NCBI GenBank assembly: GCA_964270895.1
Contig: OZ185437.1
Direction: 5' to 3' (one strand)
Origin: Podarcis filfolensis
Lineage: Eukaryota
DNA: 64,000 nucleotides
Part shown: positions 1-64,000 of the stretch, piece by piece
Numbering within the stretch: position 1 is the first letter of the stretch
Layout of the letters: every line of letters begins with the position of its first letter
Program-made: the position numbers and the translations under genes
Notes under the pieces: generated by a model
The model's input: only the letters and a program-made list of their open reading frames with translations
Told to the model about the DNA's origin: nothing
The model's database searches: none

Positions 1-513
1 GCTGTCAGATTACCTGGACAATAAAAATGGAAAAATTAAAATTAAAAAACTTAATTAAGAAAATTAAAAGAAATAAATAAGCATAACTTATTTATGCTAA
101 TTACTGCGTTCAAATTTAATGACAAACCACGTTTTGCTGTTATGTGTGCAAACAGCCTTGGGCTTGCATTCTTCTCCCATTTTTTTGAGCACAAGTTGGA
201 GATGATTGAAAGCTTCCATTCCCATTTTTGAGCAATTTACCTTTTGCTGGTTTGTCCAGCACTGACTCTTGGTACTGATACAGTCAAATTGATATAAGGA
301 AGCAAAGACTAACCGATTTTTTTTTACCTAGCTTTAATGACAATAATTATAAATTGTCATTTTCTGCTGCAAAACTGGAATATTTTAAATGTGTTTGAAT
401 GCAACTTGACTGACTCTTGTGAAGCAGTTCTAATCCCTTTAAAAATATTGAAAGCGCCATAATTCCAAAATATTTACAGATTCCCTTGACAAAGCTTTCC
501 ATTTTCTTTTAAG

Positions 514-614
514 GGAGCCCTTGTGAGTGCCTTGGCTGATGATACCTTACATTTATGGAATTTGCGTCAGAAGAGGCCTGCTATACTGCACTCCCTAAAA
601 TTTAACAGAGAAAG
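514..614 (+). CDS. STXBP5: STXBP5 exon (~4), 101 nt: GALVSALADDTLHLWNLRQKRPAILHSLKFNRE(R)
   Basis: Acceptor ttttcttttaag, donor AG|gtaaga; phase 0 to 2; WD40 repeat peptide. Confidence 0.96.
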
Positions 615-2863
615 GTAAGAATTATTTGTTGTTTTTATATTTTACAATGTACGTCAACTTTAGCTCATTTTCACACAATAGGGTGAAGGCAGCAAATGGT
701 TTTAGTCCTGCGTGCCCTAAGCATACTCTAACCTGCTACTTCTTCATGAGCATTTTACTTGCAAATCACTTCTTCTATTGGCTGGGAGGACGTGGGGACT
801 CTGTATGAAATAAGAAGATAAGTGATGGTGATGGTTGGTACATTTGCTTGCTTACTGTTACATAGCAAGCAGGTGCCAGCCCAGCTGGGAAGTGGGAGGG
901 GGGAAAGGAGTAACAAAATGGGCATTGGGCTTTCCTTTCTTTCTAGTTCTTTCTATATTTTTGTATTCTCTTGCTTCTCTGCCTCGTAGAATTCAACTTC
1001 AGTAGCAGAAACAAAGAAGCATTTTTAGGCCCCATTCTTGAAAACTTATCTCAAATACCTAGCAGTCGGTCAGCTTTTGCTATCTAGATCTATGTCTATA
1101 AATACATATAAATACACAAACAGGAGAGTCCTTGTTCTCATCTGTGAAGTGTTGGCTGGGGTTGGGTTGGAGAGACTGTTATCTCTACTGTCTCCAGTGC
1201 CTCCCACCTCATTAACTTTCATCCCACCACAGGAGTGCCTCTACTCTTGAGGTTCTCCTGACACTGTTCATCTGTCTCCCATCTTTGCAGCCACGCTTTT
1301 CCTTCCCTTAATGTTGTTCACTTATTTAAATCTGACTAAAAGACAAGAGAAATAAGCCTTCATAGGGCTGGGGCTGTTGATTACTCTCTTCAGTTTCTCC
1401 CTTCCCTGTTGGCAACTCAGCTACTGGCTTGCCTTTGGTTCAATACTTCTTTTTTTTAATAAAAATGGACATCTCATATCTCATTCTTTATGTCCAGTAT
1501 TAGCCATATGAAAAGAGGATTCCATTCTAGGCAATCTTTGAAATATTGGTCAGTCCAGTAAGAAACAGGTAGGGTGTATCTGTGTGTATGCTCACAAATC
1601 AGCCTTTTGTAGGCTTCAAAGCAAGCTAGCTTGACCAATAGCTGAGTTTATGGGAATTGTAATCCAACATTTAGAGAACCACAAATTCCTCACCTATTTT
1701 TTGCTTTAAAAATTGCTTTAAAACTCTCAAGAAAGGAAATGATCTATGCTGCTCTGTTTATGCAAGCAGGGCTTCTTCAGTACTAGCTATGGGAGGAGAG
1801 AGAATCAGAGGCAACATGCTGCCTCAAGTAGCAAAATGTCTTGGACCAGTTGGGCAAGCATAAAAATATATATAATATGCTTTTGTGAAGGATGGAAGCT
1901 TCCTAGAACAGACCTACACAACATATGCTCTCCTCTAAGTCAAATGGAGCCAACTAACCCAGCAGATACTAGAGAAATTTCCTGTGCTTACTTGCCTGTT
2001 TAGAATTGTTTAAAAGCCTGGGGAGAGAGGGCTAGTGAAATACCTGGTACATGAAAGTTCAGCTGAAATTTCTTTAGTAGCTCACAAGATATGCATCCTT
2101 GTATCTATGAGGCAGTTGCTCAGTAGTCAGAAGATTTACTTACTCTAGCAACATATTAAAATGTTATCATCCATAGGTGGCATGAATACAATAAACACTC
2201 AGACATTTGGGATCCATATTTAGAATTGTTTGCATAAACAACATGCCCAGCTCTGCCGGAGCTTATATCCCCCACTTTTCTTCCACTCCCTTCTCCCTTT
2301 AAGTTTGGTCTGATTGTATTTACTTTAACTGTAAACAACAACAATAATCCTTAAAAACGCAGCTGTAACTGTTTTGCTGTCAGCAAATGTGACCGGCAGA
2401 TACAGTTCCTTTTATTTTCTTTTTTCAATACTAAAGTAGTAAGATTATTTGTCAGGTTCTGTTCACCTTTGGCAGGGACAACTGAAGGTTTTGTGTTGAT
2501 TGCAGAAGATAGGATCTTGTACAGTTGGTGCACCCACAAGGGCATGAATAACCAACTTAATCTCTGTCCTCTCAGCCTGATTTCACATACATTGATTATA
2601 AAATTTACCAGAATGCATTTTAGTCAGAGACTGGGGGCAGATTCAATCATCTAGAGGTAGAGAGGAACAGAGATGGTTTTGTGGTTGTGTTCTGGTTCCA
2701 CACAGTCCAAACTGGTTGTAATAATTTAGGAAAGATGGTGAGGTCTTTCAGTGCCTAGAGATCTTGTTGGTCAGGAACACAGCCCACCCAGATCTAGGGT
2801 GATTGTGACTCTTCTGGCAATAGAAAGAAGGGGCCTAGAATGTTAAGGCTACAACAATAGTGT

Positions 2864-3136
2864 TGTTGTTGTTTAGTCATCTTAGTCGTGATTGACTCTC
2901 CGTAACCCCATGGACCAGAGCATGCCTTGGAAACTCTCACTTCTCGAAGATTCTCCTTTTTTATGTCCATGGAGTTACTGTAGTGGTTTGCCAGTTCCTT
3001 CTTGAGGTAGATCACATTTAGTCTAAACTCTCTGCTATGACCTGTCCATCTTGGGTGGCCCTGCACGGCATAGCTCATAGCTTCTTGGAGTTATTCAAGT
3101 CCCTTCGCCACGACAAGGCCGTGATCCATGAAGGGG
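2864..3136 (-). mobile_element. Short bipartite BovB/RTE-derived non-autonomous retroposon (5' end joined to 3' end), 273 bp
   Basis: 12-bp TSD caacaatagtgt at 2852-2863 and 3137-3148. Its 3' ~60 nt resemble the 3' end of the BovB copy at ~19090-19150, with a (CAA)n tail. Its 5' part resembles the recalled BovB 5' end (ccccttcatggatcac..., agaaggaactggcaaaccact). Confidence 0.75.
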
Positions 3137-4297
3137 CAACAATAGTGTAGTGGTTACCTTTCTGGCGCATAATGTAGAACTTGAAGATATTGCATTCATT
3201 AGGTAACATGTAAGGGTTTGTGAAGGGATGCCTGTGTTTCTGCAGTCATACTTGGATCAGAGGTTGCCTCCAAACACCCTGAAGTGGATAGTGGTAGTAT
3301 TATGCTCTGTTCTGTCTTGTCCTGCTTGAGCATCCCTGGATTGCCACTCCTACATTGAGTACTTCCTACAGGGGAAGGCTTTGCTTAAGCCATCTCCAGT
3401 TCATTGCTATCCCACCTGGGGTCTTCATTAAGTTCATGATGAAAGCACCCTTTGAACACATGTGCACAGTGCCTCTGAAGTGGATAAGCTGAAAGGTGCT
3501 GTTTTCTGGTGTCAGTAACATCAGTCATTGGGGGATCTGAGCTTATGGAGTTGTGTATCTTTCTTGAGGACTCAGTGGTGCTTTGCATGGCTCAGCATAT
3601 ATGTCCAAGGTAAATTCATTTATTTCCCATAGAGCTGGTGCTGTCTGGAGCTCACACTTCCCAAGGAACATAAGTGGCACTCCCTGGATATTGGCTGGGC
3701 CTTACACAAATAGCTTAAGCATACAAGAGACTTTAGTCAATAGATTACCCGCTTGTTTCTGTCCAGCCCAATACAATGGGAAATAAGGTTTTGTTGGCTA
3801 TGTAGTTACCATGGATTAAGGTGTATCTCCAAGTGTTGTGATGTTTCTGCTGCTGCTGTGCCTGGTGGGGTTGCTGCCAATTCTACAAAAAAGTGCTTCT
3901 TCCTCTTCTGCCTTTGAATATAATGTTCCATTATGGGACATTCTGTTGTGGGACATTTGCAGAGCTGCCACAAGCTAAAAATGTGAATACATCTGCTGAA
4001 GCATCTTTTGACTGGTGTGTATTGTAACACATAGTTTGTAAGTAGTTTCCAGGCTACAGCATACCTACCTGACTGGAGATTGCTTTGGTATATTCCTCCT
4101 CCACTGCAAAAATATGAACTTACTGTGAGAAGTTCATTTTCAGCTAGGAATGGAAGGGATCTGAGACACCCTGTGATTGGTGTCACTGCAGTGGGGAGAA
4201 GTGCTGTTGCCAGTACAATACAATGCAGTCAATTGCAAGGCAGGGAGCTCTAAGGGCTATTCTTCACCCCTTATGGTTTTGTTGGTTTCTATTGCTA

Positions 4298-4533
4298 CAG
4301 TGGTACTTTGGGATACAGATGCTTCAGGTTACAGGTGCTTCAGGTTACAGACTCCACTAACTCAGAAATAGTACCTCGGGTTAAGAACTTTGCTTCAGGA
4401 TGAGAACAGAAATTGTGCAGTGGCAGCGGCATGGCGGCCCATTAGCTAAAGTGGTACCTCAGGTTAAGAACAGTTTCAGATTAACAGTTTCATCCTCCAG
4501 AACGAATTAAGTTCTTAACCCGAGGTACCACTG
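4298..4533 (-). mobile_element. Tc1/mariner-type MITE, copy 1
   Basis: TIRs cagtggtac...gtaccactg flanked by TA on both sides; internal ttcaggttacag repeats; inverted copy at 33628-33859. Confidence 0.85.
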
Positions 4534-7500
4534 TACTTTGTTCTATTTTTATTGTTGCCTTGTTATTCTTGGGATGCTATTCTGTTAGCTGTGGCACTTA
4601 CAAACCAAGCCCACTCAGACTAAATGCCGGCAGTTTTTATAATCTTCCCTGCCTAGTGTGGAAAGAAGGAGGGACAGCCCATTCAAGGGCCCCGTCTATC
4701 CCTTGCAGAAAATGAATTTGTCATGGTAAACCAATATTCTACACTAGTAACATAGATAAAATGTAACACTTGATTACTAGCAATTTAGGAAGTGTGGCAA
4801 ACCAATTTACAAGAAGAGCTAAAATTTTAGAATGAAAAGTCTACCAAACAGACGCCTAAACATTTTTCCTTGAGAGAAGCCTTGTTTTTTCATGTCACCA
4901 AGAAAGGATAAGATTAGAGGCTTCTGTTGTCTCTTTGCTTTTTTCTCTATCAAACAGAGCATGGAATTGATTGCCAAAATTAAACAGTGTGGCAACTTCA
5001 TTCTCTTAACTCAGAGATTATGGTTTCCTTCCTCACAAAGAATGTGAGAATAGCCTTTAATTTAGTTTCTTCTGAACACTTTAATGTCCTGAAGAATTAG
5101 CTAAATAGTGCAACTTTTGTTATACTTTTAGTACTCTAAAGAAACATTAGTGAACTGATATGAAGGAAGAATGCTGAAGAAAAAGGTGCAATTGTGACCT
5201 AGTTTACAGTATTTTCCATTAACTAACACTGTACATGGATTTTTAAAAAGATGCATCATAAATGCTTGACTATGCATTTTTAATAAATCAATTAAAATAC
5301 TCTTTACTACGTACCAGGCACTTCCATAAGTTATTAACATAATGGCTTAATGTTAAATTTAAAACATTAAGTGCAAGCTCTTGTCTATATTAAAGTGCAT
5401 TCAATAAAATAATGCTTCATGTTCCAAACTAGCCTTTTCCCTCTTAAATGTAACTCTTGGAGCCTGGGTAGTTTTCTGGTGTGTCCATTCAGACATCTCA
5501 CTAAACCATAGTTTTCACTATTTGTTTCCATGAGGCTGTGTCTCTGTTGAATTTCTAGATAAGGAGCTCAAGAGATGGTGCCATTTCAATGCTGGGTGGA
5601 TACAAATTGTCCATTTAAGTCCAGTTTTAGGCCTGAGAAGGCAATCCATGCTTACTGTAGTGGGTAACCTGAACAGGGAACTATTGGGAGTAGACCTTGT
5701 TGAATCTTTTGGAGCTCTGTTACCTTTTCATACCTTTGACAATGCAGTTCAATTTGTATTACAATAAGATAACAACATAACAAATAATAGAAGAAATAAA
5801 ATAAAAAATCAATATGAATACTTTGTATTCATATACCAGACCATCTAAATAAATGTTCTGCAGACCACAGTTTGGGAACTTCTGGTCTAAGGCATAGCAT
5901 CATAGATACATGCCAGATGTCCAGAGGGAGAAAATTCCACAAAATGGATGCAGCAATGCCCAAACATAAGGCATAGCCTTGCACCCTTGTTCCATAGTCG
6001 CCTTTCAAGAAATTCCTGAGCTTCCTGAAGATATGATGCTGTGTCATTTCTTCCAAAAGAAGTCTTACTTAATTTCTAAAGTACATTGTCTATTGACATA
6101 CCTAGACAAAAAGCATAATGTGTTTCTGTTTTTTCTGTTGTCTTGAATCCCTGGGTGGCTAGTCTTCCAGATGGCATTGAATGTACTGGAACAAAATACA
6201 TATTAAGAAACCATAGGATGGTTAATCTCCTAATTTCATCAGGCTCTTGCATAGTCACCCCAGCAGCATTTATTGTGGGGAGCACATAAATGGTGGTTGT
6301 AGAACATTTGGACTGTGCACACCTTTAAGTGACACAACAAGGTGAATGCCTGCATTTTGGTTATAGAACTAAAGCAGATTTGTTCGTCAATACCTTTTAC
6401 ATTGTTGCTACCTAGAAGCTGGCAAAATTGCTCTATGCAAAGCAGCTGCGTGGAAAAAGTAATGTCTTGCCTTGTACAGCTATGGACACAACTACACATT
6501 TCTGAGCCATTGCAGTTGCATGAATCGCCAATGGGAAGGAGCAGTAGTAAATGTGGATGTGCTGAAGCAGACATTGCAATCTCCATGGAATTGCATCCAC
6601 AGGATTACTGGGGATTCTTGTATAGCAGGATTCTGACATCCCAGCTGTATAATTTGTCTGGGAAAAGGGAGAGAGATATCTGTTTTCTCATGTTTTCTTT
6701 CCTGTTTATTTCTTGATGAATATGCTCCAGGAAGAGTCTGTGTCAAAATTAACAGATTTTAGCCATTTTATTTCAGCAGGCCTTGGGTAGCTTCGACCTT
6801 TATGGCCAGACTGTGTTGCCAAGTCCATCATGTGGCAGCTGTTTGGGAAAAGACCTGCCATATGTGTGGATCTCCTTCATAATCTTCCTCCTTACCTTTT
6901 TATTTACCATATTTCCAGGCCACCTGTCAAATAGAAAATTGCCCAAGGTGGCACACATCATTAAATAACCAGTTAAATAGCAAATAAAAACAAAAACAGT
7001 ATGGCTGAAATAAATAGCTTGACACAGATATAAATTAGTACAACTCTTTTGGCAAATTAAAAACCTTGGATTAAAATAATGAATTAGAAAATGAGTGAAT
7101 TGGCTTTTCACTTGAAGCATCAGTATTTGAGATTTTTACAATGAACTTATTTTTGGGAACAGTGCAAGTTTGTTTAATTGTTACACACTGCGCTAAGTTT
7201 TACAAATCATGATAAAGGTTTTACTTAAGTAGCTTTGACAGTTTTATCAGAGGAGACATATGGCCTACAACTAGCAAAGGAAATCCTTTGCAAGTATCTG
7301 CAAATTGCCTCTCAAGTGACCTTCCTTAACTATTAAGACATTTATGTAAGTAATTATGCAAATTGTGCTTAGATTCAATAGGTGTTTAGCAATGTTTACT
7401 TGGATTATGGCTGTGCTGTAGCACTTCCACTTAGGTGTATTCTATTTTGTTAGTCTGTGCCATGTCCCAAAATACCAAGACAAGATCAAGCTTTTCTTCT

Positions 7501-8699
7501 GAAGACGATAAAGAAACAATAGTAAACAGTATGTGAGTTCTACTTACTATTAAACATCTTAGGATATTCTCCTGTGGCCCTGGATATTGTCTTCCTCCTT
7601 TTCTGCAGATGGAGAAGGTCTGCCAATGCAGGTCTCTTCAATGTGGCCATGGGAACCTTCATGGCTATCACACCATCCATGCTATACTGGTAGGGAGCGA
7701 AAGGGTGTGTGTTGGTGGGGGGTTGAGAGAGATAATATCATTCTCTGTATCCAAAGCCCTCCCCTCTCCCCCCTAGAGGACCTCCAGCCCTAGAGCTTTC
7801 CCTAGTAAGGGTCTGGATTTGATGGTGGTTCTGCCATAGATTCTCACGTCCCTATAGCCAAAATAATGTCATTTTTTATGTATCCAGCTACAAAGTCTGT
7901 GATGCCCTTTATTGCAATTATAAATTATATTCTCTAGAGAATGCTATTTGGCAAAACTGCAGCTTTTAAGGAAGGAGAAAGTGAAGATCTTGGATAGTAG
8001 TTTGCTCTCAGTACTTGACAATAAATTAGAAAGTTGTGAGAAATGTGGATCCGTGTGCCTTACAGATATCCTCTGACCTAAACCGAGAGTGCCTATGGAT
8101 GAAATTACTGTTGCACAGCAGATCTTTGAAACAAATTCAGAATAGTGCGCACTTCAGATTTCTTTTTATGGAATGAGTCCATTCTACAAATATTCTCCAT
8201 TATCAAAGTAAAATAAAGAGACTCTCTCTCTCTCTCGGCTAAGTGGTTGTCTTTAGCTCTGATTTTTTTGTGAGAGCAGAAATGTCTTGTATACTCTTGC
8301 AGAATCATTCATCATGGATTTTCTAAGTTGTTTCATTTGTTATTTCTCATGTTTGGATAGGAACAGCTCTCCATTTCATCCCATTTTAAAGGAATAGAGA
8401 CCTAGCATTCTATATGTGTTGCAGATGAGCAGCTAGCGTTCCCGTTGTATGTGTTAACAGAACGACACATTCATAAAACTGTTTTGGAGATACGGTTGAG
8501 AACTAATGATCTGTTGTTGAAAAGCAGAGACCTAAGTTAGAGAAAATTTGATTTACCTGGGTGTGAATTAAACAAGCTTTTGTGAGCATAAACTCTAGAC
8601 ATGAAGTGCAATAGTGTGCCTTCCTTGATATTTATCGTCAATTTTAGGGATTAGATAAGGTGCATTTTTTAATTCAATTTTTTATGTTTTCTCTTTCAG

Positions 8700-8834
8700 G
8701 ATAACATTTTGCCATATGCCGTTCCAGAGTAAATGGCTGTATGTGGGCACTGAAAGAGGAAATATACACATTGTTAATGTGGAGTCCTTCTCTCTCTCAG
8801 GCTATGTCATCATGTGGAATAAAGCCATTGAACT
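8700..8834 (+). CDS. STXBP5: STXBP5 exon (~5), 135 nt: ITFCHMPFQSKWLYVGTERGNIHIVNVESFSLSGYVIMWNKAIE(L)
   Basis: Acceptor ttttctctttcag, donor CT|gtgagt; phase 2 to 2. Confidence 0.96.
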
Positions 8835-10982
8835 GTGAGTATGGTCTACTTGAAAATAAATGTATTTGGGTATCATTCTTTTTGGCAACTATATTCTCAA
8901 TTGACACAACACACAAAATGTAGATGTGTTTCTTTTTTTGGTTGTGAAACCCTGGTTTCTGACCTGTTATGTGTATATGTATGATACCCAGCATTAGTCA
9001 TACTCAGTGTGGACAGATTAAAATAAAATGAATTTAAATAACGAAAAGCATTGGTGTCCATAGATCTACTCAGTGACTTAACTGGCTATCTCCCTATGTT
9101 GGCTAAAGTGGTAGAAATTTCCTTGGAAAATAACGTTCCTACTGTTAGAATGTGTGGCACATTGCTATCCTATGGATTTATTCAGAAATAGTATGTCTCT
9201 CTGCATTCATTGGATCATGCATTTGATCCGTAGTGTAGCCAGCTGTAGGATTACAGCCTTAGTCTATGAGAGGAATTCGACGTAACACTATGGCAATCAT
9301 TCCATCACCTTTTTAGCTTGCCAGATGGAAAGAGCCACTCTGTCCTCCCTCCACCTGCTGTTCAGGGTGGAGGGAGGTCTCATGCCCCCCAAGCCAGTTT
9401 GGGGTAGTGCGGGAAAAGGAGAGGAGGAAGACCCATTGAACTGGTGGAAGTCCTTGTGCAAGCTTCTGCCAGCAGGACTTGTTAGTTGAACCCTGGCCAG
9501 AATCCTAGTTTCAGCATGCCAGCAAAGTAATATTTTAAACATTTGGTATGTCATTTAGACAAAAATATATTCAGTACATAATGGAATCCCTTGAAGTTTT
9601 TTTTTAAAAGCACTGATAGTGTTTGAAGCTATATATATATATATTCAGTATATATTTGTTGAATGTCTCAAAAATTATGCAGATTGGTTTCCCTTCAAAA
9701 TATTAACAGGAAAGGACCGACCCATACCCCCCTCAGCTCCATTCTTCTCATTTTTTTGATATTTAGTGAAGTATGATTGTAATTTGGTATACTGGTTTGC
9801 TGTTCTTATTTCATACTGCAACTCTGTACAGTATTATTCGTTTTTCTTTCTCCTGTTTTTTTTTCCTGTGACTGCATGCGTTTGTGTGCAACAGTAAAAT
9901 TCAATATAGTTTAAGGGGGGGGAGTATAGAACAGGTTGCATTTTTGGATTAAGCATAGTTTCTCAAACTTCTCTTCCACTTTAGCTTCATATATGATAAT
10001 AAATATCTCCTGAGTCTGGCTCACATTTGTTTCATGTTTCCTTACTTATTTTTAATAAACTTCATATACCACTTGATTGTAAACAACTGTTGAGTGCTAT
10101 ACAAAAATATAAAATAAAAGGTTAAAATTATTGATAAAAACACTAAAACAAGTATTTAAAAATATTCAAAATATAGTTAAAGTAAACAGTAACTAAAAAG
10201 AAATAAAACAAATGTAATTCTAGACTTCATTTTGTTTATTTAACTAAACTCACTTCTCATATAATTTTTAAAACAAAACGTTATTGAAGAGCAAGTGAGT
10301 TGAGACTGATTCATGTTGCTGCCTAACTTAGTAAGTGTATTTTTATCAGACTTGCTTGAAACATGTTTCTGTATGCCTTTGAAACTTACTGTTCAGAAAA
10401 ATGGTATTTGGGAACACCAGTTGTGAAGAGAAAATATGACTGTAGGACTGGGTGAGGGAGACTCTCTGCATTGTGTCCTGTGTCCCAGGCTTTCATCTGC
10501 AAGAGAATAAGCTGCTGTCAGTACATTGGAGTTGGCCCAGAAACTAGCATGTTTTCAAAATACACAAGAGCACATCTTTTTATTCTAGTTCAGAAATGAC
10601 ACTTCAGGCTTTCTTAGTGGATCTCAAGGTTCTTGTAAAAACAAAAACAAAAAACTAACTGTAGTCCAATACATACAAGCTATTCAGTTAGAATTAAAGA
10701 ATTCTGAGTTGAGGAATTGGTTTGATTATCAGACCTGAACTGAATGCATTATTTGTGCCTTCCCTATTTTTCATCATTTTTAGCAGTTCAACTTTTTCCT
10801 ATTGTTTAACAATCAGGAAGCAAAAATTATTTCCAATTAGCTTTAAATCATCCAGAGAAGTATTAGACTGCTGTTTAATTTTTGACACCCCTTCTGTTGG
10901 TAGTGGGGTGCCTTTAAAAGGTACTTGGGAAGGGAACAACAGAGATTGTATCAGAGCTTCAACAGAAAAGGCAGACCTTCCA

Positions 10983-11284
10983 AGTGCCCCTATTTTCCAG
11001 GGACATCCCAGATTTAGAGAAGCCATCCCGGTTTCTGATTTCGAATGTTCTGCTTTTCCTTAGGATGTCCCTATTTTCACTGGAGAAATGTTGGAGGGTG
11101 TGGAGTTATCCGACTCCCAAGCCATCTGAATGCAATCCTGTATAAGGAAGGCTTTTTAAAATGTTTAATGTTTTATTATGTTTTTATATATGTTGGAAGC
11201 CGCCCAGAGTGGCTAGGGTATAATAGTAAAATTATCATTATGGAGTGGGACGTCCCTATTTTCATAGGAGAAATGTTGGAGGGT
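10983..11284 (+). repeat. Composite repeat: 37-bp direct repeats bracketing an L2-like 3' tail
   Basis: ggatgtccctattttcactggagaaatgttggagggt (11063-11099) versus ggacgtccctattttcataggagaaatgttggagggt (11248-11284), 34/37 identical. The internal aagccgcccagagtggct resembles the L2 tails at ~27350 and ~51400. Confidence 0.6.
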
Positions 11285-13517
11285 ATAAAAAGGTTTACTG
11301 AGGGAGAGTAAAGCCAAAGGCAATTTATAGGTTAACTTTTGCAGACCAGACCAGACAAGGAGGGGAATGAGAAGGGACAGTAGTAAGCCCAAGAAGAATT
11401 TAGTGTCAGAGGCAAGCACCCAAAACCAGGAGCTCCAGGGTTCAGCTAGACTGAGTTTATCCTAGTAAGGCCGCTCTCTTGAAACCAAACTAAGCTATAT
11501 TAGAAATGAACAATATGAAAGACTAAGGTAGTCATGGAAAGATGATTTATCAGTGAACAAAGAAGATTTTTGAATATCCTGTTAGTAGCCAGTTGATAAG
11601 TGATAGTGCTGTCTTGATTGAATTAGGAAGTGGAGGAAGATAAAAGTTTCCATTTGCTTTTGCTAAACCGGTGAGTTCCCAGGCCAGCATGTAGAGGGCT
11701 GGGGTATTCTTTTCCATTTGGTATAATGTGGGAACCGAAAAATACGCTTCTAATTTGTTAGACCTTTCCAGACAAAATGGAGACTTTTGAGCCAAGTTGA
11801 TATGTTGGGACTCAGAACGGTGAACTCTGTCAACAATATGTCTTATCTCAGTCACTGGACCGGGGCCATTATCTTGCCAGTTTTTAAAGACAACCCACAC
11901 ACCGTGCCACCCTTAAAATAGATTTTACAGGCAATTTGTGAAAACACTGAAGGACTTTACAAGTAGCCTATTCAGGTGTAATTTAACACCCTTTCGTTAG
12001 TAGCATTGTCTTCCCAATAATTTTGTTCACAAGGTTTTGATGACTGTTCCTACTCCTCCATTCTCCAAGGGAAGTCCTCCACTTAAGAAGCCTATTCCAT
12101 AATTTCATATTGACATGCATTATCACCTGAAGCCAGTGTCTTTTGTTCAGTTTCTTGGATCCTTGGATTCCTTTCTTGGTGTAATAAGTAAATTTGTCTG
12201 ATTTTGCTACAGGTTGTTAAGGGAACAAGGGAAAAAATGGAGCTAAAGGGGGGGAAATCCTAGATGTTAGCTTATATATTAGGAGCCAGCAGTCTTATTG
12301 TGGAGGTATCCAGTGCTGAACCACTGAGGTTCCACTCCCAAAGTCTGCTCTGGTGTCGCCTTCAACCCTCTGGAGCTGATTGGGGGGAGGGCCTGAAGGG
12401 GAGAGAGTTTGATTAGTGATCTGATGAATGCAACAATACTGCATAGCCAATTGTTCATCCCCCCCCCCCAAGTTTTAGGCTAAGTTGCCCTTTATTGTTC
12501 AAGTTTGATTATTCCAGTAGATATTGATTATAATCAATAATTATCTATGCCCTGACTGGGTAGAAGATAAAAGTGTGACTTAATTGCTTTAGTCTGTTTC
12601 ATTCATGCATGCATTTGTCTGGGGGCAGGGGAAGATTTTCATAGTTGGTATCAGCCTGAGTCGTTGTGAAAGCATAGCACATCAGCTGCTAGACCCTCAT
12701 AGGCGAAGTTGCTTTGCATGTTTCCTGAAGAGAACTCCCCAGAAAATATTGATTCTTACCTGGCCTGGAAATGAGTTACATTGAGCTCAGTGAGGCTTGC
12801 TTCTGAGTAGAAATGGCAATAATTGTACTGTGAGACTGGTTTCCTGGTGGCAATTTAATAGAGCACATATTTAGCATTTCTAATTGGGAAGGTCACCTGG
12901 TTATTGGTTTAATTTTAGTTTGGAAAATACAGTCAATATCTTACTCAAGTAGCAGAGCTATGTCTGGTTTGTACTGCTGCATTTATGGAGCTGAATGTTT
13001 CAGCGTGCAAGGCAGTTCCTTTACATAGACAACTGAGCTAGATGTTTGGCAAAATGCCAAGCTACAGCTCTTCTCACATGTCTGAGAGAAGTTTTGTATG
13101 GAAGAGAATTCAGTCATGTGTGCTCTCACATCTTTACCACCTAACTTGAGTAGGTAGAGCTAGATCTAGTAAGTGCTAGATCAGCACCTAATGTGTGACT
13201 TGTTGCAGCCATATGGATCTTTGAAGCCTCTCTGGTTAAGGGCTTTTTAAAGGAAGGTTTGAGAGTCCTGTCAAGCCTAGAATTGTGGCTGATTTAAATA
13301 CAGTGATGCAGATCTTTTAAAAATTGTTATTCTACCCTAAATCAATGTTGATTTATTTAGTTTAATCTATGGCACTTTACATAGAAAAATTTGACAGATC
13401 TGTAGCTGAGGAGCTCATAACCTTGCACATGTGTTTTGATTTACTTTTAGTAAAAACGACAAAGTATTTCAGGCTAACTTTAAGCTAGATGAATATCTTA
13501 AAAGATTTCCAATAGGC

Positions 13518-13691
13518 CAGTGGTTCCCAGTTGGTGGTCCACAGACCCCAGGAGGTCCACGTAACCCACCCAGGGAGTCCATGGAACCATTCACATAACA
13601 AAAACTACCATGGAGATATCAAAATTTTCTAAAGTAGGGGTTCCATGGCTTGATTTTTCAAAAACAATACTTAGCTAATTGGGAACCATTG
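13518..13691. mobile_element. hAT-type MITE, older copy
   Basis: TIR cagtggttccca...tgggaaccattg; imperfect 8-bp TSD caataggc / caatagca. Confidence 0.6.
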
Positions 13692-15142
13692 CAATAGCAA
13701 AAAGTATTTGAAGTGGAGTTTGTTGAGGGAGGGGGCATTCGATAAAGTGGACAGAGACTTGATTGGCACGTAACACTATGCCAAACCTTAGGGAAATCAG
13801 AGCACATGGGCACTTTCAGGAAAAAAATTGTGGCTGATTACTCCTTCCCTAGTCTGGCTTAGCATTTTGTGTGAACCTGGGTTTTTGGTTCTTGTAGTTT
13901 GGCAGCAGGAAAACTGAAAAGAAGCAGCCACTGTTTTTACTGTGAGTATCTACATGCTCATGTGTTGTCACATAGCCATGTTTTGGCGTAGCATTATATA
14001 TGAACTTGGCCTTACTTGGTTCAAATTTTAGTTTCAAACAAAATGGAATCTTCCCTGGAAATTTATTTATGTACTTCCTAGGGATAGTACCTGAAAGAAA
14101 GATAATTACAAGTTAGATTTTAGATTTGACTACTATTCCAATTGCACAACTCATCCTGTTTGGTGTTTACCATCATATTACTATTTAATTTTAAGAAACA
14201 CTACATTTCTAAACTCAGAGAAAAAATTCACTCAGTCACTGTTTTAAAACAGGTCTCTGGAAGTCACTAAACTGGCACTGTACTTCAAAATATCATCATA
14301 TCAGAGTGCTTTGCGAATTGATCTATTTCCTGAGAATACTGAGAGCGCTCTTAGTTTCTAGCTTCTCTGTTGTCACTACATTTCTAATACTGTTTATAGC
14401 TGCTTCTTTTTAAACACCGAGTAACTATTCTCGTGAAATTGTTACAGTGAGTTTGTTTTCAGAATATAAATATTTTTATGGACCCTGAAGTTTTACTAGC
14501 TAAGTTGATAACTAATCTTTCACAGATATTTTCTGTCTACAAGTGCCATGGACCTCTGGACTTGCATGTATACGTAATTTCATTTAATAGGCATTTTCTG
14601 TAATACTTCATGGAAGTTTATCAGTCTGGCATTGCCAAATTATGAAGCAGTTTTCCACTAACAAGTATTGATTAGTCTTAAATTCTGTCAGCCGTTGTGA
14701 TTTTAAAGAGTTTAGTTGTTCATAAATGTGATTAGAAATGTACTTTGTTACATTTTTTAGTTTTGGGAATACTCAGACAATTTTGTACTTTTTTAAAATA
14801 AAGGTTTCTCTTTTAAAGACTTCTAATTCTCTGACACTGAGTTTACACACTGCGAATCAATATCATGGACAGCACCTAATGAGTCCCAACAGGGGGAGCT
14901 ATTATTAATAATAATAGTTTGAGTTGCACCTACTACAATAACTGTTCAATTTGTAAAACCATTATTTTCTAAGTACCTCAGTCCTTTCTAACTGGACATG
15001 CTTAGTCTGTAATATTATGTGCTTCTACATAGCATGGGCTTTTTCATTGACATTGGTGCCTGCTTCTTTGTGTATTTGTGTATTTTGTGTGCCCCCGTTC
15101 CTGTTCTTAATTTGTAAAAAATAATATTGTATATATTTTCAG

Positions 15143-15206
15143 GTCATCCAAGTCTCATCCAGGACCTGTTGTCCATATTAGTGACAATCCAATGGATGAA
15201 GGCAAG
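15143..15206 (+). CDS. STXBP5: STXBP5 exon (~6), 64 nt: SSKSHPGPVVHISDNPMDEGK
   Basis: Acceptor atattttcag, donor AAG|gtatgt; phase 2 to 0. Confidence 0.96.
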
Positions 15207-17273
15207 GTATGTTAAAACTTGAAAATGAAAAAAAAATTGTTTAAGAGTTGAATTGTTTCTTAACATTAGCTTATTTCACTTAGCATCTCTGTTTTGGATG
15301 CTAATAGTTTGTAAAACAATGTGAGGTGTCAGGTGCAATGTCCGACTTCAAACTGTAATATTTTGTTGGGAAAGACTTTGATCTCCCTAGGTGAGAGAGG
15401 TATGGAAAGTGTTGTGTTGCTCTGGGTGAGAGATGGCTTTTTTGTTTCTATTCTTCTTTTTCTCCTTATTCATTGGACTTTCTAATGTTGAAGTGCTCTT
15501 ATTCAATAGAGCTATCTTTTTGTGCATGCCTATTGGTTGTTGCTTGTTTTATTGAAGGGAGAGCTAAGTGTGGTACAAGGAGTGTGTGAATGCTTCCCGA
15601 TTGGGGGTGACAGCATGGCTCCTGAATTCTTGTTTTTTATCATGTGTTAGGTTTTTTTTGTAATAGTTATGAGATTTTCTTGATATATGCCACAGTTAGG
15701 TTTTATTTTGATGTGTTTTGATGTATTTTGGTGTTTTGTATAGGCTTCAATTATATGGTATATATTTTATTTATGTGCTTAGTTACATGGTTCTGAAATC
15801 AACTGTTACTTAAAATGTGGAAATTACTTTTATTACTATTAGCAACAGTTTTGAATATTAAATTACTGCATTTTTAGTTTTTAGGTTTGTTGACATACAT
15901 AAACTGCTTAGAGATTTATGTTGAAATATGCATGTTAAGTACATACGTTTATTAATAATAGGAATAGAATTTGGAAGTTCTGGTGAGAACCATGTTTAGC
16001 TGTAAATATCTGTGTCAAGATGCCCTTATCAATAACTATTTGGATGAAGTGTTTTATATTCCTTTGCAAAAGTGGCCACACAAACCCACACCTGGGGAAA
16101 TGTGTAGACTGCATTGGGAGCCACACAGGGGTCACTGCTGTGGGCTAATTGAAGCAAAAAAAAAAAAAAAATCCAGTGGAGAATGGGTAAAACAATTATC
16201 CTCTTCATTACTTTTATACTATAAAGCCCTCTTCCTCCACTGAAGGACATGATAGGGCTTAGAAACCTATTCTTACTGAAAAGATAAGGTCCTTATTGTG
16301 AATTAACATTAAAAAAGGTTTATGTCCATCCTTCACGATTCATTCATGTATAATTTTGTGCTCTTCTAAGAACAACAACTGAAGTGCCTTGTCATATGTC
16401 CTAGAGACTGATCCCCCAGAAAAACGGTAGTTAGTGGCAATGAAATCATCTCCAGCATCTGGACTATTATGCAAGCATCGCTATTGGATGTTCATAAGTA
16501 GCGGCTTATGACACAATGCTGTTTCAAAATTATATGTATAAAGCATACATAGACATCTTGCCAATGTAAACTCATACTTATGACATTTTAGTGACATTTT
16601 TAGGCAGTATACATAATTTGTATACAAGAAAGAGATCTAATTTTCCACATTTACTGGATTAAATGGAATTTAGTACTTCAGAATGCTTTTTTTAGTAGGA
16701 TTATGATATAAATCTTAAATATTAGAAAATCCTCTCGATATTCTGATACTAGGATTAAAAAGGGATCTTAAAGATATTTCTGTGCAAATGTGGGCGGGGG
16801 CCTTACATAATAACAGTTTTGACACAGGTGCATACCAGATTGGTGAAGATTATTTCCAAGCGGCAGGAGGCATTTTATGAAGTGTGCAGTAAAGTTACGA
16901 CAGATTTTCCTCTTTAATACCTTTGCTGTGAAAAAACATGACTTTTTAAAAATATATTGGTTCTTTTAGAGTGACTTTTTAGGACTCTAGGTTTCCAGTT
17001 TTGAAATTTTTACGTAGTGGATTTTTAGAATGGCTTAAAACTATTTTTCTCCCTAAATTATTCAGTCAAACATACATTCTGTGTTTGTATAGAGTATAGA
17101 TGGAGGATTATCTGTGTCTTCAGTTACAGTTCTCATGCAGATGAATATCATGTATTGCTTCTCTCCGTAATAGTAGAAGATGATAGTTGGAAACGTTTAT
17201 TTTTTAGAGTACCACACCAGTCAACCAACTAGTTTGATCCTGATGCTGACCCTTGCTTAATAGCTGACTGTTG

Positions 17274-17447
17274 TATGGGGAATCCCTGCTTACGCGAGGT
17301 TTCCGTTCGTGGCCACTGCACACATCAGTAGGACGTGCGCAAGTCCTTCCCGTTCTGCTCCCACCTCCATTCCACCCCCCTTTGGCACTAAAAATGGTGC
17401 GTGTGTCACACATGTGGTGGTTATGCACAAGTGGGGAGCTGCCTGTA
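17274..17447. mobile_element. Degraded Tc1/mariner (Tigger-like) MITE
   Basis: TA-bounded, with degenerate TIRs tatggggaatccctgcttacgc versus tgcacaagtggggagctgcctgta; CpG-rich relative to the flanks. Confidence 0.4.
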
Positions 17448-18061
17448 TTTCAATTCAAGAGCTGATTATTTTTGGTGGTCTGGTTTTATATTTCATCTGT
17501 GAAAGACTGCAAAAAGTTCTAGTTCAATACCATGTGCAGTCTCCATGCTAAAAACTAATATTCAAGTCGATGTAATATGGTCCACCTTAAATGTACACAA
17601 ACTACAAAAACAGAATTATTATTTTTGAGTTCGCAATAAAGGAGCATTGCACAAAATTAAAACAAACCACTTCAGGCACAGGTGAGATATTTTATTTCAG
17701 TTTTTCTGTGTCTTAAAAGGGCAAAATGCATACTAGAACTGTGTCTTAAAAACACAAAACAGCCACTTTTCCTGTTACATAGTTTTCATCATGCAGTGTG
17801 TGGGTTTTTTTAGATGGAGTTGCATATGAATATTCCTGTATTTGTACAGTCTAGGGTGTATCTTTCTGCATATCTGAATTGGTTCTTATTTATTTACATT
17901 AGGGTCAATCTTTTCCTTTGACCCTTTTGGTAGTGAGTCATTTAGAATATTCTACATTTTAAGTCCAGTTGCAGTGTGATAAGTGGCTGGTGACCCTGCA
18001 TACTTGAAGAAGAGGAGGAGACAAACTATATTGGGGAATTTAGTAATAGTAGTAGCAGCAG

Positions 18062-19150
18062 AAAAACATCTACTTCTGCTTCATTGACTACGCAAAAGCA
18101 TTTGACTGTGTCGACCACAGCAAACTATGGCAAGTTCTTAAAGAAATGGGAGTTCCTGATCACCTCATCTGTCTCCTGAGAAATCTCTATGTGGGACAAG
18201 AAGTTACAGTTGGAACTGGATATGGAATAACTGATTGGTTCAAAATTGGGAAAGGAGTATGACAAGGCTGTATATTGTCTCCCTGCTTATTTAACTTATA
18301 TGCGGAATTCATCATGCGAAAGGCTGGGCTGGATGAATCCCAAACTGGAATTAAGATTGCCGGAAGAAATATCAACAACCTCCAATATGCAGATGACACA
18401 ACCTTGATGGCAGAAAGTGAGGAGGAATTGAAGAACCTTTTAATGAGGGTGAAAGAGGAGAGTGCAAAATATGGTCTGAAGCTCAACATCAAAAAAACGA
18501 AGATCATGGCCACTGGTCCCATCATCTCCTGGCAAATAGAAGGGGAAGAAATGGAGGCAGTGAGAGATTTTACTTTCTTGGGCTCCATGATCACTGCAGA
18601 TGGTGACAGCAGACACGAAATTAAAAGACGCCTGCTTCTTGGGAGAAAAGCAATGACGAGCCTAGACAGCATCTTAAAAAGCAGAGACATCACCTTGCTG
18701 ACAAAGGTCCGTATAGTTAAAGCTATGGTTTTCCCAGTAGTGATGTATGGAAGTGAGAGCTGGACCATAAAGAAGGCTGATCGCTGAAGAATTGATGCTT
18801 TAGAATTATGGTGCTGGAGGAGACTCTTGAGAGACCCATGGACTCCAAGAAGATCAAACCTACCCATTCTTAAGGAAATCAGCCCTGAGTGCTCACTGGA
18901 AGGACAGATCGTGAAGCTGAGACTCCAATACTTGGGCCACCTCATGAGAAGAGAAGACTCCCTGGAAAAGACCCTGATGTTGGAAAAGATTGAGGGCACA
19001 AGAAGAAGGGGGCAAGATGGTTGGACAGTGTTCTCAAAGCTACCAACATGAGTTTGACCAAACTGCGGGAGGCAGTGGAAGACAGGAGTGCCTGGCGTGT
19101 TATGGTCCATGGGGTCACAAAGAGTGGGACACGATTAAAAACTAAACAAC
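18062..19150 (+). mobile_element. 5'-truncated BovB (RTE clade) LINE with a reverse-transcriptase C-terminal fragment
   Basis: Peptide NINNLQYADDTTLMAESEEELKNLLMRVKEESAKYGLKLNIKKTK (YADD catalytic motif) and ELWCWRRLLR; typical BovB 3' end; flanked by agtagcagcag at 18051-18061 and 19155-19165. In-frame TGA at 18260 and 18785, plus a small 3' deletion. Confidence 0.95.
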
Positions 19151-19963
19151 ACGAAGTAGCAGCAGCAGCAGCAGTAGTAGTATTTATACCTCTCATTTTT
19201 CCCTGATAGGATTCAAGGTGCCTTACAGATTATAATAAGAATTGATAAAAACATAGAAAAAGAATAATTAAAAAACCAATTAAACATTAATAGAATTAGG
19301 ACTATATACATATATAAAATCTGTTTAAGGCATACAAATAATTGCAGTAAAAGCATTGCAGAAAATCAAATAAGGACTCAGGTAATTTATTTTTCCTAAT
19401 CAACCTTGTATCACGTTTTAAGATTAGTGTTTCTTCAGGGTAATAATCAGACTATGCATGCAGAATAATTCAGTTCACTACACTGCATCTGCTTCATATA
19501 AATGGTTTGCCACAAGCTGGGAGTTTCAGTCTGTGGTGATCTTTATTTCGTAGATTTAATACCTCTGTGTGTTCATCCATGGGTGGATTCATTTAATTCG
19601 ATTGAGACTGAAGCAACCATGAGACTATTTGTCTGTCTTTTTCTGACAATTCAAGTGTACTTTAAACAGTCTTTGAAATTGCATATCATAGTATCTGTAT
19701 ATTTCTTTTATGTCGGAATAGTCTGTCAGTAGGCATGTCCTAAACACTGGGTTTAGTATTTAAAATATATTTCATCTTTTGGTGTCTCTGATAGTATTGT
19801 TACAGTTTTAGGATATTGTTACCTTTTAGTATTATGCTTCTATAATTGTCCTTAACATTTGCATTTTAATCCAGTTTAGAATTGAATCACATGTATTCAG
19901 GTACTAGAAATGACTCATTTTCATTCCCAGAAAATTAATATTTTCTTTGGTTATTTATTACAG

Positions 19964-20047
19964 CTATTGATTGGTTTTGAATCAGGAACAGTAGCATTAT
20001 GGGACCTCAAATGCAAGAAGGCAGATTACAGATACACACATGACGAG
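19964..20047 (+). CDS. STXBP5: STXBP5 exon (~7), 84 nt: LLIGFESGTVALWDLKCKKADYRYTHDE
   Basis: Acceptor ttattacag, donor GAG|gtaacc; phase 0 to 0. Confidence 0.96.
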
Positions 20048-21762
20048 GTAACCGAAGTTATTAATCTGGCAGGTTTTTGTATTAGAATTAAAGCAGTTTT
20101 GTAGTTTAACATTAGAAACATAGTTATTTGCTTGTGTTTGTCTGGAACGATCTTCCCCAACCTGTTGCATTTAACATGTTTTAGCTGTGCTGACTGGGAT
20201 TGACAGGCGTTTTCATCCATAACATCTGGAGGGCACTACAATTCTATGATTCTATTCTATATGTATACGAGTTACACAGATTCATACATTAACACGTTGA
20301 AGCATTGCTGAAAAAAACTTCATAAGATAGCAACAGATTTGGGAATAAAGTTTCTGAGGTTGCTAAACTTGCATGTGCTATATGGACTTCAGTGTAGTGT
20401 GTGTATTTAATAGTTCTTAACTACAGCATCTGAATGTTAATGTTGAAGACATGGGGGAATGGGGGTGTAGAGATTAAGAGAGAAATGCAGGAAAATGTCA
20501 GAGGTTTGGATAGACCAACCTCCCCCCTCCCACAAGAAAGTGGCTACAGTAAAGATTGCACATGTATGCTTCTCTCATGCTGCTGTATGGTGTCAGACAG
20601 CAATACACAGGCTTCAGTCTAAGCAGATTTTTTGCCCTGCAAAAAGGGATGGATAGGGAGATTGGCTTCTAAAGTGACTATGGAAGAGGGTTATATATTT
20701 TTCTTAGCCCAGCTATCTCTATACTTTGGTGACAGAGAGAGGCTATATTTCTGTACAGTTGAAGCAATCAAGGGTGTAGTAAGGGTGCAATTACACTCAG
20801 GTGAAGCATTCTCTGATGTCTCTCTATCCTCCAATGATGTGGAGGGATGTCAGGGTAAACAAGTAGCAATCCTTGCTTATCTGCTTCTCACTCCCCATTC
20901 CCCACCCCAGTTCATTACAGGTTCCCAGTTTGGTTTTTCTAGAACCTCAGAAAGCATCTGTATCTGTGTCTAAAGTGTGGAGTGGACGAGAAACATAGTT
21001 TCCTCCTATAATTAAATGTGTATGAACGTCAGAAAATGAAGAAAGCTTTAGCAAACCATTATGTGTTTAGGTTCAGCAGTGACTAGTTTGGGCCAGCAAC
21101 TATACATTTGCATTTTAAATGAAGTGACATTTTTAGATCTGTGGAAAAGGAACTGATTATCTTAAACACCATAACTGACTCATCCATTCTGCTCTCTGGA
21201 TTAATGAAGTAGGGAATTTGAAAAATGCTTTTCTGTTAATTGTTGGCTATGTGCTTCTAGGCATAGTTTTGAAGAGCAATTGGCACAAGGAGAATGGGGA
21301 TTAAACATGGCCATAATTTTACTGATCATAACATATTGGAGTTTGGCGCAGCAACAGGCAAGAATCTGTATCGGGCATACACATCTCCCAGCCCAGCCCA
21401 CCTACTGGGCAACCATGGCTGCTACTGTGAGTCCTGCTATCCACCTGGGTGTGTGGCAGCCATTCACCCATCCTACCCCTCTGAGCCTAGAGCCATAGTC
21501 TTTAAAGTGCCATCCTCAAGACCCCATTGGGGTCCCCTCATAAGCTTCAGATCCTGTCCAATGCACTGCCCCACTCAAAAAAACCTGATATGGCTGAAAC
21601 ATAAATACAACTGCTTCCTCTCTTTGAGGTAGGCAAAAACCTTTCAGCCTAGTTAGGCCAATTAAGACAGTATAATGTCTTTCCAACAAATGTCCACAGC
21701 AAAATCACACCTAGCAAAAGGAACGTGGGTTGGAAAACTGACAATTCCAATACTAGTGCTAT

Positions 21763-22110
21763 AAAAGGCAAAGGGACCCCTGACCATTAGGTCCACTCGT
21801 GACTGACTCTGGGGTTGCGGCGCTCATCTCGCTTTACTGGCTGAGGGAGCCAGCATACAGCTTCCAGGTCATGTGGCCAGCATGACTAAGCAGCTTCTGG
21901 CGAACCAGAGCAGTGCACAGAAACGCCGTTTACCTTCCCACCGGAGCAGTACCTATTGATCTACTTGCACTTTGATGTGCTTTTGAACTGCTAGGTTGGC
22001 AGGATCAGGGACTGAGCAACGGGAGCTCACCCCATCGCGAAGATTCAAACCGCCGACCTTTTGATCGGCAACCCCTAGGCTCTGGTTTAACTCACAGAGC
22101 CACCCACGTC
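21763..22110 (-). mobile_element. Sauria/Squam1-type tRNA-derived SINE, copy 1
   Basis: Reverse complement of the 58102 copy; tail aaagggacccctgaccattagg; more diverged than the other two copies. Confidence 0.9.
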
Positions 22111-24558
22111 TGAAGACATCTTCAATTTTGACTGATTCTAGTTCTCTCCAGGTATACTTCAGAATTCTAGCACCCTAATCCATGCAAACAGTGATTCAGA
22201 CCACAGCACCACCCACGTCCCTATAGCCTATGCTTTATTTATACCATAGGAATGGACCAGCAGGAATAAATTCCCACATTGATCCATTTCACAAGCCTTC
22301 CCCCTGAGGTCAGGCAGGCTGTTGATTGGCCTCCAGAGTCAGGCCAGGTAGAATGCAGTGTGGCCAACCCCCCAACCAGGGAGGGAGACCTCCCCGCAGC
22401 TTTTGTCCATGTCAGTGGCACAATGCTGCCTCACCACAAAATGGTGGAGAGATGGGGATTCTGTTTCTGGTTTTTTTTTGTAATACTTAGGTTATGTAAT
22501 TGTATCGTATTCTTATTACCAACTGCCCTAGGATATATTCCTATAAAGGAATACCATAAATAAATACCTCTCAACAAGTTCTCTTCCAGTTCATGTGCAT
22601 AAACTTTCAGTATTCTGATTACACTGCTGACTTGCAGCTATCATCATAATCCTCTCTTTTTTAGTCAGTTTACCTCATAGCTTGGGACACTGAGAACTAC
22701 TTCACACAGTACTCCATATACCCTGTTTGGTACTTACTGCTGTAAATGCGTAAAGGGAAAACATGTACAATACTGAACTTTTGTATTGCAGTTGAACCAT
22801 TTCTTTTTTCATTGGGAAAATGAATATCTATTGTGATGCTGAATAATGTGTGCAATAAGTATTTTTCAATATTCTAGGAGTCCTCAATTCAGCTGTTGTG
22901 TTTATAGCATCCTAAGATTAAAGTAATTATAGCTTAAAAGACTGCAGTCTATGCAGGAAGTTTGGATATGAAGAAGGGAAATAGGAGCACAGTAAAATGA
23001 CAAATTGAGGCCCTGTGATTACTTTTTTCTAATGGTTAAATAAGAAATCTATATAAATAACATGTGAGCTAAGAGGGGAGATGTTTTTGGTTTTTTGCTG
23101 TGTATTTAAATTTAGCCAAAGACAGGAATTAGACTCATCCTTGATGTAGCCTATGAGGAACAAAGCCATGGGTCATATTCTCCATTTCCATTCACTGTTT
23201 CTTTTGTAACCACAAAGAGAAGCTTTTGATTTTCAAGTAACCACAGTTCCCCTTGATGTCCAAACATGGAAAAACTTGTTTGTTTTCATGACTAGAGAAA
23301 ACAAATTGGTTTAGACCCATGATTTCACATCCTGACTTGTTTTCAAACCATAGTTTAAACAAACCCCCATTTTCTAAGTTTGGATATTGTGAGAAATTTC
23401 AACTAAAATAGAAAGCAGGAGCTTTGAATCTCCTTGCAGGCACAAAAGAGGTAAAATGAGGAGGTTCACCCTAATTTTTTTTATAGCAGGAAACTTTAAA
23501 TTCTAACTTGTCCTGTCTTCTTAATCATCAGATAATTAAACTTTGTCTTTCTAAAATATAACTTTTTGGTTGCAGAATATTGGGCTTCTGATTACATATT
23601 GTCATGCATGCCAGCTATAGAAGCTAGAGTTGCTGTAACAATGCAGTTACTTCTTTTTTTGACAGAGTCAAGAATTTCTTATGCTGTATTTACTCTACAA
23701 AAAATGTGACACATAACTATTTTACTACTTCATTTCACATTTCTTGTTCTATGTAAAGTCACAATTCTGTGTGGGATTTCAGATGCAATTGGAAACTGCC
23801 TTAGTAATGAGTAATTTTAAACTTGCAAATGAACAGTAGAAGCAGCCTATTTGAAGGGTAACGTTCCTATTTCTGTTTGGATGCATAGTTTCTGGTAACA
23901 TTATTTGTACTTAAAGTAAAAATAAGACAGCTATTGAATCATTGGCTGCTATGGATTCTCACTTCATGAACATTGGCTAAGGGCAGTTTCAATATTCTTC
24001 CAACATGCAGATTGCAAAAAAAAAAAAAGCAAAAAAGCCATACAGTATCTAAGAAAGTGCTCATGTGAAGGTGGTAGTAACATTTGTAAATTTTCCTTAT
24101 TGTATAACTGAGTGTTATACAATTGTGCCAACATAACCCTTGCGATGACCAAACTGTTGTGAATATATTTGCCTTGGATCCATAATGCCCCCTTCCAGTC
24201 TGGGATATTTTATTCTGTATTGTGGTATTAAAATGTTCCTGTTTTAGAAAGGGAGAGGAGTAGAGGAAGGAGCCCCAATATGTGCAGCTAGGAGGAATAA
24301 CACCATTTTAGAAAACTGATCATTTTCTACCTGAAGTGCTTTATTATATTCAGAGTGGCATCACTACCAATTTATCACACAAGAGCAACGCTCCAGCAGC
24401 AATAAGAGCTCTAATCTGGAAGCAGTTTATGAATATTTGTGGTGCTATTTCTAATCTGCTTGTTATCCCCACAGTAAATTTTGGCAAGTTGGACTTACGA
24501 GTTATGCTGATGAGCAGGGACAAACCTTAGCAAATACCGCATGTTTATCCTTTGGATG

Positions 24559-24950
24559 AAGATGCTCTCAGGTGGGGTATGAGCTCCCTCTAGCACTTGA
24601 AGGCAGGATTGCCGCTGAATTGGAGAGTTTTGCTCCCAACTGACCAGCCCCCAGCAGTTTTTTATTCCTGCCTTTGTGCTGAGATGTTGTGTCCCAAACT
24701 CTCCATTCAGCTTCGCTCAAACTTGACTGTGTTTGTCTGTGTACCTGTGTTTCTGGAGTTTGTCTTTGTGCTGTTGGTATTGCTTGTTTTTTTTTTTAAG
24801 GGTTGTGTCTGTCATGTTATTTGTGTGAGGCAAAAGCTAGTGTGAGCTATCTCTCATTCTGAGTTTGGGGTGTCTTGCGTAGTTTAATGTTTGCATCTTG
24901 CAGGGGTATTGTGTTGATTGTTGATTGGTTGTTATTTCCCACTACATTTT
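24559..24950. repeat. Unclassified interspersed repeat, related to 40146-40560
   Basis: First 63 nt are 54/63 identical to 40146-40208; both continue into GT-rich sequence sharing gtagtttaatgtttg. Confidence 0.55.
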
Positions 24951-27329
24951 TCCTTCCTCTCTGGCAACTTGGTTGTTTCTTTTTGACTTTTTCTTTTTGG
25001 TCATATTGCTTCCTTTCCCCCTTTTCTTAGATAGGCAGCTTAGTGGCCTGTGACTGTGTGAGGAATTTTTAACAGCTGCTCTGTTCTCCTTCCTGCCATT
25101 TTTGAAGCCCCACCAGAGCTCTGAACTATCAACCACAGCAGATCTGCACTTAGTTAGATCACCTATCCTGCAAAGCAATGGCCAGCAACTACTGGATTAT
25201 GGTTCCCCCATTGGTTCCAGACAATTTGCTGCTGCAACTTTGAGGAAATAGTAGGCCATGGAAAAGAAAACACTGCTGAAGGCTAAAACCCTTATGGCAA
25301 TGCATAAGTCTCTACTTAATCACTGCATTTCTCAGTTGGCATCAACTTCTGGTGTGCAGGGCTCCAGCTCTGAGTCCATTTTCATTGGGTGAGGCTATTA
25401 CCCTTCATTGTGTCCCAGGTACTATAACTGCTATGTCTGTCGCTGAGAGAGCCTCTAAAGCTGCCATGTCAAAGGCAGCCCACCAAAAGGAGTCTGGTCT
25501 AATTTCCCGCTCTTTTCTTCAGGCTTGGTTACACAAATATCAGTACAGGTAATCAAAACTGTCAAGTACGCCTAGTGCTTCATCACTACTGCTATTTCCC
25601 CCTGACATACTATTGGCGTGGCTCTACCTCAGCCTCAGCTGAATACTGAAAAGCTTCAGCAATTCAAAGAGGCACTGTTGTCAGACTTATATAAAGACTT
25701 ACCTGGATCTGTCCAGCAGGCTAAACACCAATTTCCATCTCTTTGATATCCTGAAGTCCTGAATCAAATAAAGGGAACTCTCCTTTCTGGTTTATTACAA
25801 AAAAACAAACAAACAAACAAAAAACAACCAACCCCACAAAGGACTTCCATCGTTGGGGCATAAAATATTCCTATTCTTTCAGCTGCTTTGGTTTACTTTC
25901 TGGTTGCCAGGGCTGTCATTCCCTGAGGAAGTTCCTCTCAAATGGCCATTGTCTGAGGAGGTTAGAAGTAAAGTTTCCAGGTTTTCATGCAGTGCTGCAG
26001 GGCTTAGCAATTTCAAAGTGTAAAGAGCTGTCCAGTTTTAACAATTGAAAGACGTTGTGGACCCTGCATTAGATCTGTGAGAGACTAAATGGGACTGGAG
26101 TGTTGTTTCTGAATGCGAATAAATGAAAGAAAGAAATGGTCTCTAATAGACTGTTTTCAGGTCAAACAATGCCTACACGTATATTGTAAGGCCATGGCAG
26201 TACAGGATCTCAGTGCCCCAGGTGAGAATCCTGCCTCGTCTATATCACAGAAGCACCAGTCTTCCTGATGCAAAGCCTCATGGAAGAGCTGTTTCTGCTT
26301 CCATTCTGTTTCAGAAACTGGTCAGCCCTGAGTGGAATGAAGCTTTATAGTGTAGTCACTTGTATGTAAGGCTCCTGCCTTAATGGGTGATGTACGTTCC
26401 CTTTACCCAGAGTTCCTCAGCTGGATAAAAAGGATGCTAATCAGGAATTTGGGGAGATTGCATCAGTTACACAGGAGGTATTCATAAGACCCCCAAACAG
26501 GAGTTAAGGTATCATATTTCTTGTTTTCCATCCCTAAAATTTCATGGGCCAAGGAGTGAAGCTACTTGATTGTGTAGCATAAACACTGTCGCATCAGGGT
26601 AATCTGAACCGCCAGAGTGTTCCTACTGTGTTTGAGTGGTTATAAAGTTATTTCCTCCAACCTTTTCACACTAGAGATTAAGTGTGCCCGTTCCAGGCAG
26701 GGATATGAACCCTTTGGTTAGAGACAGGGGATAGTCCTCAAGCTGAGGCATTTTCCCACTCTTTTTCTGAAGGCACTAGAATATTAGGTTAAATGTTTCT
26801 CCTTATAGACCTGAATCTCCCCAACCTCTGAAGAGCCAGCAGGGTGTTGCCAAGGTAACAACAGACAAGCCTGTTGATTCTCTGCAGGGCCACTTTCAAA
26901 TCGGAATATGAATTGCTTCATGAGTTTGCATAAGGATGCAAAGGTTTTTTCTAAGAGATGGAGGCATTTCCAAGAGTTGCAGCACAGAGCCTCAATTTCC
27001 TTTTCTGACCAGCTGCAGTCCTAAATGAATTCATAGAATTATGCATCCATGAGGAGTTTGGGGCTGGCCATGTAGATACTCTGTTTGGTGAAATTAGAAA
27101 CGGGTTTGTCTTTTTTTAAGTTTCATCAGGCTTCAGCCATAGCCATCACTCGCTTTTTGCCAGGGTTCATTGGCAAACCAGTTCATTGGTTTAAGGAACG
27201 CCAGGGATATTAATTCTCTCTACCAGTTGTAAAACTTAGCAAATGTTTACTGAGGATGACAGAAGTTTTTTCTACCTACATCTAGGCAGTTGAGTAATAA
27301 GAGGTACAAACTTTAAATGAAATTGAAAT

Positions 27330-27392
27330 AACAATAACAATAATACCCCACCCATCTGGCTGGGTTTCTCCAGTCACTCTGGGCATCTCCCT
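27330..27392 (-). mobile_element. L2-like LINE 3' tail fragment
   Basis: cccacccatctggctgggtttctccagtcactctgggc preceded by an A-rich aacaat tail; similar to the tail at ~51393-51430. Confidence 0.6.
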
Positions 27393-30300
27393 TTATTCCT
27401 TTATATGTCAGGTAAGTCTTTTGGACAGTTTTGAAGAGGAGAAGATCTCTAAGCCTTCTATTAGTCCTTGGTGTCTATTTAAACTGCAATTTAAGGTTAC
27501 GATCACTGTCACGGTGCTTGTTTTCATAGCAATGCAATACTCCGGCTGATTTCAAAGCCTTCAGGGCAGTTATTGAAATTTTCTGATGTCCTGTAGTAAT
27601 GCTCTTTCTCCTATGAACACAGGATATTGAGCAAGTATCCCTATCCCCACATTCCAGTGGTTCAGATACTTAATCAAAAACATTATTGGGTATTTATTTC
27701 ATTTTCTTTGTTGTTTACATATGTAAACTTATGGAGGCTGAGTTGTGTAGCTATAGTATCTTTTCCAGAGTTGCCCTTTCACCTAGCAAACTGACATTTT
27801 ACAGAATAGTTTATGAAATAAGCACAGTAGAAGGAAACTAATACTGATTCTGTTGTTGGTTGTGTGTGATGTTACATAACTTTTTTCTGTTGCTTTTCTG
27901 TATACTTATTCTCTGCCAAATAGTCCCTTTTCTTTTGAAGTTCCATACAAACAGTCAGAAACCCACTTTTAGGCATATGGAAATCATCACGACTACTAAG
28001 ATGCTAAATTGTTCTCAACTTGTTTAATCAGAATGACATTTAAAGACAAATACCAGTTTCTGGTATTTCATTCTAGATGCTGCCCTGGTAACCATGATTA
28101 CTCCAAAACGAGGAGCATATTGGCTAATTTAAGGGAGCATTCTATAAAAGAGAGAAAATATTTTCCTTTTTTAGGACATCTTATGACGAGTCTTCAGTCC
28201 ATTCAGGAGGCAGAAGCCTATTTTTGATGTGTGATGTCACTAATGTGGCCCCCTGCTGTAACCCCAAGACTGGAATTTGCCCTACACCCAAAGGTTAGTG
28301 AGTGTGATTAGGCTAGGAGTTAGTTGCATTATGGTTGATAGCCTCATGGGCAGTCAGTGTAGTCTATAGGAGCAGACTTTGGATATGTTTTCTCCCTAGA
28401 AACCCTACAATTTTTTTTTTAATCGTTCTGAAAGGAAGGTGGGGGAACTTCTGAATTTAAATATCAATACACGTGGTGCAAGTTGGAAATTTCATTTTCT
28501 AAAGTTGATTTCCAACATGATTTGCATTAATGTAGTACCCATTTTAAAAAGACAGCAAAAAGCAAGGATACTTCTGGAGTTCCTCTCACATAAATGCTGA
28601 GCACTCTAGGTGTGCAGATACTCAAGGATTCATTCTCACAATTCTATGAAAGTAGCAATTTATGGATTCGAGATTGATTTTTATCAACTTAAAAATACTA
28701 GTCTTTAGTTGGAAACAGAGGCTTACCTAGGGTTCCTTGTGCCCTTGGCAACGAGCTGTATTGGCACACCCCCCCCCAGAAGAAAAACACTTTACCACAA
28801 CAGCCAAATTAAAGATTACTACGTCTTACACAACCCAAGTACTCAAAGCACCTGCAGTGAGGGTGAGGTAAGGAGGAAGGGCAAAAAAGTCTGCACACCT
28901 TTCTATCGTGGTGCGAGAAGGATGGGGAACTTCTCTTGCATTTGAGCTGGCCATGATCGCAGCAGCAGCGCATCACTGCACACATATACGCCATACACTC
29001 CATGGTCTTGATCGGTGAATTTTGTACCCCCTGGCAGGGGCCGGGTTCACCAACCCCTAGGTATGTCTCTGCTTGGAAATAGAGGGTGGAATATATATAA
29101 CAAGCACATAAATCAGTATTTTATAAACGATTGAGTTATATCATTTTTAGGGTTTTCTACATGTCTGCCATAATATCTGTGTGCAGGAGAGAAGCTACTA
29201 GTTGAGTGGGATATATCTTCATTACTGATTTCCATTGGAGGTGGATACTTTAGGAGACGTTTGTGAATTCTTTGAGTCCCAAATCTAATTCTTGTTTTGT
29301 GCCAGTGTGAAGCAATGGAAACACTTACATTGTATTAATGAATGGTTACTCTGGTGTCAGTTATTTAGCACTAATAATTCTACTTAAAATTTGAATATTG
29401 AGCAAAATTTGTAAAACATATCCAGGTAGTCATCTAAAAATATTGTGGCATAATAGCTAGTGAACTTGCTACCAACATCCATGCAATAATGGCAGGTCCG
29501 TGAGACTATCTCCCCCCCTCCCCTCCAGAGTTTTCAATCAGTGACACGCTAAATCATCAGCACTACCTTTCCCCTTCATTAGTTCCTCTGAGTGGAAGCA
29601 GGTTACCTATTGTGAGTAGGGTAAAGGTTTTGCCCATGCTACCACGGTATTCCCTAGGGACAACACTCAACTGTTCTCCAAAGGAATGAGTAACAAATCA
29701 ATCATAGAAAAAATGTGAGAGCAGTAAAATCTGATTAAGTTAACAGCTTTTATAAGAAATATATAAAACTATCAATTGGAACTAGATACATGGCAGCTGT
29801 TAACAGCTTACATAAAAATAAAATAGAAAATATTGGCTGTGGAGTGCACATTTTTGTGAAGATATAATCTATAGAATGAGAAAAAATGGTAAGTGTAAAT
29901 AAGTTGTTTCTATTTAGCTGTTTCAGTGTTAAAATTAAGGCATGTATGAACATTGCTATTTAATTGGTAATGTTATAACCAAATCTATTTTGGTATGTTT
30001 TCATGTAATATTTGTCATAAATAAAATTATTTTTCAAATATAGTTGAAGCTGAAAAAGTAGCAAATGGAGCATTTTTCATGGGCTCAAGTAGTACCTTTT
30101 TATATGGTCTCAAGGCATGTACTCAGCAACGTTGGGGCAGAGGCGAAATCTCCTGCTCTCCCAACCTCTAATTCCCATGTGTCAGTGTGAATTTTTGCCT
30201 TCTGCAACAAGTCTGCCTGATGGGCAACACCAATCAAGAAACACTTTTTACACATTACATCCAATTATGTGCATCATCCACCATCTCAAATAGTGGTGAT

Positions 30301-31040
30301 ATTGGATGATAATTTCATTTATTTTCATATTTGATATAGTATGCATATTCTTACATAAGAATGTTTTAATATTCAGTGTTCTTAATATAGTACTAGTTAT
30401 CTGTTTTAGTTATCCTGAAGCAAGTATTCTTTGAAATATGTTGGGTCAATTAGATTGCTAAATAAATTCTTTGAACTTTCTTTCCCTTTTTTCATTTCCT
30501 CATTACTGCCCATTTGTGTTAAGAACTGATGAAAATCTCTTTTTTACAAGTTGTAGTCCTGCAGAGGGAAAACCTAAGGATTGACTACCGTATATTTTTA
30601 TATTATCCACAGAAGTCTAATAAAGTCTTATGGGCTGTACCTTTGGCAGTGGCATCAGTGATGGATAGGAACCTACCTCCTTCATGCAGATTTTCACTTG
30701 TTTCACACTTAGAATACTGATGTCTCACAAATGTAAAAAATAAATACTTGTTTTCCACTTTGCAAGGAGTTTGGTTCAAGTGGGATAAAATTCTTTACTT
30801 TTCACAATCCCAACTGAATCCAGCTCCTCAGTCTGAAGAATGACTAATAGTTTCAAGATGCACCACTTCTTTCACTTCCAAAACTAGGTCCCCAGTTTGG
30901 TGGGCATGTATCTTGGATGCAGTGCCTTCCCTGCTTCAAATGGTTCCAAGCATTTCTATCTCTCTGCCTATTCGTAGAATCTTATAGTTGGAAGGGACCC
31001 AAGGGTCTTCTAGCCCAACCCCCTGCAATGCAGGAATCTC

Positions 31041-32170
31041 TCTTTTTTTTAAGAATAATTTTTTATTAACCGACCAATCACATCAAATCAAACCAAATTA
31101 CATAAATTCCAAATTACGCAGCCGAATTTTAAATTTTTGTTGGGGGTACCCATATTTCAAGTTCTGAAGGGAATCCAATCAACTTCTTGCTTCTTACTGC
31201 TGTTTTAATGTCCACAAATCTAACCTTATGATGTTCACAGTACTATCCGGTCCTTTCTTCTTGTTTTTCCACATCTCTTGTTGTTATTTTCATAAGTTTT
31301 TCCTTTCTCTTTGTGACCTCTGATAGTCTCCACAAGCTGGTTAGACACTTTGTAATCCTGCGTGGATATTATTATTTTTTATCCAGTAGCCATATCCAGA
31401 CATTTCCCATGTAACATCACTTCTATACATCAAACCAGTCTTGGCATCATTAATCTTCACCAATCTGCCTCCTTTCTCAAAACCTCTGAGGAGATTCACC
31501 AGGAATGCAGTCTGAAAACAAGTCCATTCCTTCTCTCGGCTATAAATCCTTTGGCAAGATGGCGACTCCAAATTAATTGCTGCGCCATTCCAAAAGCTCT
31601 TATTGCTTCTCGATCTCCATAAAGCATACTTTTGGTTAAAGTTTATCTCCACACAGACCTTAATCATCCTGCTTGGGTCAGTTCAACTGATGATTCTAAT
31701 GAGGAGGGGTTCTTGTAAATCACAAAGAAGGAAAATAAAAAAGGTTCCCCCCCCCCATTCAGTCCCGTTGTCAACATACCCAGCCTTTGGTGTATCTTCA
31801 TCGTAAAATATTCCTGTTTCTCCAACCCGTCGTCGTCTTTCGCAGAGGTCACTTAAATTAGCAGACTTCACTCCCCTTCTTCACTTGAAATATGTGCATT
31901 TGCTTCTTTTGTAATTAATTATTCCAAATTACTGCAGCTAGTGCGCGATCAGAGACAGCGTCCAGGAGAGCCGAGGTCCACACGGGGGCATTCTGCCTAG
32001 GGCCCTCACCCCCTTCTTTTGAATTAGGGGCTGATTTATGGGCACAGCAGGCAAGGGCAGTGTTCCCCAGGGAGGCTGCCTACTCCCATAACAGCCTCTT
32101 AATTACCCCGTGTGGGTCGGAGAGATGGTATGGTCGGCCATCTTCCAATGCGCCCCCTAGTGGCCCCCCG
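31041..32170 (-). mobile_element. Non-autonomous L1-like retroposon, 1130 bp, apparently full length
   Basis: Exact 18-bp TSD ctgcaatgcaggaatctc (31023-31040 and 32171-32188). On the minus strand: AATAAA (31062-31067) followed by A8; G-rich, CpG-rich 5' end containing AAGATGGCCG; no long ORF. Confidence 0.75.
32135..32166 (-). promoter_or_regulatory. Adjacent CTCF-like (GGGCCACTAGGGGGCGCAT) and YY1-like (AAGATGGCCG) motifs at the retroposon 5' end
   Basis: Plus-strand cggccatctt at 32135-32144 and atgcgccccctagtggccc at 32148-32166. Motif match only; binding is untested. Confidence 0.5.
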
Positions 32171-32682
32171 CTGCAATGCAGGAATCTCAGCTGAAGCATC
32201 CATGATATTTCCATGTGACAAAGAATGTTGGGAAATGCCTATTGGATATATTCCCCAAAAATAGAGTGTAGGTGGACGAAGGTGCTATATATTGCAGGGA
32301 CCCGAAGGGCTACAGTTTGTATCTTCTCAGCTTTCTGTGTCAGCCCTGCTAATGGAGTCTACTTCACCCCCACAGATGGATTGCACCCAAGTGATGTGCT
32401 TTAAAATTTATATATCCAACTCATCATCACTGAAGAGGAAAGGAGCACTGTACACTTGTAGAAGTTGAGTAATTACAAACCAGGGTCTTAATTTGCAGTT
32501 GGTATTATTAAAGAATATAGGTTGAAAAGCTCCCCAGATTCCTGCTTTTCCCCCACCCCGGTTGCCTTCTAAATTACGCTGTTCTTGCTCATGAATTGAG
32601 GAAAGGATCAGTTGTCAAGAAGCTGACAGATAACAAGCAATATTTTCATGATGGGAAGTGTGAGGTGGTGGGATTTGATTAT

Positions 32683-32832
32683 AGGTAGGTAGCAGTGTTG
32701 GTCTGCCATAGTCGAAACAAAATAAATAAAATAATATAATATAATAAAAAAAAATTCCTTCCGGTAGCACCTTAGAAACCAACTAAGTTAGTTATTGGTA
32801 TGAGCTTCCATGTGCATGCACACTTCTTCAGA
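32683..32832. mobile_element. Penelope-like element terminal fragment
   Basis: ggtagcagtgttggtctgccatagtcgaaac...gtagcaccttagaaaccaactaag...gtgcatgcacacttcttcagat resembles recalled squamate Penelope ends. Confidence 0.5.
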
Positions 32833-33627
32833 TTTTTGATGTGTAGCAGAAGGCTTGGCTTGGCATCTCTTCTACCCAAAGCTCCAGGAAATGTATTCTT
32901 AAGGGTGCTTTCTGTTATCAAAGAATCATTTAGAACAAGTTCACAAAGGCAGAACAGGAAAATACTTTAAATTTTCCCCTTAAACTTTATGGCGTAAAAG
33001 GAACGTTTACAGAGCTGTTCAAGCCCCAACAATCAAAGTGCTGTGCACCAGGGCTTTGAGATGCAAATGATCAGTAGTGCCTGCAAAACCCCCTTTGGCC
33101 CAGTCATGTCTTTACTTGCCCTACACCTGACGTGATATAGGCCAGTGGGTGTGGCTTGGGCTTTAGGCCAAATGGGGAGGCCTGGCAGACCTAATTAGAG
33201 GCTGGAGGTTCCCTGTCCCTGCAATCAAGGCTCATCTATCTGCAATACACAACATTTCCTAGCCTGATGATTCCTGTCATGATTCACTTTCACATCACTA
33301 GTGTGCAATTAGACCCCTTCCAGAATGAAGAAGGAAATCTGCTTTACAGTTCTACAGCAGAAAATTTCACCTTTCCTCATGAAGTTGCCTTTGTTCCTTT
33401 TTGTTGTTCCTTTGAGACCAACATTTAGTACAGAGACAATAAATGTTTCCATCACTTTCCTGTGTTATTGTTGAGTCACTTCTGTTTCTCTTTCTTGACC
33501 CTGACTTTTGCTGTGATACAACATGGTCATGTGGACTTTCTGATGCTATGAATGCACAGTTTATGAAGTCTTGTATCGAAGTTTTCTGATATTGCAGCAG
33601 AGTGATAGAATAATTTGGGAATCTGTA

Positions 33628-33859
33628 CAGTGGTACCTTGGGTTAAGAACTTAATTCGTTCTAGAGGTCTGTTCTTAACCTGAAACTGTTCTTAACCTGA
33701 GGTACCATTTTAGCTAATGGGGCCTGCTGCGCCGCTACCGCGCGATTTCTGTTCTCATCCTGAAGCAAGTTCTTAACCTGAAGCACTATTTCTGGTTTAG
33801 CAGAGTCTGTAACCTGAAGCATTTGTAACCTGAAACTTCTGTAACCCGAGGTACCACTG
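33628..33859 (+). mobile_element. Tc1/mariner-type MITE, copy 2
   Basis: TA|cagtggtacc...ggtaccactg|TA; reverse complement of 4298-4533. Confidence 0.85.
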
Positions 33860-34432
33860 TATTGATAGAAGAAGTAAAAAAATACAGAGAGGATACATTT
33901 GCTTTGTTTTATACCATAGCTAGAAGTAGCTTTATAATGTGGGAAATAAAAATGACATCAAAGAAACCTAGAAAGGCATCTGGTTTCACAAGCTACGCTA
34001 CAGGCATTTTAGGAAATGAGCAATTCTGTAACTTGAAAGAATTAAAAAAAAAAGTAGTACATTGTGGTTTGCTTTGTTTCATAATAGTTTAATGCAGGAT
34101 TATTGCTGTATACTTGGCTGGAATATTCAAGTCACAGGGCTCATTGTTAATCTGATTTTCACCTTGTGTTTTGATCTGATGGACTAATTTCAATTTACAT
34201 TTTAATGCCTTTTCAAATGTGTTGTATGTAAAATATCACTGGCCTTGAGTTTTTATAGTTCAAAAATTTCAAGTCTACATGTAATTAATCCAATAGTCAA
34301 TATAGCATATAGCACTTTTTACAAAGCATGTTCTGGGAATTATGGGATTTCTTGACCAGTTTAGCAGTGAGAAGATCTAATCTAGTGGAAAACTGAAAAC
34401 CAAAGGTACAGTCTCTGAAGCTTTAACATTAT

Positions 34433-34580
34433 ATAGCATGGGTGACTGGTCTGTGGCCCTCCAAATGTTGTTGGATTACTACTCCCATAATCCCTAATCA
34501 TTGACAATTGGTTGTTCTCTGTGGTGCTGATGGGAGTTGAAATTGGACGGCATCTGACTGGGCCACAAATTATTACTCTA
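34433..34580. mobile_element. Degraded hAT-type MITE related to 47221-47356
   Basis: Shares ggccctccaaatgttg...actcccat...tgatgggagttg with the 47221 element. Confidence 0.45.
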
Positions 34581-35892
34581 GTGTAGGGGTGGCTATATTT
34601 CTAAATAAGTTTAAATGTCAGAGCTGCTTTTCTAGTAACAGTACTAGATTGTTATTTACCATTGCTATGAATTGTCCAAGCGTTCCCTAATTACACAAAT
34701 TTCAATAGTATTAGCTATTACATTGCAATTATTTTGAAGAATTACTCTCTGAAGTATTTTGCTGTGTTAGCTGATGATTGCTGCATACAACAAAACTCTT
34801 ATTACTTCCACTAGTCCTTCAATCCTAAAAAAAGCTCAACAGCTCTGGCCCTCTTTGAAAAAAGTTTGGACACCACTGCAGGATGTTAGTCTTGCACTTC
34901 ATGTGTATGACTTCAGCAATCTAATGTTCTAGTCAAAGTAGAAAATAACAAGATATATATTTTATGCATGTGTTTTAATGCAGTAGTCTTAGTAAGTCTA
35001 AAAACTGGATTCATTTTTTGTTTATAGCAAAGCCTTTATGCAGTGCATATCCCATTTATTACATGTCATATCTGATTATCATTTTATTATAAATCAAGTT
35101 TGTCATTGCCTTGTAAAATCAAATGTCGCCTTTTCAGATGTGCATAGTTGGTGAGATGTTGATGAATGCTGATTTACACCAGGAGAATTCTCGGTTCTTG
35201 ACTAATAGTACATTTTTAATATAGCATGATGTGAAAGTTTTATGATTTTCATCAGATTGGAGGTTGACCGATTATCACATGATGTAATTTCAGTTGACCA
35301 TTCAGACTTCCAAAATCAGTTGTATAGGAAACATTTTGTAGGCTCGCTCACTTCCACATGCATTGATTATGGCAATTGCACACTAAATGCACACTAGCTA
35401 AAAAGATCAATGAGTACATTGCTGTAGGGAAGCATAGCATTGAAACAAAGTCATTATGAAAATTGTGTCTTTCACCAATACTGCAGACAAACATGATAGT
35501 ACAAACATTGCAATATTTTAATTGTACCCTTGTCAAAAGATACAGGTGTTCTCTTCAGTTTAACAGTACACCAAAAGCAATTGGAAATATATATCTATAT
35601 ATTTTTCTCATTTGCACCACTGTACTATACCATTGTATTAGGTTTTCAATAGCAGTTTTAAACCAAACAAAGTGAGTTTAAATAGTTTAACTACTTTTGC
35701 AACAGACGTAAAATGATTTGTTAAAGAAAACTATCTTCAGAATCAGTGTTACAGTTTTTCATTAAAATAGTATTTTATCACATTATTTAATCACATGAAC
35801 TATGGTGGAGTATTTAAGCAATATTTGAATGAAATTGTTAAGATTTCTGCTTATTGCTTTGAATAAGTTCTGATTTCCCCTCCTTTGATCAG

Positions 35893-36016
35893 GCAATCCA
35901 TTCTGTAGCTTGGCACCACGAAGGAAAGCAATTTATCTGTAGCCATTCGGACGGCACCTTGACTATATGGAATGTAAGGAATCCTACCAAGCCATTTCAG
36001 ACAATCACTCCACATG
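35893..36016 (+). CDS. STXBP5: STXBP5 exon (~8), 124 nt: AIHSVAWHHEGKQFICSHSDGTLTIWNVRNPTKPFQTITPH(G)
   Basis: Acceptor cctttgatcag, donor CATG|gtaagt; phase 0 to 1. Confidence 0.96.
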
Positions 36017-37421
36017 GTAAGTTCAAAATGGAAGTGTGTTCTATTCAACATTGTGTATACATTATGCTTTAGAGTGATTTGCAGGCTAAGTCATTTAAAC
36101 TGCCGGTGGCTGCTACTTCATGCCACTCTATTCTTGAGGACCATGTGCTGAAAGAAGGTATTAAACTGTACCATATATTTTCAACTGCTGCTGCTTATAT
36201 CACCTGCATTGTCTCCTGTAGTCAGGATTTGGCTTTGACAGTCCATTGCTTTGGAGGCTAAGTGTGGAGTTGTTTATTAATCAAGGCAGTATTGCAAAAG
36301 AAAACTAGTTCAGGTGGACCTCTTGTGGCCCAAGGTAGAATAGGACCAGGCAGCTTTTTCTGGTTACGTATTTTATTAGGGTTGTGAACTAGCTCAGTAA
36401 GGGGCAACAACCTGGTTTCCTCTGGTGGTTTCAACAAATGCTTGATGTGCAGAAGGCAGCAGGTGAAGGTTTTCATGCCGTGGATCTAAACACTGATGTC
36501 TGCAGAGCTGCTTCAAATGTTAGTTTTCCTGGTTATTATGGGCATGCCAACTACTAACCTAACGTGTGAGGGGGTGGAAGGAGTCAGCAAACTAGCACAA
36601 CACTATTGTAATCCAAGATTGTTTTCACCCTAAGTGCAGGCACAGTAGTACATTTATCATAAGATTGCCAGGGAAAATCCAAGGCTACACTGTTGTACAC
36701 CTTTGTGTGTACCTTTCACAACTTTAGGAATTTTGATGTGTAGTATGATCATATTCTTACTATTGTATGTCCAAAAAGATGTCTGCAGCGGCACCTTATC
36801 AGACTTATGCATTAACGTAAAAATGTCTAGGTTTTACCTGCTTTGCAGTGCTTTGCAGTTTTGTATAGCTTTCTTACAAATTAGCAGAACATGTAATTAG
36901 CCTATTAGCCCTGAAAAGGTTCTCACTATTTATGTAAATTAGTAACTGTAAAAGGTTCTAATCAGTTTATACAGTGTTTATATAGTGGAGATGATTTTTT
37001 GTGAAACTGGCAATTTGCTGGTCAAACCTGCTTTCTTTTAAAATATATCACGACCAAATGTTGAAATAAAGTAGTTTTTCTGACAGCAATACAATGAAGG
37101 GGGGGATTCTTTATTCTTCATAATTCTCCAACTCAGTCCTGTGCATGTTTATGTGGGAGTAAATCCCATTGACTTCAGTGGATTGAGACTTTCTTCCAGG
37201 TAAGAGAGCACATGGGGTGTTGGTTATTACAGCCAAATATCTACTGTTTATAAGAAAAGCAATTGAGTTATTTGCATTAAATCTGCAAGGATAGTATGAT
37301 GCATACTTGGTAGTGTTTATATAACCTTTTAAATATATGGGACTATTCTTAAGATTTTGGTGTGATTTCTGAGATTTATCAAATTATTTTTAAATGTAAA
37401 TAAGAAAATATTTTGTTTTAG

Positions 37422-37500
37422 GAAAGCAGGTAAAAGATGGAAAGAAGCCAGAGCCTTGTAAACCTATTCTTAAAGTGGAATACAAAACTACCAGAGCTGG
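37422..37500 (+). CDS. STXBP5: STXBP5 exon (~9), 79 nt: KQVKDGKKPEPCKPILKVEYKTTRA(G)
   Basis: Acceptor ttttgttttag, donor GG|gtaaga; phase 1 to 2. Confidence 0.95.
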
Positions 37501-38005
37501 GTAAGAATTAGGAAACAGTTACTTAACTTTGTTTTGGATATTTGTAGAGAAAAAATAAGGACTTTGCAAGGCAAAATAATCTAAACAGCTATTGAAGTAC
37601 TTCCATGATTTTAAAATGTGACAAACCCACCATCACTTTGTTTATTCATGAAACCTTCAGTTCTATTCAGCGGTGTTGCTGTTGCTGCTGTTACTGCATA
37701 AAAATAGACTGGAAGCAAGGATGGTTGTGAAAGTAAATGGTTCCTCAAACTCCCATGCACTTCGTCTTCATACAACCTTCATGCAAAAAATATTTATTTG
37801 TTAAAATTAATTGAATGAGAAATCTCTTAAATTCTTGCAACAATTTAAATTACAGACTTGTAATACGTAGGTGTGGAATATGAATTAAAATCATTTGCTG
37901 TAGTAGTAAAGTGGATGTTACTTTGGGCAGGAAAAATACAAGGGGAACAATAGTTCCAGATACACAGAAAAACCTCAAGGGAAATTTTAACACTGAGCTG
38001 GAGTT

Positions 38006-38362
38006 AAAGGTAATGGTAAAGGGACCCCTGACCATTAGGTCCAGTCGTGGCCGACTCTGGGGTTGCGGCGCTCATCTCGCTTTATTGGCTGAGGGAGCCG
38101 GCGTACAGCTTCCAGGTCATGTGGCCAGCATGACTAAGCCACTTCTGGCAAACCAGAGCAGTGCACGGAAATGCTGTTTACCTTCCCGCCGGAGCGGTAC
38201 CTATTTATCTACTTGCACTTTGACGTGCTTTCGAACTGCTAGGCCGGCAGGAGCAGGGACTGAGCAACGGGAGCTCACCCTGTCGCGGGGATTCGAACTG
38301 CCGACCTTCTGATTGGCAAGTCCTAGGCTCTGTGGTTTAACCCACAGCACCACCTGCGTCCC
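38006..38362 (-). mobile_element. Sauria/Squam1-type SINE, copy 2 (full length)
   Basis: TSD tgagctgg at 37994-38001 and 38363-38370; B-box-like gttcgaatccc on the minus strand; near-identical by eye to the 58102 copy. Confidence 0.92.
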
Positions 38363-39649
38363 TGAGCTGGGGGTAGTTGAAAGTAAAACAGAGGGAGCAA
38401 AATTAACATAAAACACCTTGCATTTTACAGTAATTTGGAAGTGGGAGAGGCTAAATGATTAACCAGAATTTCTTCCCAGTTAGGATTTGATGAGTTTTTG
38501 AGGGCTCTTTGACCCCTGTCATGGGTTGAATCACAGAGGAAGTGGTTTTTATTTAATCCTAACTTATTTCACACATGTGCAGGCTCTGCATTGCCCTTCA
38601 AGTTTAAAGAATCCTAGAATAAGGAAAGGGAATGGAATTAGGGTGTGGCATGCATTTTAACCTGTCAGACTTCCATACATCATGTGCAGGGGAAATAAAT
38701 TATTCCCACACTACTGTTCAGATTCAGGATTATGTTCAGATTTATCACAAATATATCACTTTGTGGGTCTCCATTTGTATGTAGTATATATCTAAAAGAG
38801 AAAATAGTCTTTATTGCAAGAGGTCCACAAGATCTCGCTGGAGCCTGCTGCAGCAGCCACTTGTTCCTTCTCTGGTGATGGCGGATGGGGTGTCCTCCAT
38901 GCCATGGCAGAAGTGAGGAGAGGCAGTTGCAACAGCTTCCAGGGAGATCTTGTCAGAACCTGTAAGCTGTCACTGCTGCTTCTCTCTCCTCTGGTGGCAA
39001 GGGGGTACAGCACCCACGGCAGCGCCAGAGACACGAGATGTGGCGGCTTCCTGTGAGATCTGACAAAAGGTTTGCGAGATCTTGCCAGAAGCTGCTGTTG
39101 CTTTTCCTGCAGAGGCAGGTGGTGCATTTGTGGAGACACTGACCCTTGGATTCTGCTGCCTTGAGGCAGCTGTCTCAGTCCACATCATGGATGGGCTGGT
39201 CCTGCCTAAAAGTGAATTTTGAGTTTCACATTTGTATGACGCATCTAAGGAAGGAAAAACAAGTTTTAGCAAGATTAGTTGCATTTCTTGGCAGCATTTT
39301 GCATATGCATCTTTCTGAAGAAGTGGGGAGGTGTACTGAATCCTTGACAATAGTTTGTACAGTTGCTTAAAATATGATTTAAAAGACAAGCAAGTGCCTC
39401 TATTTACACAGATCAACACAATGGGAATAGATTTTTTCAGCTAGTTGTTCAGTCTGTTGGGCAAACTTGTGTTCTTGCACAACTCTTAAGCCAAGCACAC
39501 CTAACACAAAAGGTTAGTGGTATATTGTGCCACATATACAGTGTAGAGTGCTATTGGTTGCTCTCTTGATCTCAGATGATAAGTCTCCTAATGCTGTCTC
39601 TCATAATCTTAACTGTTTGTTTGTTTTTTCTTTCTTTCTTTCTTTCCAG

Positions 39650-39804
39650 AGAACCTTTCATCATCTTGTCAGGTGGCTTGTCATATGATACTGTAGGAAG
39701 AAGACCCTGTTTAACAGTTATGCACGGGAAGAGCACTGCTGTTTTAGAAATGGATTATTCAATAGTTGATTTTCTAACCCTCTGTGAAACTCCATACCCT
39801 AATG
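39650..39804 (+). CDS. STXBP5: STXBP5 exon (~10), 155 nt: EPFIILSGGLSYDTVGRRPCLTVMHGKSTAVLEMDYSIVDFLTLCETPYPN(D)
   Basis: Long polypyrimidine tract ending ttccag, donor AATG|gtaggt; phase 2 to 1. Confidence 0.97.
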
Positions 39805-40145
39805 GTAGGTTCTGGGGAAAAAATCTTCCCACTTGTTTGACTGCTTAATAGCAATTTTTTGCTGCAGTAATTCCAGAATTTTATTTACCGTTTATATAAT
39901 TTCATGGCAGGGTTGGGTGGGGCCATTTCTTCCAAAAGGTTCCTCAAAAATGTTGAAAGATCGTAGATAGTTTTTGAATAACCTGAGGAGAACTTACATA
40001 TCTCTAGTACCATCCTATCTGGACAGCAAGATAGCATTTATGAGAAAGAGTAGTCCTCATATTCTGGAATGTCTTCCATGGGCTGGTGGCTGTGCTGTCT
40101 AATGCATAACCTAATTTTTGTGTGTGATCATTTTTCTTTCGACTA

Positions 40146-40560
40146 AAGATGCTCTCAGGTGGGACGTGAGCTCCCTCTAGTGCTTACAGGCAGGATTGCA
40201 GCTAAATTAAAGTTGTGCTTTCAAGCAGCCAACCCCCACCAGTTTAAACGCCTCCCTTCATGCAGAGAAGTCTCCTTCTCCCTTGGCTCAGGCTCCCTTT
40301 TTTGACTGTTCTTGTCAACTGGTCTTGGTTGTTTGTGGTTGTTCCTTGTGTTATTAAAGGGAGAGAATAAATTTAGCATCTTCCATGTGTGTGTGGAATT
40401 GTTTGTGTGTCTGCCTCAGGGTTGTTTTTTGTGGTAGTTTAATGTTTGTGTCCTGGAGGGCGGTGAGTTGATTGGTTGTGAGTTTGCTGTTTTGTTCACT
40501 TGCCTAGCCTTGTTTTTCCTCTATTGTCAGCTCTACCACTCCCCACTCTGTTTCATACTG
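40146..40560. repeat. Unclassified interspersed repeat, related to 24559-24950
   Basis: Starts aagatgctctcaggtgggacgtgagctccctctagtgc; see the 24559 entry. Confidence 0.55.
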
Positions 40561-41768
40561 TACTCTGCCCCCCGACCCCCAATTTCTCACACAACTTCAC
40601 CTATTTAAAATAAATGCTTTTCCACTGACTATTATTTGCACTGATTTTGAGCTTTTTGCCCCTTTTGGGTTATTGGAGTGTATTTCCCTCAGCCAGGTTC
40701 TTTGGTTATTGTTGGTTTGCGCATAGTTCTTTAGGCTGAACATGTTTGCCTTTGTTGAGGCACTCTTTTGACAGTGTGTGTTCCAGCCTATGCTTCCAGG
40801 GTTACCCACCCTATCTATTGCCATCTTAGGCATGTCCCACCTGACAGGAAAAAGAACTGTTGGACTGTAAAATATATTTTTCATTACTCTGGGCTACCTA
40901 GTTTTTTCTTGATTTGGTCTAACTGACTCTACTTCTACACTGCTTCATACATCCAGGGAAGCCTGAGCAGTGTATGTTCTTGTTGGTGTTACTTGTTGCT
41001 ATTTTTATTCTTGTGTTGATTGCGGGTGGTGGCAGCTTGGACAGTTGTGTAAAAACCCTGTAAGAGCTCGAAGGAGCTTAGATCCCAGCTGAGAGCATAT
41101 TTTCACTCAAGCACACTTTTTATATAGGTAAGCCCAGTGGCTCTCTTTAGTGTGACATGGGGGCTTTTGAGGTGCCTAGAACCTTCTCAAGTAACCCCCC
41201 AGTTTTTCCACTGTTCTATCTGTTCATGTATTGCCCCCCCCCCACCCGCAGCAACTTCTTCTTCTTAACAAACTGGTTCTCAGCCGGTCACAGATCATAT
41301 TGTGAATATGAGGATGCCACAATACCAAACAGCCAATCATATTTGTTGTTGTAGCTACATCGCATATGTTTCTCAGAATTGGCAACAGCAATGCTTCCTG
41401 GGTTTCAATGCTGCCAATGGCTCTGGATGGCAGGCTTATTGTTTACTGGAGAAGAAATTATCCACCAAATAAGATGAATGAGACTTTGCAGGACTCATCC
41501 CCAAAGTCATCAGCAGTGGAGGTCCCTCTTTGCTTGTATACTCCGTGGGTCTCTGGAGTGGGGAGCTTCTTCTATTTGCCACTTTCTTCAATGTTGTTCT
41601 GCAGGCAGATGAAGACACTCTTGTCCTATTGTATTTTTTCAAAGTTGATTCCTGCTGAAGTCCTTAGATATTTTATGGCCATTTAGTCATTTTTTAATTG
41701 CTCAGTGGTATTGTACACTACGTTGGGACTACTGTTTAGGAAACAGTTACAAAGATTTGGTGAAAAGT

Positions 41769-41769
<1 letters not shown>

Positions 41770-41807
<38 letters not shown>
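41770..41807. repeat. (GT)19 microsatellite
   Basis: Read directly; lies about 140 nt upstream of the exon ~11 acceptor. Confidence 0.95.
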
Positions 41808-41810
<3 letters not shown>

Positions 41811-41945
41811 GTTTATGGCATTAATCTGTTTCCCTCCCATGTTGCATTACGCATCAAAATATTAAATCAGCAGTGAATCAATGTTTGCTTTTATTAAATT
41901 ATTAATTAGGCTTCCTCTTTGGTTGCATTGTTGTCTCTGTCATAG

Positions 41946-42018
41946 ATTTCCAAGAGCCATATGCTGTGGTCGTTCTTCTAGAAAAAGATTTAGTACTTAT
42001 TGATCTTGCACAAAATGG
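41946..42018 (+). CDS. STXBP5: STXBP5 exon (~11), 73 nt: FQEPYAVVVLLEKDLVLIDLAQN(G)
   Basis: Acceptor ctctgtcatag, donor GG|gtaaga; phase 1 to 2. Confidence 0.96.
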
Positions 42019-43049
42019 GTAAGAATTCAGAATATAATGAGGTTATATAAAGGTGTCTCGTAGCAGTCATGGATGGAGTTTACCGATCAATGTTGTTCCA
42101 TTTAACAAAACACTAAGTTTTCTATTGTGATTTGCTTGTAAATAGCCCATGAGTGTGTGTGTATTCCTAATGGTGAATGAAGAAATGAAGATAACTCACA
42201 GTGAATTCTTCTTTACAGTAATTCAGTGTCCACATTTGTCTATCATGCTAAACTATAACATGATCTCCTCCTGCTGTGTGACCAGGAGAATTCCAGCAGA
42301 TTTTGTCTCACCACAGTTTGATAAACACACTTCCGGGTCCAGATATTATAGCAAGCTGCACTTAAAGGCAGAAGCTTCCAAACACATAATCCTGGCCATG
42401 CAGGAAGAGGATTGGGAAGTACCCAAGACCGAGACTCACTGTAGTTTGTACATCTTCATTTTTGTAATTCTATAAACCAGCGTTCAGCAAGATGTGTGAA
42501 CTTGGCCAGTATGGCACAATGTGTGATGATTCAAACACTTAATATACCTGATGGGGGGACATAGCTATGGCTATGCATTGTGTTATAGCTGCTAATTTTC
42601 ATCTTAAAGATAATTTTTAGTTATACATAAAATTAGGTTAGATCTTTTAATGACAGCAGGAGTTCATATTCGGGTTGGGATATTACAAGATAATTTCTGA
42701 AAATTCTTGATTTTTGAGATTAGCAGTTCACCAGCATTCTGTTGAAGTGCTAATTTTCTGTAGAGTATATTTCACAAGCAGTTTACAATTAAATCTTTAC
42801 TAATGTGTTTTGAGTATACTAGTATTCCAAAGTGATTTATATTTATTCACATAGATTATAAATATTTGAGCTCCTTTCCCCCTTTGCTGCTTTACTTTGT
42901 ACTCGCTTGTATTCATTTACTATTTTTTTCTTTTTTTGCACTGACATTTTTATCATTGTTTAATACCACCTTGGGAGAAAGTGTTGCATCCTACAAATTT
43001 TATTTATCAGCTAACTAACTGCTTTCATGTTTTCATCCCTTCATTAAAG

Positions 43050-43197
43050 GTATCCTATATTTGAGAATCCCTATCCCTTGAGTATACATGAATCTCCAGT
43101 TACCTGTTGTGAATATTTTGCCGATTGTCCTGTGGACCTTATTCCAGCACTTTATTCAGTTGGGGCTCGCCAGAAACGTCAAGGTTATAGTAAAAAG
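43050..43197 (+). CDS. STXBP5: STXBP5 exon (~12), 148 nt: YPIFENPYPLSIHESPVTCCEYFADCPVDLIPALYSVGARQKRQGYSKK
   Basis: Acceptor ttcattaaag, donor AAG|gtacca; phase 2 to 0. Confidence 0.96.
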
Positions 43198-43280
43198 GTA
43201 CCAAAGGGAGTTAATATCTTTATTACTAAGCAACAGTATTCCATGTGTTTGGATTTAATCAGCTTGTTTGTTTTAAATAG

Positions 43281-43348
43281 GAATGGCCTATCAATGGTGG
43301 AAACTGGGGTTTGGTCACACAGAGTTATCCAGAGATCATTATTACTGG
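43281..43348 (+). CDS. STXBP5: STXBP5 exon (~13), 68 nt: EWPINGGNWGLVTQSYPEIIIT(G)
   Basis: Follows an 83-nt intron; acceptor ttttaaatag, donor GG|gtaagt; phase 0 to 2. Confidence 0.96.
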
Positions 43349-44415
43349 GTAAGTAATAAGACTACATTAGTTTGGACAAGGCTGCCAAGGTAAATGTGGG
43401 GATATGCATATTTTATGCGTCATTATTCATAAACTGGTATATTGTAACCTACACATATTTTAGGGTAATTTAGATAATAATTGTCTGTCATGCTTAAAGT
43501 AACATTGTGAACTAATTTGAGGTGGATGAAAGGCATTGCTTTCCCCTTTTGGGGGGAGGAGAGAAATGTATTGGGAGAAAAGAAAAGGACTTACAGCCCC
43601 CAAAACCACCTGCTGTGTGACATTTCACTGGCATTTACCATCAGCTTTTATTAGAAATATAAATGTAGAGTTAGGGCTAGTGTTGAAAATTATAAAAGCG
43701 GAAAAGATTACTGTATGATCCTTGATCTGAGGCTAAAATTGCATTGTGGAGGACAGGCAATTATGGTGCAGAGGGATATTTTTCTGATTTCTATCATCCT
43801 AATGTATAACAGAAGAGTTAAAATGAGCAAGCTAGTAAAGGCTTCCCTGCTTACTTGAGAGCAACAGTGGGGATACTTCTCCAGTGGCTCTCAGCCTCCA
43901 CCTTTCTTTGCAATAGCGTACACATTTGTAGCCATGTGTGTGTATCAGGCATTTAAAACATTTAAGTAAGGTCAGCTGGTGGTCTGAGTTATTTTAAATG
44001 TTGTATAATTTATCTAATGAAGTTTTCTTGGACGTATGAGGTGCTAGCCAATTTGAGCAGAGAAAATCTGAAAAATCAGGATGTATATCTGTGAATTAAA
44101 AAATATCTGTTGCTTGCTGTTATCTATTGCATGTGAAACATTTCAGACACTCAGTGGGTTCTGTGGGTGGTTACTGTGAATAATATGTTGGCAATAATGC
44201 TGGATTTTAAGTAGTGTTGGTGTTGATACTACTACTTCTTTTTGTTTTTCTTTTCAACATATCAGAAAAACAAAGAAAAACAAAAATTAGCTTTGATTAT
44301 TTGTTACTTGTTTGATTATGGGAATGGTTTTAAACATTTACTGTACTCTCTCTGTCTAGATCCATAGTCCTCAGACAAAGATTTTTTTTAAAAAAAAATT
44401 AATTATATACAATAT

Positions 44416-44512
44416 GGGTAGCCAATGTTGTTGAGTGACAGCTTGCATGTTAGTTGGGGCTGATGGGAGTTGTAGTTCAACAACATCTAGAGGGCAACAC
44501 TTGGGCTATCGT
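44416..44512. mobile_element. Degraded hAT-type MITE related to 47221-47356
   Basis: Contains gatgggagttgtagttcaacaacatctagagggc, similar to the right arm of the 47221 element. Confidence 0.45.
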
Positions 44513-45359
44513 GCTCTAAAAACATCTAAGACACAAGTGAATTTCAGAATTTTTAAACCATGCACATCGATATTAAAAGATGAATGGAACTAAACTGTTT
44601 TATAATTAGAAAAGCACGCATAAAACCAAATCCTATCATACTTCTCTTAGTGAGGTAGTGAGGAGAATTAGCATTTGCCCTCATGAGATGACACCAGCTG
44701 TTGGTGTTGCAATGCATGTGAGATGGATTTGCAGCACAGTCCTATTCACATTTATGGAAACGTAGGTCCTGTTGAGTTCATTGAAGCTACTCACTAGTAT
44801 ATGTTCTTAGGATTACAGCCTTAGTTGCACTGGAAATCATTTGGTTCTATAGAGCAAAATAAAAAACCTACAATCACTCTGTTAAGAGAGGGCAAAATCC
44901 ATTATTCATCCCAGATTATAAAGTCACCATGACAAGAGGTTGAGTTTAGCACCAGTCTTGGTGGTGTCTTTAATTACAACACTTTACCTCTTCTGTATAA
45001 GTGAATGTCTGTTATTTACTTCTATTGGGAAAAGTAAAACTCTACATTTAGCAACATGATTATAGAGTATCATGCCCCTCATGCTTGGTACTGTCTGACT
45101 TAGGCAGCACCAATGGGATCTTCTTGGAAGTATTAAATGTCTCCTCATTCAGAGTACACATAGATGCATTGTATCTTCCTAGGACCTCCTTCAGCAAGCC
45201 TTCCCTCAACATGCAGCTCACCTATGATAGGCTAATACTAAGAAGAAAATAGGAGCATATGGGTTTGTTACATCAATTTAACATCACTAACTAAATCTCA
45301 TCGGCCTTGCTATTCCTTTTCTAAAGAGATTTTGCTTTAAAAAATTCTTGTTTTGATAG

Positions 45360-45400
45360 GCATGCAGATGGATCGATCAAGTTTTGGGATGCCTCTGCAA
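45360..45400 (+). CDS. STXBP5: STXBP5 exon (~14), 41 nt: HADGSIKFWDASA(I)
   Basis: Acceptor ttgttttgatag, donor GCAA|gtgagt; phase 2 to 1; GH-x-DG-x-IKFWD WD40 signature. Confidence 0.96.
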
Positions 45401-46400
45401 GTGAGTGTTTTGCTAAGTTATGGAAGAATTGTTTAAAAAGTGCTGCTGTGAAACTGTTGCCTTATAGATGACATCTTTTGGGGTTCACTCGCCTTGTTTG
45501 CTCAAATCTGCTGTACTTAATTCCCACTGGAATGAATGGTCCTAAATTAGTTGTGACCAGGAACAGCCAGCATCTGCAGAACTGCCTCTCCCATAAGAGG
45601 TGGCACTGCTTCTTACCAGATTGCTGTAGGGGATGAGGCAGGGTGGCTGTGAGGTTCAGGCTGTAAAGGCACACCAGCAGGAGAACCGTATGGGCTCTGC
45701 TAGTGTGCCCTTAACACCACAATCCCTCTGCCCTGCCTCTGGGACTAAATTGTCTCCTCAGCTTAAATAGGACTTGAGTGTAATTAACCTCTGAGCCAAA
45801 AGTTTGATATGAAAGACAGGAAGTGAGGAAGGTGATGGAGGAGATGAGGTTTCAAATCATACATGATAGTTACTTGATATCTCATAAGCAACCCGTATCA
45901 CCTCCTTGAAACACAAATTGAAATCCTGGAGCATAGAAGGTGCTGTAACACTATTTTTGATTATATATTTTGTCTTAATGCCATTTCATAATTGAGGGCA
46001 CAATCCTTCTCTGCATAAGGGAAGGCTGCCAAGCCTTTCTGCTTCTGTGCCCTTTGGATTCTGGCCATAATACACAATGCCCAGGATCCAAAGGACTGCA
46101 TGCAATGATTTGCATATAAATTATCAGGCCCCTCCTGGCCCTTGTCTTCCCACTGAAGTTCCTCAACATCCTGAAAAGTGTTATATTTTGGAACCACATG
46201 TGTGCGGAATACAAATTGATATCTATCTCACTAGCAAACATGCACACATCACCCGCAGAGGAACTTTCAATCAGCGTGAATGGAAATGTGAGCACTGTAT
46301 TACCATTGTTTCAGAATGGCCTTATTTGAACAATATTTTTGTTTATAAAATTACGTTGGTTTGTACATTTAACTATCTTTATTTTTTATTTTATTCCTAG

Positions 46401-46621
46401 TAACATTGCAAGTGCTGTACAAACTAAAAACAGCTAAAGTCTTCGAAAAATCAAAAAATAAGGATGACAGACCTAGCACAGACATAGTAGATGAAGACCC
46501 ATATGCCATTCAGATCATCTCGTGGTGTGCAGAAAGCAGGATGCTGTGCATTGCAGGAGTTTCTGCACATGTCATTGTTTACAGATTCAGCAAACAAGAA
46601 ATTACAACAGATGTGATTCCG
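46401..46621 (+). CDS. STXBP5: STXBP5 exon (~15), 221 nt: TLQVLYKLKTAKVFEKSKNKDDRPSTDIVDEDPYAIQIISWCAESRMLCIAGVSAHVIVYRFSKQEITTDVIP
   Basis: Acceptor ttattcctag, donor CCG|gtaatt; phase 1 to 0. Confidence 0.97.
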
Positions 46622-47220
46622 GTAATTGACAGTTATCTATATTGGACATGCATTTATATATTTGTTAATCCCTATATTTAGCCAATATATAAACTAGTAT
46701 AAACTAGCTTGAACATTTTTTTGACTAGTTTGTTCCATGCTCAGTGGTTCTGTCACTTTCTTGGGAATAGGACATTCTTGGGAATAGGATGTGCTGAAAA
46801 CATTAGGCTTACTCATTACAAATACAATTAAAATTTAGCTGAAATCCATTTTATTTTGAAAATGATAAATTGAAATTAGATTGAACAATTTAATCCTGCA
46901 TTAGATGCTTGCTTAAAGGTAAAATCTCATAGTAGCTCCTTGGTCACATGTACTTTATACCTGGCCTTATGAAGAGAGTGCAGCTAATATTTTTATACAG
47001 GTTTGTTCAGTTTTTTCACCCATTAAATCATAGACAGTGGTTGGAGGGTTTCATAAGTTGTTCATAATCAAATCAAAAAATTGATGGATGAGGCAGACTG
47101 TTGACCCATATCAGTAAATATTTGGGAGGGTTTGAGAACACCGTAATGCTTTGGTTGTCTTCATCTAGATTTGAACAGGGAGGGTATAACTTGTTCATTA
47201 TCTGTATTGCCAATATAGTA

Positions 47221-47356
47221 CAGGCATAGGCAAACTCGGCCCTCCAGATGTTTTGAGACTACAATTCCCATCATCCCTGACCACTGGTCCTGTTAGCTAG
47301 GGACGATGGGAGTTGTAGTCCCAAAACATCTGGAGGGCCGAGTGTGCCTATGCCTG
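47221..47356. mobile_element. hAT-type MITE, 136 bp, nearly palindromic
   Basis: TIR caggcataggca...tgcctatgcctg; perfect 8-bp TSD atatagta at 47213-47220 and 47357-47364. Confidence 0.9.
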
Positions 47357-47534
47357 ATATAGTATCATGGTATTTGATCAAATTTTCTGAGATGGATGTC
47401 CACAGTGCTCTTCAGCTATGGAGGGAGAATGTTCAGCAGTTCTTCTCAATATACACAATGTCGCCCAGCTTTATTTGTTTCCATCAAACCAAGAAACAGT
47501 TGTTTGTGCATTTAATTAATGCCTGAACATATGT

Positions 47535-47730
47535 AGTTATGGACTGGATGAGCACTAACAAATTGAAGCTTATTCCTGATAGGAATGATGACAGGACCAT
47601 GATGACAGGACAATCTAGGTCTATAAAGATGCTGCTATTTCCTCTCCTAGATGTGGTTACATTGCCTTTAAATGAGAAGGTGCACCACTCAGAAGTATTT
47701 CTTGATCCTGTGTTACTGCTCAGTTCTGAG
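47535..47730 (+). mobile_element. L2 LINE ORF2 fragment, decayed
   Basis: Peptides WMSTNKLKLIPDRN and LPLNEKVHHSEVFLDP resemble L2 WM.ANKLKLNPDKTE...LGVLLDP. Confidence 0.6.
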
Positions 47731-48067
47731 GAGGTGGTCACAGGCCACAGAATCAGCTGCAAGTGTTTCTCTAAAACAGGAATGGCAAATCCGTTCCGTT
47801 CTAAATTTTATTTACCTGCAGCTCCCAGCATCTCTCAGGATAGTGTCAAACAAACCTCATAGTACTCTTGGTACCTTATTGTCTGGTATTTGATTGATGC
47901 ATTGCAGCTTGATACTGTGGTTGAGGCCATCCACTTGTCTTTAATAAGAAGTTTTGTATTTAACTTTATGGAAGTTGTTGAGACCAAGGTAGTGAGTTGG
48001 CAACTGCAAAATTTGCAGTGCAAAGAACTCTCGGACTGTGTCACGTCTTCTCCATTGTCATTTGCAG

Positions 48068-48246
48068 ATGCTTGAAGTACGGCTATTGTATGAAATAAAT
48101 TATATAGAGTCTCCAGATTCTGAGCAAGTGCCACCACTGCCTACTCCAGGCACAGGTTCCAACCCTCAGTCCATTGCTCCCCAGTCTCATCCATCCACTA
48201 GCAGCAGCTCATCTGATGGGCTTCGGGATAACGTCCCATGTTTAAA
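48068..48246 (+). CDS. STXBP5: STXBP5 exon (~16), 179 nt: MLEVRLLYEINYIESPDSEQVPPLPTPGTGSNPQSIAPQSHPSTSSSSSDGLRDNVPCL(K)
   Basis: Acceptor catttgcag, donor AA|gtaagt; phase 0 to 2. Confidence 0.96.
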
Positions 48247-49446
48247 GTAAGTGTAAGGCTAGTATTTCTAAATACTGTATCTTACCTTCATAGACTGCTT
48301 AATCTTATTGTAGAAAAAACTTTTGGCTTTTGACATGTGCTGCTTTGGGATATGGTTACTCATACCTCCTCCTAGTGTATGCTTTACAAAGATGCGCTAA
48401 TAGAAGACACATGTATTGAGCTTGTATCAATGTACAAAGTAATTATATATTGCTTACAGGAGCCTATGAAACTACCTATGTGTTTCAATAGCTGTATTTG
48501 CCAAAGTTTGATATATAGCAACTGCAGCTTTTCTTAAAAAACAGCATGCCCATTCTCAGTCCTCCAGAGAGAAGCGGATGCCAACTGCCCCCAACTACAC
48601 ATCTAACTTAGAATCTCCTGCCTTATCTCACTTTCCTGTACTGTTTCCTATTCCTTCATATTTGAGCTAGAGAATAAGTTATGAGCCTGCAGATTCCTGG
48701 TTCAAATTTCAGTTGAGCCATGGACTCAAGAGATTAATTTAGGTAAGTTACCAACTCTCAAGTCTAGCTCACCAGTCATGACAAGCCACCAAATTCTACT
48801 TTATTGAGACTTGGCAGAGAGCGAACTAATTGCACTGTGAAATGCTCTTTCCTCTGCCATATGTGAAGCATCATCTATCAGTTGCTTTAGACACTTTGTA
48901 AAGACATACCATTTTGTCCTGGCTGTCCCTGACTCCTAAGATTGGTCTCTGTTATTACTGAATTTCTGTTTCCATAAATGCTTTATAAATGCTTTAAATT
49001 AAAGAAAAATAAATAAATGTATAATAAGTATTGTGAGTCCTTATGATATAATGCTTAATTTTGCAATCACTTCAGCAAATTATAGTTTGCCATTTCATCT
49101 TAACTAAGCAAGCTCTGCTGTGTGCAAACCATCATTTACATGCCAGGATCGGAAAATATGTTAAAATGTGACTGATTAAGCAATTTATGTACACCGGGAC
49201 CAGGGTGGGGGGGTGGGAAAATGTGCTCTCCAGTGCTTGCATGTGATCCTTCTCAACATCAGAACATGGCCACTTACATTAAAAAGTCTCCCCCACATCA
49301 TATGAATCTGTTCCAGAGTAAGCATTTGAAGCTGTACTAACTTGCAGTAAGAAATACAATCAGTCATGAAATATTCCCACTCTAGTAAAATTTATTGGCA
49401 GACTTCCACAAGGATAAATGTTGTCTACCTTTCCTGTATATTGCAG

Positions 49447-49572
49447 AGTTAAAAACTCTTCCCTCAAGCAGTCTCCAGGCTACCAGGTTGAGCTGGTTAT
49501 CCAGTTAGTATGGGTGAGTGGAGAACCACCTCAGCAAATAACAAGCCTTGCAATCAACTCTGCCTATGGCTT
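49447..49572 (+). CDS. STXBP5: STXBP5 exon (~17), 126 nt: VKNSSLKQSPGYQVELVIQLVWVSGEPPQQITSLAINSAYG(L)
   Basis: Acceptor tatattgcag, donor TT|gtaagt; phase 2 to 2. Confidence 0.96.
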
Positions 49573-50928
49573 GTAAGTATATTTGGTGCTGTGCTTTCTC
49601 TTCCTTAAATCCCATTGTCCTGTTGCAGAAGGAATATGACGTTACTGCTAAACTACTGGATTCATGTTGTTTTGATATGCTACTTGTTTCCATGTTTTCA
49701 GTAAAAAGGTACTTAAAGGGCCTTCTCATTTATTGTGGTATTCAGCCACAAACACATTTCAGTCTTTGCCCAAGGTTCCCTTTCATTACAATAATGTTGT
49801 ACCATCTTCGTATATTACATGGGGAAGATAGCTTCTGCTGTTAGATGTGTACACAGCACTTTCAGAAAAGTTGGCAAATGGTTCTCAGCGTAGAACACAA
49901 TCTTCTGTGCCATCTCTGATTTCTTGAATGTCTTGTATATTTTTAGACTACCAGCCGTTTTGTGAAGAGGCTTTTTTTTTGTTTAGTTTTTTGGTTGTAT
50001 CTAGGCTAGGTGGACATTCAGAAAGAATATGGGAGAATGCAATAATGTGCTGCTGTAACAAGTAAATTAGTCAATTGTCGGACATTAAAACAAGATGGTG
50101 AGAATGAAGTAATTGAACGTTGGATGTACAGTGGGGTATTCATTTGGGTAATTGTATAGCAGAAGGTTAGATGATGTGGCTAAGACAATCAGACCAGCAT
50201 ACGAAACCTCTGGGTGAGGCATGGAGGTGTAAGACGTTTTGTAAAAAGTAGAAGTACAGAGTCATCAGTGGTGATGAGGCAAATCTCAAGTGTAGCAGCC
50301 AGGAATGGGGAAGATTATATTTTGGTATTCTTCTGCAGCCAGATGGTGGATTGTCTCAGCTCCTATTATATAGATGTGAAAATGCTTTTTTGGTTAATCG
50401 CAACAGTTCAGAATCAAAAGTCTCCTGTTGGTGTTTCCAGCTCATTCTGTTGTTTTTATCTTGTTTGTTGTTTAGAGTTGCATCTTATTATGTATTGTTC
50501 TTACTGCCTATTTACTTAAACCTGTTTTATAAGAAATAAATATTAATGTAAAACCATGCCAAACACAAATGCATGTCAAGGACAAACTAACAAGGCAGCT
50601 ATTAGCTTCTTCCCGCACTGCAACAAAACAGTTACCCTTGAGTAAGCAGTGGACAGTAATCATTCTATGTCAGGTGGAGGTTTGCTATTTAGTAAGGCAA
50701 TAGTCTATTGGTTTTATTCTCAGCAACTACTACTAAAATAAATTGAATAGTTTTTCATGCAACTTTTCATTTCTAAATGTTATATAAGAATAGATTTTAG
50801 ATTTTGAAAAATAATCAGTTCAACTAATTCCTAAAAATGGAAAGTAAAATGTTGTACTTAACATAAGCATATATTTGGATATCAATCATTCATTGCCATC
50901 ATATTCTTTCTAATAAATTTTCTTTCAG

Positions 50929-51080
50929 AGTAGTTTTTGGCAATTGTAATGGTATCGCAATGGTTGATTACGTCCAAAAGACCACACTTTTAAACCTTGG
51001 CACCGTTGAATTGTATGGTTCTAATGATCCTTATAGGAGGGAACCCCGATCTCCACGTAAAAGCAGACAGCCATCTGGAG
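50929..51080 (+). CDS. STXBP5: STXBP5 exon (~18), 152 nt: VVFGNCNGIAMVDYVQKTTLLNLGTVELYGSNDPYRREPRSPRKSRQPSG
   Basis: Acceptor ttttctttcag, donor GAG|gtaagg; phase 2 to 1. Confidence 0.96.
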
Positions 51081-51329
51081 GTAAGGTCATACACTTGATA
51101 CTTGCTGATAAATTTTTGTATTGGTCTTCTACTTACCGGACCGCAAGCTGATTAGGAGTGCATGCGACTAGCTTTTTCTTTGAAAGTAACTTGCACAAAG
51201 CAAAAGGTTTATATGTTGACAATATTCTGTAGGGGCTTCTTTTTAGAAAACATCATCTGATTATGGTAGGCAAACAGTCTTCATTTTAAGAGTATTTCAG
51301 ACTGCCAAATTTAGCATATATAATAAGCA

Positions 51330-51331
<2 letters not shown>

Positions 51332-51361
<30 letters not shown>

Positions 51362-51392
51362 CTTCTTCTTCTTCTTCTTCTTCTTCTTCTTC
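51332..51392. repeat. (CTT)20 microsatellite at the L2 tail
   Basis: Read directly; abuts the L2 3' end. Confidence 0.95.
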
Positions 51393-51881
51393 ATTACCCC
51401 ATTTCCCCCAGCCACTGTGGGCAGCTTACAGAACATATAAAATCATAATAAAATGTCAAACATTAAACATTTCCCAATACAGGGCTGCCTTCAGATGTCT
51501 TCTAAAAGTTGTGTAGTTGTTTATTTCCTTGACATGGGGGGGGCACATTCCACAGGGAGGGTGCCACTGCCTAGAAGGCCCTCTGCCTGGTTCCCTGTAA
51601 CTTTACTTCTCACATTGAAAGAACTGCCAGAAGACCCTCTGAGGAGGACCTCTGTGACTGGGCTGAGTGATGGGGATGGAGATGCTCTTTCAGGTATACT
51701 GGGCTGAGGCTGCTTAAGGCTTTAAAGGCCAGCGCCAGTACTTTGAACTGTGCTTGGAAATGTACTGGGAGCCAGTGAAGATCCTTTAGGACCAGTGTTA
51801 CATGGTTCCAGCGGCCACTCCCAGTCGCCAGTCTAGCTGCCACATTCTGTATTAGTTGTACTTTCTGAGTCACCTTCAAAG
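51393..51881 (-). mobile_element. L2 LINE 3' fragment
   Basis: Minus-strand peptide VQLIQNVAARLATG...HVTLVLKDLHWLPVHFQAQFKVLALAFKAL, typical of the L2 ORF2 C-terminus. Confidence 0.85.
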
Positions 51882-52235
51882 ATATAATATTTACTTCATT
51901 ACTTTTTTATACAAAAAGTCTTATTCTTTACCAAGGTTTATGTGTTCACATCAACCATCTTCCATTGTCTTGCTTTTCCCTGTTTGAGATTTACTTTTCG
52001 TCTTCCTTTGTGCTATCACACCCTGTTATCATAAAAGCCCTGTTAATTTATTCTGAACTAACTGCTTCACAGAACCACTCAGCACTTAACCCCTTCATTT
52101 TTGGACACAATTATTTCAGCATGCTGTATTTGATCTGTTAAGGTGTGTATTGGCACATGGAAGCAATCACATAAATTCAGCAAACCACAAGCCTAAAATT
52201 CTCAGAGGAGGAAGTGCATATGAACAGAAAGTTTT

Positions 52236-53690
52236 AGAGTTGCTTCATACCTGAAGATGTGGACAAGCTGCTTGAAGAAGTGCAGCCAACCAGCTGCCCT
52301 TTGATGCTTGCCCACCTCGGCTTCTGAGAGCTAGCCGTAGATGGTTAGCTGGGTTTGCAATGAGTGATTAATGCTTCACTTGAGGAGAGGGACTGACCAC
52401 CTGCCTGGAAGGACATGGTGGTGTGGCTCCTCCTTAGGAAGACATTTTTTGTCCCAGAAATGTTAAATCACTATTGCCCAGTACAAAATAACTAATTTTT
52501 GGACAACGCTTGAGAGGGTTGTGGCAGTACAGCTTTAGACATGCTTGGAAAAAACTCTTTGCTTAGATCCATTTCAGTCTTGCTTCAGGCCCAGTTATGG
52601 TACTGAAGCCACCTTGGACATCCTGATTGATGACATTTGTCAGGAGAGAGGTGAGAAGAGTGCAAGCCAGCTCATTCTCCTTGACCTCCCATTGTCCTTC
52701 TGGATCATCTCAGGGAGGTGGGGGTTGGGGGCACTGTACTTCAGTAGTTCCAATCCTTCATCCAGGGCTGTTTCCAGAAAGTACTTATGGGAGGCTACTG
52801 TTACGTGCCATGAGAGTTGTCCTGTGGTGTCCTGCAGTATTCTATTTTGTCCCTGGAACATCTATATGAAGCCACTGGGAACTGCCATCAGAAAATTTGG
52901 TGTCACCAATATGCAGATGATACCCAGTTCTGTTTCTCTGTTGCATATGAATTGGGAGACTGATGTTAGACTGATGCTTGGAGGTGGTGATGGGCTGTGT
53001 GTGAGCCAATAAACTGAATCAGAATTGTGAAAAGAAAGCAGTATTATGTGTCCCAGGTTCTTGATTCTGGGGTGTGGGGACCTGTCATGGTTGGGGTTGT
53101 ACTTCCCTGGAAGTAGCATGTCCATAGCTTGGGGGTGCTACTGAATTCAGCCTTGTCATTGGAGGCTCAGTTGGCCTTGGTAACTAGGCATGCCTTTTTC
53201 CAGCTCTGGATGCTTCACCAGTTACAGTCTAATTTGCACAGAGACAACTTGGCCACAGTACTCCATGCTCTGGTAACCTCCAGCAGCCAGACTACTGACT
53301 GGGGCTCCCTTTAGAACTCACATAAGCCCTGTTCTAAAAGAGCTGCACTGGTTGCTGGTTTGTTTCTGGGCTTAGTTCATGGTGCTCACTCAGTCCCCAA
53401 ATATCTGAAAGACCACCTCCTTTCCTACAGACCTTCTTGGGTGTTAAAATCAGCGAGGTTGGTAGTTCCACTGTCCTTAGAGGTCTTGGGATGTGACCTG
53501 AGATGAGAGCATTCTCTGTGTGGAATACCCTCCCCACAGAAATATATCTCTGTCACCTTCATTATACAGCTTTTTGTCATATGCTTAAAGACACCTGTTG
53601 TGAGCATAGTTTGTTTTAATCTTTTTTGAATGCTTTATTTTCTATTACCCTGGGACCTTTTAGTGTAACCAGCCCTGGGACCTTATAGTA
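52236..53690 (+). mobile_element. Decayed L2 LINE ORF2 (RT) fragment
   Basis: Peptides LDPFQSCFRPSYGTEATL, LILLDL, NIYMKPLGTAIRKFG and LATVLHALVTS, interrupted by frameshifts. Confidence 0.8.
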
Positions 53691-55802
53691 TGCAGTAACC
53701 ACAATACACCATTCTTCCACAGCAGGAAGAATGTGAAAGAAGTAAAAGTGTAGTGAGAACATGCTTCTTCCCCCAAGTGTTTGGGGATATATGTCTCTGC
53801 TTCAAATGCCATGTTTAATGTGGCACACTTCCTGTGAAGGTCATTGGTTGAGTATTGGCTCCACCTGGTGGTTGAAGGTGGGAACAGAACTTGTGGGAAG
53901 TAGGCAGCTCCTAGTTGATTCTTGCCTTCATCAAAGTAGTCACATTGCTTTTGAGCTCCTGTTCTTTCTCTTCTCAGGTTTTCTAAATTCCACTTTTTCT
54001 TCTTTGTTCCAGTGTTTGCCTTCCTCTTCACTGTTTCTAAGCCATCCCATTCTCCCTTCAGTATACCAGGGCAGTATGGTTGTCACTCCTAACCTTTTCT
54101 CCTCTTCATGACTGCTCCAGCACTTTCTTCTCTCAGCCTGTCTCTTGTCACTTGAGCCCGTCTTTCTTGGCTGTTTTCTACATTCTTTGCTGCCTGCATC
54201 TCTCCCATAAATAGAACCCCTTTGCCTTGCCTTTTTTCTCTCTCCTGATTTCACCAGTAACTGCTTCAGTGGAGGATGGAGGCAGGTTTGTTGGTATTTG
54301 AACCTCGGCAATTCTTCTTAGCTGTTTTGGACCACTGCACCTTCTGGTTTGGTGTGTGCTATGTATCCATGCCCCAGCATTCTGGCTTTCTGAAGAGTAG
54401 GGATGGCAGTCAGTGTGCTCTCTGGTGGCAATAGCCACGCCTCCTGCCCAAACTCAGCCTTTGAATAAACTTAAAGTGCCTGCTAAGGCAGCTTTTCCTT
54501 CTTCCTCTAAATGTAAGACCTTTGCTCGGCATTTGCCTCATAAACAAGCACTAAGCATCTCATAGGCAGCCCTTATCCATGGAAAGGGATGAATCCATTT
54601 ATTATATCTGTGGACATTCTGGACCCTTAACAACATTTGCCTTCACCATTGCCTGGGCCTGATGGGTTTTATCTCTCATGACTCCCACTATGTGCCTTTG
54701 CTCTGCAATGGCCTTAGACTTCATTGCCCTCCTGCAGAACCTACCTCAGCACCATTTAAGGGGGCATCTGTTCTTGTTGAACCAAATTCCTTTACAAAGT
54801 CCATACCATTTCCTTCTACGTTTAAAAAAAATCCTGAAGGCAGAGAGGGACTCTGCCTCCTTGTAGCATAAAAATATGTTTCATAGTTAATTAATACTAT
54901 AGTTTAGAGCCTATTAGTAGAGGTTCAGTAAACTGCTGTCTCCTTGGGCCTGGGCTTATTGTACACCGTTCCTTGATTTCTGTTCTTACCTGGGTCCTTC
55001 ATAAAATCAGGGAGGAAAAGCCACAGTGGTCCTTTTAGCTTCCTTCTGGCCTTGACATCTGTGGCCGTTGGAGATCCTGATCATGGCAGTATCTCCATGG
55101 CACCCTCTTGCTGTCTGGATGTCTGAACTGCCTACTTCTCACAAGTTCTGTTCCTGCCTTTGACCATCAGAGATGGAACCAATATTCAACCAATAACATT
55201 CATCAGGCACTGAAGATCTGCTCTTCTGGTAGTAACCAATGGAACTTTTTGTGTACTTATATGCAATTATGAATTACTATAATAGCCACATGGAACACTG
55301 CAAATGTTTCAGATATAAACTGCAATATTCCATGAATTACCACTTCGTAATGGTTGTAAAACTATTTATGGCTGTTGAATAAGCAGCACTTCTGGCTCTT
55401 CCTACCTACCTTTCCTGGTAGTTCCATATTGAAGATGGTTAAATAATTGTAGTTGTATTAAAAGAATAAGTACAAGTAAGTCTGGCTATTTTATAATGTT
55501 ACTAATATATTCTCTTAAATGAAACAGTTAAACAGCTGAGTAGGGATAGGTTTGTTTTGTCATTAAATTGTTAGTAGTATTAATGGGAAATTTTATAAAT
55601 ATTACGTAAGACAACAAGTAAATTATATTACACTGTGTGAATTCTGGCACATGCATGATTTGTTGTATTTCAGTTGGTGTCTAACAATTTCCCACAAATA
55701 CATTGTTTGCTTGGGTCTTAAAGTTTTTCTGCAGATTTTTTTTCTTTCTCCAAATATACTGTGTTGGTGTTTTTGTCTTTCCTTTCTCATTGCTTCAATA
55801 AG

Positions 55803-55886
55803 GCATGCTGGCTGTGGCTTCTTGCATGTGTGGCCTCTCTAACTTATATTCAGAGTCTGTGAAAAAACTTCGCACCTCTTATATAA
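55803..55886 (+). CDS. STXBP5: Putative STXBP5 alternative cassette exon, 84 nt: (G)MLAVASCMCGLSNLYSESVKKLRTSYI(T)
   Basis: Strong pyrimidine tract gtttttgtctttcctttctcattgcttcaataag, donor ATAA|gtaagt; phase 1 to 1, stop-free, length divisible by 3; resembles the recalled STXBP5L exon peptide DNFCMRGLSNFYPDLTKRIRTSYQ. Confidence 0.75.
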
Positions 55887-57129
55887 GTAAGTCATCTCAT
55901 AAGAATAAAGTGTTTTAACATCCAGTTGATTAGGTTATATGCATTCATCACCCTGAATATTTTACCATAGCCTTTACTTTTCAGCTTCTTTCACTAACAT
56001 ATCGGCAGAGATTAATTATATATTAATATAATTATAGACTGTTACCTGAGATACTATCAATATGGAATATTGGGTACAATAAGATCCAGATTACATCCTT
56101 CATCTATTTTGCAAGCAACAGTAAAAAAGTGGCATTAGTAGATAATAGAATACAAGTCACAAATGTGCAGTAGTGCCCACAAATGTGCACAAATGCGTGC
56201 AGTGGTGTCCACAAAGACCTTCATTGGTGCCCTTGGACAAAGGACCAAGACTCTGAACTTTCCTTTTTATTTTTAATAAAAAAGTAAATCTCTAACCCTC
56301 CTGGAAAGAAAGTTATGAAGCAAAAATGTATGGGTACCCTTCTAAGCAATTTCTGTGAAATGAGCTAGCCTGGCTGCCTCTGTCAGTGCTTTTTAGCCAG
56401 CGAGTGAAGTCAGAGCTGTGATTGTTGAGTGTGTTGTATGGACACCAGACAATATTAGCATTGGTATTACAGTTAATTTATTAATCACCTTCTAAACCAC
56501 TGTGATTTACAAGGTGATTATAAAATAATTTAAAATGGTTAAAAACACAAAAACAAATCAATTTAAAGCAAACCTAAAACTTGTTATAAAGACCCATTTA
56601 TCCAGCTGGGAAAGCCTTCTGTTTCTCCTTTCCAATTAGTGCATTTTTCCTGCTTGTCTTATTTGCTAGTAGTCCCTGGAGTCTCCGAAGTTTATCCTTC
56701 CTTTTTCCCTAGTGACCAGGATGCATCTTTCTTGTGGTGGGTTCTCCTGAGATCAGATACTGCCTAGAATTTATTTTCTGCAAATACTTCTACACAATGT
56801 GTGGGTGAATTTTAAAGCATCCCCTCCCTAAATGGCAAAATTCAAAACGTGAACTTTGCGAAAGAGGCTTAGGCGTGTCTCCTGCTGTGCTGGACTTAAA
56901 GCCAGGCACTCATTAAGAATTCACTGTATAGTTAAATTATGATACAATATTATAGAGGTCGCACGTTTCAGTCAAGTAAAAGTGACCTTAACTGTTCTTG
57001 GGGTGCAAGTGCAGACATGTCTGAACTACAAAGGTGTAATTGCAAATGGCAGGGTAGAAGATGACCCAATAGGGTGTGTACTGGCCCCAGTATTGTACTG
57101 TGCATTTCTTAAAATTTCTATCTCTGTGT

Positions 57130-57930
57130 GTTGGTCTGTGGTCTCTGGATTAATCTGTAATTCAGGTTTTGAGCAGCTCTGTAAAAGGAAGTTCTCTGTT
57201 CTCTCTTCGCTATGGAAGGTAATGGAGGGCAATGCAATTCATTGGTTCTGTTCCTGCTCCTAGGGCTGTTTCCAGAGAGTAGTTTGGGGAGGACCATTGT
57301 TTGGCACCATGGGAGTGGAGCTGTAGGCTTCATCTTGTCCTCCATGCAATGTAACATCTATCTGAAAATGCTGGGAGCTCTCATCAGGGGTTTTGATGTG
57401 AGGTGTCACCAATATGTGGGTGCTAGACCAATGCTTGGAGGCAATAATGGGTGGGATGTGGCCCAATAAGTTGAAGGTGAATCCTGAAAACACAGGTATT
57501 ATGTGTTCTAAGTTGTTGAGTCCAGGACGTGGGGGCATGGTGTGTTCTGCACAGCTTGGGAGGGGAGGATAGTCCAGGATCCAGTATTGTCATTTGAGGC
57601 TCAGTTGGCCTTGATGCTTAGATATACCTCTTTCCAGCTTTTGACTGGTTTACAGCTCTAGCCTCTTATGAACTGAGATGGCATGATCATCATACTCCAT
57701 CCACCGATAACTTCCAGGCTGGATTATTGCAATGCACTCTATGTGGAGCTGCCTTTGAAGATGACTTGGAAACTGCAACTGGTCCAAAATACAATAGCCA
57801 GGTTACTGGTTGGATTTCATTTAGAACACAGCTCTTTACTCTGGCCTTTGATACCTGAAATACATATTTTAGATGTAATCTGTTTTAATTGTTTTTAACA
57901 ACGGCCTTATGGTGAATGGTGTATAATAAT
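57130..57930 (+). mobile_element. Decayed L2 LINE ORF2 fragment
   Basis: Peptides GFILSSMQCNIYLKMLGALIRGFDVRCHQYV and TSRLDYCNALYVELPLKMTWKLQLVQNTIARLL. Confidence 0.8.
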
Positions 57931-58101
57931 AACTAATATTATAATAGAAAATCTAAAAATGGAAATAACCCTTTCCACTTTTGGCCAAAGTGGATATGAT
58001 TTACAGGCACAGGAGCCCATCTGGATTTAAGGCTGCCAAACTACAAACAAATGGTTGGCTTTTTTGTGGGGGAAATTAAAAGGTTTTACTTTTCTCTGTA
58101 T

Positions 58102-58455
58102 GGGACGCGGGTGGCGCTGTGGGTTAAACCACAGAGCCTAGGGGTTGCCGATCAGAAGGTTTGCAGTTTGAATCCCTGCAGCGGGGTGAGCTCCCGTTGC
58201 TCGGTCCCTGCTCCTGCCAACCTAGCAGTTCGAAAGCATCTCAAAGTGCAAGTAGATAAATAGGTACCGCTCCAGCGGGAAGGTAAATGGTGTTTCTGTG
58301 CGCTGCTCTGGTTTGCCAGAAGTGGCTTAGTCATGCTGGCCACATGACCCGGAAGCTGTACGCCGGCTCCCTCGGCCAATAAAGCGAGATGATCGCCGCA
58401 ACCCCAGAGTCGGCCACGACTGGACCTAATGGTCAGGGGTCCTTTTACCTTTCCC
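58102..58455 (+). mobile_element. Sauria/Squam1-type SINE, copy 3 (full length)
   Basis: 15-bp TSD ttacttttctctgta at 58086-58100 and 58456-58470; A-box-like tggcgctgtgg, B-box-like gtttgaatccc; tail cttttacctttccc. Confidence 0.93.
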
Positions 58456-58746
58456 TTACTTTTCTCTGTAATCCATATTAGGGTGGTACCTTTATTAGGC
58501 CATTTAAAACTCCCAGATCCATACATTTAACATTTTGGGGGGAATGGGAGCAATGGCCTGGCTCTTTGTCAGGAATACTTTTGCTTCTCTTTTTTTCGCC
58601 ACACCAACTTTTCCAATGCTTGTGTGTATCCTCTCATAGGTTTTACAGATCTCTGATAGGTCTTCCAGCATGAGGCTGCCTAGCTGCCTGTAGAGTTCTG
58701 AAGAGTTCTAGATATTAAAGTAGAATAATGTAGTTTTATTTATAAC

Positions 58747-58748
<2 letters not shown>

Positions 58749-58794
<46 letters not shown>

Positions 58795-58815
58795 TGTGTG
58801 TGTGTGTGTGTGTGT
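58749..58815. repeat. Compound (AC)22(TG)11 self-complementary microsatellite
   Basis: Read directly. Confidence 0.9.
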
Positions 58816-59807
58816 TAAGAAAGCCTTCACTCCTGTGATTTTACAAAGAAAATCAAGAGCTCTTCAGTGCCTAGCAAGCAACATTATGGACAGCCTTGTT
58901 TATTGCAAAGCCCATGGACCTAGAGAAACCTAGAACTATAAGATAACAAACAACAGATTGACATGAGGCTTTGTGAGGCTTTGTACTTCTGCCTTTCAGT
59001 GTCACCTTTACACTTCAACACCTTTCATAACAGCATCTCCTTCCAAAGCAGCCCAAGTATTTCATCATCTGTAGTGATGCCTGTTGTTGCTACTTCGGTT
59101 TTGTAGTGGATACAGTGCTTTTTTTATCCTTATCAATGGTCTAGATGCCAAAATCACATGTTGACTGTCACTTTGATTGAGCAAGGGTTCCAAACAACCA
59201 CCACAGTCCTGGATTTTTCACCACCATGGTGTTTTCTGAAATTAGTGGTTTCTTGGGCCTAGAAGGGCACAGATTATCAAATAGATCAATATATTTGAAG
59301 TACGTATTTTTAGGCCTTTCATCAAAATTTGATCTGTTTTGACGACACTGGTAGGCAAATACTTAAACATGTTAAATATTACTAATTCTAGCTTGCTTTT
59401 TATAGTCTATGGTGGTTTTTAAATGTAATCTATTTGTCCTTACATGTTCATTCTTATATTCAACTTGGTTACCTTTCTTTGTAATATACTTGTTTACAGT
59501 ACAGGTAATTTTGCATTAATCACATATATTACATAGAAAAATCACATTGAAAAATGGCTTTCATGCACATCTATACCAACTCCCCTTTTCCCTGAATCTT
59601 CATAATCATCCTGTTCCCCAAAGAAGAAACACTGATACTTTGAACAGCAAAACACGTTTGTCAAAACTCTTAGTTAAAAATATAATTAAGTATCGGATTT
59701 GATTGTTTCCCCACTGGGCACAAAAGTACCTTATGTGTAATGTTTGTGTCAAGAATTAAAAGTGGTCCATAGCTGTTGAAACCTGTTGTGTTCTTTGTAT
59801 TTTACAG

Positions 59808-59873
59808 CAGGTCTTTGTGATATTAATGAAGGTACAGCTGTACAAGAGGATCGTTGCAAGTCACCCACCTCAG
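59808..59873 (+). CDS. STXBP5: STXBP5 exon (~19), 66 nt: (A)GLCDINEGTAVQEDRCKSPTS
   Basis: Acceptor tttacag|cag (NAGNAG), donor CAG|gtaatg; phase 1 to 1; matches human AGLCDISEGTVVPEDRCKSPTS. Confidence 0.94.
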
Positions 59874-61837
59874 GTAATGAACTGTTCTTGGAAACGCTTT
59901 AGAACAAATAGTACTTCAAAACACCTTGTAGCAGGCTTCTCTTCTCTTTTGTTTTCATGCTCCAGAAGGATTTTTACTATGCCACTGAACTTTACAGTGG
60001 TTTTCTCAAATATACACAATTCAGACAAGTACATACAGCTGAATACTTGGTCTGCCTCAAAGCCATTCTTATATATTTGTCATTATTTGTTATTTACAGT
60101 GTTTAGAATGCATTACTATAGGAAATACTATATTATAAGGGGAATGTGTTTTATGTCTCTTGGGCTATCTGTTTCAAGAAGAGATTATTCACAGTAGAAA
60201 TGTGTTCTAACTCCTACTCTCATCACGATCTTTTATTTGTAGGAGCTTTCGTTGTTCTTTGCCAGAGGTAATTTAAGTGGGAAAAGGTCATCCCACTTTT
60301 GTCACTTCTGCTGCTGTTATAGTAAAATTAACCAACAGGGTGGAAAGTATACTGTATAATAATAGGAAGCAAGGAGTGAGTAGCGATTTCATTAAACTTT
60401 AGAATCTTTATTTCAGATAAGCAATTTGGCAAGTTGTTATATTTTTCTTAAATAGGAGTTGAGACTTTTTCAGTGGATTAGATTTTAATTGGACCTAGCA
60501 AAAAAACTCCTCCCTCTGTTTCCCTGTCTGCTTTTTCAGCGGCAGCAAAATCATCATCATCACAGAATCCAGGGAGCAAGCGGGGGGAGGGGGGGCTTAC
60601 AGTGTGACCACAGGAGGGTGAACAGGGGCTTTTTGTGTACAGTAAGCCTGCAACTTAACACACATTTAACTTGTGCAGATTCAGCTTTATGTGCATGGCA
60701 GATTTATTGATTGATTCTTAAAAAGCAGGCAGGGTTCTGGGGAAAATGACTCTGGCAATCCCACCCACCATTGGATTTTGAGTAGACACAATTTTGCCTT
60801 TAGGTGTGATCCCTCGATTGAGCCATTTTTTTAATCATGTGTATTAATTTGCTGAACCCAATCATGAATCTGACTTGGGTAGGGAGGAGAGTGCCTCCCA
60901 TCACTGGAAGAGAATGAACGTAATATTCCCAAGGAATTCAGCAAGTATTCTTATTGAAAGTAGTAGTTCCTGATATCATTTGTATCATTAATGTTGGTAT
61001 GCATAGAGAAGGGAGGGAAGGTTTTTTATATTCTTAGTTAAAATGTAATAAATATATGCATGCAGAAAACTATTTACAAAATTCATTTTTACAGGTAAAC
61101 AAAGGATGTTATTTCCAATTAGTTTTTAAAGTAATTAATAGCAAAACAACCACACTTCAAATCTTTTCTCTTTTGGATTGAAATACAGAGAATTGGCAAA
61201 AGTAGCTGTATTTTCATTTGTTATCACAGAGATAAGTGCACTGGAACACACTTTAGACCTAAATGAAGCTATTTCTTCTGAATTATTTTGGCAATATTGA
61301 TAATACAAAAATTGGCATTTAAAATGTGAACTAGAATCCCTGCTATTATTATCATGTGAATATTTTTGTTAATCTGAACACAATCAACCTTTCCAGACTG
61401 TTTTGTTTCCTGTTTCCCAATTCCCATCAGAAAATATGTATCTTCTATGCTTTCCTTTGGTTGTGTGGTCTCACCTGTACTAGAAAATTGTAGCACCAGC
61501 ATAAGTTCGAAAAATTAAAGCTGTGTATGATGAAAGTGAAACATGGAAGACGCAAAAGTTATCTGTCTCAAATGTAGATGTCCTTATGCAAATTCTAAGG
61601 GCATAAAGCAGGAGATATAGGTGAATACTCCCTCTTTTTTTGCAGGAAAAAAGCCTGAAATAAATCATCCATAATACCCAAAGAGGTGTTTATTTAGGGG
61701 TTTATTGTTGCATATGATATGGATTAGGATATATAGTCTTTCTCATTTTGTCATCTGTCGTAATTTTTTTGTATGCATCCTTTTTTTGTTAATATCCATT
61801 TCGTATGTCCCTTTCATTCTTATCTTCACTCATTTAG

Positions 61838-61897
61838 GTTCTGGTTCTCCCAACAATTCTGATGATGATCAAAAAATGAATAATTTTATAGAAAAGG
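61838..61897 (+). CDS. STXBP5: STXBP5 HVR alternative exon (~20), 60 nt: (G)SGSPNNSDDDQKMNNFIEK
   Basis: Acceptor cactcatttag, donor AAGG|gtatag; phase 1 to 1; matches human GSSSPHNSDDEQKMNNFIEK. Confidence 0.92.
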
Positions 61898-61991
61898 GTA
61901 TAGTATTTTTATTTTTAAGAGAATTATCATAAATTTTCATTAGCTCATATTTTTAGTAAATTGACATTTTGTATTGAAATATTATTTGCAG

Positions 61992-62039
61992 TGAAGACCA
62001 AAAGCAGAAAGTTTTCCAAGATGGTAGCCAATGATATAG
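61992..62039 (+). CDS. STXBP5: STXBP5 HVR alternative exon (~21), 48 nt: (V)KTKSRKFSKMVANDI
   Basis: Follows a 94-nt intron; acceptor tatttgcag, donor ATAG|gtagga; phase 1 to 1; matches human VKTKSRKFSKMVANDI. Confidence 0.92.
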
Positions 62040-64000
62040 GTAGGAACTAGAAAAATTCTCCTTTGCTCCTTACCTGGGACCTTATTCTATGCAGCGCTTA
62101 ACTCTGCAGCAAAACAAAGCAAGCTGCATTATATTTGTTAAATTAATATTCTCCTAACCATAAGTGGTGTTCCTTTGGGCTGCTTCTCTGCTAATATACT
62201 GTGCTCAATTATTAACACAATCCAAGAGACTGGGCTCTTAATTTTCTCTAATTGTATATGCACATCCTTCTACAAAGGTTTTGGTTTCTATTCAGAAATA
62301 CTGAAAGGGTTCAATCCTGTAAGCATTGCCGTATAAAATGGTTTTAACATAGGTTCTCAAAATGTTAACGCTAATTCTGAAATGCATGAACAATGGTTTT
62401 AGCTTCTTGGCAATAAAGTACATAACATTTTAATTCATGTATTTCAGCAATAAGTGTATTCTCTCTGAATCCTTGTTGCTAACTGATCTTTGATCACCGA
62501 CAATTAAATTGCAAATTACTTATCAAGTTTGCAGTACATGCATAAGGTGGATTGAACCCTTCTGTTGTAAGAGCATAAGAAATAACCTTATTGCTTGGAT
62601 ATGGTTGTTCTGCTTTTTATTTTAGAGTATATCTGTTAAACCTATTGGTCATCTGTTTGAATGGAAATTAAATTACTTAGCAGACTTTCTCCCATTTATC
62701 ATTATTTCTATCTAATTGTTTACTTGCAGTGAGATTTTACTAATTATGTGTAACAATATATATTTCACTGTAACCACAGTGGCTTATCTCTCTTCTAAAT
62801 TTGCATATTTACAGCATGTTGTCTAATGGTTATTTTCTTGATCATGTTTCTTTAATATCTTCAGTTTATCACAACGTTCGGTGTCAAAGGGAATTTTATA
62901 GATTTAGTTTTAATGTGTTGAAACAATCAACATATCTGTTAATCTGCAAGTTGTGTGCAAGTCACTACAAATTAAGTGCTTCTCTACCATTGTTACTCTT
63001 CCTGTGTCAACAGGACTGGCTTCTAGGATACTGTGATGCCCAGTCTATGTGCTGCTTTCATTCAAATGTCAAGCAATGAGGTATCCAGCCACAAAGAAGT
63101 CACAGCCATGCTGCTCTAGTATGGTTGGGAAATAAAACCAGAAGCTTCTCAAATTAAGGAAGATTCTACTTGCTGTCTTTTGGCTTGACTTAGTAGCAGA
63201 GTAAAAAGGAAATGATGGGGAGATTCGCTCTCACAAAAACTGTCACCCACAAGCAGTTCTATGATTAACTAACCAACTAGCCTGTGTGGCATGGTGCATA
63301 AGTGCCTGTAAAAAGAATCCTAGAAGATGCCACAAATTTATTGATGGGTGCTAGATATGCTAGTCAAAAGTATTAGGTTCATTTTCAGAGACAAACTCTG
63401 GATGGAGATGGATGTTGCCATCATGCCACTAGTTCTCCAGCTGTATTACTTCATGATATGCATGACACACCTGTATGCAGCACCAGTTACCTCCAGGTAA
63501 AAATCTGCTGCTTTGCCATTGTGTGCAGTCAAAAGAGAAAAAGAAATAACGAAGAAGAGAGAGAAACTGAAGGTTTTGCCTCACAACTCCACCAGCACCC
63601 AGGGACACATGAGTGGTATTGGTTGGTCTGCTGCATTAAATGGCAGTCAAAGGTTGATTGATACTGGCAAGAAAAGATTACTTCCTTCCTCTCTCCGCTT
63701 GAGATGCTAGCCTATCTCTTACCAGTCAAGGTGTATGTGCATACAGTATCCATATGGCACATGTGCCTTACCAAACATCCTATCACCGTGAGATAGTGGC
63801 AAAGCTAAATCCAAGGAAGAGCAACCTGTAGTTCAGACTCTGCTCTAATTGTGGCATGAAGGTTAGAACAATGTGAGCATTTTATCTGCAAAGTGACTAG
63901 TGAAAATGTCTGACTTGGTTACAGAAGATTCTACCTTCTGGATGAATGAGGGAACAGAAGACCATTGACCTCTGGAATAAATCCACCATAAGGCTCTGCA

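Follow-up and report, generated by a model that had tools for sequence, protein, structure and literature searches.

Does an 84-nt segment inside an 8.7-kb intron of the lizard Podarcis filfolensis represent an exon, and if so, of what kind? The segment, referred to here as exon X, lies in a 64,000-nt window (the whole stretch of DNA that was analysed) within STXBP5, the gene for tomosyn-1, which acts as a brake on neurotransmitter release. Its splice signals, reading frame, conservation and resemblance to a known exon of a paralogous gene are considered here. Taken together they make it very probable that exon X is a genuine, ancient and frame-preserving exon of STXBP5, most likely a cassette, and the counterpart of the 'xb' exon of tomosyn-2 (STXBP5L).

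Comparison of tomosyn proteins with the window (tblastn) identifies 14 exons of one gene, ordered on the + strand and together covering the protein from approximately residue 48 up to where the hypervariable region begins. The constitutive exon upstream of exon X is 88-92% identical to tomosyn-1-type representatives versus 64% to squirrel STXBP5L, and the exon that follows the intron is likewise of the tomosyn-1 type. The gene is therefore STXBP5. The positions of the two neighbouring exons, which delimit the host intron, and of the elements of exon X are collected in Table 1.

Table 1. Exon X and its neighbours in the window (a slash marks an exon/intron boundary)
Feature	Coordinates	Strand	Description
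Upstream constitutive STXBP5 exon	50929..51080	+	Ends RKSRQPSG; CAG acceptor, GAG/GTAAGG donor, phase 1 end
Acceptor region of exon X	55770..55802	+	Pyrimidine tract 55770-55788, 14-nt spacer with TGC (55791-55793), then AAG; acceptor AG 55801-55802
Exon X, candidate STXBP5 cassette	55803..55886	+	84 nt, phase 1 to 1; 27 complete codons, with a split codon at each junction
Purine-rich core of exon X	55853..55868	+	16 nt, GAGTCTGTGAAAAAAC
Donor of exon X, GTAAGTCA	55887..55894	+	GTAAGT at 55887-55892; last exon base A versus consensus G
Downstream STXBP5 exon	59808..59873	+	GLCDINEG...CKSPTS; 66 nt, phase 1 to 1, CAG acceptor; first of the hypervariable-region exons

Direct reading of the window bears out the initial annotation's account of a stop-free, phase 1 to 1 segment with a pyrimidine tract, a TGC and a GTAAGT donor. 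The last base of the upstream exon, 51080, is the first position of a codon (CCA TCT GGA G/gtaagg) and position 59808 opens with the last two bases of one. Read in the frame of the upstream exon, exon X is free of stop codons and the downstream frame stays intact. The skipped form reads PSG-A-GLCDI with an Ala junction codon (G/CA); the included form reads PSG-G, the 27 codons at 55805-55885, and T-GLCDI, with Gly (G/GC) at the 5′ junction and Thr (A/CA) at the 3′ junction. The peptide is inserted between RQPSG and GLCDI as had been proposed, with the correction that the two junction residues also change, Ala being replaced by Gly and Thr. An in-frame TAA directly precedes the acceptor, which limits the free-standing ORF to 37 aa; as this is shorter than the 60-aa default cut-off, exon X is missing from the ORF list, which accounts for its having gone uncalled in the ORF track. 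Chance occurrence of such a segment was assessed over the 64-kb window with a filter comprising an AG and a GTAAGT, a span of 60-150 nt, a length divisible by three, an open phase and a pyrimidine-rich tract upstream. A single candidate is obtained on the + strand, which is exon X, and none on the - strand.

The peptide encoded by exon X was compared with 150 tomosyn representatives by local phmmer. Only three matches fall below E 0.1, a partial STXBP5 of the toothfish Dissostichus eleginoides (P0075, E 2e-7), an stxbp5l-type protein of the fish Coilia (P0057, E 5e-6) and STXBP5L of the squirrel Sciurus carolinensis (P0042, E 5e-4), and all three sit straight after the same upstream exon. The core common to both paralogs is C-M-x-x-L-S-N-[LF]-Y-x-x-x-x-K-[KR]-[LI]-R-x-S-[YH]. 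A homologous STXBP5L exon at the same position had been named in the initial annotation; the 24-residue peptide quoted there is found verbatim in the squirrel protein, and the phmmer result supports the homology. In STXBP5L one junction residue also changes on inclusion, the phase in that gene being inferred from protein junctions and not from DNA. Since position, split-codon arrangement and significant sequence similarity match in both paralogs, the exon predates the STXBP5/STXBP5L duplication, in agreement with the ancestral origin first suggested for it.

The xb-specific cassette exon of tomosyn-2 is attributed to Groffen et al. 2005, as cited in PMC3188574, and mouse NM_172440 represents xb-tomosyn-2 (PMC10495110). 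The tomosyn-2 exon is alternative (PMC3188574). Like exon X, it directly follows an exon ending in SPRK..Q/..PSG, opens the hypervariable loop, and has the core CM..LSN.Y....K..R.S[YH] and the same split-codon phase as judged from its junction residues. In contrast to exon X, with 84 nt (28 aa), it is 72 nt long (24 aa), and the N-terminal thirds of the two peptides are unrelated. It is also present in curated transcripts and in most teleost predictions, whereas exon X is absent from the recognised s, m and b forms of tomosyn-1. The paralogous exon occurs in 107 of the 119 best teleost stxbp5l isoforms; a word search with a fish stxbp5l query returns teleost stxbp5l isoforms only, and a gecko STXBP5L fragment (P0114) represents the skipped form. 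A tomosyn-2-like protein of 744 aa (P0065) continues after the upstream exon as KSKQ-LAADNFNMKAVS, with an xb-like start (ADNFCMRGLS) that then diverges. This segment may be a degenerate or read-through version of the xb exon.

Orthologous genomic DNA was obtained by comparing a 50-aa query from the upstream exon with 1.84 billion representatives, the matching read-through ORFs leading to the contigs that encode them; each exon served singly as a query. The comparison set for exon X comprises five species: the lizard, a second tetrapod (L003/L004, Logan contigs from runs SRR13336340 and SRR13336339), and three teleosts, namely the toothfish (L002, GCA_031216635.1, CM062275.1) and the species of contigs L007/8 and L009/10. 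Three more contigs (L005, L006 and the mammal-like L011 of 1.1 kb) hold the upstream exon but end before reaching the position of exon X. In the second tetrapod a copy of exon X lies approximately 1.6 kb past the upstream exon. Alignment of positions 49-58 kb of the window with L003 yields three blocks only (E 1e-53 to 1e-75), one for exon X and one for each of the constitutive exons, and the introns outside these blocks of exon and flank do not align. Exon X is identical at 80 of 84 positions (95%), and its frame is retained together with the GTAAGTCA donor and the AAG acceptor. The upstream flank is 95% identical across the adjacent 20 nt and 90% across 40 nt, the downstream flank 85% across 20 nt. 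The aligned block thereby extends over approximately 225 nt for an exon of 84 nt and reaches further into the introns than the block of the constitutive neighbour. Conserved intron flanks are the pattern usual for regulated alternative exons.

The length of exon X is the same in all five species if the shared acceptor position is used. Also common to all five (window, L003, L002, L007 and L009) are the A at base -3, the displaced pyrimidine tract and a donor of the form A/GTAAGTCA. The purine-rich core is identical throughout, even at five synonymous positions; this invariance suggests a constraint at the RNA level beside the coding constraint, and the core is suggestive of a possible or even likely exonic splicing enhancer. 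A pattern of the exon with 29 specified bases gave no matches in a metagenome scan. In the other teleost paralog, the corresponding 2.4-kb intron of Coryphaenoides rupestris (L012:5986-8373, PIJE02001594.1) contains no recognisable exon X, and the exon can therefore be lost. The exon-bearing teleost paralog is typed by LLLNMGTSELYSPS, and the upstream exon of the Coryphaenoides paralog is of the VVLNL/LLLNLSTVELYGSNDP type. The two teleost stxbp5 copies may have split isoforms between them.

Substitutions in exon X were counted over codons 5-27 by the method of Nei and Gojobori. Between lizard and fish dN is 0.13-0.25 and dS 0.8-1.0, giving a dN/dS of about 0.14-0.3, and between two fish species dN/dS is 0.16. 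For example, between lizard and toothfish approximately 9 of 17 synonymous sites differ, versus 6 of 52 that are non-synonymous, so that synonymous change is in excess (Fisher p about 0.001). Serine codons vary among TCA, TCT, AGC and AGT and leucine codons among TTA, TTG and CTT across the copies of exon X. Such codon swaps indicate that the protein is conserved, and not the RNA alone. The dN/dS check proposed at the outset thus finds conservation at the codon level, and the lizard-fish comparison places the predicted peptide under purifying selection. The four differences between the lizard and the second tetrapod, two synonymous and two non-synonymous and including a change of L to P in the basic motif, are too few to show selection.

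Tomosyn-1 is described as having three isoforms (s, m and b) and tomosyn-2 four (s, m, b and xb) (PMC3188574, PMC3948876), and mouse Stxbp5 has four curated transcripts (PMC10495110). In the tomosyn literature searched, the name 'xb-tomosyn' is not applied to tomosyn-1 and exon X is not described for it. With respect to that literature exon X is new for tomosyn-1; its xb counterpart in tomosyn-2 and the toothfish STXBP5 model are already known. A transcript contig of another tetrapod (P0004/L001, Logan SRR24113106) skips exon X and has the junction PSG/AGLCDI. This tomosyn-1 cDNA contig (L001:1-3393) contains two ORFs of 372 aa and 601 aa approximately 170 nt apart, a mid-transcript break in the frame for which intron retention, an exon missing from the annotation or faulty assembly may be responsible. 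The sole instance of inclusion is P0075, a gene prediction by the submitter of the toothfish genome, and the extra-long isoform proposed in the initial annotation is a putative one in tetrapods. Relative to the acceptor position common to the remaining four species, the acceptor used in P0075 lies upstream by 18 nt (L002:10729-10830) and adds the six residues VSEFDK. It is a genuine alternative 3′ splice site or else a choice of annotation.

A word search with the toothfish exon region returned the query alone among proteins of 319-1015 aa and two fish genomic read-through ORFs only in the range of 100-318 aa. In tetrapods, exon X was found in none of the proteins or transcript ORFs of 100-1015 aa, a size range below that of full-length RefSeq/Ensembl isoforms (>1015 aa). 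The view of exon X as 'hidden' holds for tetrapod proteins within this range and fails for the toothfish, the model of which contains the exon. It is probable that exon X sits in some automatic tetrapod isoform model.

In both neighbours of exon X the acceptor is CAG and the pyrimidine tract adjoins it; exon X itself has an AAG acceptor and a tract ending 14 nt before the AG. Judged by its sequence, the exon X acceptor is made suboptimal by the A at -3. A weak acceptor and a terminal A, offset by a perfect GTAAGT, form the anatomy of an exon predicted to require an activator. In neural exons of the SRRM4/nSR100 class the 3′ splice site is weak, the pyrimidine tract lies at some distance from the AG, and the spacer between them contains a UGC. 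Exon X resembles these exons in all three respects but differs in having a single UGC that occurs only in the two tetrapods. The UGC at -12 to -10 is present in the lizard and L003 and absent in L002, L007 and L009; it is one trinucleotide, with a probability of about 1/5 of arising by chance in a spacer of approximately 15 nt. The SRRM4/nSR100-type UGC pointed out in the initial annotation is thus confirmed near the acceptor of two tetrapods, but its absence from all three fish means that the link to SRRM4 remains a guess.

Control of exon X by SLM2/T-STAR/Sam68 was also considered and rejected, the number of UWAA motifs per 200 nt being 3 upstream and 4 downstream versus a window median of 3. 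The Stxbp5l target repressed by SLM2/T-STAR and Sam68 is an exon of 171 nt with dense flanking UWAA (PMC5397175); given this length it is not the xb exon. It shares with the cassette proposed here the character of a regulated neuronal exon in the hypervariable region of a tomosyn gene, but its flanks are dense in UWAA whereas those of exon X are at background. An AT-rich patch at 55403-55602, 200-400 nt upstream of exon X, stands at the 99th percentile for the window with 12 U(U/A)AA motifs per 200 nt. This patch lies outside the block conserved with L003.

Other explanations of the segment have to be set against these observations. Exon X could be constitutive in squamates or in sauropsids generally, and look hidden only as the mammalian b, m and s isoforms are without it. 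Intact splice signals with a perfect GTAAGT donor are what such an exon would show, but the acceptor is weak, and conserved as such, where both neighbours have CAG; the intron flanks are conserved further out than those of the neighbouring constitutive exon, a tetrapod cDNA contig skips exon X, and the paralogous tomosyn-2 exon is alternative (PMC3188574). Constitutive use is accordingly unlikely. The conserved weak acceptor, the conserved flanks and the skipping in the cDNA of another tetrapod are the grounds on which exon X is inferred to be alternative.

A relic, used formerly as an exon but not now in this lineage and open by chance, would account for the lack of inclusion in tetrapod protein and transcript ORFs of 100-1015 aa, and it would fit the apparent loss of the exon in one teleost paralog; in a short exon, moreover, an open frame is cheap. 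However, two tetrapods with otherwise unalignable introns have kept the frame, the splice sites, the 84-nt length and approximately 40 nt of flanking intron, the segment is as well conserved as the constitutive exons, and the comparison with fish points to purifying selection on the peptide. A relic is for these reasons highly improbable. The 16-nt core, invariant even at synonymous sites, is a feature that speaks for a conserved non-coding element of the intron, such as an enhancer or an RNA structure, in which the open frame is a coincidence. Outside the core, though, substitutions are mostly synonymous or codon-swapping; conservation ends at the canonical AG and GT, and at the same position the paralog has a known coding exon for a homologous peptide. 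A non-coding element is scarcely credible on this evidence. The original reading as a tomosyn-1 coding exon is the one upheld by the splice signals, the frame, the conservation in five species and the signature of purifying selection.

As a cassette exon of STXBP5, exon X would on inclusion lengthen the hypervariable loop by 28 residues at its very beginning, upstream of S724 and K730. In this loop a PKA site (S724) and a SUMO site (K730) tune the inhibitory strength of tomosyn (PMC3948876, PMC3188574). The s, m and b cassettes of tomosyn-1 are comparable in that they belong to the same gene and the same loop, preserve the frame and add or remove regulatory sites (SUMO at K730, PKA at S724; PMC3948876). 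Unlike exon X, which lies upstream of the GLCDI exon, they are located downstream of 59873, and their sequence is unrelated. Two features of the exon X peptide had been singled out as potentially functional. The palmitoylated CxC is poorly supported because the cysteine pair is not conserved across the five species: the second Cys is present only in the two tetrapods, and the first is replaced by Tyr in L009, which leaves that fish without any Cys. The basic KKLRTS fares better. Both paralogs retain the stretch K-[KR]-[LI]-R-x-S, in which the Ser, two residues past the Arg, is invariant, and for this reason a kinase site is a plausible candidate. Together, the hydrophobic LSN[LF]Y and the K-[KR]-[LI]-R-x-S-[YH] after it could plausibly form a short docking or basophilic-kinase motif. 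A motif of this type would tune the regulation of tomosyn and not its SNARE-binding core.

The inhibition of synaptic-vesicle and insulin-granule fusion by tomosyn-1 is well studied, and the protein is used as its m, b or s isoform in rescue and overexpression experiments. The stakes are modest in that a regulated cassette in a disordered loop is a known kind of exon, the paralogous twin is already known, and exon X may be present in automatic predictions. More tentatively, it is possible that exon X defines a fourth, 'xb-type' tomosyn-1 isoform of the age of bony vertebrates that has been missed by curated annotation and by all functional work, with LSN[LF]Y...K[KR][LI]RxS acting as a regulatory switch of both tomosyns, for example through phospho-dependent docking where the loop begins. 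Exon X adjoins the known PKA and SUMO switches of this loop, and the retention of the exon by both paralogs over >400 million years implies that the additional segment of tomosyn-1 has a function.
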